Positions 1-48,130 of a DNA stretch of 48,130 nt are shown here, piece after piece (within the stretch, counting starts at the first letter, position 1; each line of letters opens with the position of its first letter). Source of the DNA: Chthoniobacteraceae bacterium (lineage in GTDB: Bacteria; Verrucomicrobiota; Verrucomicrobiia; Chthoniobacterales; Chthoniobacteraceae). The DNA lies in contig JANNWY010000182.1 of assembly GCA_031409335.1 (NCBI GenBank), positions 1 through 48,130 of the forward strand, read 5' to 3'. The notes below the pieces were generated by a model that searched no databases, was not told the origin of the DNA, and saw nothing but the letters and a program-made list of their open reading frames with translations. The position numbers and the translations under genes were made by a program.

Positions 1-2
1 AC

Positions 3-116
3 AACAACCGCCTGCGCGTTTACCTCGCCCGCCTGCGCCGCAAGACCCATTGCTACACCAAGAAACTCGCCAATCTCGCCGCCAGCATCCTCTTTTACCT
101 GCTCACAAAATCATAA
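3..116 (+). mobile_element. C-terminal end of IS1-family transposase (InsB-like), partial at window edge
   Basis: Frame from nt 3 reads NNRLRVYLARLRRKTHCYTKKLANLAASILFYLLTKS*, matching the N-x2-LR-x2-LARL-x-RKT-x-C motif of IS1 transposase C-termini. Confidence 0.8.
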
Positions 117-137
117 TCAATACCTACTGAGCAATCC
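117..137. repeat. Putative right terminal inverted repeat of the IS1-like element
   Basis: Follows the transposase stop; reverse complement begins GGATTGCTCAGTAGG (IS1-family ends begin GG); partner end is outside the window. Confidence 0.4.
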
Positions 138-428
138 CCGATTTCGGGCCCGATCATCACGGTCGTGGCGCGCACTGGCACCCAGGCTCCGTCGGAAAAC
201 GCCGGGATCAATTTTCGCGAATTCAGCGGCTTCTGGGGATTGTTCGCAAACTCTGCGGGTGAATTTGGATTGGAGCGATTTCTCTCGGTCGGAGTTGGCG
301 GGGTGACTGCCGCGAGCGATGTCGGCCTTTGGGTGAATGATGCATCGTTGGCGTGCGATGCACGTCTTGCTGGAGCCTTCATCTTTACTGAATGGGCAAG
401 TGGTATGACGGGAAGCTGGACGTTTTGA
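138..428 (+). pseudogene. Fragment of an NxxGxxAF-repeat-like secreted protein, probably disrupted by the IS
   Basis: ITVVARTGTQAP...INFREF...FANSAGEFG...GVTAASDVGLW resembles one unit of PVC NxxGxxAF repeats; no proper N-terminus; abuts the IS end. Confidence 0.45.
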
Positions 429-586
429 TCCGGCTCGGGTTCGGGGGATTTGCAGCCGTTGCAGCCGTTCACGAATTTGGAGAAGAGCGACGGTGGCCAG
501 TTGGTTTTCGGTGGACGGCTCTATGACGACACGCGCGGATGTGGTGTAACGCTGGCGATATTACCGCGGCGCCTACACGCTGTTTC

Positions 587-1279
587 TTAACCGCGGCGTC
601 TGCGCATCAGGAGCAGGGCTCCGGCTGAGATGGCGAGCAGCATGCCTGAGGGCTCGGGCACGGGGACGACGACGGAGACGACGGAGGCCGCGTCGAGTTG
701 CAAACTCGCGGCGGAACTCACCGTGGTGTCGTCGAGGTGCAGGCGGGAGGTGTTTCCCGTGGCGGTAAATTGAAAGACGATTTGGGCGAGGTTGCCGACG
801 GTCCCGGTGCCAGCGGCATTCCCGGAGTCGATGAAACTCAGGGCGGGGCCGGAAGGCACGCCGCTGGTGATGTCGAAAATCGACGCGCGCACGCTGACGT
901 TTTCAGTGGGAGTCGGGTCATTGTTTCCGCGACCAAAGAAGAAGGCGACATCGTAGGTCTGGCCTGGGATGGTCGCGAAGTCCTGCCAAAGATCGCCGAC
1001 GCCTTTGGTGGTGCCGAATCCGCCGATATTCAAGAGATGGCTACCATCCGCGGGATTCGGTTCATTGCTGCCGGGAGCGAGAAAGACGGTGTAGGCACTA
1101 CTGGAAGAGGTCGTTTGCAAACTCCAGTGGGAGATGGCGGAACTATTGACTGTCGTAATGCCTAAAACGGTGGTCGGGCCGTCGTCCTCGAAGCTACCGT
1201 TTAGGAGGAGGTTTTGACCCAATGCAACCGAGGTCGTGAAAAGGGAGGCGGCGAAGGTGAGAGCTTTGAGGTTAGGCAT
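587..1279 (-). CDS. PEP-CTERM exosortase-target protein with DUF642-like carbohydrate-binding domain
   Basis: Signal peptide, NLLLNGSFE, QDFATIPGQTYDVAF, FTATGNTSRLHL; C-terminal VPEPS + hydrophobic helix + RRRR. Confidence 0.88.
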   Translation of the reverse strand: MPNLKALTFAASLFTTSVALGQNLLLNGSFEDDGPTTVLGITTVNSSAISHWSLQTTSSSSAYTVFLAPGSNEPNPADGSHLLNIGGFGTTKGVGDLWQDFATIPGQTYDVAFFFGRGNNDPTPTENVSVRASIFDITSGVPSGPALSFIDSGNAAGTGTVGNLAQIVFQFTATGNTSRLHLDDTTVSSAASLQLDAASVVSVVVPVPEPSGMLLAISAGALLLMRRRRG

Positions 1280-1621
1280 ACGCTGATAGGTTGGATTTCT
1301 TTGTTGGTTGGACTACCTCGGCGTTTGTCGCCGTGACGATCGTGGGAATAGCAGGCGATGGGCCTCGCTTTTGGAAAAACGCTTTCTACAAAGAGTTCGT
1401 AGTGACTCATCGGCAGGGTTCGGTCGGTGGTGATCCACGTTGCCTGGCGATTTCGGGCTTTCCGCCGCCGTGCGGTTTGGCTCACGCTTGCGAATGCTTC
1501 GCTTTGTTTATTTCACGGTCACCGTGCGCGACCGGTTGAATCCACTGGGCACTTCGCGCGGGGAAGGGTCGCCGCTGGAGGCGCTCTGCAAGTCGGCGCG
1601 GCCGGGTTATCTAATTTGGCG

Positions 1622-2179
1622 ATGAAGCTCGGATTGTATGGCGGCAGTTTCGACCCGATTCATCTCGGGCATCTCATCCTCGCCCGGGAAGCGCGCGAGC
1701 GGCTCCGGCTGGATCGCGTCCTTTTCATCCCGGCGGCGCATTCTCCGCACAAACTCGGCACGGTGCCGACGCCCGGCAAGGTGCGGCGCGAGATGCTGGC
1801 GGCGGCGCTGGCGGATGAAGCGGGGTTTTCGCTGGAGGAATGCGATCTGCACCGCGCCGGGCCGAGCTTTGCGATCGAGACGGTGCGCGAGCTGCGCGGG
1901 CGCTGGCCGGACGCGGAGTTTTTTTACCTGATCGGGCATGACAACGTGGCGAAGCTGCCCACGTGGCATTGCTACGAGGAGCTGCGGCGGGCGGTGCAGT
2001 TCGTCGTGTTCGGGCGCGGTGAGCACGATGCGCCGCACGACTTTCCGACGATCGTCCGGCGCGTGGATGTTTCGGCGACGGAAGTGCGGACGCGGGTTGC
2101 GCGCGGCGAGTCCATCCGCTATCTGGTGCCGGACATGGTGCGGGAAATCATCTCGCGCCAGCAACTTTACCAGGAGTAA
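1622..2179 (+). CDS. nadD: Nicotinate-nucleotide adenylyltransferase
   Basis: GLYGGSFDPIHLGH, SPHK, SATEVR motifs; ATG at 1622. Confidence 0.95.
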   Translation: MKLGLYGGSFDPIHLGHLILAREARERLRLDRVLFIPAAHSPHKLGTVPTPGKVRREMLAAALADEAGFSLEECDLHRAGPSFAIETVRELRGRWPDAEFFYLIGHDNVAKLPTWHCYEELRRAVQFVVFGRGEHDAPHDFPTIVRRVDVSATEVRTRVARGESIRYLVPDMVREIISRQQLYQE

Positions 2180-2183
2180 CCCA

Positions 2184-2537
2184 ATCGACTCAGAACAACT
2201 CGTCCAGCTATGCGCCGAAATCCTCGCCGACAAAAAGGCCGAGGATATTGTGGCGCTCGATATGCGCCGTTTGGCCAGCTTCACGGATTTTTTCCTGATC
2301 TGCTCGGGGAACTCGGAGCCGCATCTGAAGGCGCTGGTGAGCGAACTCGAAGACCGGCTGCGCAAGGAGCACGAGGTTCGCCCGACGCGGATCGACGGCT
2401 TCCCGCTGAGCCAGTGGGTGGTGGCGGATTTCTCGGATGTGATCGTCCACGTTTTTCACCAGGAAAAGCGGGCCTATTACTCGCTCGAAGACCTGTGGGC
2501 CGACGCGCCGCGTCTCAGCCTTGCTACGCAAGTCTGA
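2184..2537 (+). CDS. rsfS: Ribosome silencing factor (Iojap family); probable ATC start
   Basis: DKKAEDIVALD, TDFFLICSG, WVVADFSDVIVHVF, YYSLEDLW; follows nadD as is typical. Confidence 0.92.
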   Translation: MDSEQLVQLCAEILADKKAEDIVALDMRRLASFTDFFLICSGNSEPHLKALVSELEDRLRKEHEVRPTRIDGFPLSQWVVADFSDVIVHVFHQEKRAYYSLEDLWADAPRLSLATQV

Positions 2538-2722
2538 TGAATCTGCTCGTCCAGACGGAAGTCGAATGTCCGCACTGCGGCGAGGGCTGGACGATGATGG
2601 TGGACACGTCGCAAGGCGACTACACTACGGTCGAGGACTGCACGGTGTGCTGCCGGCCGATTCAATTTACGTTTGGCTGCGAGCCGGGCGATGTAGTGGA
2701 AGTCAGAAGCGAACCCGGCTAA
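2537..2722 (+). CDS. CPXCG-motif cysteine-rich small protein
   Basis: CPHCGE...EDCTVCCRP; TGATG overlap with rsfS stop. Confidence 0.88.
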   Translation: MNLLVQTEVECPHCGEGWTMMVDTSQGDYTTVEDCTVCCRPIQFTFGCEPGDVVEVRSEPG

Positions 2723-2726
2723 AATC

Positions 2727-3560
2727 ATGCTCGAACTCCCTCAAAAACGCGCAGTGTTGCAACTCCTCGGTGACGACGATCCGGTGACGGTTGCGCTGGT
2801 GAAGGAACAATTGACGATCCGCGGCGAGGAGGAAATCGACGGGCTGCGCGACTTGCTGGCGTCCGCGGATTCGGCGCGGGCGGCGAAGCAGTTGCGCGAG
2901 ATCATCCGCGTGATCGAGGAGCGGAAGGCGGGCGATGCATTCGGCGAAATGTGCGCGAATTTCGGCGAGCATGGCGACATCGAGACGGCGGCGTGGGATT
3001 TGGCGCGGGCGTTTTTGCCGGGGGAGGATTTCGATGCGCAGCGCGAGTTGCTCGATGCGTGGGGACGCGAGGCGCTGACGCGGCTGTCGGCGACGGGACC
3101 GCGGAAGCTGTCGCGCGTGGCGGCGCTGGGGCAATTCCTCGGGCGCGATCTGCGGCTGCGGGGGAATGAAAACGAGTATTACCAATACACAAATTCGCTG
3201 CTGCCGAGCGTGATCGAGACGCGGCTGGGCATCCCGATTTCGCTCGCGCTGGTTTACATTTTGGTCGGGCGGCGCGCGGGGATCGCGATCGATGGCGTGG
3301 GGCTGCCGGGGCATTTTTTGGTGCGGCACGGCGAGGTGATTTTCGATCCATTCCACGGCGGCCGGCGCGTGAGTGTGGAGGAATGCGTGGCGCTTTTGGC
3401 GCAGCAAAACCTGGTGCTGACGCAGCAGCATTTGGAGCCGACGTCACCGCGGCAAATGCTCGGGCGGATGCTGACAAATCTGCGTTTCATCGCGACGAAC
3501 AGCGATCCGGCGCTGGCCGAGAAAATCTCGGGCTGGGAATCGCGGCTGCGGGGGGAATGA
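2727..3560 (+). CDS. SirB1/transglutaminase-like protein
   Basis: LRGNENEYY, NSLL..VIETRLGIPISL, GVGLPGHFL, DPF, RML.NL motifs. Confidence 0.88.
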   Translation: MLELPQKRAVLQLLGDDDPVTVALVKEQLTIRGEEEIDGLRDLLASADSARAAKQLREIIRVIEERKAGDAFGEMCANFGEHGDIETAAWDLARAFLPGEDFDAQRELLDAWGREALTRLSATGPRKLSRVAALGQFLGRDLRLRGNENEYYQYTNSLLPSVIETRLGIPISLALVYILVGRRAGIAIDGVGLPGHFLVRHGEVIFDPFHGGRRVSVEECVALLAQQNLVLTQQHLEPTSPRQMLGRMLTNLRFIATNSDPALAEKISGWESRLRGE

Positions 3561-3591
3561 GGGGATTTAGGATTTAGGAATTCTCAGACCT

Positions 3592-4818
3592 TTGATTGTT
3601 GAAGTTCTCAATACCGGCAGCGAGCTGCTGCTCGGGCAGGTTTTGAATACCCATCTGAAATTCATGGCGGAGGCGATGTTTCCGCTCGGCCTGCGCGTGG
3701 AACGGCAGGTGACGGTGCCGGATGGGGCGGCGATTCGTGAGGCATTGCTGGAGACTTCTGGGCGGGCGGATGTGGTCTTGATCACGGGCGGGCTAGGGCC
3801 GACGACGGATGACATCACGCGCGATGTGGTGGCGGATTTGCTCGGGCTGGAGATGGAGCACGATGCGGCGATCATGGCGGCGATTGCGTCGCGGTTTGCG
3901 CGGCGCGAGATGCGGATGAGTCCGCGGGTGGAATTGCAGGCGCTGCGACCGCGCGAGGCGACGGTGCTGGCGAACGAATTTGGGACGGCGCCGGGGCTTT
4001 ATTTTCCGGCGAATTGCGGGGGAAAACCGTCGCCGCATTTTTTTCTGCTGCCGGGTCCGCCGCGTGAGTTGCATCCGATGTTTCGCGAAAAGGTGCTGCC
4101 GATTCTGCAAGACATCGCGCCGGTTTCCGCGTTTGGGATGCGCATTTACCGGATCGGCGGGCTGGGGGAATCGCTGGTTGAGGAACGCGTGGGCGGGGAG
4201 CTTTTGGCACTGGGCATTGAGCTGGGCTACTGCGCGCGGCCCGGCGAGGTGGATGTGCGGACGATCGGTGCGCCGGAATTGCTGGATCGCGCGGAGGCGA
4301 TCATCCGCGAGCGGCTGGGCGGGCACATCGTTTCGCAGGATGAGCGGTCGCTCGGGAAAGTGATCGTGGATTTGCTGGCGGAACGCGGCGCGACGGTCGC
4401 GACCGCGGAGTCCTGCACGGGCGGTTTTCTCGCAAATGAACTGACAAATGTGCCGGGTGCGTCGGCGGTTTTTTTGGAGGGATTCATCACCTATGCGAAT
4501 GAGGCGAAAGTGCGCGCGCTCGGGGTGGATGCGGGCTTGATCGCGGCGCACGGGGCGGTGAGCCGGGAGGTGGCGGCGGCGATGGCGGAAGGAGCGCGAA
4601 ATCGGGCGGGTGTGGACTATGCGCTGGCGACGACGGGGGTCGCGGGGCCGGGCGGCGGGACGGAGGAAAAGCCGCTGGGCACGGTCTTCATCGCGCTCGC
4701 GGCGAAGGGGCGCGAGACGCAGGTGGAGCGGTTTCGCTTTGCGACGGATCGCGAGACTTTCAAAGGCCTGACGGCGCGGACTGCGCTCGATCTTCTGCGG
4801 CGGATGCTGCTGGCGTGA
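3592..4818 (+). CDS. cinA: Competence/damage-inducible protein A (MoCF-binding + NMN deamidase)
   Basis: GSELLLGQVLNT, TGGLGPTTDDITR, LPGPPRE, AESCTGG, TGVAGPGGGT. Confidence 0.93.
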   Translation: MIVEVLNTGSELLLGQVLNTHLKFMAEAMFPLGLRVERQVTVPDGAAIREALLETSGRADVVLITGGLGPTTDDITRDVVADLLGLEMEHDAAIMAAIASRFARREMRMSPRVELQALRPREATVLANEFGTAPGLYFPANCGGKPSPHFFLLPGPPRELHPMFREKVLPILQDIAPVSAFGMRIYRIGGLGESLVEERVGGELLALGIELGYCARPGEVDVRTIGAPELLDRAEAIIRERLGGHIVSQDERSLGKVIVDLLAERGATVATAESCTGGFLANELTNVPGASAVFLEGFITYANEAKVRALGVDAGLIAAHGAVSREVAAAMAEGARNRAGVDYALATTGVAGPGGGTEEKPLGTVFIALAAKGRETQVERFRFATDRETFKGLTARTALDLLRRMLLA

Positions 4819-4821
4819 CGC

Positions 4822-5442
4822 TCAGCTCTCGACGCGCACGCGGGTGCCGACTTTCACCTTCTCGTAAATGAGCGGGGCGATGTCTTCCGGCAGGCGGATG
4901 CAGCCGTGCGACGCGGGGTAGCCGGGGAGGATGCCGATGTGGAAGCCGACGCCAGAACCGGTGAGACGGCAAAAGTATTTCATCGGCGCGCCGACGTAGC
5001 GGGTGCCGCTGGGCGCGGAGTCAATCTTGGTGCTGACGCCGCTGCGGACGACGCGACCCCTGCGATCGACAAAGCTGCCGTAAATGCTGGAGCGATGGTC
5101 GGCGTGCTTCTGCATGATGTTGAAATTGCCGGTGGGCGTGGAGTGCCCCCTTTTTCCCGAGGAGATCGGCGAGTCGATATAGACCTGATCGGCAGTCATG
5201 AGATAGAGCCGCTGTTTTGAGAGCGAGATGACGGCGTATGAGTTTTCTGAATTGATGGCGCTGGCGAGATCCTTGTTCACGACGGGCTTTGGCTGCCGCC
5301 CGATGAGGCTCGCCGGTTTCTTCATCCTTTTGCCGTCCATCGGACGCGGCCCGCCTGCCTGCGCGAGGGCATTCCCCGAGAGGGCGCAAAGCCAGCAGAC
5401 CAGTGCCGCCGCAAGGATTCGGTGGATGCAAAAATTCTTCAT
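4822..5442 (-). CDS. L,D-transpeptidase (YkuD family), exported
   Basis: Signal peptide, SPISSGK, TPTG, H..LPGYPASHGCIRL catalytic motif. Confidence 0.9.
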   Translation of the reverse strand: MKNFCIHRILAAALVCWLCALSGNALAQAGGPRPMDGKRMKKPASLIGRQPKPVVNKDLASAINSENSYAVISLSKQRLYLMTADQVYIDSPISSGKRGHSTPTGNFNIMQKHADHRSSIYGSFVDRRGRVVRSGVSTKIDSAPSGTRYVGAPMKYFCRLTGSGVGFHIGILPGYPASHGCIRLPEDIAPLIYEKVKVGTRVRVES

Positions 5443-5494
5443 GTGCGAAAAGACGGTAGTTTCATATCGACCCCGATCCTGAGCGGCAACCAAT

Positions 5495-7342
5495 TTGTCG
5501 AAAGGTCGCTGCGGTGTGGATTGTCAAGGCGCTGAGCGTGGGCTACATCGCAACACTCGTTCCAGATTTGTGGAAAAATTCCGTTCGTTTCACGCCCGCT
5601 TGTGGCCGGTTATCGTCGTTTTTGTGGTGCTAAATCTCTGCACGGAGATGCTGGCGGCGCCGAAAGCGGCCGTGCAGCCCGCTCCGCCGCAGCCGATGGC
5701 GCAAAAGGCGACGGTGAAACGCGGCGCCAGCGTGGAGATTCCGCTGAAAATCTACGGGACGCGCGCGCAGACACTTTCGTGGATCATTCGCCAGCAGCCG
5801 GTGAGTGGAAAACTTTCGGGTATCCGGGCGACGGCGGCTGAGGCGGCGGCGGTGACGTATCGGCCGCCAGCGGATGTGCGGGTGGTGTCGGATCGTTTTA
5901 CGTTCAGCGTGCGCAGCAGCGAAGGAGTTTCCGCGCCGGGGGAGGTGACGATCACGATCACGGATGATCCGCCGCAAATCGGGTCACCGGCGGAGCTGGA
6001 CTTCGGCGTGATCCTTGTAAGTGCGAGCGCGGCGAGGACGCTGGAATTTTCCAATATCGGCGGCGGCATCGCGGAAGGAACGATCGAAGTGGGTGCGCCG
6101 TGGAAGGTGGAAGGTGCGCGGCGTTACAAATTGCAGGCCGGGGAAAAGCTGGCGACGAAGATCGGGTTCGCGCCGGAGCGCGCGGGGAGATTTGAGAGCG
6201 AGGTGAAGTTCACGTCGCAGCCGGATCGCGCAGTGATCCTGCGCGGGGTCGCGGAGGATGCGCTCGCGGTGAATCCCCCGGAACTGCTGCTGGCGCAGGA
6301 AACCGGGCGTCCGCTGCGGGCGGCGTTTTTCGAGATTCGCAACAATACGGACGGCGTACTCGATGTGGCGATCGCGGCCAGCCCGCGGCTGATTTTGAAA
6401 ACGCCGATTCATCTCGCGGCGCACGAAGTGGCGGTGGTGACGGTGCAAACGGCGGAGACCGATGTCGCGGCTTTGGAAGAGACGATCGTCTTGAGCGCGG
6501 GTGCGCTGACGAGGCGACTGCCCGTGAAGGCGAAGGCTCTTCCCGGATGGGTGCGGGCGAGCTTGGATCGTGTTATTTTCGAGAAGGGCGCGGGAGCGGA
6601 ACGCGTCATTTTCGTAAATCCGGGCGGGATGGATGCGAAGGTGACGCTGGCGATCGACGCGCCGTTTGCGCTGGAGGAGGCTGGGTTTGTGCTCGCGCCC
6701 GGGATGGAAAAGGCCGTCGCCATTTCACTCCCCTCGGCATCCGGGGGAGGGGCGCAGTCTGCTCTGAAAGTCGGCGTCGATGGCGGTGGTTTTGAGATTG
6801 CGGTTGCGTCGGTGGGTGTTGCGCAGGCGGGCAGTTCGCCGGTCGTGAAGCGGGCAAAAACGGTGATTCCGGTGCGGGTGAAAAAGGAAGAGGCGGAACT
6901 CGCGGAGCCACCGCCTGCGGAGATCGGAAATTATCCCGCGATGGTTGAGTCGGTATCAGCCAATTCGGCGACCTTTCGATGGAAGGGGGCGTCGTCCGAA
7001 GGTACCGATTTTCGCCTCCTCCGGCGAATCCTGAGCCTGGATGAAGCTGGCGAACTCGTGTCCACATTCGAGCCCTATCCGGCGTTCAAGATCGTCCAGC
7101 GCGGTGGCTCGCACCTGGCGACGGTGGACAAGCTCGAACCCGGAGAAGTCTATACATTCCGCGTGGACGCAGTGGCCGCGGGTGAAACTCAGACGGTCAC
7201 TTTCGCTCAAATCCACACGCCCGCAGCGCGCTCGCGGAAGAGTCGCTTTTCGTTGGTTCACGTCCTGTTCGCGCTGCTGGTGGTGACTGGTGGGATTTCA
7301 ATCTGGCATCGCGCCCGCTCGCGCTCGAAGAGCGGATTTTGA
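5495..7342 (+). CDS. Membrane-anchored multi-Ig-like/FN3-like surface protein (true start probably near 5569-5648)
   Basis: N-terminal hydrophobic segment; beta-rich repeats (LDFGVILV, FAPERAGRF, LEPGEVYTFRV); C-terminal TM + basic tail. Confidence 0.7.
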   Translation: MSKGRCGVDCQGAERGLHRNTRSRFVEKFRSFHARLWPVIVVFVVLNLCTEMLAAPKAAVQPAPPQPMAQKATVKRGASVEIPLKIYGTRAQTLSWIIRQQPVSGKLSGIRATAAEAAAVTYRPPADVRVVSDRFTFSVRSSEGVSAPGEVTITITDDPPQIGSPAELDFGVILVSASAARTLEFSNIGGGIAEGTIEVGAPWKVEGARRYKLQAGEKLATKIGFAPERAGRFESEVKFTSQPDRAVILRGVAEDALAVNPPELLLAQETGRPLRAAFFEIRNNTDGVLDVAIAASPRLILKTPIHLAAHEVAVVTVQTAETDVAALEETIVLSAGALTRRLPVKAKALPGWVRASLDRVIFEKGAGAERVIFVNPGGMDAKVTLAIDAPFALEEAGFVLAPGMEKAVAISLPSASGGGAQSALKVGVDGGGFEIAVASVGVAQAGSSPVVKRAKTVIPVRVKKEEAELAEPPPAEIGNYPAMVESVSANSATFRWKGASSEGTDFRLLRRILSLDEAGELVSTFEPYPAFKIVQRGGSHLATVDKLEPGEVYTFRVDAVAAGETQTVTFAQIHTPAARSRKSRFSLVHVLFALLVVTGGISIWHRARSRSKSGF

Positions 7343-7426
7343 ATCGTCTGAACCGCGAAGTTTGCGACATTTCTGAAATGTCCCTTGCGCCGCCTGTGCG
7401 TGCGTTCCTATTCTCGAAGCAATTTT

Positions 7427-8683
7427 ATGGCCACGACAACGACCGCCTTTGAAACGCCAGACACACTCGCAAAAGCCCAAGCCGGGCTCGAAAAATCCGG
7501 TTACGTAACGGATTTGCTGGGCGAAAAAATGGTGATCAACATGGGGCCGAGTCACCCGGCCACGCACGGTGTGCTGCGTCTGGTTTTGGAAATGGACGGC
7601 GAGATCATCACCAAGGCGACGCCCGACATCGGCTATCTGCATCGCGGCGACGAAAAGATCGCCGAGAACATGCACTACAACCAGTTCATCCCGTACACGG
7701 ACCGGCTGGATTACCTCGCGCCGCTCGCAAACAACGTCGCGTATGCGCTGGCCGTCGAGAAACTGATGGGGTGGACGTTGCCCCCGCGCGGGCAAGCAAT
7801 CCGCGTCCTCTGTTGTGAACTCGCCCGCATTAGTTCGCACCTGCTCGGCGTTGGCTGTTTCGCGATGGATTGTGGCGCGATGACGATCTTTCTCTACACC
7901 TTTACCGAGCGCGAGAAGATCTACAACCTCATCGAAATGCTCACTGGCGCGCGTTTCACCACGAGCTACACCCGCATTGGGGGAATGACCCGCGATTTGC
8001 CAGACGGCTTCACCAGCCAGCTTCGCGCCTTTATCGATCAACTCCCGGCCGCGATCGACGAGGTGGACGCCCTGATCTCGCGGAACCGCATCTTTGTCGA
8101 TCGCACGGAGGACATCGGGGCGATCACCAAGGAACAAGCCATCTCCTTTGGCCTCAGCGGCCCGAATCTTCGCGGTTGCGGCATTGATCACGATCTCCGC
8201 AAGAAACAGCCGTATCTCGGCTACGAGCAATATGATTTCGATGTGCCGATCGGCTCAAAGGGCGATTCTTACGATCGTTACTTCGTGCGGATGGAGGAAA
8301 TGCGGCAGTCAATGCGCATTCTGCATCAAGTGCTCGACACCCTGCCTGGCGGCCCGATCCACGTTCAGGATGCGAAGAACTACCCGCCGCCAAAGACAAC
8401 CGTGCTGACGAAGATGGAAGAGTTGATCCACCACTTTATCGTCCACACCGAAGGGATCGATGCTCCGCCCGGCGAAGTGTATTTCGGCGCGGAGAACCCC
8501 AAGGGTGAACTCGGCTTCTACATCCATTCGAAGGGCGGCGGGACACCCCACCGGATGAAAATTCGGGCTCCGAGCTTTGTGAATCTCAGTATTCTCAGCG
8601 CAATCCTTCCCGGTCACATGATGAGCGATGTGGTCGCCATTCTCGGATCGCTGGATTTTGTAATGGGCGAATGTGATCGCTAA
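7427..8683 (+). CDS. nuoD: NADH-quinone oxidoreductase subunit D
   Basis: NMGPSHPATHGVLRL, IGYLHRG.EK, DRLDY, GELG, C-terminal DFVMGECDR. Confidence 0.96.
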   Translation: MATTTTAFETPDTLAKAQAGLEKSGYVTDLLGEKMVINMGPSHPATHGVLRLVLEMDGEIITKATPDIGYLHRGDEKIAENMHYNQFIPYTDRLDYLAPLANNVAYALAVEKLMGWTLPPRGQAIRVLCCELARISSHLLGVGCFAMDCGAMTIFLYTFTEREKIYNLIEMLTGARFTTSYTRIGGMTRDLPDGFTSQLRAFIDQLPAAIDEVDALISRNRIFVDRTEDIGAITKEQAISFGLSGPNLRGCGIDHDLRKKQPYLGYEQYDFDVPIGSKGDSYDRYFVRMEEMRQSMRILHQVLDTLPGGPIHVQDAKNYPPPKTTVLTKMEELIHHFIVHTEGIDAPPGEVYFGAENPKGELGFYIHSKGGGTPHRMKIRAPSFVNLSILSAILPGHMMSDVVAILGSLDFVMGECDR

Positions 8684-9158
8684 CTGGGGGCGGTTGGCGG
8701 CAATTGTTCAGCGATTGTTAGCGCTTTTTGGCAAAAGCACAGTGGGTGCCAGGCCCGTATTTCGGCCAAAGCAGGGCGGGTGCCGCGGGTCACTTGAGCG
8801 CAACTGCAATGACAGACTCGCATCTCCTATATCATTGATCCAGAGGATATTAACACAGGTAAATTAGGTTGCTTTATTCTGACTTCCAGCGCCGATTCTC
8901 AAAAACTCGGAATCAAACCGTGCCATGCGGAAAAATTACTCGTTTTTTTTGTGGACAAATGGCGAAAAATTTGGTCGTATTCAGGGAATTCAGACCTCCT
9001 CGCCACGCCACCCGCAACCGCTAGGATGTTCTCACCGAAGTTCCAAACCCCGAAACAATCCAGATTAAGCAAATCAAAACGCGCCTAAATTCCCTCCGCT
9101 TCTGCTGATGGTCCGGTGCATTCCAGTAATAAAAGTCCACTCCTTAAACTACAAAAAC

Positions 9159-9902
9159 ATGAATAAACCAAAAGCTATCACAGTAACTGCCAAGGCCATC
9201 GCTCTCGTTGGCGCGTTTTCACTGGTTGCCGCTTCCTCGCAAGCAGCCTTCGTCGGGTTGCCAAACCCGACTCCTGAAGTTCCAGGGGCTCTTCTCGGTG
9301 GACTCACTGCCACTGGTGGAGGCACCATCCTTACGTCTCTGTCCGAGCCTTTCAGTAATGCCTTTAATACCGGCACTTTTAATACGTGGGTCGTTGATCG
9401 CGATCCCGGTGCTGGAGTTCTGCTCGATTTTTACTATCAAGTTGTCAATACGACTGCAGTTCCTCCGCCAACCCCGGACGCCCAAGTTTGGCGGGTGAAG
9501 ACCATAGGTGGATTCACCAGTGTCGATAATATCGATCCTGTTTTTGTTGCGCAGACAGACGTTAGTCCTCTGGGTGGTCCGGCGATTGTTGGTTTGAAGC
9601 CAGCAAGAACTGCGGATCGTGGTGAGGGTAGTCCCGGGAGCGTGGGATTTGAGTTTCCTGTGGCACCTGGATTTACTGGAGATCCTCTAAATGTTGCGCC
9701 AGGCCAATCGAGCACATTTATGGTGGTTCGCACCAATAGCAGCAGCTTCGAAGCAGTTGCTGCGGCAATTAGTAGTGGTGACACCAGTCTCGTTCGTTCA
9801 TTTGCCGCCGTGCCTGAGCCGAGCTCAGTTCTTTTCGGCTTGGCGATGTTTGGTGTAGCCCTCACAAACCGTGCTAGGGGACGTGCAATCAAAGCCGTTT
9901 AA
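9159..9902 (+). CDS. PEP-CTERM protein
   Basis: Signal peptide, LDFYYQVVN, C-terminal AVPEPSS + TM + basic tail. Confidence 0.88.
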   Translation: MNKPKAITVTAKAIALVGAFSLVAASSQAAFVGLPNPTPEVPGALLGGLTATGGGTILTSLSEPFSNAFNTGTFNTWVVDRDPGAGVLLDFYYQVVNTTAVPPPTPDAQVWRVKTIGGFTSVDNIDPVFVAQTDVSPLGGPAIVGLKPARTADRGEGSPGSVGFEFPVAPGFTGDPLNVAPGQSSTFMVVRTNSSSFEAVAAAISSGDTSLVRSFAAVPEPSSVLFGLAMFGVALTNRARGRAIKAV

Positions 9903-9926
9903 CGCAAACCGAAGCCCTAACAAAAT

Positions 9927-10130
9927 ATGAAAACATCCAAATCACTCATGAAGTTTGCACTCGCCGGAATTATTGGCATGGGTGCAGTTGTTGCCTCCGC
10001 GATGGCGCAAGGTGATGATTTGATTACGATCTGCTTCCGCAATCGAACTGTGCAAGTTCCAACGTATCTGCTCCCGCGTTACCTCGCAGTAGCAGGTACG
10101 ACTCCCGGTGCTTGCGTAGTTACCCCGTAA
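9927..10130 (+). CDS. Small secreted two-Cys protein (67 aa)
   Basis: Clear signal peptide ending AMA-Q; mature ITIC...GAC; followed by a terminator. Confidence 0.75.
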   Translation: MKTSKSLMKFALAGIIGMGAVVASAMAQGDDLITICFRNRTVQVPTYLLPRYLAVAGTTPGACVVTP

Positions 10131-10156
10131 GGGACGAAATAGCATCACATTTGTAT

Positions 10157-10188
10157 GGCCCCATGGCGTTTTCGCCATGGGGCCTTTT
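10157..10188 (+). terminator. Rho-independent terminator
   Basis: GGCCCCATGGCG-TTTT-CGCCATGGGGCC perfect 12-bp stem followed by TTTT. Confidence 0.85.
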
Positions 10189-10233
10189 GCTGTCTAAGTC
10201 TGTGATTCTTTCAGCGCTGTTCGTGCTCGTCGA

Positions 10234-12267
10234 TTGGTTGTGTCCTCGTTAATCCTCTTCGTAATTGTCGCGGCGCAAAGTGCATTAATCCTCCTTTTCG
10301 GTGGATTGCGGGCCGCATTTTCCCTTCCCGCCTTTGCCTTACTTGCTGTCGGTGGTCTATTGACGCTGAGTCCCTTGCGGCACGTCCAGCACCGGACTCT
10401 CAGCCCGATCGCAATTCTCGCTGGAGCGCTCGCTTCTGGCTACATCCTGCTGCGCGGTTGGCTTTCACCTGACAGATACCTCGCGCGGGCGGACCTGTAT
10501 TTGGCGTTGGCTGCTCTGATAATCTACTCCGCCTTCTCACTCGTCATCACATCTCCCCGACAGCGAATGCAGTTCATTTACGTGATCCTAGCGATTGCAG
10601 CCGCTAGTGTCGGGGTCGCTGGAATTCAGTTCTTCAAGGGGCATAACTTTATGCCTTTCGGCTTTTTGCCGCGTGGAGACTACGGTGCGCGGGCAAGTGG
10701 CTTCTTTGGGTGCCCGAATCATCTGGCTGGCTTCCTCGAAGTAGCGATGCTATTTGCGCTTTCAATTGCCTGTTGGGGCCGCTCCAGTCTCCTGATTCGC
10801 ATTGTTATGGGATACGCCTCGGCGATGTGCGCTGCGGGCATTCTCCTGACAGGAAGTCGTGGCGGCTATGCGAGCACGATCACTGGCCTCGCTGCATTTG
10901 GCTTCATAAGCCTCTTGGTCGCCGGAAAATGGCTGCGTCGGGAGTTTTGGTACGCCACGGCGATTTCCGCTGTGCTGGGTGCAACCGCGGTTGGCTATGT
11001 GATCCAATCGGCGGTGCGAAAGAGTGAATTCCTTCAATATCGCGTCGAGTCGGCGAACTTGGACATCGGGGTTCGCGCGGATCTTGCGCGAGCGGCCTTC
11101 AAGCAATTCCAAATCAATCCATGGTTCGGCACCGGCAGCCGGACGTATCTCTATCATGGGAGGGAATTTCGCACTCAGCTCATCCTGGCGGACCCGATTT
11201 TCGCCCACAATGACTATGCCCAACTGCTCGGGGAATACGGATTGATTGGATTCGGCACGATGGCACTTTTCGTCGTGCTGCACTTGCGGAGCGGGTGGAA
11301 AACGCTGGCATCCGCCGCTGTTTCAAATGCTCCGAAAATCCGTGACCCACAGAGTAAACGGCGTTCCGAGAAGGGGTCGCGATCGCGGTCCGCGTGGCGT
11401 GCGGTGGAGGATGTCGAAGCCAAACGCCTCGAACAGGTTCAAGTGTCATTCAAGGGCAGTAATTCGATCGCTCTCACAGCCGCTGCGCTCGCCAGTGTTG
11501 CCGCCTACGCCGTGCATTCGCTGGTGGACTTCAATCTGCACATTCCAGCGAATGCCTGCATGATGGCGTTCGTGTTTGCGGTCCTGGTCAATCCGGGAGG
11601 CACCAGCACTCCGGGCAGCGCGGTGGACAACGGCAGTCTCAAAGCGAACCCATTGCTGCAAAGGGTTCCAGCGGCGTTCGGTTTGCCGTTGCTAACCCTG
11701 GCGATCCTTCATTGGCCCGGTGAATATTATGGCGAAAAAGCCAGGCGTTTGCTTTCGGATTGGCGACTGCTCGAATCCCCGGACCTAGCCGTTCGAGCCG
11801 AGGTGCTTTCGAAGAATGGATTGAAATACGACTCCAAAAACCCCGAGCTTCTTTACTATCTGGGCGAATCGCAATCGACCCAGGCGATGCTTACGGAAGA
11901 ACCGCAGGAAAAGAGCCGCCTTTGTGAGCAAGCGATCATTTCCTTTCAGCGCGCCGTGGAGCTGGCTCCGCGCGATGTGCGCTACGTGCTTTGTCTCGCA
12001 TGGTCCTTTGATGCTGCCAAACGCTTCGACGAAGCCGAACTGGTGCATCTGCGCGCCCTGCAGCTCGACCCGAATTCAAACAAAGTTCACGCTTCCTACG
12101 CCGCGCACTTCCAACAGCAGGGAAAACTGGAACAAGCGGAGGCCGAATACGCAACCGCCCTGAAGAAAGGGAATACCCCCCACGACGTTTGGAATCTACA
12201 GAACATCCAAAAGGAGATTCAGGAGAAAAAGTCGCGTGCGAATCCCGCCGTCACGCCTGCCAATTGA
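10234..12267 (+). CDS. O-antigen ligase (Wzy_C)-family membrane protein with C-terminal TPRs
   Basis: Many TMs, PNHLAG, TGSRGG, AHNDYAQLLGEYG, VHSLVDFNLH; TPR-like C-terminus (ALQLDPNS). Confidence 0.9.
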   Translation: MVVSSLILFVIVAAQSALILLFGGLRAAFSLPAFALLAVGGLLTLSPLRHVQHRTLSPIAILAGALASGYILLRGWLSPDRYLARADLYLALAALIIYSAFSLVITSPRQRMQFIYVILAIAAASVGVAGIQFFKGHNFMPFGFLPRGDYGARASGFFGCPNHLAGFLEVAMLFALSIACWGRSSLLIRIVMGYASAMCAAGILLTGSRGGYASTITGLAAFGFISLLVAGKWLRREFWYATAISAVLGATAVGYVIQSAVRKSEFLQYRVESANLDIGVRADLARAAFKQFQINPWFGTGSRTYLYHGREFRTQLILADPIFAHNDYAQLLGEYGLIGFGTMALFVVLHLRSGWKTLASAAVSNAPKIRDPQSKRRSEKGSRSRSAWRAVEDVEAKRLEQVQVSFKGSNSIALTAAALASVAAYAVHSLVDFNLHIPANACMMAFVFAVLVNPGGTSTPGSAVDNGSLKANPLLQRVPAAFGLPLLTLAILHWPGEYYGEKARRLLSDWRLLESPDLAVRAEVLSKNGLKYDSKNPELLYYLGESQSTQAMLTEEPQEKSRLCEQAIISFQRAVELAPRDVRYVLCLAWSFDAAKRFDEAELVHLRALQLDPNSNKVHASYAAHFQQQGKLEQAEAEYATALKKGNTPHDVWNLQNIQKEIQEKKSRANPAVTPAN

Positions 12268-12286
12268 CGAAGTGGGCCAAACCACG

Positions 12287-13807
12287 TCACCGAATGGGTG
12301 GAACTGGTGATTCCAGTGCCTGCCTGACGCGGCTCGCAAGCCGTTCGTAGTCGATCGCACCAGTGACGCGATTTCCATTCAGGAAAAGCGCGGGCACTCC
12401 TTCGAGCCCGCTCGCGGCAGCGTCGGCGCGGCTGGCCTCCACGGCAGCGCGGGCTCGGTCTGATTTTCGGCATTCCTCAAACTGCGCTTGATCCAGCTTT
12501 AGCCCAGCGGCGATCGCTGCGAGGCGCGTATCACCGAGGTCGCCGCCTTCGGCGTTAAGTTTGTCGTGATATTCCCAAAACGCGCCCTGCTCGGCGGCGC
12601 ACTCCGCGGCAATCGCCGCTGGCACGGCTCGCGCATGTGATTCCACCGGGAAGTGCCGGTAGGCGAGCATCACATCATTCGGAAAATCGGCGCGAATCTT
12701 CTTCAACACCGTCGCAAGCCCCTTGCAGAATTCGCACTGGAAATCCGAAAAAACGACGAGTTGCACCTTCGCATCGCGTGGGCCGATGATTTTTGCCTTC
12801 GTGAGATCGATCTCCAGCGCCCGGATTTTCGGTTGTTCCAGCAGCACCGCGATGCGATGCCCGCGCGCCAGTTCCTCCAGATAAGTCACCCGTTCCTGCT
12901 CTCTCGATTCCTCCAGCAACTCGTCCTTCACGCGCGCCACATTGTCGGGCGTATTAGGAAGGCCCTTGCTGGAAAGTCGCGCCGCGATTGCCTCGTAGGC
13001 TGGCGCTTTTACAGCGGCAAGGCGCGCGGCCAGCACCGCCGACGCGTCGGTTTTCGTTCTCGCGGTTTCCGCCGCCAGCAGGGCGCCGTCCACCTTTCTC
13101 CGCACCCAATCGAACTCCAATTCATACACCGACTGCTGGAGCGGCTGAAGCGACGCGCCCAGTTCTTCCTCCATTTGCTCGCGCGTGAACTTCTGCCCGT
13201 CCACCACCGCCAGCACGTCGCTTTTCACCGCAGCACGGGGCAGCAGTTGCGCCACCGCCGGGATCAGCGTGAAAACCGCGAGCGCCAGCGCCGCCGCTGG
13301 GCGACCCGAAAAGGCCGCGTCCGTCGCGCGGCCCTCAGCCATGGCGGACGCGACCGCGAGTGAAATCATCGTCGCTGCCGACGCCGTGCAGAGCGGGCAA
13401 AATGCGTGGAGCACGCCAAACTGGATGAACATCAGCACCGCCGAAGCGCTCGCGCCCATCACCGAAATCCAAAGGACGCCACCCACGCAGCGACCGCGCG
13501 CTGCCGTCCGGGAAGTCCCGTACGCGGCCAACAGCAGCGCCAGCAGGAGCGAATAGATCGCCACCCCGAGCCGCGGCAGCGGCACCCCGAGCACCGACGC
13601 ATACTTGCTCGAAAGCACCGTTTCGCAGCTCGCCTGCACCGGACAGAACAGCGTCGGCAAGCCAGCGTGCTGCTGCACCAGCAGGATCGAAATCGACAAC
13701 CCGAGCCACGCCAGCGCGCAGCACATCAGGATCGCCCCCTCCGCACCACCGCGCCGGGGCGAGCCGGGACCATTTGGGAGCGTTGATGTCTGATCGTTAT
13801 TGGCCAT
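12287..13807 (-). CDS. VKOR-DsbA fusion disulfide-bond formation protein
   Basis: VKOR CPVQASC..VLSS and CPLC; DsbA FSDFQCEFC, RHFP, GVPALFLNG. Confidence 0.88.
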   Translation of the reverse strand: MANNDQTSTLPNGPGSPRRGGAEGAILMCCALAWLGLSISILLVQQHAGLPTLFCPVQASCETVLSSKYASVLGVPLPRLGVAIYSLLLALLLAAYGTSRTAARGRCVGGVLWISVMGASASAVLMFIQFGVLHAFCPLCTASAATMISLAVASAMAEGRATDAAFSGRPAAALALAVFTLIPAVAQLLPRAAVKSDVLAVVDGQKFTREQMEEELGASLQPLQQSVYELEFDWVRRKVDGALLAAETARTKTDASAVLAARLAAVKAPAYEAIAARLSSKGLPNTPDNVARVKDELLEESREQERVTYLEELARGHRIAVLLEQPKIRALEIDLTKAKIIGPRDAKVQLVVFSDFQCEFCKGLATVLKKIRADFPNDVMLAYRHFPVESHARAVPAAIAAECAAEQGAFWEYHDKLNAEGGDLGDTRLAAIAAGLKLDQAQFEECRKSDRARAAVEASRADAAASGLEGVPALFLNGNRVTGAIDYERLASRVRQALESPVPPIR

Positions 13808-13959
13808 AAAGGATCGGCGTTTATCCGCAGCGTCGATCGCGATCGAGTGCGCTGCGTTCACGCATATCGGCCGGGATCGCATCCGTCAAACCGGCGCACG
13901 AATCGCGTAACGAGGAATTACTTGCCAACACGCGAAACCTCCCGCATTTCAAGCGCCCT

Positions 13960-14874
13960 ATGTCCGTCCTAGTCGTTGGTTCCATCGCGCTCGATACCGT
14001 CAAAACTCCCGTCGAAGAACACGCCGACCTCCTTGGCGGCTCCGCATCTTACGCAGCCGTGGGCGCGAGCTTTTTCTCCCCGGTCAATATGGTCGGCGTC
14101 GTTGGCGATGACTTCCCGCCCGCGCACATCGAGTATTTCAAATCCCGCAAGATCGACCTCGGCGGCCTTCAGACAGTGAAAGGAAAAACCTTCCGCTGGT
14201 CCGGCGAATACATGTGGGACCTCAACACCCGCGAGACCCGCAGCGTCGAACTCAACGTCTTCGAGCATTTCACCCCCACGCTCCCGGCCGGCTACGACGC
14301 CACGCCCTACGTCCTCCTCGCAAACATCGGGCCGAGTCTGCAAAGCCACGTCCTCGATCAGATGCAGCCCGCCAAATTCGTCATCGCCGACACGATGGAC
14401 CTCTGGATCAACATCGCCAAGCCCGACCTCCTCGCCCTCATCAAGCGCGTGGACATGCTCATCCTCAATGACGGCGAAGCCCGCCAGCTCACCGGCCTCA
14501 CCAGCCTCATCAAAGCCGGCGCCGCCATCCGCGCCATGGGTCCGCGCTTTGTCGCCATCAAAAAGGGCGAACACGGCTGCCTCCTTTTCGGCAACGATCA
14601 ATTTTTCTCCTGCCCCGCCTATCCGCTCGAAGACATCCACGACCCCACCGGCGCGGGCGACACCTTCGCCGGCGGCCTCGCGGGCTGGCTCGCCGCGCAG
14701 GGCGGCGAGATCACCTTCGAGCTCCTGCGCAAAGCCGTGGTCTATGGCAGTGTGCTCGCCAGCTTTAACGTTGAACGCTTCAGCCTCGAACGCATGCGCA
14801 CCCTCAGCGACGACGCTGTCGCCGAGCGCTATGAAATGTTCCGCTTGATGAGCCACTTCGAGGTCATCGACTAG
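13960..14874 (+). CDS. PfkB-family carbohydrate/nucleoside kinase
   Basis: GSIALD, GGSA, DPTGAGDTFAGG signature. Confidence 0.92.
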   Translation: MSVLVVGSIALDTVKTPVEEHADLLGGSASYAAVGASFFSPVNMVGVVGDDFPPAHIEYFKSRKIDLGGLQTVKGKTFRWSGEYMWDLNTRETRSVELNVFEHFTPTLPAGYDATPYVLLANIGPSLQSHVLDQMQPAKFVIADTMDLWINIAKPDLLALIKRVDMLILNDGEARQLTGLTSLIKAGAAIRAMGPRFVAIKKGEHGCLLFGNDQFFSCPAYPLEDIHDPTGAGDTFAGGLAGWLAAQGGEITFELLRKAVVYGSVLASFNVERFSLERMRTLSDDAVAERYEMFRLMSHFEVID

Positions 14875-14984
14875 GGTCGGCTCTGCGGAAGCTTTGCCTC
14901 TGCGCGAGGCGGATTTGGTCATCACTTTGGGGGCCGCCAAGGTACGTTTCCCGCTACATTCATCGGTGGCTTAATCACGTCGCG

Positions 14985-15608
14985 ATGCGCATCCGAAACT
15001 CAATCTTCTCTGGCCAAATGGGACCGCGGCGGACCGCGTTCGGGAGCGGATTCGCACCCGCGCCACCCTTCCCATCGACAGAAACCGCTGCGCGCACTTT
15101 GCGCAGCCAGAGCGGCTTTACGCTTTTGGAAACGCTGGTTGCCACTGCCATCGTCGCGATCGGCTTTCTCGGCTCGCTGGCGACCGTCTCGCAGGCGGGC
15201 CGTCTCGCTTCCGCCGCGGAGGAGGATGCGCTCGCTTCCTCCGCACTCGACCAGCGCATGGACCAGCTCCGCCTTTTGGAATGGGACGAAATCACCAGCA
15301 CCGCAGGCGTCACCACGAATATCTGGATCGCCCGCCCGTCGGCAATGGCGGGCATCACCGTCGCCCAGGAGACCATCGCCATTTCCGCCTATGATGTCGT
15401 GGGTGCCAAAATCCTGGACGGAACTTGGGACGATGGATCGGGACCGGCCGCCACGCTCGGCGGCGGTGGCCCGGATTTGAGCACGGCCGGCGCGGTGAAA
15501 ATCGTCGCGACCATCACCTGGGCTGGACGCCGCTGGGGGCGGCAGCAAACGCGCGCGATCGTCTCAGTGATTTCAAGGGGAGGAATTTCAAAAAGTGATC
15601 TTCCCTAG
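14985..15608 (+). CDS. Type IV minor pilin/pseudopilin (PilV-like); start uncertain
   Basis: Class III signal G|FTLLETLVA followed by hydrophobic helix. Confidence 0.82.
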   Translation: MRIRNSIFSGQMGPRRTAFGSGFAPAPPFPSTETAARTLRSQSGFTLLETLVATAIVAIGFLGSLATVSQAGRLASAAEEDALASSALDQRMDQLRLLEWDEITSTAGVTTNIWIARPSAMAGITVAQETIAISAYDVVGAKILDGTWDDGSGPAATLGGGGPDLSTAGAVKIVATITWAGRRWGRQQTRAIVSVISRGGISKSDLP

Positions 15609-16227
15609 CACGCACGGGCGTCCCGCAGGTTTCACCCTCGTCGAACTCATCGTCGGGATGGGCGTCTTCGGCGTGTTCTCCGCGGGGCTCATGGTGGCGT
15701 GGACGGCGCTGCAGGCGAACGCCGTGAACGCCGCCACCTACAGCCATCGCCAGAGTGACCAAATGCGGGTGATCGACTATCTCAAGCGCGACATCCGGCG
15801 GGCCTCGGCGGTCGAAATTTACAACGGTGGGACCGTCGTTGCCGGGTCGAATCCAGGGACGGAATTGGCACTCACCGTGCCGGACTACTACGCGGATGCG
15901 CGGGAAGACGACAACGCCATCGGTTCGAGCACGCCGAACAATCCCACGCTTTCCGCAACGGCGGTCAGCTACGGCGGGACCATGCTCGTCCGCTACTACG
16001 TCACGGGCGGAGCGATCATTCGCGAAGAGGCGGGCATCCAGCGGCCCATCGCGGATGCGAACGGCGCGTTCGTGCTTTCGTTTCGCTGGGAGACCGACGG
16101 GGATATCCTGTCGCAGATTTTTTACAATCAGCCGTTGAGCGGCAGTGGCAGCCAAACGCTTCGACGCCAGGTCGATATCGTTGGCCGTCAGCGTTCCGAC
16201 CTTCAGGCCAGTTCCAGCGCCATGTGA
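15595..16227 (+). CDS. Type IV minor pilin/pseudopilin (PilW/GspJ-like)
   Basis: G|FTLVELIV; DYLKRDIRRA. Confidence 0.85.
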   Translation: MIFPSTHGRPAGFTLVELIVGMGVFGVFSAGLMVAWTALQANAVNAATYSHRQSDQMRVIDYLKRDIRRASAVEIYNGGTVVAGSNPGTELALTVPDYYADAREDDNAIGSSTPNNPTLSATAVSYGGTMLVRYYVTGGAIIREEAGIQRPIADANGAFVLSFRWETDGDILSQIFYNQPLSGSGSQTLRRQVDIVGRQRSDLQASSSAM

Positions 16228-17699
16228 TGATCTCCGCCAACCTAATACCCCGCATCCGTTCCGCCGCCGCGCAGCAGTCCGCTTCCGCCGTCATCGGCGC
16301 GCTCGCGGTGCTCGCTGTCACGCTCATTCTCGTCGGCACCGCGCTCAACTTCGCGAGCCAGGGCTTTCGCACCAGCCACCACTCTTCACGCTGGGCCCAG
16401 GCCTCGCACGCCGCCGAAGCCGGTGCAGAAATCGCATTGATGACCGCGCAAAAGAACTCGTGGACCGCCGACGGCTGGTCGGGCGCACCGGGGGCGACCG
16501 GTGCCGCAGCCGTGACGAAGTCCGTCACGCTTTCCACCGATGTGCCCGGGACCGGGTCGATCGGTACGGCGATCGCCGTGGATACCATCACGATGGGCAG
16601 CACCGACTGGCTTCGCATCCGGGCCACTGGCAACGCGGACCTCTCCGGCGGAGCGATCGCCGGCAGCGACACGCGCGACTCGATGCTCCGCAAACTCAGC
16701 CTGCGGAAGGATCGCAAGAGCGGGACCGTGCTCACGACTCCCCGCGCCAGCCGGACCGTCGAGATCCTCGCCGCGCCAAAGGCAGCGATGCCCTTCAAGC
16801 ATGCCTTTGTCTCGAAGGCCGTGCTCGACCTTCAGGCGCTGACGACATCGGACAGCTACGATTCGACCGACCCGGCAAAGTCGGACTACGCCCCTTTCAC
16901 CTACTACGGCGTATATGACGCGGCGAAAAAACAGAGTAACGGCGACATCGCCACCACCGACGCCACGCTGCCCTGGAATCTGAACGACGCGTACATTTCG
17001 GGCGACATTCTCACGCCAAACGGCACCGTGAATCAGACCACCAATGTGAGCGGAGCCATCAACAGCGGGCTCACCTACAACTTCCCCGACGAAGTCTCGC
17101 CAGACTGGACGACCGTGACGCAAAACCACGGCGCGGTGAACAACACGAGCGCGGCCATCGTCGGAGGCACGGAGGCAAGCCCGACGCTGCATCAATTCGA
17201 CAGCATCAATCTCACCAACGCCAACACCGCGATCACGATCAACCACCCCGCCGGCGAAACCGAGAGCTGGGTCGAAATCTGGGTCACTGGCGACACCTAC
17301 ATCGATGGGGTAAATCTGACCGGCATCAATCTTGCCCCCGGCGTGCATGCGACGGTTCATTTTGGCGGACGCGTCGAGGTGAAAGGCGGCGGCGGTGGCT
17401 ACGGCATCAAGAACGGCAGCCAGTTGCCATCGAGCCTCGTCATCCACGCCTACGGCGGCAGCAGCGGCGCCCCCAAGGATTTCATCCTCGCGAATTCGGA
17501 CTTTTGGGGAGTCGTTTCGGCACCTTGGTACCAGTTGAAATTCGACATGGCCGGCAAGGACGCCTACGGCTCCTTCCTCGGGTGGAAAGTCGATGCCACC
17601 GATGGCACCCGTTTTCACTACGACGAATCGCTCTCGACGCTCACCCATGGCGAAGGCCCGGGTTATTCGGTCCGCAGTTGGGTCGAGGCAGTCCGGTAA
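16224..17699 (+). CDS. PilX/GspK-like large minor pilin with beta-rich C-domain
   Basis: Hydrophobic N-helix lacking Glu5, AAEAGAE.AL, DSYDS, FHYDESL, SWVE end; overlaps upstream gene. Confidence 0.8.
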   Translation: MMISANLIPRIRSAAAQQSASAVIGALAVLAVTLILVGTALNFASQGFRTSHHSSRWAQASHAAEAGAEIALMTAQKNSWTADGWSGAPGATGAAAVTKSVTLSTDVPGTGSIGTAIAVDTITMGSTDWLRIRATGNADLSGGAIAGSDTRDSMLRKLSLRKDRKSGTVLTTPRASRTVEILAAPKAAMPFKHAFVSKAVLDLQALTTSDSYDSTDPAKSDYAPFTYYGVYDAAKKQSNGDIATTDATLPWNLNDAYISGDILTPNGTVNQTTNVSGAINSGLTYNFPDEVSPDWTTVTQNHGAVNNTSAAIVGGTEASPTLHQFDSINLTNANTAITINHPAGETESWVEIWVTGDTYIDGVNLTGINLAPGVHATVHFGGRVEVKGGGGGYGIKNGSQLPSSLVIHAYGGSSGAPKDFILANSDFWGVVSAPWYQLKFDMAGKDAYGSFLGWKVDATDGTRFHYDESLSTLTHGEGPGYSVRSWVEAVR

Positions 17700-17702
17700 A
17701 CT

Positions 17703-18272
17703 TTACCGTCTCGCGAGGGTCGAAAGATTGATCACTGCCGTGCGCTTCGCGGGATTTGCAGAATCCCTGCGAACCGCAAAATCCAGCACCCTCACGTGCG
17801 GCTCCGCCTGTTCGAGTTCGCCGACCGCCATCAGCACTTTGCCAAATTCCACCGTCCCATCCTGGATCGGCAGATCGACCGCCCAATAGCTCCGCTGGTA
17901 CCCGGGCAGCTCCGGCTCGGGCCTCACCGTGTTCAATCGCGTCACCGCGTCCGCGATGCCAAATCGCCGGAAGTATCCCTTCAGATTTTCAGGAAACCAC
18001 ACCATCGCCGATGCCGCGGCACGTTGCCGATTCCACCGGACCAACTCCGCGCGCGCACCAGACGCCCGCCGTTCCATCTCCTGGGTTTCCTTGATCCGCT
18101 TTTTTGCATTTTCAACATTGCCGCGCAGCTCCGCGATGCGGCGCTGATTCTCCGCGCCACGCTCGCGCAGGGGCACGATCGAGCCGCGGTAAAATCCCCC
18201 GGCCACCATGGCCAGCAGCAGCGTCCCACACACCCATCCGCCCGCGCTGGATCGTTCGGGTTTTTCGATCAT
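17703..18272 (-). CDS. PilO/GspM-like inner-membrane protein
   Basis: N-terminal TM, coiled coil, C-terminal alpha/beta domain (FGKVLMAVGELEQAEPHVRV). Confidence 0.65.
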   Translation of the reverse strand: MIEKPERSSAGGWVCGTLLLAMVAGGFYRGSIVPLRERGAENQRRIAELRGNVENAKKRIKETQEMERRASGARAELVRWNRQRAAASAMVWFPENLKGYFRRFGIADAVTRLNTVRPEPELPGYQRSYWAVDLPIQDGTVEFGKVLMAVGELEQAEPHVRVLDFAVRRDSANPAKRTAVINLSTLARR

Positions 18273-19516
18273 CGACTTGCACTCGCCTTCCCCGGCAGCG
18301 CCTCCTTTGCTCCGATCGCGGCCACGATCGTAAATTTCGACTTGCGCTGGTTCGGCGCGGTCGCGGGCAAATGCGGCTCGTCTTCAAGACTCTCGAAACG
18401 CACCGTGGCCGAGCCCTTGATCGAGTGGCGCTCGATGTGGGCGGAGAGCGCGTGGAGGAAACTGTCCGCAGTCACTCGCGGCGCTGGGCTGGTCGAAATG
18501 CCTGTGATGCGCAGTTCGCATGCTCCCGGATCGCCCGGCCTGCCCTTCGCTTGCACGTCCAGGATCGCGATCTCGGGACTGGCAGCCGTCGCCACGTCCC
18601 GCAAGGCGGCCGCCCATCGCGGTGCCGCGCGATCTTCCGCGAGCCGATCCGGGCGTTTCAAAAGCGCCTCGATCCCAGCCCGCGCCGTCTCGACATCGCG
18701 CTGTTGTTTCGTCGCGCCCTCCCACTGTCCCTCGAGCACCAGCACTTCCCCGGATGACACCGCTACCTCATCCCGCAGCGCCCCGTGCCAGCGCGTGGCA
18801 AACGCCGCGAGCGCGACAAAAACGGACAATCCTACGAACCCCGTGACGCCCCTCCGCAGCTTCCGATTTCGCGGACTCGATGCCACAGATTCCTCCGCGG
18901 CGATGGTGGGAATGGCGCCCCTCAGCGGCCAAACATTCTGCGGCACCGGCGTGGCGGCGATTGGATCCGGCGCGGAACGCGGCTCCGCTCTCGCCGCGCG
19001 CGTCCCCGGCGACACCGCAAATCGCCCGCGGTTTTCGACGAACCGGATGGTCTCCAAAAGATCAGCGAGCGGCAGCGGCTTCAGGATCCCGCAGCCCTTT
19101 ACGCTTTTGATGAATTCGTTCGCCTCCGCATTTCCTCCGAGTCCGGTCATAAACACGAAACGCTCGCAAAGATGGGGCCGCGCCTCCTCGACCGCGTGAT
19201 AGAATTCATCGCCGGGCATTCCCGGCATCATCATGTCGCAAACGATGACATCGAAATCGCGCGCCTGCACTTCGAAGACACCCTCCAGTCCGCTATGGAC
19301 GACCACCACCGAATAGCCGTTCTCGCTGAGGAAATCGCGAATGATGTCGTTGAAAAAAATGTCGTCTTCGAGCACCAGCACGCTCTTCGCGCCGACTGCC
19401 GTGCTGTCCTTCACCCCGCCATGCGAAACGTCCCCGCGGCCGCCATCCATTTCGGGATTTCCGGGCAACAGTCCGCACGACGCAGCGGGTTCACTTGTAG
19501 CGGGGCCATTTCTCAA
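18269..19516 (-). CDS. Receiver domain fused to TM + PilN/GspL-like periplasmic domain (start uncertain)
   Basis: REC: VLVLEDD, CDMMMPGMPG, FMTG, KP; then TM, coiled coil and ELRITG; 4-bp overlap with the PilO-like gene. Confidence 0.75.
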   Translation of the reverse strand: MRNGPATSEPAASCGLLPGNPEMDGGRGDVSHGGVKDSTAVGAKSVLVLEDDIFFNDIIRDFLSENGYSVVVVHSGLEGVFEVQARDFDVIVCDMMMPGMPGDEFYHAVEEARPHLCERFVFMTGLGGNAEANEFIKSVKGCGILKPLPLADLLETIRFVENRGRFAVSPGTRAARAEPRSAPDPIAATPVPQNVWPLRGAIPTIAAEESVASSPRNRKLRRGVTGFVGLSVFVALAAFATRWHGALRDEVAVSSGEVLVLEGQWEGATKQQRDVETARAGIEALLKRPDRLAEDRAAPRWAAALRDVATAASPEIAILDVQAKGRPGDPGACELRITGISTSPAPRVTADSFLHALSAHIERHSIKGSATVRFESLEDEPHLPATAPNQRKSKFTIVAAIGAKEALPGKASASR

Positions 19517-19630
19517 TTGTAAGACAGTGTTTTCCGGGGAGACGATTTTATCGACTCATCGCGCCCGAAGCCGTGAGAACGCAGGAAACATGCCCGAAAC
19601 TCCCCGCGGCCGGGAGCCCTGCTACGCGGA

Positions 19631-20779
19631 TCAATCTAATCCGATCAGGAAAACCGAGCCGACGTGATCCGGCCCCATGAACGCGCCGACCCCGCCGCTC
19701 AAGGGACGATATACGCCACTGAAGAACACGACGCGCTGAGTGCCTGGGTGGCGGAACGTGCCGACGAACGTGCCTTCGCGAGCATTGCTGAAGAGTCGCA
19801 CTTCGTATGGGTTCGGAGCCGGAACGAATTGCTGGACGGGATTCCAACTGAGATCCACCCGAATAAATCCCGCCAGATCGCCGCCGTCGAAACTCAAATA
19901 TCCCGGCGGCAGCGGCGGCAGCGCGAGCGGCACCACCGGCTCGCCGGGCGCGGGCGCGCTGAATTCCGAAAAGAACGGATAGACCGCTGCCTGGCCAGCA
20001 GTGTTTGGCTGCGGGCCGTTTGGCTGGGCGGGCCTGTGCCATTGCAACGCGCCGTCCGCGGCTTGCGAGAAGGGCGATGTGTAATTTGGGATCAGAGTCA
20101 GATCGAGCACCGTCCCATCGCCCCACACGCTGCCGCGTGTCGCCGGATGATACAGCCCGGTGTAAAGCGGAAATTTATCGCCAACGACCCGCACCGTGCC
20201 ATCGGGAAAAGTCGTCGCATCATCCGCGACGAGGAAACTGCCCGCGGTGTAAATCGTCCCGTCGCCGAGCCGTGCGATGTACCGCACCGAGCCGTCGCGT
20301 GACACCCGCACGAGGCCGTCAGTATTCGGGAGAAAGCCGAGGTCGGGAAAGTGATTCGCCACGCCGTTGAATTTCGCGTTCCACGGCGACGGCGTGCCGT
20401 GACCGTAAAGCGCAGGGCGCGCATCGACGCCGCTCGTGATCGCGCCGTCGGTCACCGCGACAACGATCTTTCCCGGAACCGCTGCCGCATCGAGATGCAC
20501 GGTGAAAGTGCCACCGCCGACTTTCGGCAAAGTCCCATCAAACGTGCCCGTGGAACTCAACGCGCCACCAAGCGCGTATCCAAATCCCTGCCACGAAACC
20601 CGCGCGCTAAACGCACCCGACGCGCCGAGCCGCGCGGCGAAAAACCCGGCATGGGCATGGTCGTCGCTGGCGGCATTGCGAATGACGCCGGCATAGCTGG
20701 TTCGCGAAGGAATTTCGGTTGGAGCATCCGCGAGGAGAGTCGCGGACGTGGCAAGCAAGAGAAGGAGGGAAGTTTTCAT
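19631..20779 (-). CDS. Secreted Gly/beta-rich hypothetical protein
   Basis: Signal peptide MKTSLLLLLATSATLLA; repeated G-x-F-x-G strands. Confidence 0.7.
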   Translation of the reverse strand: MKTSLLLLLATSATLLADAPTEIPSRTSYAGVIRNAASDDHAHAGFFAARLGASGAFSARVSWQGFGYALGGALSSTGTFDGTLPKVGGGTFTVHLDAAAVPGKIVVAVTDGAITSGVDARPALYGHGTPSPWNAKFNGVANHFPDLGFLPNTDGLVRVSRDGSVRYIARLGDGTIYTAGSFLVADDATTFPDGTVRVVGDKFPLYTGLYHPATRGSVWGDGTVLDLTLIPNYTSPFSQAADGALQWHRPAQPNGPQPNTAGQAAVYPFFSEFSAPAPGEPVVPLALPPLPPGYLSFDGGDLAGFIRVDLSWNPVQQFVPAPNPYEVRLFSNAREGTFVGTFRHPGTQRVVFFSGVYRPLSGGVGAFMGPDHVGSVFLIGLD

Positions 20780-20841
20780 GACGAGCGAGGGGGCTGGCTG
20801 AGGGAAAATCAGCACTGAAAATTCCAGCGAAGCGACGGGTT

Positions 20842-21696
20842 TTACAAGCCCGCATTTCCGATCCGCGCGCCGATCGTCGTGCGGAGAATGAGCGCCAGCT
20901 TTCGCCATTTCGGGAGTGTGTAGCGGCGGTCGAAAACTTGAAACCGGTCCCGCTGCATCTTGTCGAGCAGGCGGCTGTAAATCGCGGCCATGATTTCCGC
21001 GGCGACGAGTGCGCGCCGATCCGCGGGCGGCAGCGCTTGACGGGCTTGGTCGAAAAAGTCGCGCGCGCGCTCCGCTTCAAAATCCATCAGCGCGAGGAAC
21101 CGTTCATCGCGGCGATGCGCGGCGAGGTCGGCGCGGGTGATGCCGAAACGCGCGAGGTCTTCGGCGGGAAGGTAGATGCGGCCTTCATTCGCGAGGTCCT
21201 GGCCGACATCGCGGATGATGTTGGTGAGTTGCAGCGCGAGGCCGAGGCGCTCCGCGTATTCGCGGCTGCGCGGGTCGCGGCAACCGAAGATTTCGGTGCT
21301 GACGAGGCCGACGACGCTGGCGACGCGGTGGCAGTAAACGCGCAGGTCTTCCCAAGTCGCATACGCCGCGCCGTGCAGATCCATCTCCACGCCGGCGATG
21401 ATTTCGTGGAGGTGCGCGACCGGCAGCGAATACTTCGCGATGACCTCGCGCACGGCGGGAGCGAGCGCCGGTTCGCCGTCGAATTTTTCACCGACCGCGC
21501 GCTTCCACGCATCGAGGTCCGCCTGCTTCATCACTGGATCGCCGGGCTCGTCGGCGATGTCATCGACGACGCGGCAGAAGGCGTAAAATGTGGAGATGTC
21601 GCCGCGCTTTTCGCGGGGCAGCGCGACGAAGGCGAGCGCGAGATTCGATTTGCTCGCGCGGGTGATTTCCACCGCATCCGGCGCGGCGGCGCTCAT
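20842..21696 (-). CDS. hpnD: Presqualene diphosphate synthase (squalene/phytoene synthase family)
   Basis: SKSNLALAF, YAFCRVVDDIAD, YCHRVASVVG, LQLTNIIRDV, GRIYLP. Confidence 0.85.
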   Translation of the reverse strand: MSAAAPDAVEITRASKSNLALAFVALPREKRGDISTFYAFCRVVDDIADEPGDPVMKQADLDAWKRAVGEKFDGEPALAPAVREVIAKYSLPVAHLHEIIAGVEMDLHGAAYATWEDLRVYCHRVASVVGLVSTEIFGCRDPRSREYAERLGLALQLTNIIRDVGQDLANEGRIYLPAEDLARFGITRADLAAHRRDERFLALMDFEAERARDFFDQARQALPPADRRALVAAEIMAAIYSRLLDKMQRDRFQVFDRRYTLPKWRKLALILRTTIGARIGNAGL

Positions 21697-22385
21697 GCGA
21701 GCGGCTTCCCTTCGATGATGGATTCCCGCATCGCACCATCGCTGCCGATCGCGAGGATGTGATCGCCCGGCTCGAATGGAAAATCGGCGGAAACCGATGC
21801 GATCACTGCGACGCCAAAACGCGTGCAGCATTTCCGCAAAAGCGCGGTGAACGCGGCGGCGTCTTCCGGTGCGAGCGTGGTTTCGAGATTCTCGGCGGTG
21901 ATGACCGCGGGATCATTTGCCAGCGCGCGGGCGAGCGATACGGCGTGCTGCTGGAAATCCGTGAGGTCGTCGATGGAATGCTGCGCTTCAAGGGTGAGGC
22001 CCACAAATTCGAGAAGCATTTCCGTCCGCTCGCGCGCCTCTTCGGGCGTGACGTGGGAGATTTTGAAAAGCGGCATCGCGACATTTTCGACGACGGTAAA
22101 TGCCGGCAGCAAAAACGGCGCGGTGAAGAGAAATCCGCAGCACTCATTGCGCACCTTGTCACGATCCGGCTCGGCGAGTTTGCCGACGCTGCGCCCTTCC
22201 AAAAAGACCTCGCCCCTCTGCGGCGCATCCACCAGGCCGAGCACGCGCTGCAAGCCGGCGCATTCCCCGGTGATGAGATAAAATCCGCCCGCGCGAATGC
22301 GCAGCGAGAGACCGCGCAGGGCATCGCCATCGGCAGCGCACGCGACATCGCGGAGTTCGAGGACGGGCTGGGAGGAATCGCTCAT
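21693..22385 (-). CDS. LolD-like ABC ATPase with degenerate catalytic motifs
   Basis: LLPAFTVVENVAMPL and ARALANDP retained; Walker A, signature and Walker B degenerate. Confidence 0.8.
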   Translation of the reverse strand: MSDSSQPVLELRDVACAADGDALRGLSLRIRAGGFYLITGECAGLQRVLGLVDAPQRGEVFLEGRSVGKLAEPDRDKVRNECCGFLFTAPFLLPAFTVVENVAMPLFKISHVTPEEARERTEMLLEFVGLTLEAQHSIDDLTDFQQHAVSLARALANDPAVITAENLETTLAPEDAAAFTALLRKCCTRFGVAVIASVSADFPFEPGDHILAIGSDGAMRESIIEGKPLA

Positions 22386-22388
22386 CGG

Positions 22389-23633
22389 TCAGAATCGGAA
22401 CATCGTCTGGGTCGTCGCGGATTGTGCCGGAGTCGCGCAGCGTTTGTAAACGCAGACCCAACTCGCGAGCAGCCAGCCGAGCACGATGCCCGCGATCCAC
22501 GGAAAGAGCAGGGTCCATACAACCCACGACGCGGCGCCTTCGCCGAGGCCGCTCGCGACGATGCGCTGGATGGCATGAAGCGCGAAGCAGTGCAGCGCGG
22601 CGACGACGATGAACCACGCAAATGGCCACCAGTGTTTTGCCAGAAAAGCGCGGTGATCGCGCAGTGCGGTGGACAGCGATTCGCTGTGAAAAATGAGCGT
22701 GATCTGCATCGTGGCGGCGACCAGCGCGAAGACCGCGAGCAGCCCGCGCACGATGGCGAGCCGCTGTGAAAATGCCTCCTGCTCCGGGAACCAGCCGGCG
22801 AATGGCGCGAAGCTGCGCAGGATGAGCGGCGCCTCGATGAAGACCACGCTGAGCACCATCACGACCGCGGCCCATTTCACGACGGAGCTGAAACGGCGCA
22901 GCGAAAAATCGACGAGGTGCGCGTGCGTGAACGTGAGTCCGCGCGCCCAGATGTAGGCGAGCAGGATGAGATAGGTCTGCACGAAAAGGCTGCAGAGATA
23001 TTCAAAAACGAACGAGAGCGAGACGATGAAGCGCGACCATTGCAGGACGGTCTCCGCCGCCGCCGAACCGGGACCGAGAATTTGCGGCGCGACGTAAAGC
23101 AGCGGTTTTGCGATCGCCGCGAGCGCGCACACGAGGATGCCGAGATGGATCGCCCAACCGGCGATGCCGAGCCGCTTGTGCAGCGCGCGGATGAGCACGC
23201 CCTGATGCCCGCCGCGATTGATCAGCAAAAGGATCGCGGCCAGTGCGGAGACGGGGAACGTGGCGGTGAGGCAATTGAAAATACCGGCGAGCGTCTCGAA
23301 TGCAGGCAGCCGACTGGCGTGCAGCGCCCCGAGCAAATCGTCGTGCGGCAGCCACCAGAAATCCCCGCGCAGCCAGAAGAACGCGGGCTCGTCCGACGGT
23401 GGCGACATCCATGCGAAATAGACGCGCTGCGCGAGCTGGAAAAGCGCGGCGCAGAATCCGAACAGACCGGGTATCGCCCACAGCGCGGGGTAACGCCGGA
23501 GCGCGCGAAAGCCATCGCGCAAACCATCGTGCGCGGGGTTCGTCCACATCATCAACGCATAGCCAACGAGCGCGCAGCCGGCGAACGAAAGCGGGCTGAG
23601 AAGAAGAGCGACGAGTGACATTTCTGAAACCAC
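22389..23633 (-). CDS. Polytopic membrane protein of unknown function
   Basis: Roughly 9-10 hydrophobic segments; 3 bp from the downstream gene. Confidence 0.75.
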   Translation of the reverse strand: MVSEMSLVALLLSPLSFAGCALVGYALMMWTNPAHDGLRDGFRALRRYPALWAIPGLFGFCAALFQLAQRVYFAWMSPPSDEPAFFWLRGDFWWLPHDDLLGALHASRLPAFETLAGIFNCLTATFPVSALAAILLLINRGGHQGVLIRALHKRLGIAGWAIHLGILVCALAAIAKPLLYVAPQILGPGSAAAETVLQWSRFIVSLSFVFEYLCSLFVQTYLILLAYIWARGLTFTHAHLVDFSLRRFSSVVKWAAVVMVLSVVFIEAPLILRSFAPFAGWFPEQEAFSQRLAIVRGLLAVFALVAATMQITLIFHSESLSTALRDHRAFLAKHWWPFAWFIVVAALHCFALHAIQRIVASGLGEGAASWVVWTLLFPWIAGIVLGWLLASWVCVYKRCATPAQSATTQTMFRF

Positions 23634-23757
23634 GATGGACTAAGGACGAGGGACGCGCGCTCGCACAAGCCCGAAGGATATTTTGGCGCGTGGAATGCCG
23701 TCCGCCGCTCGGTGAAACGCCTTGCAGTCACCGCGCGCGGAACTAGCATCGACCCAT

Positions 23758-24297
23758 ATGAAAGCACTCGTCTTTTCCCTCGCCCTCGTCGCATTCAGCA
23801 CCACTCTCCGGGCGGCCGAGGCCACGCCGTCCGCGCAACTGAGCCAGTTCAAACTCGGCGAACGCATCACCGGTCCCGAAGCCACGCTCGAAACCGCCGC
23901 CGGAAAAGCGGTGCTGATCGAAGCGTGGGGCGTCCACTGCGGGCCGTGCATCGCGAGCCTGCCCGACATCGAAAAAATCTCGAAGCGGTACAAGGACAAG
24001 ATGGTCGTCTTTGGCGCGCACTCGCAGAACGCGACGGATGACGAGGTGAAGGAAGTCGTGAAGAAAAACAAACTCCACTACACGATCACCAAAGGCGTCA
24101 CGAGCCCGGTGCCGTTCAGCGGAATCCCCCGCGTGTTCATTTTCGATCCGAAGGGTGAAATGGTCTTTACCGGGAGCCCGTTCGACAAGGATTTCGAGCG
24201 TTCGCTGCGGAAGGCCGTCAGCGGTGCGTCGAGCAGTCCGGCGGCGAAGCCGAGCGGCCTCGACTCGCTGAGGAAGAATACGACCAATCCGAGCTGA
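23758..24297 (+). CDS. TlpA-like exported thioredoxin
   Basis: Signal peptide, WGVHCGPC, GIPRVFIFD. Confidence 0.88.
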   Translation: MKALVFSLALVAFSTTLRAAEATPSAQLSQFKLGERITGPEATLETAAGKAVLIEAWGVHCGPCIASLPDIEKISKRYKDKMVVFGAHSQNATDDEVKEVVKKNKLHYTITKGVTSPVPFSGIPRVFIFDPKGEMVFTGSPFDKDFERSLRKAVSGASSSPAAKPSGLDSLRKNTTNPS

Positions 24298-24367
24298 CCC
24301 TCGTCGGCGGATTTTCAGCGTGCGGGCTCGCCATGCGGCGAGGCGTGTCTCTACGTTGCGCGCCGCC

Positions 24368-25864
24368 ATGAAATTTCCCGCATTCGCACTCGCCACACTC
24401 CTCGCCATCCTCGCGCCAGCGTTCGCACAAACGCCGAACGAGAAGAAAAATCCCGCCGACGAATACGAAGCGCGCAAGCACGTCGCGGCGGATGGGCAGA
24501 CGCTGAACTATCGGCTGCTCAAGCCGCTCAACTACGACGCGACGAAAAAGTATCCCATCGTCCTTTTTCTCCACGGCGCGGGGGAACGCGGGGACGACAA
24601 TGTGTCGCAACTCAGGCACGGCGCACCGCTTTTCATCAAACCGGAGGCGCGGGAAAAGTATGCGTGCTTTGTCATCGCGCCGCAGTGTCCCACCGAGCAG
24701 AAATGGGCGGACATCGACTGGGCGAGCGATGCGCCGACGCAGCCGGAGAAGGTGAGCGCGTCGATGGCGCTGACGCTCGCGGCGATCGCAGCGCTGCAAA
24801 AGGAATTCAGCATCGACGCGGACCGGCTCTACGTCACCGGACTCTCGATGGGCGGCTACGGGACGTGGGATTTGGCCACGCGATTTCCAAAGCAATTCGC
24901 CGCGGCGGCGCCCATCTGCGGCGGTGGCGACAAGGCAAAAGCGGCGCTTGCGAAAGACGTGCCGATCTGGGCGTTTCACGGCGTGGACGACAAGGCGGTG
25001 AAACTCATCCGCACAGTGGAGATGATCGATGCGATCAAGGCTGCGGACGGGAATGCGTTCTTCAGCGAGTATCCGTATCTCGCGCACGATTCGTGGACGA
25101 CGGCCTACGGCGAGCCGGACTTTTTGCCGTGGCTTTTCGCGCAGCGTCGCGGGCAGCCGGCGGTCGCATTCGCGAGAATCGCGGGGCCGCTCGCGCAGCC
25201 GCCGTCGAATCAGTGTCCGGGCGCGGGGCCGATGCAGTCGGGGCTGTGGTTTCGGAAATTGTGGGATACGCGGCGCGGTGAGTGGGACAAGGCGAAGGCC
25301 GCGGATCAAGGCGCGGTGGTGTTTTTCGGCGACTCGATCACGCAGGGCTGGGGCTCACTGGAGAAAGATTTTCCGAATCTGAAAGTGGCAAATCGCGGCA
25401 TCAGCGGCGACACCACGCGCGGTCTGCTGACGCGCATTCAGGCCGACGTGCTCGATGTGAATCCGCGCGCGGTTTCACTCCTCATTGGCACGAACGATCT
25501 CGACCAGGGTGGCACGCCGGAAACGATCGCGGCGAATATGAAGGCGATCGTGGCCGCGCTGCACAAAGCGAATCCGAAGATGCCGATCATCCTGAACAAA
25601 GTGATGCCGCGCGGGCTGAAGAAGGAGCGCAGTTTTGAGGAATCGATTCCGAAGCTGAACGCGCTCTATGAAGCCGCGTTCAAAGACGATCCGCTCGTCA
25701 CGTTTCACGACACGTATGCGCTTTTCCTGAATGCGGAAAAGTCGGTGAACAAGGACGAGTTCCCCGATCTGCTGCACCCGAACGGCGTCGGCTACGCAAA
25801 GTGGACCGCCGCGTTGCAGCCGATCTTTGAGAAGCTGAAACTCGGCGAGCCTGCGGTGAAGTGA
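24368..25864 (+). CDS. Secreted alpha/beta-hydrolase esterase fused to GDSL/SGNH lipase
   Basis: LFLHGAGERG, GLSMGG, FHG..D, HDSW; GDSIT, NRGISGD, GTND, DLLHP. Confidence 0.9.
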   Translation: MKFPAFALATLLAILAPAFAQTPNEKKNPADEYEARKHVAADGQTLNYRLLKPLNYDATKKYPIVLFLHGAGERGDDNVSQLRHGAPLFIKPEAREKYACFVIAPQCPTEQKWADIDWASDAPTQPEKVSASMALTLAAIAALQKEFSIDADRLYVTGLSMGGYGTWDLATRFPKQFAAAAPICGGGDKAKAALAKDVPIWAFHGVDDKAVKLIRTVEMIDAIKAADGNAFFSEYPYLAHDSWTTAYGEPDFLPWLFAQRRGQPAVAFARIAGPLAQPPSNQCPGAGPMQSGLWFRKLWDTRRGEWDKAKAADQGAVVFFGDSITQGWGSLEKDFPNLKVANRGISGDTTRGLLTRIQADVLDVNPRAVSLLIGTNDLDQGGTPETIAANMKAIVAALHKANPKMPIILNKVMPRGLKKERSFEESIPKLNALYEAAFKDDPLVTFHDTYALFLNAEKSVNKDEFPDLLHPNGVGYAKWTAALQPIFEKLKLGEPAVK

Positions 25865-26319
25865 TCGAGATCGTCACGCTGTGCGATCGACCGGAATTCA
25901 TCCCGCTCGTCGCGCGGTGGAACTGGGCGGAGTGGAGTGATCTGCTGCCGTGCGCTTCGTGCGACGCGTTCGCGGAAGACCTCCGCGCACGGACGACGCG
26001 CGACCGCGTGCCGATTACCTTTCTCGCGTTGGAAGACGGCGCGCCCGCGGGGACGGTGAGTTTGATCGAAGATGATCTGGAAACGCGTCCGGAGCTGACG
26101 CCGTGGCTGGCGTCGCTTTACGTCCTGCCGGAAAAGCGCGGTGGTGGACTCGGAAAGATGCTGGTGAAACATGCGGTCGCGGCGGCGCGGAGATTTGGAA
26201 TCGGGACGCTCTATTTGTACACGCCGGGACAGGAAGCGTTTTACCGCGCGCTCGGTTGGGAGTTTTTGGAAGCGACGCAGTTTCGTGGACGGGCGATCAC
26301 GATTATGCGGCGCAGGTGA
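25861..26319 (+). CDS. GNAT-family N-acetyltransferase
   Basis: PWLASLYVLPEKRGGGLG, LYLYT, FYRALGW. Confidence 0.88.
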   Translation: MIEIVTLCDRPEFIPLVARWNWAEWSDLLPCASCDAFAEDLRARTTRDRVPITFLALEDGAPAGTVSLIEDDLETRPELTPWLASLYVLPEKRGGGLGKMLVKHAVAAARRFGIGTLYLYTPGQEAFYRALGWEFLEATQFRGRAITIMRRR

Positions 26320-26487
26320 TCCGGGTAGCACGCTCGTCCCGAGCGTTGGCGAAGGCGTCCCGCCTTCGCGAACTTTCCAAACGCGGCGGCGCGGATGTCG
26401 TTCACGTTTTCCCAAAACGATGAGGCAGGGAAGTTCGGTTCGGCGGGACGCGTTCACCAACACGCGGGACGCGTATGCTCCCCGGAA
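26320..26487. repeat. Intergenic REP/MITE-like element with ~58-bp imperfect inverted arms
   Basis: tccgggtagcacgctcgtcccgagcgttggcgaaggcgtcccgcc...gaactttcc versus reverse complement of ggaagttc...ggcgggacgcgttcaccaacacgcgggacgcgtatgctccccgga. Confidence 0.75.
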
Positions 26488-26546
26488 TACTTGCGTCCGC
26501 TTTGTCACTTGTGCGCGATGCAAACGTGCGCCCTCTTCCGATTGCC

Positions 26547-29315
26547 ATGAAACTTTCCCACCTCCACTGGCTCGCCTTCGCAGCCTGCCTTTCCACCGGC
26601 CACGCGCAACTCGTCCGCCAGGCCAACACCACGCTCACCCTCCCCGCCAATCTCCCCGCCGCCACCGGCTACACCACGGAGAATGCCCTCGGCACACTCT
26701 CCTTTGCCGCACCGATGGTGACGGCGTATCCGGCGGGCGAGACGAACCGTCTCTTTGTCGCTGAACGCAGTGGGACGATTCAGTGCGTGAGCGCGCTGGG
26801 CACGACGCCGGTGAAATCAAGCTACCTCAATCTGACGAGTCTGCTGATCGCCGGTCAGACGCTGCGCACCGACGGGGAAAACGGATTTCTCAGTCTCGTA
26901 TTCCACCCGAATTTCGCTACGAACGGCACGTTTTTCGTCTATTTCAGCATCGATGTGGGCGGCGTGCTTTTTCAAAGGCTGCATCAAGTTTCCGTGACGA
27001 ATCCCTCGGCAAACACCGCGGTGATTTTTTCCCACAAGCCGCTGCTCACCGTCCTGGACCGTGACACGAATCACAACGGCGGGGACCTGCATTTCGGAGC
27101 CGACGGTTTTCTCTACCTAACGCTCGGCGATGAAGGTGGCGGCGGTGACAACCGCAACAACGCGCGCTTCATCAATCATCGCAATGACGCGACCGCGCGG
27201 CGTCCCGGATTCTGGGGGCAATTGCTGCGGCTCGCCGTCGAAGAGAACGCAAAAACCGCGCCTGGCATTTTCGCCGCGGGCGCGCTCGCGCCGAATGCGC
27301 ACACGCAAAACTCGGTCGCGTTTCCGAGCGCGCTGCACGGCAACTACCGCGTGCCGGCGGACAATCCCTTCATCGGCTACACGCTCTGGCACAGCGTTGC
27401 CATCCCGGCGGGCACGCTGCGGACGGAGATTTACGCGACAGGATTGCGCAATCCGTTTCGCTGGAATTTCGATCCGCCAACGGGGCGCATTTTCATCGGC
27501 GATGTCGGGCAGGGCATTTACGAGGAAATCAACATCGTCAAAAAGGGCGACGATCTCGGGTGGAGCTGGCGCGAAGGGCTGCATCAGTATTTCAGCCCAC
27601 CCGCGCCGACGACTCCGCCCGCGCCGCCCGTGGCGGGCAATCCGCCGGGAACGGGTTTCAGCCGCGTAGATCCGATCTACGAATACGATCACACGGCTGA
27701 CGGCAACGGCAACGACGCGGTGATTTCCGGCAGCTCGATCACCGGTGGCATCGTGTGTCGCGGGAGCCGGCTCACGGAACTTTACGGCACTTACATTTTT
27801 GCCGACTACAACTCGGGCTTCATCGCGGCCCTGACCGAGCAGGCGAACGGCACCTGGACCGGCGCGCGGCTCGCGACCGACAGCGGCATCGTCGATTTCG
27901 GAGTCGATCCGCGCAACGGCGACGTGATTTTTTGCGATCTGAATGCGGGCTCGGTGCGGCGGCTCGCGCGCTCCGGCACGACCGGTGCGAATCCGCCCGC
28001 GACGCTTTCGGCGACGGGCGCATTCTCGAATCTCGCGACGCTCACGCCGAATGCGGGCCTCGTGGATTACGAGCAGAACGTGCCGTTTTGGAGCGACTAC
28101 GCCACCAAGTCGCGCTGGTTCGCGATCAAGAATCTGACGGACACGGTGGGTTTTTCCGCGAACGGAAACTGGACGCTGCCGACGGGGATGGTGTGGGTGA
28201 AACATTTCGACATCGAGACGACACGCGGCGTGCCTGCGACGCGGCGGAGGCTGGAGACGCGCTTCCTCGTGAAGACGGCGACGGACGTTTACGGGCTCAG
28301 CTACAAATGGCGCCCGGACCAGTTGGAGGCTGATCTCGTCGCGGAGAACGGTCTCTCGGAACTCATCCCCGCGAGCAGTCCCGCCCAAATCTGGCGCTAC
28401 CCGAGCCGGAGCGAGTGCCGCGCGTGCCACACGGGCGTCGCGGGATTCGCGCTCAGCTTCAATACGCGGCAGATGAATAACGATCATGTCTTCGGCGCGC
28501 AGACGCTCAATCAAATCGCCGCATTGCGCGACGCGCAGACGAGCGGTGCGCTGCCCGCGAGCTATTTCACCGCCGGCACCGCGCCTGCGGTCACGAATAC
28601 GCTGCCGTTTTTGGCCGAGGCTGGGGATGGGACGAAGAGTTACGAATTCCGCGTGCGCTCCTACCTCTCGGTGAATTGCGTGCAATGCCACCAGCCCGGC
28701 GGCCCCGCGACGGGGAACTGGGACGCGCGCGTGACGACGCCGACCGACGCGGCGAATCTCATCAACGGCCTGCTCGTGAACAACGGCGGCGACACGGCGA
28801 ACCGCTTCGCCGTGCCGAACGACACTGCGCATTCGATGGTCCTCACGCGGCTGCAAGGCGCGGGTGCGCCGCGGATGCCGCCGTTCGGGTCGAACGAACT
28901 CGATCCCGTGGCCATCCAGCTCCTCACCGACTGGATCACACTCGAATTGCCCACCCGCGAAAGCCTCGCGCAATGGCAGACGCGCAATTTCGGCTCTCCC
29001 GCCCCGCTCACGGGCGACGCCGATTTCGACGGACAGACGAATGGATTCGAGTTCCTCACCGGCACCGATCCGCTCAATGCGAACGGCCGCTGGACGCTCT
29101 CGGCGCAGCTCGTAGGCGGAAACTACGAGGTCACTTTTCCACAAACGGAAAACCGCGCCGTGCTCGTCGAAACGAGTCTTGATCTGCAAACGTGGTCGCT
29201 GTGGGACGTGCCGGGGAATCAGCCAATGTTTACGTTTGAAGGCGCGATGCGCACCATCACGGGGTCGGCGAATGGCGATCAGCAATACTTCCGCGCGCGC
29301 TTGATCGAGCAGTAG
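26547..29315 (+). CDS. Secreted glucose/sorbosone dehydrogenase-like beta-propeller with c-type cytochrome domain
   Basis: [34 protein letters not shown] and CVQCH heme motifs; DADFDG.TN.FE...GTDP tail. Confidence 0.88.
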
Positions 29316-29325
29316 CATCCGCAAT

Positions 29326-29405
29326 GTGGCTTGCCGCTCCAGCGGCGAGCGGGGAAGGTGGCGGGCCTGCCGTTTGTCCCGCTCGCCGCTGGAGCGGCAA
29401 GCCAC
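29326..29405. repeat. Perfect 28-bp-arm palindrome (REP-like)
   Basis: gtggcttgccgctccagcggcgagcggg ... cccgctcgccgctggagcggcaagccac. Confidence 0.85.
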
Positions 29406-29422
29406 TTATACATTCCGCTGCC

Positions 29423-29986
29423 ATGCTTCTCGTCATCGATAACTACGACTCGTTCACGTACAACCTCGTCCAGTATTTCGGCGAACTCGGCGCGGACCCG
29501 CTCGTGAAGCGCAACGACGAAATCACGCTCGATGGAATCCGCGCGCTGAAACCCGAGCGCATCGTCATTTCCCCCGGCCCCTGCACGCCAAACGAAGCCG
29601 GCATCAGCAACGACGTGATCCGCACTTTTGGCGCGGGCACACCGATCCTCGGCGTGTGCCTCGGGCATCAGTGCATGGGCCAGGTTTTCGGCGGCGATGT
29701 CATCCGCGCGCCGCGGCTCATGCATGGGAAAACCTCGCCGATTTTGCACAATGGCGAGGGAGTTTTCGCCGGGCTGCCAAATCCGTTTGAAGCGACGCGC
29801 TACCATTCGCTCGTCGTGAAACGGGAGACATTTCCCACCGCGCTGGAGATCACCGCGGAGACGGCGGAGAAGGAAATCATGGGCCTGCGGCATCGCGAGT
29901 TTCCGATGCACGGCGTGCAGTTTCACCCCGAGTCGATCCTGACGCTGGAAGGGAAGAAGCTGCTCGGGAATTTCCTCGGTCTTTAG
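29423..29986 (+). CDS. trpG: Anthranilate/aminodeoxychorismate synthase component II
   Basis: [35 protein letters not shown]. Confidence 0.93.
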
Positions 29987-30009
29987 TCGATGCGGAGCAG
30001 TCGCCCGCG

Positions 30010-30425
30010 TTACATCAACTGATACGCGTCCACATCCACGGTGACGATGACGTCCTCGGGAAACGGCAGCTTGTCCAGCACACCGCGCAAATGCCGGCTC
30101 AGTTTCAAAATGGCCTTCGTCCGCAGCATGAGTTGGAAGCGGAAATTGCCGTGCGATTTTTCCAGTGGGGCGGGCGCGGGTTCGCTGAGGGTGGTGCCGG
30201 GGGGGGGGAGGGATTCGGCGAGGCGGCGGTGCAGGGTTTCGGTGGAGAAGCTGGCGCGGGCTTCGTGCGGGGAGCGGATGTGGATGATGATGAGATGCGT
30301 GAAGGGCGGGTAGTCCCACTGTTTGCGGAACTCGATTTCCTGCTCCCAGAAGCCCTCGAAATCGTGATGTCGCGCGAACTGAATCGCAGGACTGAACGGC
30401 GTGAAACTTTGCACGAAGACCTCGC
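30010..30425 (-). pseudogene. priA: Orphan duplicate of the priA 3' end (left direct repeat)
   Basis: Encodes EVFVQSFTPFSP...DVDAYQLM, nearly identical to the C-terminus of priA at 37135-37547; similarity stops abruptly after gaagacctcgc. Confidence 0.92.
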
Positions 30426-30760
30426 TCGCGAATTTGGCTGAGATCGACATGCCACTCGTCTTCCGCGTTTACGGCGACGGAGCGTGGGCGAAATCACCGT
30501 TCTCTGTCTCGCCTGACCGTACCGCGTTTTGATAGGAGGAAACGTGTCGCCAACCGCGCCTGCCACCGTGCAGCGCGGGGCGACGGTCCTCTGTGAGCAC
30601 GACACCGAAACCGAAAAAGCCCGGAACTGCCCGCAAGAAAGCGCCGCCCCGTGCGGACGCCGACAGGGTTCCCGAGAAAGGCTTGTTTTCCAGAGGGCGA
30701 AATGGCGGAAGCCGAAGTGCGCGCTTGCGTTTGGCAAGACAACGCGGTGCCATTCGCGCC

Positions 30761-33700
30761 ATGCCCGAGCCTGCGGAGACCTTTCGCTTCGATGTCGCCT
30801 TCTCCTTCGCTGGCCCGCATCGCGAGAAGGTGCGGACTATCGCCGAACTGGTCGCTGCGAAGCTTGGTCGTGAGCGGGTGTTCTATGACGAGTGGTACGA
30901 ACACGAAATCCTCGGCGACGAAACGGGCGCGCTGCTGCAACGCTTCTATCACGAGCGAAGTCTCATGGTCGTCGCGGACCTCTCGGACGAATACGCTGGG
31001 CGTCCATGGTGCCGGGCTGAAGCAAGCGCGATCCGGGCGCTTCGTTTTGATTTGGATCCCGCGCGCGATGAGACCGGCCGCCTTCGTCTGCTCAATGTGA
31101 AATTGGGTGATGGAAGCGTGCCGGGAGTTTTCACGACCACGGCCTATCTCGAGGGCATCGCCAAGACCGCCGAGCAATGCGCCGAACTCATCCTCAAGCG
31201 CCACGCCCTGCTTGTGCAGCGCATGAGCGCGCCAGCGCTTCTCGCAAGCGAATCTCAAGCACCTGCGCCTCATGCAGCGCGCGGAATGGACATTGGGAAG
31301 GCTCCCGCCAACACGACATTGCCCCTCGAATGGCTTCGCCGCACCGGCGTTTATGTTGCCCACTTTACCGCCTATTTCATCGGGGGCGCTGCGCTCGGGG
31401 AGGTGGTTAAAAAAATCTTTCTATCTGGCGGCGGCGACACTATGCCCGGCCCCGCCATCTGGTTTGCTGCCGCCGCGCTCGCCCTTTCGCTCTTCTTCCT
31501 CCTCGCCTTCAACATCATCCCCCCCATCCTTCATGCACGCGAGAAGCGGCTCAAGCCCGTTCCCGACGACCGCATCGACCGGGAATACTTCACCACTAAG
31601 CCGCGCGAACATGACCCGCACGGCTTCTTCGCCCACGGCTACGATGCCTTCCTGGAGTGGGCCGCGGTCCCGGTGGCTTCCATCCTGCACCTCACCGGGC
31701 TCTCCGGTTCCGGCAAATCGTCCCTCCTCAGCGCCTTCCTCGCCCCGCGACTCGCGGAGGCGAAGCCGCGCACGCATCTCGTCATCCTGCGCTCCTATAC
31801 CGACCCGCTCGTGGCCATGAAAGAGGCGCTCGTGCAGTTCTGGAAGAAGAAGCCCGACGACTACGACTCGCTGCCTCCGCTCGAAGCGCTCCGCCGTGCC
31901 GCCGCCAGGCTCCCCGCCGGGGAAAGACTGCTCGTTGCGTTCGACCAGTTTGAGGAGTTCTTCATCCTGCGCGCCACCGCCACCGAGGGCACCGCAGGCG
32001 GCGCGCCGCTCATCGTCCCCATTGCGGACCTGGCACCACTGCGCGAGTTTTTCAACGACTTCCGCGCAGAACCTCCGCATAACGCGACTCTGCTTCTTTC
32101 GTACCGAGAGGACCACCGCGGTCTCATGGAGCCGCTAGGGCTGCCGACGCGGCGCGAAGGCGAAGACTGGCGCTCCGTCGAGCCGCTGGGTTTCGCCGAG
32201 GCGGCAGACTTCCTCGGCAAATGTCCCGGTCTCCCCATTCCGGAGGAGCGGATGAGCAGTGTCCTACGTGAGGCCGCCCGGCAAGAAGGGGGCCACGTCG
32301 TCATGCGACCCATCGTGGCCAACATCCTCGGCATCGTCCTCGCCCGCATGGCCGGCCATCCCACGCTCTGGCGCCGGTCGGGCGACCTACTGCGCAGCTA
32401 CGTGCGCGACTGCCTCGCGGGTCCATTGGAAAAGGAGCGCGCCGCCGCCTTGCGCGAGCTGCTCACCGATTTCCACACCGCCCGGCCTCGCGCCGTTGAA
32501 GAGATCGCCGGCAAGACCGGCCTCGCCCCCTCGACGCTTAACGATCAGTTCGGCCATCTCGAGCTCGCCGGCCTCGTCCGCTGCCTGAATGACGAGGAAG
32601 GCACCCCCGCCCGCCGCGTCTGGCAGATAGCGCACGACTTCATCGCCACCCTCACCGAGCGCGTCCTCGATGCCATGCACCGCACCCTCTGGCACGCCGT
32701 CAAGCCGTGGCTCGGTCCGGCCTCTTTTGCGCTTTGGTTGCTCGTCGGTCTCGGCGCTTGGCCTTGGGTGGAAAAGCATCGTGCCATCGCCGAACTTGCC
32801 AATGTGGGGCTGAGTTGGAACGAAAAGGAGCATGAAGTCTCTGTCAGCGATTGGGGACAGGAGCATCTTCGATCTCTTGATGGAACTCAGCGAGCGCTTC
32901 GGCACCTTCGCCCCAGGACGCTCACTCTCATTGGCTGCCGCGCCTTGCACGATGTACATGGCCTCAGCGGACTAACTTCCTTAGAACGGCTCGACTTTAG
33001 CTTCTGCGACGCCTTGCAGAACGTCGATGGCCTTGCAGGGTTGAGTTCTCTTCTGGCGCTCAACCTTAGCCAATGCTCGAAATTGGAGAGTGTGGATGGT
33101 CTCACGGGGTTGAATTCCCTTTTGGCGCTCGACCTTAGCAACTGCTCGGCATTAAAGAGTGTGGATTTCCTGAACGAGCTGACCTCCCTACGGTTGCTTA
33201 AACTCATCCGCTGTTCAGCCTTGGAAAATGTGGATGTCCTCAAGACGCTGACATCCCTTCAGTTGCTCTACCTCAGCCGGTGCTCGGCCTTGAAAAGTGT
33301 AGATATATTCAAGAGGATGACTTTGCTCCAGACGTTAGATCTCACAGATTGCGACGCCTTGCAGAATGTGAATGGCCTCGAGAATCTGATTTCTCTCCAG
33401 GTGCTCGACCTCAGCGAATGCGACACCCTACAGAATGTGGATGATCTCAAGAGATTGACTTCGCTCAAAGCGCTCAACCTCAAAGGCTGTGACGCCTTGG
33501 GGAACGTGAATGGGATCGAGAATCTGACTTCCCTCCAAGTGCTCGACCTCAGCAACTGTGGCGCCTTACAGAATATCGCTGGCCTTGAGAAGCTATCTTC
33601 TCTCCGGTCCCTTGATCTCAGTTCCTGCCGCAAATTAAAGAATGTCGATGACCTCCAGGGCCTCACTTCGCTAGGTTTGCTCAAACTCGAAGACTGCACT

Positions 33701-34111
33701 GTTCTTCGAAATGTCGATATGCTTAGGGGACTGACTTCCCTGCGAGGGCTTGATCTTAGCGGCTGCAACGCCTTACTGGATGTGCATGGTCTTCAGGGCC
33801 TGACTTCCCTCCGGGCGCTTGATCTGCACAACTGTGGTGCATTGCAGGATATCAATGGCCTCAAGGGACTGGAGAAGTTAGAATGGCTTTCTCTTTTCGG
33901 TGACCAGAGGATTCCCTTGGAGTCGTCCACCATGCTCGGCAAGAGCTTGCCTAAATGCCGGATCATTATCCGCTCCGAGGATGCATCAAATAGCCCTATC
34001 CACCTAATGTATATCAAAGAAATCGCGGAGCCGTTCTTTCCACCACAGCAATTCCTGCGCGATTTTGCCTATGCAATGCGGCGCTCTCTTGGCAAGAGCA
34101 AGTCCAACTGA
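30761..34111 (+). CDS. TIR-2TM-STAND NTPase (nSTAND1-like)-TM-LRR protein (alternative GTG start 30593)
   Basis: TIR FDVAFSFAG..R, VFYDEW, WCRAE; Walker A GLSGSGKS; Walker B LLVAFDQFEEFF; IAHD; TM; ~15 LRRs. Confidence 0.88.
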   Translation: MPEPAETFRFDVAFSFAGPHREKVRTIAELVAAKLGRERVFYDEWYEHEILGDETGALLQRFYHERSLMVVADLSDEYAGRPWCRAEASAIRALRFDLDPARDETGRLRLLNVKLGDGSVPGVFTTTAYLEGIAKTAEQCAELILKRHALLVQRMSAPALLASESQAPAPHAARGMDIGKAPANTTLPLEWLRRTGVYVAHFTAYFIGGAALGEVVKKIFLSGGGDTMPGPAIWFAAAALALSLFFLLAFNIIPPILHAREKRLKPVPDDRIDREYFTTKPREHDPHGFFAHGYDAFLEWAAVPVASILHLTGLSGSGKSSLLSAFLAPRLAEAKPRTHLVILRSYTDPLVAMKEALVQFWKKKPDDYDSLPPLEALRRAAARLPAGERLLVAFDQFEEFFILRATATEGTAGGAPLIVPIADLAPLREFFNDFRAEPPHNATLLLSYREDHRGLMEPLGLPTRREGEDWRSVEPLGFAEAADFLGKCPGLPIPEERMSSVLREAARQEGGHVVMRPIVANILGIVLARMAGHPTLWRRSGDLLRSYVRDCLAGPLEKERAAALRELLTDFHTARPRAVEEIAGKTGLAPSTLNDQFGHLELAGLVRCLNDEEGTPARRVWQIAHDFIATLTERVLDAMHRTLWHAVKPWLGPASFALWLLVGLGAWPWVEKHRAIAELANVGLSWNEKEHEVSVSDWGQEHLRSLDGTQRALRHLRPRTLTLIGCRALHDVHGLSGLTSLERLDFSFCDALQNVDGLAGLSSLLALNLSQCSKLESVDGLTGLNSLLALDLSNCSALKSVDFLNELTSLRLLKLIRCSALENVDVLKTLTSLQLLYLSRCSALKSVDIFKRMTLLQTLDLTDCDALQNVNGLENLISLQVLDLSECDTLQNVDDLKRLTSLKALNLKGCDALGNVNGIENLTSLQVLDLSNCGALQNIAGLEKLSSLRSLDLSSCRKLKNVDDLQGLTSLGLLKLEDCTVLRNVDMLRGLTSLRGLDLSGCNALLDVHGLQGLTSLRALDLHNCGALQDINGLKGLEKLEWLSLFGDQRIPLESSTMLGKSLPKCRIIIRSEDASNSPIHLMYIKEIAEPFFPPQQFLRDFAYAMRRSLGKSKSN
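32915..33905 (+). repeat. Coding tandem array of 23-aa leucine-rich repeats (69-bp period)
   Basis: 14 Cys-containing units of consensus L.gLtSL..LdLs.C.aL.nvdg plus a final unit without Cys. Confidence 0.9.
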
Positions 34112-34140
34112 AAGTTTTAACTGTAACTAGAGGCAACGCC

Positions 34141-34637
34141 GTGCTGTGGCAGGATACCCTGAAAATCGAGCCGACCCTCAGCGGGAAGATGCTCACTGCG
34201 GCGAGCGACCTTCCGCCGGAGAGCGTCTGGGGCATCAGCATCAAGGCCGTGGGCGGGTTCCTGACCGGCTTCAAGGCCAATGCTACGGGCGAACGCGTGG
34301 CTGGCGACGACAAAGCGCCCGACATCATCGAGGCGGCGGCGCTCAACGCGAACCTGCTGGCGCTGCGTCCGCGCGACATCGTGGTGCTGCGCGGCTACCG
34401 GCTCGCTTTCGATCCCAGCAAGCCGGATGAAGGGGTGTATCTCGATCCCGTGTCGGGTGGCGCGCGGTGCGCGTGGCCGTGGCCAATCTCCGCAAGAAAG
34501 GGGAGAAGGAGACGGAGTTCCAATGGCCCGAAGGGCTGCCGGCCAATACCCAGTATCGGGTGCGTCTCGAATGCCGTCGGCGCGGCGGCGGCATCCTGCG
34601 CCGCGACCGCTGGGATACGCCGGTGAAGACGCCGTAA
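34141..34637 (+). pseudogene. 5'-truncated, frameshifted HU-like/DUF4469 (Ig-fold) DNA-binding protein remnant
   Basis: LRGYRLAFDPSKPDEGVYL; after a -1 shift near 34463 continues AVRVAV...FQWPEGLPANTQYRVRLECRRRGGGILRRDRWDTPVKTP*. Confidence 0.55.
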
Positions 34638-34752
34638 GGGGGTGCGGTCGGCGACCGCAGGGGTTTGTGGTAAGGGACCGCCGCGGTTTGCGGTCATGCG
34701 CCACAAGGGGCTGCGGTAAGGCACAGCGAGGGATTGCGGTCGCTGGGAGCGA
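34638..34752. repeat. Five degenerate 23-bp tandem units with core TGCGGT-N5-ACCGCA
   Basis: TG(C/T)GGT at 34643, 34666, 34689, 34712 and 34735: exact 23-bp spacing. Confidence 0.8.
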
Positions 34753-34757
34753 TTGCT

Positions 34758-37130
34758 ATGGCTTTACCAATGCCAACGAAAAAGCCAATGCGGGAGGAAG
34801 AGGCGCTACGCAGGATTCAAGAGGTGCGTAGCAAGCCAGAGGCGATGCTTGACCTTGTTGGGCTTGGTTTGAATGTGCTGCCAAAGTCTATCGGCCAGTT
34901 GGCGCGACTGCGATGGCTTTACCTCGATGACAATCAACTGCACACGCTGCCGGACTTTATCGGCCAGTTGACGCAACTGCAAGCGCTCGGTCTCAGCGAC
35001 AATCAATTAAGTGCACTGCCGGAGTGGATGCGCCGTCTCACACAGCTCAAGATGCTCTACTTGCACGGCAACGATGCGCTCGGCATCCCACCGGAAATCC
35101 TCGGGCCAACTTGGCAGGAGGTTGGAGGCGACCGAACGACACCCGCCCGCCCGCAGGACATCATCGATTACTACTTCAAGACCCGCGAGGCGGCGCGTCC
35201 GCTCAATGAAGTGAAGCTCCTGCTCGTGGGACGCGGCGGGGCGGGCAAAAGCTCGATCCGCGACCGGCTGGTTCACGATAGCTTCGTTCCCGGCAAGAAG
35301 GAGACGCCGGGGATCGACATCGCGCATTGGCCGCTCGACTGCGGCGGCGAGCGCGTCCACGTCCACCTCTGGGATTTCGCCGGGCAGGAGATCACCCATG
35401 CCACCCACCAGTTCTTCCTTACCGAGCGCAGCGTCTATGTGCTGGTGCTCGATGCGCGCGCCGATACGCAGGAGGCCGACGCCGAATACTGGCTGCGGCT
35501 GATCGCGGCCTTTGGCAAGGAGTCGCCGATCCTCGTGCTGCTCAATAAGTTTGATGAGAAGCCCTTTGCCATCGACGAACATCTGCTCAGCGAGCGCCAC
35601 CCGGCGATCCGCACTTTCATCCCGACAGACTGCAAGACGAAGCGCGGCCTTTCGGAACTGCGCACCGTGCTCACCAAGCTGCTGACGGTGTGGGAGCCGG
35701 TCCACGAGCTATTCCCTGCCGCCTGGGCGCGCGCGAAGGAAAATTACAGCGAGCCGAAGCAGCCCTACATCGCCTTCAGCGCCTTTCGCACGAAGTGCGC
35801 CGAGTGTGGCATCGCCGATGAAGCGGAGCAGGAGCGGCTCGCGCGCATCCTGCATGCGCTCGGCATTATCCTGCACTATGGGGACGATCCGCGGCTGCGG
35901 CACAATGCGGTGCTCGATCCGCATTGGGTGACGAATGGCGTCTATAAGCTGCTCCGGCTCAAGGAAGGCCCCGCGAGCGACGGCACGCTGACGGTGGAGG
36001 AAGCGGCGCGCGCTCTGCCGGGGGAGCCGCGCGAGATGGTGGAATACCTCATCGGCCTCATGCGCCGCTTCGAGCTCTGCTTTGCCGTCGATGCCGACGA
36101 ACAGCGCTGGCTGGTGCCGCAATTGCTCAGCCGTTTCCAGCCCGCGCTCGAAGCCGGGTGGCAGACGGCCGAGGCAACGCGGCTGCGATACCGCTACGAT
36201 GTGCTGACCGAGGGGCTGCTGGCGCGCTTCATCGTGCGCACGCATCCGCTGAGCGAAGGGCAGCCGCGCTGGCGTTACGGCGTGGTGCTCGAAATGGAAG
36301 GCGCCCGCGCGCTCGTCCGCGCCGACCGCACACGCAACGAAGTGACCGTCGCCGCGATCGGCGACCCCGAGGCGCGGTTGCGGCTGGTGAAGGTGGTGCG
36401 CGAGCATTTTGCGCACATCAACGCGGAGTTGCCGGGGCTCAACGCGCGGGAACAGCTCGAACCGGAGGGACATCCCGGCGCTTTCAAGGCCGTGAAGGTG
36501 CTCGAAGCGGACGAACGCAAAGGCGGTGAATCGACGATCGAGACCGACGACGGCACGATCGCGATCGACAAGACGCGCGAACTCAACCGCATCTCCGCCC
36601 CGGCGGCGCGCGATCCGGCGCAGCCGCGGGTGAGGCTGTTCGTGAGCTATTCGCACAAGAACGCCCGGTTGTTGGATGTCTTCCGCACCAACCTCGACCT
36701 GCTAAAGGCGGACGGCCTCGCAGACTCGTGGACCGACCGGCTGATTCCGGTGTCTGCCGAGTGGGACGATGAGATTCGCCGCGAGATCGAGGAGGCCGAC
36801 ATCATCGTGCTACTGGTGAGCACGGCTTTCCTCGCTTCCGGCTACATTCGCAGTGTCGAACTATTGCGCGCCATCCAACGCCGCGTCGCCCGCGAGGCGG
36901 AGATCGCCATCGTGCTTCTCGAACCCAATGTGCAGTGGAAAGGCGAGCGCACCATCCACGACAAGGCCACCGGCAAGGATGTGAAGTTCAAACTGGATGC
37001 CTGGCAGGCGACGCTGCCCGATGGCCGCTGCGTGCGCGATTTTTCCACCCAGCAGATCGGCTTCAACGCCGTCGAAGCCGCGCTGCGCAAGCTGATCGCG
37101 AGCGTGCTGGCAAAGCGGCGGTCCGCGTAG
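34758..37130 (+). CDS. Roco protein: LRR-Roc GTPase-COR-TIR (alternative start 34788)
   Basis: EEALRRI and LP..IGQL LRRs; GRGGAGKS, WDFAGQE, NKFD; COR LDPHWVTNGVY; TIR LFVSYSH..EADIIVLLVS..FLAS.YI..VE. Confidence 0.92.
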   Translation: MALPMPTKKPMREEEALRRIQEVRSKPEAMLDLVGLGLNVLPKSIGQLARLRWLYLDDNQLHTLPDFIGQLTQLQALGLSDNQLSALPEWMRRLTQLKMLYLHGNDALGIPPEILGPTWQEVGGDRTTPARPQDIIDYYFKTREAARPLNEVKLLLVGRGGAGKSSIRDRLVHDSFVPGKKETPGIDIAHWPLDCGGERVHVHLWDFAGQEITHATHQFFLTERSVYVLVLDARADTQEADAEYWLRLIAAFGKESPILVLLNKFDEKPFAIDEHLLSERHPAIRTFIPTDCKTKRGLSELRTVLTKLLTVWEPVHELFPAAWARAKENYSEPKQPYIAFSAFRTKCAECGIADEAEQERLARILHALGIILHYGDDPRLRHNAVLDPHWVTNGVYKLLRLKEGPASDGTLTVEEAARALPGEPREMVEYLIGLMRRFELCFAVDADEQRWLVPQLLSRFQPALEAGWQTAEATRLRYRYDVLTEGLLARFIVRTHPLSEGQPRWRYGVVLEMEGARALVRADRTRNEVTVAAIGDPEARLRLVKVVREHFAHINAELPGLNAREQLEPEGHPGAFKAVKVLEADERKGGESTIETDDGTIAIDKTRELNRISAPAARDPAQPRVRLFVSYSHKNARLLDVFRTNLDLLKADGLADSWTDRLIPVSAEWDDEIRREIEEADIIVLLVSTAFLASGYIRSVELLRAIQRRVAREAEIAIVLLEPNVQWKGERTIHDKATGKDVKFKLDAWQATLPDGRCVRDFSTQQIGFNAVEAALRKLIASVLAKRRSA

Positions 37131-37134
37131 CCGC

Positions 37135-39405
37135 TCACATGAGCTGATAGGCATCCACGTCCACCGTCACCACGACATCCTCGGGGAATGGCAGCTTGTC
37201 GAGCACGGCACGGAGGTGGCGGCTGAGTTTCAGGATCGCACGGGTGCGGAGCATGAGTTGGAAGCGGAAGTTGCCGTGGGATTTTTCCAGTGGGGCGGGC
37301 GCGGGTTCGCTGAGGGTGGTGCCGGGCGGGAGGGATTCGGCGAGGCGGCGGTGCAGGGTTTCGGTGGAAAAACTGGCGCGGGCCTCGTGCGGGGAGCGGA
37401 TGTGGATGATGATGAGATGGGTGAAGGGCGGGTAGTCCCACTGTTTGCGGAACTCGATTTCCTGTTCCCAAAATCCCTCGAAATCGTGATGCCGCGCGAA
37501 CTGGATGGCGGGGCTGAACGGCGTGAAACTTTGCACGAAGACCTCGCCTTCCACGTCGCCGCGGCCGGCGCGTCCGGCGACTTGGGTGAGGAGCTGGAAG
37601 GTGCGCTCGCCGGCGCGGAAATCGGGGAGGTGCAGGGCGAGGTCGGCGTTGATGATTCCGACGAGGGTGACGTTGGGAAAGTGCAGGCCTTTCGCGATCA
37701 TTTGCGTGCCGACGAGGATGTCGATCTTGCCGGTGCGAAAGGCGCCGAGCGTTTCGCGATAGGAATCGCGCCGCGTCATCGCGTCGGCGTCCATGCGTTT
37801 CACGACGGCTTTGGGAAAGAGTTTGCTGACGGCGTCCTCGACTTTTTCGGTGCCCGTGCCGCTGTAGCGGATCGCGGGATCTTTGCACTCGGGACACTTC
37901 GATGGCGCGACGGCTGCGTAGCCGCAGATGTGGCAGACGATGCGCGCGGCGGTGCGGTGGAAGGTGAGCGAGACGGAGCAGTTCGGACACGTGCAGACAT
38001 GGCCGCAGGTCGGGCAGATGAGCGAGGTCGAAAAGCCGCGGCGGTTCAGGAATAGGATCGTCTGCTCCTTCTTTTCGAGCCGGACGTTGATCGCCGTGAT
38101 GAGTTTCTCCGAAAGGATCGCGGACCTTTTCACCGACTCCATCCGCAGGTCGATGATGCGGATGAGCGGCATCTTTTTGTCGTCCACGCGCAGCTTCATG
38201 TTCAGCAGTTCGTATTTGCCGAGCGTCGCGTTGTGGTAGCTCTCCATCGACGGCGTCGCGCTGCCGAGCAGGCACGCGCATTTCTCCATGCTCGCGCGCA
38301 GCACCGCGATGTCGCGCGCGTGGTAGCGCGGCGTTTCCTCCTGCTTGTAGGAATTCTCGTGCTCTTCATCGACAACGATGAGCCCGAGATTTCCGCACGG
38401 CGCAAAGATCGCCGACCGCGCGCCGATGACGATACGCGCTCGGCCATCGCGAATCTTATGCCACTCATCGTGCCGCTCGCCTTCGCTGAGATGCGAGTGC
38501 AGCACGGCGACTTCGTGTTGCGTGGCCGCGAAGCGCGATTTGAAACGCTCGACGGTCTGCGGCGTGAGCGAAATTTCCGGCACGAGCATGATCGCCGACT
38601 GCCCGCGCGCGACGACGAGCTGGATCGCTTGCAGGTAAATCTCCGTCTTCCCGCTGCCGGTCACGCCGTGGAGGAGCATCGGGCGCGGAGTCGCATGGGT
38701 CCCATCGCTCCCATGAGTCCGATGGGACGAAGGGGACTGATGGGACCAATGCCCGATCGCCGCGCGCACACGCTCGAACACGGCGATTTGCTCTTCGTTC
38801 AAAGCCAGCGGAGCTGCCGCGACGAATGTCTCCCGCTCGAACGGATCGCGCTCCACTTTTTCATCCTCGGAAATGAGCAGCCCCTTTTTCACCAGCGCAT
38901 TGATGACTTGATGATTCGCATCGCACTGCTGCGCGAGTTCGGCAACGGCGACCGCCTTTCCCGCCGCGGCGAGAAACTCGACCACGCCCGCTTGCAGCGG
39001 CGCTTTCCCGCGCAGCCCCTCGATTTCCTCCGCGCCGACTTCCCGCGCGAGCCGCGCAAAGAGCTGCTTCTTATGCCCGATCTGCGCCTTGCGAATCACA
39101 TTCGGCAGCACACTCCGCAACGCCGCCTCCAGCGGGCAGCAGTAGTAATCCGCGATCCATTTCCCAAGCTGGATGAGCAGCGGACTCAGGATCGGTTCCG
39201 CGCTCACCACCTCCGCGATCGGCTTCACGCCGCGCGCATCGGTCGTGTCGCGCAGCTCCAAAATCGTCCCCAGCATCGTCCGCGTCCGCACCGGCACGCG
39301 CACGCGCGAGCCGACCTGCAATTGCGCCGCCACCGGCTCGGGAAGCTCGTAATCAAAGGCATTCCCGCCGGAGTCATCGACCATCACGAGGGCGAAACGA
39401 GGCAT
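37135..39405 (-). CDS. priA: Primosomal protein N' (replication restart helicase)
   Basis: GVTGSGKT, LVPEISLT, DEEH, four CxxC pairs, GTQMIAKG, QVAGRAGR. Confidence 0.97.
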   Translation of the reverse strand: MPRFALVMVDDSGGNAFDYELPEPVAAQLQVGSRVRVPVRTRTMLGTILELRDTTDARGVKPIAEVVSAEPILSPLLIQLGKWIADYYCCPLEAALRSVLPNVIRKAQIGHKKQLFARLAREVGAEEIEGLRGKAPLQAGVVEFLAAAGKAVAVAELAQQCDANHQVINALVKKGLLISEDEKVERDPFERETFVAAAPLALNEEQIAVFERVRAAIGHWSHQSPSSHRTHGSDGTHATPRPMLLHGVTGSGKTEIYLQAIQLVVARGQSAIMLVPEISLTPQTVERFKSRFAATQHEVAVLHSHLSEGERHDEWHKIRDGRARIVIGARSAIFAPCGNLGLIVVDEEHENSYKQEETPRYHARDIAVLRASMEKCACLLGSATPSMESYHNATLGKYELLNMKLRVDDKKMPLIRIIDLRMESVKRSAILSEKLITAINVRLEKKEQTILFLNRRGFSTSLICPTCGHVCTCPNCSVSLTFHRTAARIVCHICGYAAVAPSKCPECKDPAIRYSGTGTEKVEDAVSKLFPKAVVKRMDADAMTRRDSYRETLGAFRTGKIDILVGTQMIAKGLHFPNVTLVGIINADLALHLPDFRAGERTFQLLTQVAGRAGRGDVEGEVFVQSFTPFSPAIQFARHHDFEGFWEQEIEFRKQWDYPPFTHLIIIHIRSPHEARASFSTETLHRRLAESLPPGTTLSEPAPAPLEKSHGNFRFQLMLRTRAILKLSRHLRAVLDKLPFPEDVVVTVDVDAYQLM
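38694..38752. repeat. Short-repeat palindromic insert, in frame within priA
   Basis: tcccat x2 facing atggga x2; encodes low-complexity HWSHQSPSSHRTHGSDGTH just before Walker A. Confidence 0.6.
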
Positions 39406-39484
39406 CGCGCGAAGATGCGGAGGCACGCTTTTTTGTCGAAGTTTTTCCGGTGACAGGCTCGGAGCGCGGTGTAATACACGGAGC

Positions 39485-40057
39485 ATGATCGCCGTCCTCG
39501 AAGACCCCGCCATCCGCGCCCGTCTCACCATGACGACGGTCGAGCAATATCACCGAATGTATGAACTCGGAGTGATCGCGGAAAACGTGGAACTGATTCG
39601 CGGCAGCCTCATCGAAAAAATGTCCCAATCTCCCCTGCACGCTTCGATCGTGGAATTGCTTCGCGAACACTTGGTGAACCTGCTGGTCGGGAAATCGATC
39701 GTGCGGCAGGAAAAGCCGCTCACGCTCGCCGATTCCGAACCCGAACCCGATTTAGCCGTCGTACATGGCACCCGACGCGAATTTCTTTCCGGTCATCCGA
39801 CGACGGCGGAACTGGTCGTCGAGGTTTCCGTGAGCAGTGAACGCCTTGATCGCGCGAAGCTGGAAATCTACGCCGAGGCCGGGGTGCGCGAATGCTGGCT
39901 GCTGCTGGCCGAGGAGCGGATCATCGAACGGCATACCGATCCGCAAGCAGGCGCCTATCGGCAGGTGGAACGCGCGACGTTTCCAGCAACGCTGGAGAGC
40001 ACGGTCATCCCCGGTTTGAAGATCCCGCCGAATGGGTTGTTCCCGGAAACACCATGA
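39485..40057 (+). CDS. Uma2-family PD-(D/E)xK endonuclease
   Basis: TVEQYHRM...VELIRG, SEPEPDLAVV, LVVEVS, DR.K..YAEAGV. Confidence 0.9.
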   Translation: MIAVLEDPAIRARLTMTTVEQYHRMYELGVIAENVELIRGSLIEKMSQSPLHASIVELLREHLVNLLVGKSIVRQEKPLTLADSEPEPDLAVVHGTRREFLSGHPTTAELVVEVSVSSERLDRAKLEIYAEAGVRECWLLLAEERIIERHTDPQAGAYRQVERATFPATLESTVIPGLKIPPNGLFPETP

Positions 40058-40109
40058 CGCCCAACTTTTCTGCGTGTGCAAAGTCCTCACTCTTCGACGA
40101 CTGCGCACC

Positions 40110-40138
40110 TTGACATCGCGCGCCCACTCCCTGACTCT
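40110..40138 (+). promoter_or_regulatory. Possible sigma70 promoter for the leader/MFS transcript
   Basis: Perfect TTGACA at 40110; weak -10 (GACTCT) 17 bp downstream. Confidence 0.4.
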
Positions 40139-40150
40139 GCGCCCCTACCG

Positions 40151-40300
40151 ATGATGCGCCAGACTTCCATGCCTCAACCGAAACCCACGACTCACGTCGC
40201 GTGGCTCGTTGCGTTTGGGCGCATGGAGAAATCCGTCCGCATTTGCGGCAATGCCGCCAAGCGCAACCCATCGCGGGGTTGTTTTCCGATGACTGATTAG
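40151..40300 (+). CDS. Putative attenuator leader peptide (ATG at 40151, 40154 or 40169)
   Basis: Short ORF overlapping alternative hairpins and stopping 26 nt before the terminator. Confidence 0.4.
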   Translation: MMRQTSMPQPKPTTHVAWLVAFGRMEKSVRICGNAAKRNPSRGCFPMTD

Positions 40301-40326
40301 TTCCGCAACTTACAGACCGAAGAAGC

Positions 40327-40359
40327 AACCCTGCCCACCGAAAGGTGGCAGGGTTTTTT
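40327..40359 (+). terminator. Intrinsic terminator/attenuator immediately upstream of the MFS gene
   Basis: AACCCTGCC(C)ACC-GAAA-GGTGGCAGGG-TTTTTT. Confidence 0.85.
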
Positions 40360-40382
40360 GTTTCCAACGGTCGCACCGACCC

Positions 40383-41648
40383 ATGCAAGCCACCACCCAA
40401 CCTCCATCCCTGATCGCCGACCTGCGCGCGCTGCCCCGCGCGTTCTGGATCCTTTTTGCCGGGACGTTCATCAACCGTTTCGGGACGTTCGTCTGGCCAT
40501 TTCTCGCGATCTACCTCACGCGCCAGGGCTACTCGCTCACGGCGGCGAGCTTTGCCGTGAGCGCCTTTGCGGTTGGCGCGCTGTGCGGCGGACTCACCGG
40601 CGGCTGGCTCGCGGATCACATCGGGCGGCGGAATACAATCGTGATGGGAACCTTCCTGTCCGCCGCTTCGTTCATGCTGCTCTACGCCGCAGCGACGCTG
40701 CCCACGATCATCGCCTGCACGTTTTTCGCCGGGTTCACGAGCGGCATTTACCACCCTGCCATCGGCGCGCTGCTGGTCGATATCGTGCCGTCCGAGCAGC
40801 GCGTCCGCGCGTACGCCGCGATCCGCGCGGCGGCGAATGCCGGCTTCGCATGTGGCGCGGCGACCGGCGGCGTGCTCGCAAATTATTCGCTCTTCTGGCT
40901 CTTCGCCGGCGATGCGCTGACCACCGCGATCTACGGCTGCATCGCGCTGCTCTGGCTCCCGCACGGCCTCCGCGCGACGCGCGAAAAAACGGCGCGCTGG
41001 GGCGAATCGCTCCGGCACATCGCGGGCGACCGTCCGTTCCAAGCACTGTGGATTTCCGCGTTTCTCGCCGCGCTGGTTTATACCCAGTTCGCATCCACGT
41101 ATTCGCTCCACATCATTCGCACCGGGCTGACGTTCGACGCGTTCGGTTTCCACCTTGGCCCCGAGATCGTGTACGGCCTGCTCGTCGGTTGGAATGGTGC
41201 GTTTATCATGCTCGGCGAACTGCCGCTCACGTCGGCCACGATGCGCTTCGATCCGCGGCGCGTGCTCGCCGCCGGCTACATTCTCGTCGGCGTCGGCTTC
41301 GCCTTGAATGTCTTCGCGCACTCGATCTTCGCGCTGTGGCTTGCGATGACGATTTTCACCTTCGGCGAAATGATCAGCGCCCCAACGACCAGCGCCCAGG
41401 TCGCGCGCTTCGCACCCGAGCGGATGCGCGGACGCTACATGGGCGCGCTCGGGCTTTCGTGGAATGTCGCGGGAATTTTCGGTCCGCTCGTTGGCTTCCG
41501 CCTAATCGCGCACGATGCGTATTCGCTGTGGCTGCTGTGTGGCGCGCTCGGCCTCGCCGCGGCGTTCACGATCTGGCGCTTTGGCCGTCCGCGCGCGGAG
41601 CCTTTGCTTTCACGCGAACGTCCCGCACCTTCGCCCGCAAGCATCTGA
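40383..41648 (+). CDS. MFS transporter (drug/H+ antiporter-like)
   Basis: About 12 TMs, GWLADHIGRR motif A, FINRFG.FV.PFL, FTFGEM, RGRYMG. Confidence 0.92.
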   Translation: MQATTQPPSLIADLRALPRAFWILFAGTFINRFGTFVWPFLAIYLTRQGYSLTAASFAVSAFAVGALCGGLTGGWLADHIGRRNTIVMGTFLSAASFMLLYAAATLPTIIACTFFAGFTSGIYHPAIGALLVDIVPSEQRVRAYAAIRAAANAGFACGAATGGVLANYSLFWLFAGDALTTAIYGCIALLWLPHGLRATREKTARWGESLRHIAGDRPFQALWISAFLAALVYTQFASTYSLHIIRTGLTFDAFGFHLGPEIVYGLLVGWNGAFIMLGELPLTSATMRFDPRRVLAAGYILVGVGFALNVFAHSIFALWLAMTIFTFGEMISAPTTSAQVARFAPERMRGRYMGALGLSWNVAGIFGPLVGFRLIAHDAYSLWLLCGALGLAAAFTIWRFGRPRAEPLLSRERPAPSPASI

Positions 41649-42694
41649 ACACGCCCGCCACATTTGAAACCCTCCTGCAAGACAACGAGCCGATCCTCGC
41701 GCTCGCGCCGATGCAGGATGTGACCGATCTGCCGTTCCTGCGGCTGATGGCGCAGTACGGCGGCGCGGATCTTTATTGCACCGAGTATTTTCGCGTCCAC
41801 GCCGAGTCGCATTTGGAAAAATGGATTCTGCGTTCCATCACCGAAAATCCCACGGGCCGGCCGATCGTCGCGCAGATAATCGGGAATGATGTGGCGTCGC
41901 TCGTCCGCACCGCGCGCGAGTTGCAGCAGTATCCCATCGCCGCGGTCGATCTGAATCTCGGCTGCCCCGCGCCGGTCGTTTATCGCAAATGCGCGGGCGG
42001 CGGGCTGCTCCGCGAGTTTGCGCGGCTGCACGCGATCCTGCCTGCGCTGCGCGATGCGGTGCGTGGAAAGTTCACGATCAAAACGCGCATTGGCTTTGAT
42101 ACGTTCGACGACTTCGAGGAACTGCTCGCGATCTTCGCGAAATACTCCGTCGATCTCGTCACCGTCCACGGGCGCACCGTTGCCGAGCTTTACCGCAGCG
42201 CGGTCCACTACGACGTCATCGCGAAAGCGGTCGCCGCGCTGCCGTGCCCGGTCATCGCCAATGGCAACATTTTCTCCGCCAAAAAAGCCGACGAAGTGCT
42301 CGCGCTCACGGGCGCGCGCGGCGTGATGATCGGGCGCTCCGCGATTCGCAATCCGTGGATCTTCCAGCAGATCCGCCAGCATCGCGCCGACGTGCCGATC
42401 TTCCAGCCAAGCGGACGCGATGTGCTCGCCTACATCCGCGAGCTTTACGCCGTCACCTTCCTGCCGCTCGTGACCGAGAAGCAGCAGGTGCAAAAGATGA
42501 AAAAGTATCTCAATTTCATCGCGCTCGGCGTGGAGCCGACGGGCCGCTTCCTCCACGCAATCCGCCGCGCGACCACCGAGCCGGAGTTCTTCGCGATTTG
42601 CGCCGATCACCTTTCGCACGATGACCCGATGCCGCTCGAGCCGTTTGCCATCACCTTCGATCGCGCCGACATGCTGGCCGGCGAACACGCGTGA
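41645..42694 (+). CDS. tRNA-dihydrouridine synthase family protein (start CTG 41645 or ATG 41711)
   Basis: LAPMQDVT, DLNLGCP, KTRIG, VHGRT, ANGNI, GVMIGR. Confidence 0.9.
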   Translation: MNTPATFETLLQDNEPILALAPMQDVTDLPFLRLMAQYGGADLYCTEYFRVHAESHLEKWILRSITENPTGRPIVAQIIGNDVASLVRTARELQQYPIAAVDLNLGCPAPVVYRKCAGGGLLREFARLHAILPALRDAVRGKFTIKTRIGFDTFDDFEELLAIFAKYSVDLVTVHGRTVAELYRSAVHYDVIAKAVAALPCPVIANGNIFSAKKADEVLALTGARGVMIGRSAIRNPWIFQQIRQHRADVPIFQPSGRDVLAYIRELYAVTFLPLVTEKQQVQKMKKYLNFIALGVEPTGRFLHAIRRATTEPEFFAICADHLSHDDPMPLEPFAITFDRADMLAGEHA

Positions 42695-42698
42695 AATT

Positions 42699-43418
42699 AT
42701 GAGCCGCGACTTTGAAGAACTCGACTACCGCGAAACGCCGCTCGGGGAATTGACGCTACGCAGGCGGTGCGTGCATTCACTCGGCGGCATCGACGTTTTC
42801 GAGGTGAAACTTGGCGACGCATTTTTGATGTCGAGCCTCTTTCACGAAGTCGAAGTCGCGCTTGCGAATCTCGGCCTCGCCGCGCTCGATGCGGGCGCGT
42901 GGGAGGTCGTGGTCGGCGGACTCGGCCTCGGCTACACTGCGCGCGCTGCGCTCGATCATGCCGCGGTGGATTCGCTGCTCGTCGTCGATGCGCTCGAGGC
43001 TGTGATCGAGTGGCACCAGCGCGGTCTCGTCCCGCTCGGCCCCGCGCTCACCGCCGACCCGCGCTGCCGCTTCATCCACGGCGATTTCTTCGCGCTCGCC
43101 GCGTCCGAATCCGGCTTCGATCCCGCGCAGCCGGGCCGGAAATTTCACGCCGTCCTTTTGGACATCGACCACTCCCCGCGCAACCTGCTCGCCCCGCAAA
43201 ACGCCGCCTTCTACCAACCCGCCGGCCTGCGCGCGCTCGCGGAGCATTTGCATGAAGGTGGCGTCTTCGCGCTGTGGTCCGACGACCCGCCGGATGAGGA
43301 TTTCCTCCGCGCGCTGAAATCCGTTTTCGCGACCGCCACGGCGCAAGTCGTCACGTTTCCAAACCCGCTCCTCGACCGCGAATCCGCCAGCACCGTGTAT
43401 GTCGCAAAGAGAAGGTGA
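42699..43418 (+). CDS. Spermidine-synthase-like SAM-dependent protein
   Basis: VVVGGLGLGYTA, LLDIDHSP, FALWS. Confidence 0.85.
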   Translation: MSRDFEELDYRETPLGELTLRRRCVHSLGGIDVFEVKLGDAFLMSSLFHEVEVALANLGLAALDAGAWEVVVGGLGLGYTARAALDHAAVDSLLVVDALEAVIEWHQRGLVPLGPALTADPRCRFIHGDFFALAASESGFDPAQPGRKFHAVLLDIDHSPRNLLAPQNAAFYQPAGLRALAEHLHEGGVFALWSDDPPDEDFLRALKSVFATATAQVVTFPNPLLDRESASTVYVAKRR

Positions 43419-43485
43419 AAGGCGCGCGACGCCGCGCGGGGACTGACGATCGGCCGCGGGCCGCTCACGGAAATCAAGCGCTGCC

Positions 43486-44304
43486 TCACCCCAGCAGCGC
43501 GCGGATTTCCTCCACTCGCTCGTTGCAAAACATCAGCATGGTCTGCCCGCCATGCGTCCAGGTCGCGAGCGTGCGATCGGCAAACGTGCGCACTTCGGCG
43601 GCTCTCCCATCCGCGGGCGGGTCGGTGAGGCCGCGGGCTGGCGTGCAGAAGAGATGGAGTTCGCGCATTCCGGGCAGCAGCAGGCACTCGAGGCCGACGG
43701 GGTGGCCTTCGATCTGATAGAGATGACAGCCTTTGCGGCCGAGCGCATCCAGCTTCTCGGGCAGCACATCGGCGCGCGGCGCTTGGTTGTCGCGGAGCCA
43801 GTTCACGACGGCGTCTTTCTCCATGCTCATCAGCGAAAGGGTGACGCCTTTTTTCGTGATCGCGGCCAGTTGCTCGCTAAGGCGGCGCAGCGAAAAGGCA
43901 TGGTTTTCACGCCACCACCAGAAGCCACCCGCGGCGATGCTCGCGGCAGCAGCCAGGCTCCAGCCGATCCATTTCCGGCGGGAAAAATCATGCTGCACGA
44001 CCGTGCCCGGCGCGGCGGGAAGTTGCACGGCGTGGAGCATGTCTTCGCGCAGATTTGCCGGGGGCTCGGCGTGGCCGCGGGCGGCGCGCATCGCGGTGAG
44101 GAGCGCGGCCTCGAGATCGGGCGGCGGGTCCACATCGTTCAATCCCTGCTGCATCGCGAGATCGGTCTGCCGCTCTTCTTCCAGATACGCGAGCACCTTC
44201 GCCTCCGAGGCAGCGGCAGCGCGCGCGGCCATGACTTCGGGATCGTTTTCATCCTGACCGGACAGACGCGCTGCGCGCAAAAGCTGGAGTTGTTCTTCGG
44301 TCAT
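43486..44304 (-). CDS. Putative membrane-bound anti-sigma factor
   Basis: Overlaps the ECF gene by 4 bp; helical N-domain, AAAAS-type TM, periplasmic domain with GC..Y, C and HLF. Confidence 0.75.
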   Translation of the reverse strand: MTEEQLQLLRAARLSGQDENDPEVMAARAAAASEAKVLAYLEEERQTDLAMQQGLNDVDPPPDLEAALLTAMRAARGHAEPPANLREDMLHAVQLPAAPGTVVQHDFSRRKWIGWSLAAAASIAAGGFWWWRENHAFSLRRLSEQLAAITKKGVTLSLMSMEKDAVVNWLRDNQAPRADVLPEKLDALGRKGCHLYQIEGHPVGLECLLLPGMRELHLFCTPARGLTDPPADGRAAEVRTFADRTLATWTHGGQTMLMFCNERVEEIRALLG

Positions 44305-44846
44305 ACGGCAGGGGTGAGCAGTTGACGCAGGGCCACTTTCGCGCGGCTCAGGCGCGACATGACGGTGCCCGCGGGCACGCCGAGGATGTCGGCGATGTCG
44401 CGGTAGGACAGGTCTTCGACGTAAAAAAGCGTGAGCACCGAGCGGTGAGGCTCGTCCATCTTCCCGAGCGCTTCCATAGCCGTGTAGCCATCCACGCTCG
44501 CCTCCTGCGCTGAATTCTGCGGGGCTATCGGCGCGAGGTGCGACTCGTCAAATTCCACCGTCTCCTTGGCCCGCCTGCGCAGCAGCAGGAATTCGCGGTA
44601 GAGCGTCGTGTAAAGCCACGACTTGATCGCGCCTTCCTCGCGGATGTCCTGCCACTTCAGCGCGAATTTCACCGCAGTCTGTTGCGTGAGATCCGCCGCG
44701 TCCGCCTCGTGCCCGGTGAGGCTGAGTGCGTAGCGGTAGAGCTGGCGGTAGTAGCGCAGCACCACGGCCTCCAGCCACGCTTGCACGCCAGCGTCATCCA
44801 CGGAGGGCGGACGCGGCGGCAGTGCGGGTTGGGTTTCGTCGGGCAT
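44301..44846 (-). CDS. ECF RNA polymerase sigma factor
   Basis: LYRYALSL..ADAADLTQ, SWLY, SYRDIADILGVPAGTVMSRLSRAK. Confidence 0.93.
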   Translation of the reverse strand: MPDETQPALPPRPPSVDDAGVQAWLEAVVLRYYRQLYRYALSLTGHEADAADLTQQTAVKFALKWQDIREEGAIKSWLYTTLYREFLLLRRRAKETVEFDESHLAPIAPQNSAQEASVDGYTAMEALGKMDEPHRSVLTLFYVEDLSYRDIADILGVPAGTVMSRLSRAKVALRQLLTPAV

Positions 44847-44865
44847 CGGGAAAGGAATCGCGTCC

Positions 44866-45501
44866 TTACTTGCGGCGGCGGTGCAATGCCAGGGCGAGGC
44901 TGGAAAATGTGAGCAGCATTCCCGCGCCGGGCTCAGGCACTGCGGTGATCCGCAGCAGCGGCGTGCCGGGCGCGATGGAATCCGGCCCGGGCGTCAAGCT
45001 GTCCGGGATGACCAGCCGCAGCGGCCCGCCGCCGGCATTGTCGAATTCCGCGATGGCGCCCGCCGTGAGGAAAATATCCGCCCCGGTGAAAATGCCGCCC
45101 GCATTCGCGATGGATGACTGCGAGAAAATGCCCGCGCCAAAATGCAGCGCACCTTGCCCGAGCAAATCCACATCGCTCAGCGTGAGGGTGAGAGTATCGC
45201 CGGGAAGCAACTCTGGCAGCGGAGCGCCGCCACCCGGCACGGGAAACGGCGAGGTTGGCGCATTCAGCCCAAACTGGAAACCCAGCGATGGAATCGTCTC
45301 GACCAATCCACCGACGGCGGAGGTGAGGACGACGTCCGTGATGTCGAGCAGTGAAATTTGCAAAAGCTCGGGCGCGATGCTGATGGAGTCCGCAGGCGCG
45401 AGATTCGTGATCGAAAACTGGATTGGAACGGCGGACACGGAGCCTGCCGCGGTGACGAGCAGCGCAGCGGAAAGCAGCGCGGGAAATTGAGGAAAGTGCA
45501 T
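44866..45501 (-). CDS. PEP-CTERM protein
   Basis: Signal peptide; C-terminal AVPEPG + TM + HRRRK. Confidence 0.85.
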   Translation of the reverse strand: MHFPQFPALLSAALLVTAAGSVSAVPIQFSITNLAPADSISIAPELLQISLLDITDVVLTSAVGGLVETIPSLGFQFGLNAPTSPFPVPGGGAPLPELLPGDTLTLTLSDVDLLGQGALHFGAGIFSQSSIANAGGIFTGADIFLTAGAIAEFDNAGGGPLRLVIPDSLTPGPDSIAPGTPLLRITAVPEPGAGMLLTFSSLALALHRRRK

Positions 45502-45503
45502 TG

Positions 45504-45550
45504 GAAAAAGAGTGCGGGACTGCGCCGCGCCGGAGTCGGCGCAGTCCCGC
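45504..45550 (-). terminator. Rho-independent terminator after the beta-helix gene
   Basis: Minus strand GCGGGACTGCGCCG...CGGCGCAGTCCCGC followed by ACTCTTTTT. Confidence 0.75.
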
Positions 45551-45569
45551 GAGTTGGCTTTCCTGGCGG

Positions 45570-46379
45570 TTACAGATTCGTCGCCGGGATGGTGACGATC
45601 ACGTTGTCGCCATCCACATTCGTCCCGCCCTGCGCGGTAAAGAATTGCGGCTCGCGGATGCCGCCGGTGAAGGAGGCAAGCGTATTGTCGTTAAACATAT
45701 TGCTCACCGAGCCCACGCTCACCGCGATCGCAAAACCGAACCGCGCGATGTGGTTGTTGTAGATGCTGTCGCCGCGCGGGCCGGCCGGATTTGGCGTGCC
45801 GCCAGCGGGCGTCGGCGCGGGATTGTAGCAAATCCCGAGCAGATTGTTCGCCGCCGTCGCACCACCGACGATGATGTTTTTCATCAGCCGATTTCCCGTC
45901 GAGCGCTCGCCGCGCACAAAGACGCCGAGGTTCACCGAAGAGACCGTGTTGCCGACGATGTCGCAGGACCAACTATTGATCAGCAGGATGCCGATCTCGG
46001 TCGGTCCACCGCTCGGCGCGAGGCCGTCGCCGATGATCTGGAGACCTTCCAACTTCACATTCTGACTGTCCGTCAGAGCCACATTCGCATTGAAACCGCT
46101 GACGCCGCCGCCCGTGACCGTGACGCCGCGCGCGCCCTGCACGACGATGCCGCGCCCGGTGCCGCGCGCCGAAGTGGTGACCGTGCGTCCGTTCAGATCG
46201 AGGGTCACATTCGATGCGGTGATGATGATGCCGTCGCCGCTGCCGACGTTGTGATTGTGAAACAGCTTGTAGTTGCCGGGCCGGTTGATCGTCCACTGGG
46301 CGGACGCGGAACTGGCCAGGACGAGTGATGCGACGACCGCGCCAATGGCGGTGAGTGATTTACGGATATTTAGGATCAT
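45570..46379 (-). CDS. Secreted right-handed parallel beta-helix protein
   Basis: Signal peptide; TINRPGNYKL, ASNVTLDLNG, Asn-ladder repeats. Confidence 0.85.
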   Translation of the reverse strand: MILNIRKSLTAIGAVVASLVLASSASAQWTINRPGNYKLFHNHNVGSGDGIIITASNVTLDLNGRTVTTSARGTGRGIVVQGARGVTVTGGGVSGFNANVALTDSQNVKLEGLQIIGDGLAPSGGPTEIGILLINSWSCDIVGNTVSSVNLGVFVRGERSTGNRLMKNIIVGGATAANNLLGICYNPAPTPAGGTPNPAGPRGDSIYNNHIARFGFAIAVSVGSVSNMFNDNTLASFTGGIREPQFFTAQGGTNVDGDNVIVTIPATNL

Positions 46380-46580
46380 GACTGTCGTTTTTTTAGGGTT
46401 GCGATCTCCCGCCCTCCGGCGGCATGAGCTGCCGAAAATGTAAGGCGGGAGAACGCACGCAGAGAGCACCCGGCCAGCGCGGGTATTCCATGCGCCCGGA
46501 ATTATTCACACGATCGGCATCCCGAATTTCCGACTAGCGTTCCCGCGCCGGGCGAGTCTTCTCCCGTGAATTCCTGACTC

Positions 46581-48130
46581 GTGATTTTTTCCTCGCCCAA
46601 AATTCGCGTCCTGCTTGCCGCGGCGTTGCTTTGCTGCATCGGTGCGCGCGGTGAAGAGGTGGCCTTCCGTCGTGATGTGATGGCGGTGGTGTCAAAGGCC
46701 GGGTGCAATCTCGGCGGATGCCATGGCAACGGGAACGGCAAGGGCGGCTTCAAGCTTTCGCTGCGCGGGCAGGATCCGGATTTGGATTGGGCGGCGATGA
46801 CGCGCGAGCAGGGCGGGCGGCGCGTGAATTCGATCGAGCCGGAAAAGAGCCTGCTGCTTTTGAAAGCGACCGCGGTCATCGCGCATGAAGGTGGTCAGCG
46901 ATTCGCGCCGGATTCGCCGGAATATGCGGCCTTCGCGGCGTGGCTGCGCGATGGGGCGCGCGACTCGGATGCGGCGCGGCTGGTGAAGCTGGAAGTGACG
47001 CCGGGCGACCGCGTGCTGGTGGAGCCGGAGGCCAGCGTGCAGTTGCAGGCGACCGCGGTTTTTGCCGATGGCTCGCGGCGGGATGTGACGCGGATGGCGG
47101 TTTTCGAGCCGAACAATCTGACGGTGAAAGTGTCCGCCGACGGCAAAGTGACGCGGGAGAAAACGGGCGAATCGACCGTGCTCGTGCGGTATCTCGATCA
47201 GCAAATTCCCGTGCGCCTGGCGTTCGTTCCGGCGCGCCCGGATTTCGTTTGGAGTGAAGCGCCGGCGCACAATTTCATCGACGGGCACGTTTTCAAAAAA
47301 CTGCGGACGCTGCGCATGAACCCGTCGGCGCTGTGCGACGACGCAACGTTTCTCCGGCGCGCATATCTCGACCTGCTCGGCGTCGTGCCGACTGCGGAAA
47401 CGGCGCGCGCCTTCACCACGGATACCGCGCCGGACAAACGCGCGCAGTTGATCGAGCGGCTGTTCGCGCGCGCGGAGTTTGCGGATTTTTGGACGCTGAA
47501 ATGGGCGGACCTTTTGAAAATCGAGGAGCGCCAGCTCGATCGCAACGGGATGAAAGTTTTCCACGGTTGGATTCGAGAAAGCATCGCGGCGAACAAACCG
47601 CTCGATCAATTTGCGCGGGAACTGATCGCGGCGCGCGGCTCGACTTACGAAAATCCGGCGGCGAACTGGTGGCGCGCGAATCGCGATCCGGTGACGCGCG
47701 CCGAAAGCACCGCGCGGGTTTTCCTCGGCACGCAGCTCAATTGCGCGCAGTGCCACAATCATCCGTTCGAGCGCTGGACGCAGGATGATTACTACAGCTG
47801 GGCCGGGCTGTTCGCGCGGCTCGACTACAAGATCGTCGAGAACAAGCGCAAGGACACGAACGACACGCGCGAATTCAAGGGCGACCAGATCGTGCTGGTG
47901 AAAGCGGACGGCGCGGTGAAAAACGCGCGCACCGGTGAATCCGCGACGCCGCGTTTCCTCGGCGGCGACGCGCCGCAGACCAGCGCGGATCGCGATGAAT
48001 TGCAGGCGCTGGCCGACTGGCTGCCGCGTTCGCCGATGTTTGCGCGGATGCAGGTGAATCGCGTGTGGTTTCATCTGATGGGCCGCGGCCTCGTCGATCC
48101 CGTTGACGATTTCCGCGCGAGCAATCCGCC
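46581..48130 (+). CDS. DUF1549/DUF1553 protein with N-terminal cytochrome-like and Ig-like domains, partial (runs off the window; absent from the ORF track)
   Basis: F.RDVM...SKAGCNLGGCHG..GKGGFKLSL; FLRRAYLDLLG; CAQCHNHPFERWTQDDY; VNRVWFHLMGRGLVDPVDD. Confidence 0.9.
   Translation, partial: MIFSSPKIRVLLAAALLCCIGARGEEVAFRRDVMAVVSKAGCNLGGCHGNGNGKGGFKLSLRGQDPDLDWAAMTREQGGRRVNSIEPEKSLLLLKATAVIAHEGGQRFAPDSPEYAAFAAWLRDGARDSDAARLVKLEVTPGDRVLVEPEASVQLQATAVFADGSRRDVTRMAVFEPNNLTVKVSADGKVTREKTGESTVLVRYLDQQIPVRLAFVPARPDFVWSEAPAHNFIDGHVFKKLRTLRMNPSALCDDATFLRRAYLDLLGVVPTAETARAFTTDTAPDKRAQLIERLFARAEFADFWTLKWADLLKIEERQLDRNGMKVFHGWIRESIAANKPLDQFARELIAARGSTYENPAANWWRANRDPVTRAESTARVFLGTQLNCAQCHNHPFERWTQDDYYSWAGLFARLDYKIVENKRKDTNDTREFKGDQIVLVKADGAVKNARTGESATPRFLGGDAPQTSADRDELQALADWLPRSPMFARMQVNRVWFHLMGRGLVDPVDDFRASNP

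Follow-up and report, generated by a model that had tools for sequence, protein, structure and literature searches.

A duplicated priA tail around recombinase-free cargo with TIR-domain genes, a probable scar of one-sided homologous recombination

The locus described here raises the question of how the end of a housekeeping gene came to be present twice, on either side of several other genes, with no integrase between the copies. The window, that is the whole stretch of DNA that was analysed, comprises 48,130 nt of a Chthoniobacteraceae genome. It contains an intact priA (37135..39402, minus strand), the sole full copy in the genome, whose tail now in use takes up the last 413 nt of the gene (37135..37547, minus strand). 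An orphan priA 3' tail of 416 nt (30010..30425, minus strand) runs in frame to a TAA stop and holds a PriA_C domain. The two tails lie in direct orientation, 6.71 kb apart, and are 89% identical; an earlier note on this DNA had placed the last ~415 bp of priA twice around a cargo, and both its coordinates and the content are borne out. A run of 34 bp identical in both tails (30392..30425, minus strand) ends at the cargo junction, and another identical run, of 47 bp, is found further inside. No stable hairpin was detected at the 34-bp junction run (z +1.1), and promoter and terminator scans gave results at chance level. On its other side the orphan faces a trpG-like glutamine amidotransferase gene (29423..29986, plus strand; Pfam GATase, the trpG label being taken from the earlier note), which is convergent with it, 23 bp separating their stops.

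The arrangement was checked on contigs of public sequencing runs; the adjacencies were reproduced at flank depth. In runs X1 and X2, both from one study that may be the source, contigs with 0-2 differences link the orphan with trpG and the priA tail with the cargo. The depth of these contigs was 10.6-11.1 for the cargo vs 10.9-12.7 for the flanks in X1, and 6.4-7.2 vs 5.7-9.2 in X2. At 30425 the cargo contig enters the 34-bp core by 30 letters only, against a bar of 31 letters for counting the junction, while a single contig of X1 holds the central 270 bp of both tail copies; phasing across the repeat therefore rests on contig depth rather than on spanning reads. Among the matches shown for runs X4, X6 and X7, which hold small shares, no contig joins trpG to a priA tail and 30426-30695 is uncovered, which proves nothing about an empty site. 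A chimeric assembly of two strains could be suspected in a genome of 326 contigs with 3% contamination, where no contig spans the whole repeat. It is nevertheless the least credible of the explanations considered, with next to no probability, given that the left junction finds no repeat partner in the rest of the genome, that two runs give all adjacencies at near-equal depth and that equivalent structures exist in independent genomes.

The cargo opens with a left end (30426..30760, plus strand) made up of a 34-codon open stretch (30428-30532), which resembles a cut-off gene end, and the region presumed to hold the promoter of the first cargo gene. No real match to the open stretch was found in 150 family genomes or Pfam; the only family hit, in genome G144 (E 0.005), was rejected, as it falls where an unrelated helicase-like frame begins. 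The first cargo gene (30761..34111, plus strand; frame open from 30593) encodes a protein of 1116 aa with a weak TIR_2 match, hydrophobic segment(s), an nSTAND1 NTPase, a winged helix and an LRR array built of 69-bp units. Its TIR part and its STAND-LRR part match separate protein sets, and the STAND part was matched in 1 of 150 family genomes. A DUF4469-like remnant follows (34141..34637, plus strand), called as a feature with high confidence and with no Pfam match; it is probably frameshifted near 34464, where the contig of a related strain has one base more. The second TIR gene encodes a Roco protein (34734..37130, plus strand) of the order LRR-Roc-COR-TIR_2, and its stop is 4 bp from that of priA. 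Here the TIR_2 match is above the Pfam cut-off (E 2.5e-10), and the C-terminal TIR domain also matches PADLOC ThsB (E 1e-20). The earlier description of the cargo as TIR-protein genes therefore holds for the Roco gene, the TIR_2 match of the first gene being sub-threshold (E 1.4e-4, 22.7 bits vs a Pfam cut-off of 28).

Among the anti-phage systems described in PADLOC 2.0 there was no family for the first cargo protein and only a ThsB-type TIR domain for the Roco protein; a ThsA-type partner was not found among the islet genes, and a search of genome contigs for relatives of the Roco protein gave no match. In one paper, PMC7159879, the cargo terms occur in the reference list only. Bacterial STAND/NLR-like receptors with TIR effectors (Avs and related) are known, as are prokaryotic Roco proteins, and the cargo proteins resemble both in combining a TIR effector, an NTPase and a repeat sensor in modular fashion. 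Unlike the Avs-like receptors, the first cargo protein has no PADLOC match and brings together TIR, membrane segment(s), nSTAND1 and LRR. The two are predicted to act as TIR-effector receptors, plausibly with an anti-phage role.

Comparison of the two tails gave 46 substitutions in 40 codons, of which 36 are synonymous, three non-synonymous (R/K, A/G and V/I) and one is the stop codon (TGA vs TAA); the orphan also has a 3-nt insertion (an extra Pro) inside a 10-base homopolymer. This recount of codons agrees with the few amino-acid changes, extra Pro, different stop and mostly synonymous divergence reported earlier. If the extra Pro were an assembly error, the shorter form would be expected at this place; run X1 does have the shorter form only, on the contig common to both copies (depth 16.5), a result that bubble collapse would also give. 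The synonymous share of the codon changes is 36/39 vs 23% expected under neutrality (p 6e-20). Divergence that is almost only synonymous argues that both tails evolved as working priA ends. The earlier proposal of an insertion that restored priA with a tail from another lineage is supported. The same signal would be expected if the orphan were a working stand-alone gene for the PriA C-terminal domain, selected after a local duplication, and an ATG at 30450 does begin a frame of 146 aa that covers the PriA_C domain in full. We consider this very improbable, however, since the 56-158 bp priA orphans of relatives are too short to encode the domain, some of them being frameshifted or having several amino-acid changes, and since an equal synonymous bias is seen at the lepA, argF and pdhC orphans. 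All 13 codon changes of the lepA tail are synonymous, and the pooled tail codons amount to 211 synonymous to 118 non-synonymous, a count that includes one non-tail row (nirK, where an internal segment was aligned).

The islet gave no match to a tRNA, an Rfam family, a Pfam integrase or a Pfam transposase, in agreement with the earlier statement that it lacks an integrase. The genome has 18 PF00589 and 3 PF00239 six-frame matches, all on contigs other than that of the islet. None of the 19 orphan-tail intervals of the genome that were examined contains a tyrosine or serine recombinase, and no integrase or transposase family was found among 74 called proteins from orphan-tail loci, the transposase check covering called genes only and the gene caller missing some low-GC genes. 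No paper was found that brings priA together with an integration site, a genomic island and attB.

Site-specific elements that restore a protein-coding target include phage 21 and e14 at icd, SXT at prfC, which is a known ICE target, and CIMEs. The scars of the priA type resemble them in that the gene end is replaced and the displaced fragment lies in direct repeat, and differ in having no recombinase, no fixed start and many unrelated target genes. Within this genome, direct downstream tail copies were found for 17 of 2532 single-copy gene ends, vs 3 direct upstream copies and 1 and 2 inverted ones; downstream vs upstream becomes 12 vs 1 once 5 and 2 cases of repeat proteins or paralogues are removed. 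The gene ends with a downstream orphan tail include lepA, argF, dxr and ubiD. In 19 hand-picked events the tails measure 43-412 bp at 80-95% identity, with junction runs of 2-72 nt and no common core at the junctions by eye. On contig C325 an argF orphan meets a lepA orphan head to head, with exactly 6 bp common to the two and found in both parent genes, which points to one event of homology plus microhomology and is not explained by an att site.

Across the family, orphan priA tails on the same contig were found in 3 of 131 genomes, vs 1 of 134 for lepA (Fisher p 0.37), and in 3 of 135 for the control gene nuoD among the matches listed, 9 weak matches being left out. The suggestion that the priA tail is a special hotspot is thus not upheld: nuoD has an equal rate and many like scars exist in the genome, of which priA is one instance and not a dedicated site. 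Orphan priA tails with variable cargo in relatives had been anticipated and do occur, surrounding PIN/AbrB, HicA, DUF6883/DUF4926 or AAA-ATPase genes, with cargo down to 0.5-0.7 kb. The codon at which all of them were expected to start is not shared: measured from the gene end, the orphan priA tails of this genome and of relatives are 413, about 158, 110, 105, 92, 66 and 56 nt long. The crossover position across these orphans is not fixed, and later trimming could blur a fixed site; the lepA orphan of G092, with an internal deletion of about 400 bp, indicates that orphans are trimmed later, so that the varied starts need not all be primary.

A phage, ICE or IME that entered the 3' end of priA carrying a replacement tail, with its integrase and part of the displaced tail subsequently lost by deletion, or that integrated in trans, would draw on this trimming, on the 34 identical bp at the junction and on the 18 tyrosine-recombinase matches, which could act in trans. 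It would also draw on a head duplication at prfC and on G119, which has two priA orphans, the first of them starting at nearly the same base as the orphan of G115. Such an element would, however, require a separate lost integrase at each of about 19 loci, none of them kept; the small cargo of relatives, the double orphan of lepA and argF, which misfits a single att site, and the rate at nuoD all speak against it, and the priA tail was found in IMG/VR neither by protein nor by degenerate pattern, a weak negative. We regard site-specific integration as unlikely, and the form in trans put forward earlier is not supported, given the differing starts and the IMG/VR result.

The two priA tails and their recombinase-free cargo are, in our assessment, probably the scar of a one-sided homologous recombination completed by an illegitimate joint. 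DNA of a close relative would have paired with the resident priA and carried in the donor's priA end together with the genes that follow it, and the far end of the donor DNA would have been joined, through a short stretch of matching bases, at a position 413 bp within the resident priA. Tail duplication is the outcome expected to survive, since priA and the adjacent gene both remain intact. The process would have depended on RecA and on uptake by transformation; ComEC and DprA genes are present in the genome. Homology-facilitated illegitimate recombination, one of the routes named earlier, is thereby supported as the likely one. It would share with the priA islet a one-sided homologous anchor and an illegitimate other end, and no integrase takes part in either; its joints are short and GC-rich, and the 6 bp shared at lepA/argF are in keeping with a joint of short microhomology. 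Experiments on it have reportedly mostly given insertion with deletion of resident DNA, whereas at priA the joint lies within the anchor gene, whose tail is thereby duplicated. A one-sided anchor at priA would be consistent with the structure and the synonymous divergence.

The tail in use is a mosaic, with 15 sites differing from the orphan in its first 291 nt and 30 in its last 117 nt, and the breakpoint is sharp, near nt 296 (0/500 permutations). Under one-sided recombination the donor would have been about 5% divergent over the first 291 nt, and one of the two tails would carry an older, more distant last 117 nt. The breakpoint would also suit a donor tail and cargo that were circularised by an illegitimate joint and then entered by a single RecA crossover in the tail, or a tandem duplication of the interval that was trimmed, both copies then being mosaics of donor and recipient. 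These routes yield an identical final structure and would account for informative sites mixed between segments and outgroups, and the 105-bp terminal repeats of a contig in G010 are as in a tandem or circular unit. They need two rare steps instead of one and seem to us unlikely. With present data they are inseparable from the one-sided route, the two differing only in a donor-donor vs a donor-recipient joint.

Which tail is the resident one was addressed through neighbours and informative sites. The orphan at 30010-30425 may be the displaced resident tail, as the earlier note had it in calling this the original tail left beside trpG; sites shared with the closest congener speak for that claim, and those of the next congener and the lack of any priA-trpG adjacency among congeners against it. 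At informative priA sites the closest congener agrees more often with the orphan (distal part, 20 vs 10 sites, p 0.10), the next-closest one with the gene tail. Relatives are also closer to the gene tail than to the orphan at ABC-F (3 of 4 loci), mqnA, glgE, ubiD and, for G004, priA, which decay of the orphan could also give. In trees of the 117- and 291-nt tail segments the orphan groups with G003 (support 77 and 98), the segments being too short to fix direction. The empty priA-trpG site that relatives had been expected to show was not found: no congener has priA beside trpG, and of the loci inspected (30 short and 20 longer ones from genomes, 80 from metagenomes) none has trpG close to priA. 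The gene downstream of trpG differs in each of three congeners, and that downstream of priA in each of two. Elsewhere, the dxr-rseP site is empty in 3 of 4 congeners, the dxr orphan here still sitting 18 bp ahead of rseP and agreeing with G002 at 9 vs 4 sites, and the mqnA-pfkB site is empty in G004. Searches for empty sites of ubiD, ABC-F, pdhC, glgE, argF and cotH gave other neighbours or no match, and no lepA-argF adjacency was seen in the lepA loci of 20 relatives.

Several observations weigh against the one-sided route: the absence of an empty priA-trpG site from the loci searched, the mixed direction of the tail matches, the trimmed orphans and the want of a lepA-argF adjacency in relatives. 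The literature, in the portions used here, also describes homology-facilitated illegitimate recombination as rare, which counts against it.

The scar itself is of a known kind; its interest is in the genome-wide scale and in the cargo. Insertion with long target duplication is reportedly the subject of a study by Nobusato et al. (2000). In the excerpted text of Furuta, Abe and Kobayashi 2010 (PMC2853133), long, variable and imperfect direct repeats surround an insert of <20 kb, with repeat pairs such as 417/423, 384/412 and 368/393 in Table 3. The same excerpts state that the repeats, of over 30 bp by definition, often cover the start or stop site of a gene without disrupting it, that most cases are from naturally competent species, that cases were defined by restriction-modification cargo and that double-strand breaks are suspected. 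Set against these excerpts, the priA islet is alike in size (6.71 kb), in its direct repeats (413/416 bp) and in having no other mobile-element genes; it differs in having no restriction-modification genes, its cargo being TIR/STAND/LRR, DUF4469-like and Roco and that of sister events mixed, and in a synonymous divergence that speaks for a gene copy brought by a donor and against a fresh target duplication. Displacement of an old 3' part by an incoming 3' end and its downstream genes is described, in the sections available of Kirchberger et al. 2017 (PMC5361080), for rhs, cdi and T6SS effector-immunity loci, and is ascribed there to homology-facilitated illegitimate recombination. As far as those sections go, serial orphans are a common trait (two at priA in G119, two at pdhC here), and the swapped tail there is a variable toxin, whereas the tail exchanged here belongs to a conserved housekeeping gene and acts as anchor only.

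It is possible, and we suggest it tentatively, that gene-end capture without an integrase is a main entry route into the chromosome for toxin-antitoxin, restriction and NLR-like genes in this family, that a displaced tail is present at about 1-2% of the ends of housekeeping genes and that orphans form a genome-wide searchable record of uptake; the pair of TIR-membrane-STAND-LRR (a plant-TNL-like domain order) and LRR-Roc-COR-TIR proteins might then be an undescribed anti-phage system. Island finders based on integrases or tRNAs would miss such inserts. If displaced tails mark recent uptake (roughly 1 in 150 gene ends here), a simple scan of each tail versus its downstream sequence would list newly acquired genes, many of them defence-like, and would yield natural cases of a recombination route known mainly from laboratory transformation, of which the lepA/argF joint is an unusually clean footprint. 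Some of the sister inserts carry GmrSD, C5 methylase, PstI-type or Uma2 genes, and the ABC-F insert has a truncated SPFH gene at its joint.

The terminal 413 nt of priA (37135-37547, minus strand) are present again in direct orientation as a 416-nt orphan tail (30010-30425) next to trpG, which confirms the duplication described in the earlier note. The two copies differ by 46 substitutions over 40 codons, of which 36 changed synonymously, 3 non-synonymously and one is the stop, and the orphan has one additional Pro codon, within a 10-base homopolymer; the mostly synonymous divergence, three replacements, extra Pro and changed stop had all been correctly read. Since the synonymous share is 36/39, against 23% under neutral change (p 6e-20), both tails evolved as functional priA ends; this suggests descent from two lineages rather than a local duplicate left to decay. 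A stand-alone PriA domain gene is an unlikely reading of the orphan; full-length priA is single copy in the genome (7.9 Mb, 326 contigs). Divergence between the tails jumps from 15/291 nt to 30/117 nt at a breakpoint (0/500 permutations), so that one tail would itself be a mosaic, the product of an earlier exchange. Upstream, priA is adjoined by a divergent Uma2-family nuclease gene (39485-40057), a neighbour also found in the related genome G029. A perfect 28-bp inverted repeat with a 24-nt spacer lies 5' of trpG (29326-29405); it is a REP-like element with related copies on at least 10 further contigs (55 BLAST rows).

The window is a complete contig, C182. Judging by PEP-CTERM and PATR proteins and by the names of homologues, the source is probably a Verrucomicrobium of the Chthoniobacter group. 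Two public sequencing runs of one study (X1 and X2) contain 94-95% of the sampled words, and one of them may be the source of the assembly. Their contigs connect trpG with the orphan and the cargo with the priA tail, with 0-2 differences, and cargo depth is near flank depth. The cargo contig reaches 30 letters into the 34-bp identical run at the orphan/cargo junction (30392-30425), one letter below the 31 required, and X1 has the central part of the repeat merged into a single contig. Both adjacencies are supported at flank-like depth, and the phase across the repeat, from trpG through the cargo to the priA body, we infer from depth. A chimeric assembly, which the earlier note had listed as a refuting outcome, is unlikely. 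Runs of a second study contained cargo-gene pieces at ~92-99% identity, and the junction was absent from them.

The genome was scanned for similar scars using our own gene calls and a paralogue filter. Among 2532 gene tails, a direct copy was found downstream in 17 cases and upstream in 3, and inverted copies in 1 and 2, respectively; for 2655 gene heads, copies lay upstream in 7 and downstream in 3. Without repeat-protein and paralogue cases the tail counts, downstream vs upstream, were 12 vs 1 (p 0.003). From three scans, 19 events were chosen by hand, including priA, lepA, argF, pdhC (twice), ubiD, an ABC-F gene, mqnA, dxr and glgE, with tails of 43-412 bp, 80-95% identity and junction runs of 2-72 nt. 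No core common to the 19 junctions was seen by eye. No integrase or transposase family was present among 74 called proteins from the event loci, and all 18 tyrosine-recombinase and 3 resolvase matches fell outside the event intervals, the nearest 30 kb from lepA. The cargo includes defence-type genes (GmrSD, antitoxin, C5 methylase, PstI-type nuclease, Uma2) and is not solely defence, since autotransporter-like, ABC-transporter and kinase genes also occur. In several events (L033, L031, L056, L061, L064) 0-25 bp separate the last cargo gene's stop codon from the start of the orphan; selection, trimming at a later time or some property of the joint could explain this. At pdhC (L061, G000:C212:77285-93029) there are two orphan tails: the first follows a Uma2 gene (0.7 kb), the second an additional 15 kb that holds kinase, WG-repeat and ECF sigma genes; this is serial insertion. 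Heads are duplicated as well: the first 60 nt of prfC (56845) recur at 100% identity 2.7 kb upstream of it, with an autotransporter-like gene between the copies (L054, G000:C170:54054-54113), a head rather than a tail duplication, and a 162-bp head copy (94%; L067, C301:27168-27329) lies upstream of a gene (28214-29101) whose start we take to read like cas1.

Contig C325 reads lepA, cargo, argF orphan, lepA orphan, cargo, argF. Here the orphans meet head to head and share 6 bp that both parent genes also have at this point (L060, G000:C325:61673-61932); with a different cargo on either side, this is the genome's clearest microhomology joint. A single event would explain both orphans: a relative's DNA covering part of the homologous interval would have entered by a homology-driven crossover at one end and been joined by microhomology at the other. 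The absence of lepA-argF adjacency from 20 relatives' lepA loci counts against this reading, and the donor must then have been very close. Elsewhere, the ABC-F insert terminates in a cut-off SPFH gene, and the mqnA-pfkB site is empty in the relative G004. The dxr orphan lies 18 bp ahead of rseP, and dxr immediately precedes rseP in 3/4 congeners; the relative G002 agrees with the dxr orphan at 9 sites and with the dxr gene at 4. ComEC and DprA are encoded in the genome. Among distal priA tail sites, the relative G003 agrees with the orphan at 20 and with the priA tail at 10 (p 0.10), whereas G004 and G028 lean toward the priA tail, and several sister loci likewise favour the gene tail. The proposal that the original tail was left beside trpG is on balance likely. 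A donor fragment that circularised and then entered by a single crossover is a possible alternative to one-sided homologous recombination with an illegitimate joint; its product is identical, and the two are inseparable here.

Among the 131 family genomes in which a priA tail was identified, three (G096, G010 and, with two, G119) have same-contig priA orphans; in G115 the orphan is on a different contig, and G100 has a 92-bp priA tail at a locus without the priA body. Among 80 metagenome loci, of which 36 had 3 kb of downstream sequence available, one carried a 56-bp priA orphan and another a 28-bp match. Cargo at relatives' orphans comprises a PIN/AbrB pair, a HicA pair, DUF6883/DUF4926 and an AAA ATPase. 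Relatives show the variable cargo and orphan tails that the earlier note proposed to look for, but orphan start points vary rather than sharing one codon. No empty priA-trpG site was found among the relatives' loci compared: no trpG lay near priA in any relative or metagenome locus tested, and congeners have differing genes downstream of both. Other relatives have a gene just 3' of priA with no detectable orphan tail: a nucleoside-deoxyribosyltransferase-like gene (L036:3029-3919) and a TIR/SEFIR gene (L046:4446-5996).

As a control, a query with the final 39 residues of lepA found one same-contig orphan among 134 genomes. With nuoD, picked as a second control because this genome has no nuoD orphan, there were three among 135, confirmed as repeats of 94-177 bp and 92-97% identity flanking ~1 kb of cargo. 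The priA rate is not distinguishable from these, and the suggested hotspot is unsupported. In the window, nuoD (7427-8683) is located outside any nuo operon. Site-specific integration by a trans-acting element, also raised earlier, or by one that has since decayed is possible in that orphans are trimmed after insertion, as the ~400-bp internal deletion in a lepA orphan behind a PIN-type pair indicates (L159, G092:C58:99136-100291). It would, however, require many lost integrases; start points vary, an IMG/VR search returned no priA tail, and a literature search found no description of priA as an attB site. The att-site idea, like the hotspot, is unsupported.

The scar at priA is real and a clean case of a type already known. 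Inserts with long duplications, variable and imperfect, that reach ~420 bp, often cross a start or stop site and occur mostly in competent species are described by Furuta et al. 2010 (PMC2853133); as defined there, that class has restriction-modification cargo, whereas the priA islet has none. Kirchberger et al. 2017 (PMC5361080) attribute orphan 3' ends at T6SS and rhs loci to homology-facilitated illegitimate recombination, a process described in PMC2884548 and PMC6382021. Distinctive here are the non-restriction cargo and the genome-wide and family-wide scale.

The cargo consists of three plus-strand genes, convergent with priA. As the earlier note observed, no integrase or transposase was found within the islet, nor a tRNA or Rfam family. 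Its GC content is 0.62 (flanks 0.63), except for the LRR array at 0.52. The first gene (30761-34111) encodes a 1116-aa protein with a TIR_2 match below threshold, nSTAND1 NTPase, winged helix and LRR array, an order resembling plant TNLs with membrane segment(s) after the TIR-like part. Hydropathy indicates one clear membrane segment ahead of the NTPase; four of five homologues checked have three and the remaining one two. Of its 42 homologues (self left out), 15 align solely with the N-terminal TIR region (~first 150-190 residues) and 27 solely with the rest of the protein, which makes it a modular fusion; the TIR and STAND-LRR modules match different protein sets. PADLOC gave no match for it, its STAND part was found in 1/150 family genomes, and its LRR part is without cover in a related strain's contigs. 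The middle frame is similar to DUF4469 proteins (language-model features, score 0.92) and looks frameshifted relative to a related strain. The third, a 798-aa LRR-Roc-COR-TIR frame whose TIR matches the ThsB model, has its stop codon 4 bp away from that of priA. Another LRR-Roc-COR gene, which shares 40% identity and has a TIR-like end in a different frame (L058, G000:C302:350-5600), sits just past another orphan tail, from an FGGY kinase gene, and a third Roco fragment is on contig C117.

Follow-up and report, generated by a model that had tools for sequence, protein, structure and literature searches.

Several prokaryotic systems resemble the receptor described here. The nSTAND1 proteins of counter-invader systems (PF20703; PMC8195603) join variable N-terminal effectors or EADs (TIR, trypsin, DrHyd, caspase) to variable C-terminal sensors. 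In the Fig. 2 source data of that study (Kaur 2021), nSTAND1+TM is recorded 461 times and TIR+nSTAND1+TM 16 times, with a beta-propeller or beta-helix among the 12 occurrences listed for the latter, TM+nSTAND1 twice and LRR 0 times; in the main-text passages, periplasmic sensing by nSTAND1 is undiscussed ('periplasm', 0 occurrences). Bacterial NACHT proteins (Kibby et al., 10.1101/2022.07.19.500537) also display an effector-NTPase-sensor layout, in some cases with an LRR sensor (bNACHT16), are autoactivated by His mutations and include a TM-bearing subset for which intramembrane or periplasmic signal recognition has been proposed. In the DGR-diversified STAND-CLec proteins (10.1101/2023.09.22.558884), a C-terminal sensor is again combined with an N-terminal TIR or peptidase, and one DGR3 target is predicted to be periplasmic. 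Finally, Avs proteins (Avs2, PMC13601566) possess an NBD-HD1-WHD switch, and their oligomerisation gathers the N-terminal effectors. According to the parts of these sources that we covered, the mechanisms described for NLR-like bacterial sensors consist in the detection of phage proteins inside the cell.

We analyzed a window of 48,130 nucleotides from a Chthoniobacteraceae bacterium (contig JANNWY010000182.1), where one open frame encodes a protein, hereafter P0001, in which a TIR is followed by two hydrophobic helices, an nSTAND1 NTPase (NBD-HD1-winged helix), one more hydrophobic helix and 15 LRRs (Table 1). The TIR, the STAND-type NTPase, the three hydrophobic segments and the LRRs, which a preliminary description had read from the DNA, were all located within the gene. 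Compared with the nSTAND1 counter-invader systems, the family of P0001 has a TM hairpin between effector and NTPase and mostly an LRR sensor, and most of its members lack both an effector and a partner. P0001 belongs to the nSTAND1 clade, unlike bacterial NACHTs, whose TM class, as presented in the portions of that work considered, has multiple TM regions and not a single TM followed by an LRR ectodomain. STAND-CLec proteins sense through a C-type lectin fold mutated by a DGR, LRRs being unmentioned in the sections considered, and no reverse transcriptase was seen among the neighbour ORFs of our family loci. Avs proteins are soluble, with TPR sensors and intracellular phage ligands, whereas P0001 has no PADLOC match (2023 library; 0 families at E 0.001 for P0001, P0002 and P0043).

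The comparison extends to eukaryotic receptors. Plant TIR-NB-LRR receptors (RPS4, RPP1), which are soluble NB-ARC proteins, share the TIR-NTPase-LRR order, and Glu87 of P0001 aligns weakly with the WCxxE Glu of RPS4 (E 0.37); on the other hand, P0001 has no NB-ARC match and carries three hydrophobic segments. Toll-like receptors, which are N-out, single-pass and devoid of an NTPase, have LRRs outside and a TIR inside, as predicted for P0001, but in P0001 the order is reversed and an NTPase stands in between. The portrait of P0001 as a receptor both NLR-like and TLR-like is thus sustained for the TIR-NTPase-LRR order, the likeness to TLRs being one of layout alone. Both likenesses are convergent because the TIR joined the family recently. 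As for the possibility that the architecture is already characterised, the effector-nSTAND1-TM-repeat scheme is indeed catalogued (Kaur 2021) and TM-bearing STANDs have already been proposed to sense in the periplasm, but the LRR form is absent from the Fig. 2 source data of Kaur 2021. Moreover, the portions of the literature that we covered yielded no LRR ectodomain, N-terminal membrane hairpin or effector-less majority for nSTAND1, and the NACHT supplement could list TM+LRR forms. For STAND proteins sensing across the membrane, we found proposals and no experiment.

Table 1. Features of the P0001 gene and of its surroundings (window positions).
Feature	Position	Strand	Basis or remark
TIR-2TM-nSTAND1-TM-LRR gene (P0001)	30761..34111	+	open frame ATG 30761 to TGA 34111, 1116 aa
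TIR domain, residues 8-157	30782..31231	+	AlphaFold model, Foldseek, alignment of relatives
Predicted TM1, about 195-216	31343..31408	+	weak: KD 1.18, has His and Glu
Predicted TM2, 233-254, then basic cluster	31457..31522	+	hydropathy, charge bias
nSTAND1 nucleotide-binding domain (NBD)	31583..32185	+	Pfam, model, family conservation
Walker A	31697-31720	+	within nSTAND1 NBD
Walker B DQFEE	31943-31957	+	within nSTAND1 NBD
Conserved Arg449, probable sensor 1	32105-32107	+	within nSTAND1 NBD
Helical domain 1 (HD1); RPIxxN motif at 32306-32323	32186..32416	+	model, family conservation
Winged-helix domain, invariant HDF at its end (32633-32641)	32423..32656	+	Pfam, model, conservation
Predicted TM3, 649-668	32705..32764	+	hydropathy, model
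Ectodomain N-terminal cap	32765..32911	+	weak likeness to the cap seen in stand-alone LRR proteins with a membrane anchor
15 cysteine-type LRRs of 23 aa	32912..33946	+	sequence, DNA repeats with 69-nt period
Orphan priA 3' end, left cassette edge	30012..30425	-	88% identity to tail of full priA
3' tail of full-length priA, right cassette edge	37135..37547	-	sequence comparison
Small ORF, DUF4469-like (lead only)	34141..34626	+	no Pfam or NCBIfam match
LRR-Roc-COR-TIR gene, AP-GTPase type, same cassette	34734..37130	+	Pfam

The ATG was preferred as start because the TIR relatives start at the same position, and an in-frame upstream GTG at 30593 was rejected. One contig of run X1 covers 30396-34634 with 0 differences, so that a misassembly of the locus is unsupported, this cover being non-independent since the window may derive from X1 itself. 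In Pfam, nSTAND1 was matched above the curated cut-off (E 4.8e-12, 46.6 bits vs 27.1), together with a winged helix (562-609) and several LRR families, whereas TIR_2 remained below its cut-off (E 0.0033). NCBIfam gave sub-threshold LRR matches only. No paralogue of the TIR or STAND part was found in the same genome, where two weak LRR matches were seen.

The AlphaFold model of the TIR (pLDDT 87.7) displays a TIR fold, about 40 top Foldseek matches being TIR domains apart from the one at rank 41; a sequence search of solved structures gave weak matches only. The putative catalytic Glu proposed earlier within WCRAE (residues 83-87, nt 31007) is Glu87 (31019-31021), invariant in 37/37 aligned rows of TIR relatives; P0001 thus has the conserved helix C Glu expected of an enzymatic TIR. 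Because the scaffold TIRs MyD88 and MAL appear among the top Foldseek matches alongside the NADase AbTir, the fold does not establish catalysis. The TIR of P0001 likely destroys NAD+.

The model of the core (pLDDT 85, pTM 0.75) matches ORC/Cdc6, archaeal ATPases, plant resistosomes, CED-4, Apaf-1 and NLRP3 (TM ~0.3-0.37). It possesses the NBD-HD1-winged helix fold of STAND proteins with Walker A (GLSGSGKS, residue 313, nt 31697), Walker B (DQFEEFF, residue 395, nt 31943) and the sensor Arg, and this constant core goes with a variable N-terminal effector and a variable C-terminal sensor. Walker A residues S315, G316, G318, K319 and S321, as well as DQFE, R449 and HDF, are invariant or nearly so across 154 non-redundant family members. 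The STAND-type NTPase announced from these two motifs is therefore confirmed. We take the HDF of the winged helix to be the likely counterpart of the NLR MHD motif.

Taken alone, P0001 has a single clear TM helix, the second one, because its best 19-residue Kyte-Doolittle (KD) means are 1.18 (198-216), 2.41 (235-253) and 1.32 (646-664) while its soluble HD1 helix (513-531) reaches 1.72. Helices 1 and 3 are assigned to the membrane because of family-wide hydropathy: KD is at least 1.5 at TM1/TM2/TM3 in 61/70/68 of 71 members and in 75/94/88 of 95 members, with TM1 medians of 1.86 and 1.78, the TM1 and TM3 of P0001 ranking among the weakest of the family. Net charge is higher before TM3 than after it in 58/71 and 86/95 members, and a family median of 5 Lys+Arg per 15 residues after TM2 marks the cytoplasmic side. 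An odd TM count between NTPase and sensor and a positive-inside bias are hence observed family-wide and are marginal for P0001 alone. Among the three membrane segments first reported, the second stands by itself, and the first and third, weak in P0001, are backed by the family. As a prediction, the topology proposed for P0001 is supported, that of a three-pass inner-membrane receptor with TIR and NTPase in the cytoplasm and LRRs in the periplasm. In TM1 of P0001, moreover, Glu214 occupies a site taken by Leu, Ala or Phe in the family, and Ser243 stands in the hairpin in place of a Pro found in 68% of the family. One could assume from these substitutions that P0001 is a recent chimera in decay, no longer inserting or signalling properly, all the more as TM1 is more hydrophobic in the close relative P0149. 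This is highly improbable, as the 3.3-kb frame is intact, every NTPase motif and Glu87 are retained and the same fusion is kept in P0149 (82% identity).

The array announced as about 15 LRRs of the L-x-L-x-x-C-x-x-L type was recovered as 14 repeats at 741-1062, 13 of them with Cys, plus one at 718; G+C is 0.52 in the LRR part vs 0.68 in the NTPase part. Genomes of the host family encode stand-alone proteins that combine LRRs of this type with a basic stretch, a single hydrophobic helix and a comparable cap. A TM3+cap profile detected such anchored proteins at E 0.055-0.9 among 263 segments, which is too weak to count alone, and gave no match with four TM-less LRR proteins. Could the LRRs of P0001 be cytoplasmic instead, TM3 (or TM1) not crossing the membrane and the protein being a merely tethered, intracellular TIR-NB-LRR-like sensor? 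The weak TM1 and TM3 would fit, the same cysteine LRRs are present in TIR proteins lacking an evident TM segment (P0092, P0093), the characterised Avs sensors recognise intracellular phage proteins (PMC13601566), and periplasmic LRRs would expose at least 13 cysteines to an oxidising compartment. We nevertheless find this quite unlikely. TM3 is strongly hydrophobic in the relatives counted above, with basic residues ahead of it, the stand-alone proteins carry these LRRs after a single anchor helix, and LRR cysteines occupy a buried ladder position. Elsewhere, ankyrin and HEAT-like C-termini are frequent in the cytoplasm, an observation that we count against periplasmic sensing.

We propose, with roughly even confidence, that P0001 is a three-pass receptor in which sensing of an invader outside the cytoplasm would activate the TIR, whose effector action would be to consume NAD+. 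The sequence and models provide the parts, namely a TIR fold with Glu87, a STAND fold with all nucleotide motifs and an LRR array, and family statistics predict a TM1-TM2 hairpin, a cytoplasmic TIR and NTPase, and a TM3 that takes the LRRs into the periplasm. In the model, TM3 lies inside one continuous helix (626-681) starting at the HDF motif; a ligand bound by the LRRs could thus move TM3 and free the nucleotide lock. By analogy with Avs and plant NLRs, ATP-bound protomers would then oligomerise with their N-termini gathered, and the clustered TIRs would cleave NAD+ or produce a nucleotide signal, leading to cell arrest or death. Candidate ligands are a phage component (tail or injection), a predator and a contact-dependent toxin.

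The family of 2TM-nSTAND1-TM-ectodomain proteins comprises at least 154 non-redundant members. A recognisable N-terminal effector or adaptor is present in 14/154 (TIR/SEFIR 8, DUF4062 2, trypsin 2, SMEK 1, EAD11 1), and 136/154 have no long N-terminal extension. These fused N-terminal domains are of kinds usually encountered in conflict systems of the cytoplasm. The C-terminal part is LRR-like in 108/154 by a loose motif count, other C-termini being ankyrin, WD40, FGE and metallophosphoesterase. The TIR is a module grafted recently onto a receptor chassis usually devoid of it, and it appears from quick trees to have joined the family on several independent occasions. It cannot be the general output of the family because about 9 in 10 members lack a fused effector, and the idea of the TIR as the core of the receptor has to be abandoned. 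Members mostly without an enzyme would therefore need another output. Such an output could be the N-terminal two-helix hairpin itself, acting as the family's own effector in the manner of CBASS 2TM effectors or of the N-terminal helices in plant resistosomes: the STAND oligomer would cluster the hairpins to form a membrane lesion or channel, the TIR being a second output. The hairpin is indeed found where an effector would sit in practically every member and contains recurrent small residues and two prolines. Furthermore, no coupled upstream effector gene of the SIR2-TIR or kinase-TIR partner type was found, 17 effector probes matched outside the gene at 1/47 loci, and no TIR or SIR2 gene emerged when flanking ORFs (111 and 37) were scanned with Pfam, although this survey is weakened by duplicates among the loci and by short upstream DNA (<1 kb) at 9/47 of them. 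On the other hand, conservation of the hairpin is not above that of TM3 (mean entropy 2.82 and 2.58 vs 2.59 bits), it bears no conserved charged residue, and an effector might be encoded at another genomic site. Altogether, a pore-forming hairpin as the family's effector seems rather unlikely. A bolder hypothesis, about which we are just as reserved, would make the whole family self-contained transmembrane receptors, in which a signal read by the LRRs in the periplasm would pass along a single helix to the nucleotide lock of the cytoplasmic STAND switch and the oligomer would turn the hairpin into a killing channel, TIR, protease and other enzymes being repeatedly grafted options. If true, this would be a bacterial resistosome triggered from outside, in a widespread NLR-like family.

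Returning to a TIR-armed receptor of invaders, the conflict-type role suggested at the outset is supported at the sequence level by the swapped N-terminal effectors and by a patchy, stand-alone distribution (core in 2/150 host-family genomes and 0/400 phylum genomes). Evident defence islands are missing around family members, as are a conserved neighbour and a conserved regulator gene, and the PADLOC library brought no further support. Most of the 111 neighbour ORFs have housekeeping functions or no match; mobile-element genes occur at 5/32 loci. The P0001 gene itself lies within a 7-kb cassette bounded by duplicated priA 3' ends. No empty priA-trpG joint was found among those listed, and trpG is absent from the 1.5-kb priA flanks in 11 relatives. 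priA was rejected as a general hotspot, only 6/131 other host-family genomes with a match having at least 2, some of them frameshift-like. The neighbouring LRR-Roc-COR-TIR gene fits the prokaryotic AP-GTPase (LRR-Roc-COR-effector) class (PMC8195603) but is a separate gene with no conserved link to the STAND family. That two TIR genes share strand and cassette raises the question of a non-immune signalling receptor for envelope state, cell contact or kin recognition, whose TIR would serve as scaffold or generate a signal, perhaps on behalf of this neighbour. The effector-less majority, the missing match in a defence library and the rank of MyD88 and MAL among fold matches would agree with it. 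We hold it to be very unlikely, because no such gene was seen beside relatives, its TIR is unmatched at 47 loci, the family has no conserved regulator neighbour, and a role in conflict accords better with the patchy distribution and the conflict-type fusions.

Members of this family, with and without a fused enzyme, are single-gene test cases, and the invariant HDF at the start of the helix running into TM3 is an obvious handle for autoactivation. Two questions thereby become testable: whether a periplasmic event can flip a STAND switch, and which output is used by the members lacking an effector, most of the family. The TIR module is mobile as well, being fused elsewhere to NACHT, TPR, caspase, FGE, bDLD3 and others, and the TIR-NTPase-LRR order has arisen several times in bacteria via module swapping.

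The P0001 gene is genuine and intact, and the motifs cited in the preliminary description were all found where it had placed them. HMM scanning of the 1116-residue product recovered Pfam nSTAND1 (E 4.8e-12), a winged helix and LRR families, with TIR_2 below threshold, and the approximately 15 LRRs announced were counted as 15, of 23 residues each. In AlphaFold models, residues 1-160 adopt a TIR fold (pLDDT 87.7; Foldseek matches to MyD88, AbTir, MAL, RPS4 and SPARTA) and residues 185-700 an NBD-HD1-winged-helix fold (pLDDT 85.2; structural matches to ORC/Cdc6, archaeal ATPases, resistosomes, CED-4 and Apaf-1). Glu87 is invariant in the 37 aligned TIR sequences. The architecture proposed at first sight holds up, with the TIR as an accessory part. 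The host probably belongs to Chthoniobacteraceae (Verrucomicrobiota), judging by the NCBI label of a protein in a genome of the same family.

P0001 is a fusion protein. Residues 1-700 used as query retrieved 42 other proteins: 26 cover the post-TIR region at 44-62% identity, none of them with a TIR, 15 cover the TIR alone (56-82%) and join it to NACHT/TPR, membrane bundles, caspase or a PTS domain, and one is a distant core relative. Additional relatives of this TIR carry bDLD3, caspase, FGE or NACHT. The junction between the TIR and the predicted TM1-TM2 hairpin is shared with a fragment, P0149 (82% identity). P0001 nests among TIR-less proteins in quick trees of 32 selected cores and of 74 rows alike; in the former, five TIR-bearing rows require four changes and a single clade of TIR-bearing cores is rejected (p-AU 1.6e-57). 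Since the TIRs also fall in different subfamilies, the simplest reading is that the nSTAND1 membrane family acquired TIR repeatedly.

The first set of this family comprised 92 sequences, reduced to 75 by removing 11 duplicates, 5 short cores and 1 sequence without a regex Walker A; 71 of the 75 were parsed, two of which, N-terminally truncated, were misparsed. The second set began with 140 new representatives; 119 of them fitted the core profile, and parsing succeeded for 95. The 164 pooled rows became 154 once those more than 90% alike were removed. Named members belong to Planctomycetota, Verrucomicrobiota, Acidobacteriota and Pseudomonadota. Across the 154 rows, Walker A, DQFE, Arg449 and HDF show little or no variation, which makes the nSTAND1 switch look intact. 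Walker A lies inside the first 200 residues in 136 members, leaving no space for an enzyme ahead of the hairpin. An N-terminal extension is present in 18, with no Pfam match in four and a recognisable domain in 14: TIR_2/SEFIR in eight (one behind a ParA-like domain, and that of P0001 below threshold), DUF4062 and trypsin in two each, SMEK and EAD11 in one each. The eight TIR-bearing members end in LRRs, except one ending in ankyrins. By a loose motif count, 108 of the 154 have an LRR-like C-terminal domain; the non-LRR ones are ankyrin, WD40, FGE-sulfatase, metallophosphoesterase or unmatched.

Several individual proteins deserve mention. A calcineurin-like metallophosphoesterase occupies the predicted outward position in two family members (L069:2560-5259 and P0233), and the frame ends early or is split into two ORFs at three loci (L003, L011, L075), by decay or assembly error. 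The P0001-type TIR module is joined to an unannotated multi-pass membrane domain in P0028, P0030, P0040 and P0041, and to HPr-like and PTS IIA domains in P0032 (precomputed Pfam). Another host-family genome encodes an independent TIR-2TM-nSTAND1-TM-LRR fusion (L152:739-3906), whose TIR subfamily differs from that of P0001.

We judged topology from hydropathy (best 19-residue Kyte-Doolittle mean) and charge. The mean was at least 1.5 for TM1, TM2 and TM3 in 61, 70 and 68 of 71 members of the first set, and in 75, 94 and 88 of 95 members of the second. A median of 5 Lys+Arg lies downstream of TM2 in parsed members, and net charge is higher before than after TM3 in 58/71 and 86/95 members. On this hydropathy and charge bias, the family is predicted to place its NTPase in the cytoplasm and its C-terminal domain outside, with the N-terminus inside via TM1, in keeping with the kind of effectors fused there. 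However, TM1 (1.18) and TM3 (1.32) of P0001 rank among the family's weakest, and P0001-type LRRs also exist in TIR proteins without evident TM; both points count against this topology. In its favour, stand-alone proteins of the host family carry this LRR type after a similar cap and a single anchor, basic and then hydrophobic (seen by eye at 4 of 13 loci), with weak profile support. Such anchored cysteine-LRR proteins (L153, L154, L155, L158) are expanded in some host-family genera, up to 6-7 matches per genome, and may serve as decoys or as a reservoir of ectodomains.

A coupled partner effector gene was sought beside family members, with a negative outcome. At 47 loci (9 with less than 1 kb of upstream DNA, some duplicates), 17 effector probes matched outside the family gene at one locus only, where a trypsin-like gene lies at a distance of 3.4 kb from the gene's start, and 37 further upstream ORFs contained no effector gene. 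No neighbour was conserved among 111 flanking ORFs from 32 loci, the matched ORFs being mostly housekeeping; five of these loci have an integrase, resolvase or transposase. The core was found in 2 of 150 other host-family genomes and, with a single-protein query, in 0 of 400 phylum genomes.

In the AlphaFold model, a single helix begins at the HDF motif (626), passes through TM3 and ends at residue 681. Changes of the His are reported to autoactivate bacterial NACHT proteins (bioRxiv 10.1101/2022.07.19.500537). By analogy with these changes and with the MHD motif of plant NLRs, a ligand bound on the outside would shift the HDF-TM3 helix, nucleotide would be freed and the NTPase would oligomerise. 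The oligomer would cluster hairpins and TIRs, as oligomerisation brings Avs N-termini together (PMC13601566), and the output of P0001 would likely be NAD+ cleavage by its TIR. We give this whole chain an even chance. The boldest reading, that in the effector-less majority the hairpin itself acts as a channel, seems unlikely, and the hairpin's lack of conserved polar residues counts against it.

nSTAND1 is defined in PMC8195603, whose Fig. 2 source data, as available, list nSTAND1+TM 461 times, TIR+nSTAND1+TM 16 times and TM+nSTAND1 twice, but LRR 0 times, unlike the present family with its LRR ectodomain. The NACHT preprint (bioRxiv 10.1101/2022.07.19.500537) includes an LRR member, and proposes TM-bearing members as periplasmic or intramembrane sensors; in a DGR preprint (bioRxiv 10.1101/2023.09.22.558884), a STAND protein is predicted to carry a lectin sensor in the periplasm. 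The available parts of PMC7159879 and two of its supplement files hold nothing on the 2TM-nSTAND1-TM-LRR architecture, and we found no paper on this family in literature searches that covered few subscription journals. In the ESM Atlas there is an nSTAND1+LRR cluster, named automatically, with 53 members. The LRR ectodomain, the membrane hairpin and the partner-less majority appear new against these sources; the predicted class itself is known, and the scheme of the preliminary description was partly in print.

In the window, the P0001 gene, the DUF4469-like ORF and the LRR-Roc-COR-TIR gene follow one another in a cassette within which no integrase was found.

Features in and around the cassette
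Feature	Position	Remark
Perfect 28-bp inverted repeat, 24-nt spacer	29326-29405	between GSDH/cytochrome gene and trpG
priA 3' end, two copies	30012-30425 (orphan); 37135-37547 (full gene's tail)	flank 7-kb cassette
P0001 gene	30761-34111 (+)	
DUF4469-like ORF, 161 aa	34141-34626	atlas score 0.92; perhaps a fragment
LRR-Roc-COR-TIR gene	34734-37130	prokaryotic AP-GTPase class, as described
Uma2-family putative endonuclease	39485-40057	adjoins priA start

The two priA ends are 88% identical over 414 bases (95% in the 5' part, 81% in the 3' part). A same-genus priA is closer to the orphan copy than to the full gene's tail (90.8 vs 88.8%), which suggests that the cassette came together with a new priA tail; this difference is small, and a second same-genus genome leans the opposite way (81.3 vs 83.5%). 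The TIR of the LRR-Roc-COR-TIR gene matches the PADLOC ThsB model (E 1e-20). The window DNA is present in freshwater-sediment metagenomes of a single study, and sequencing run X2 departs from it at 34218 and 34221, inside the DUF4469-like ORF. Extra priA 3' pieces also occur in three other genomes (G087, G107, G010).
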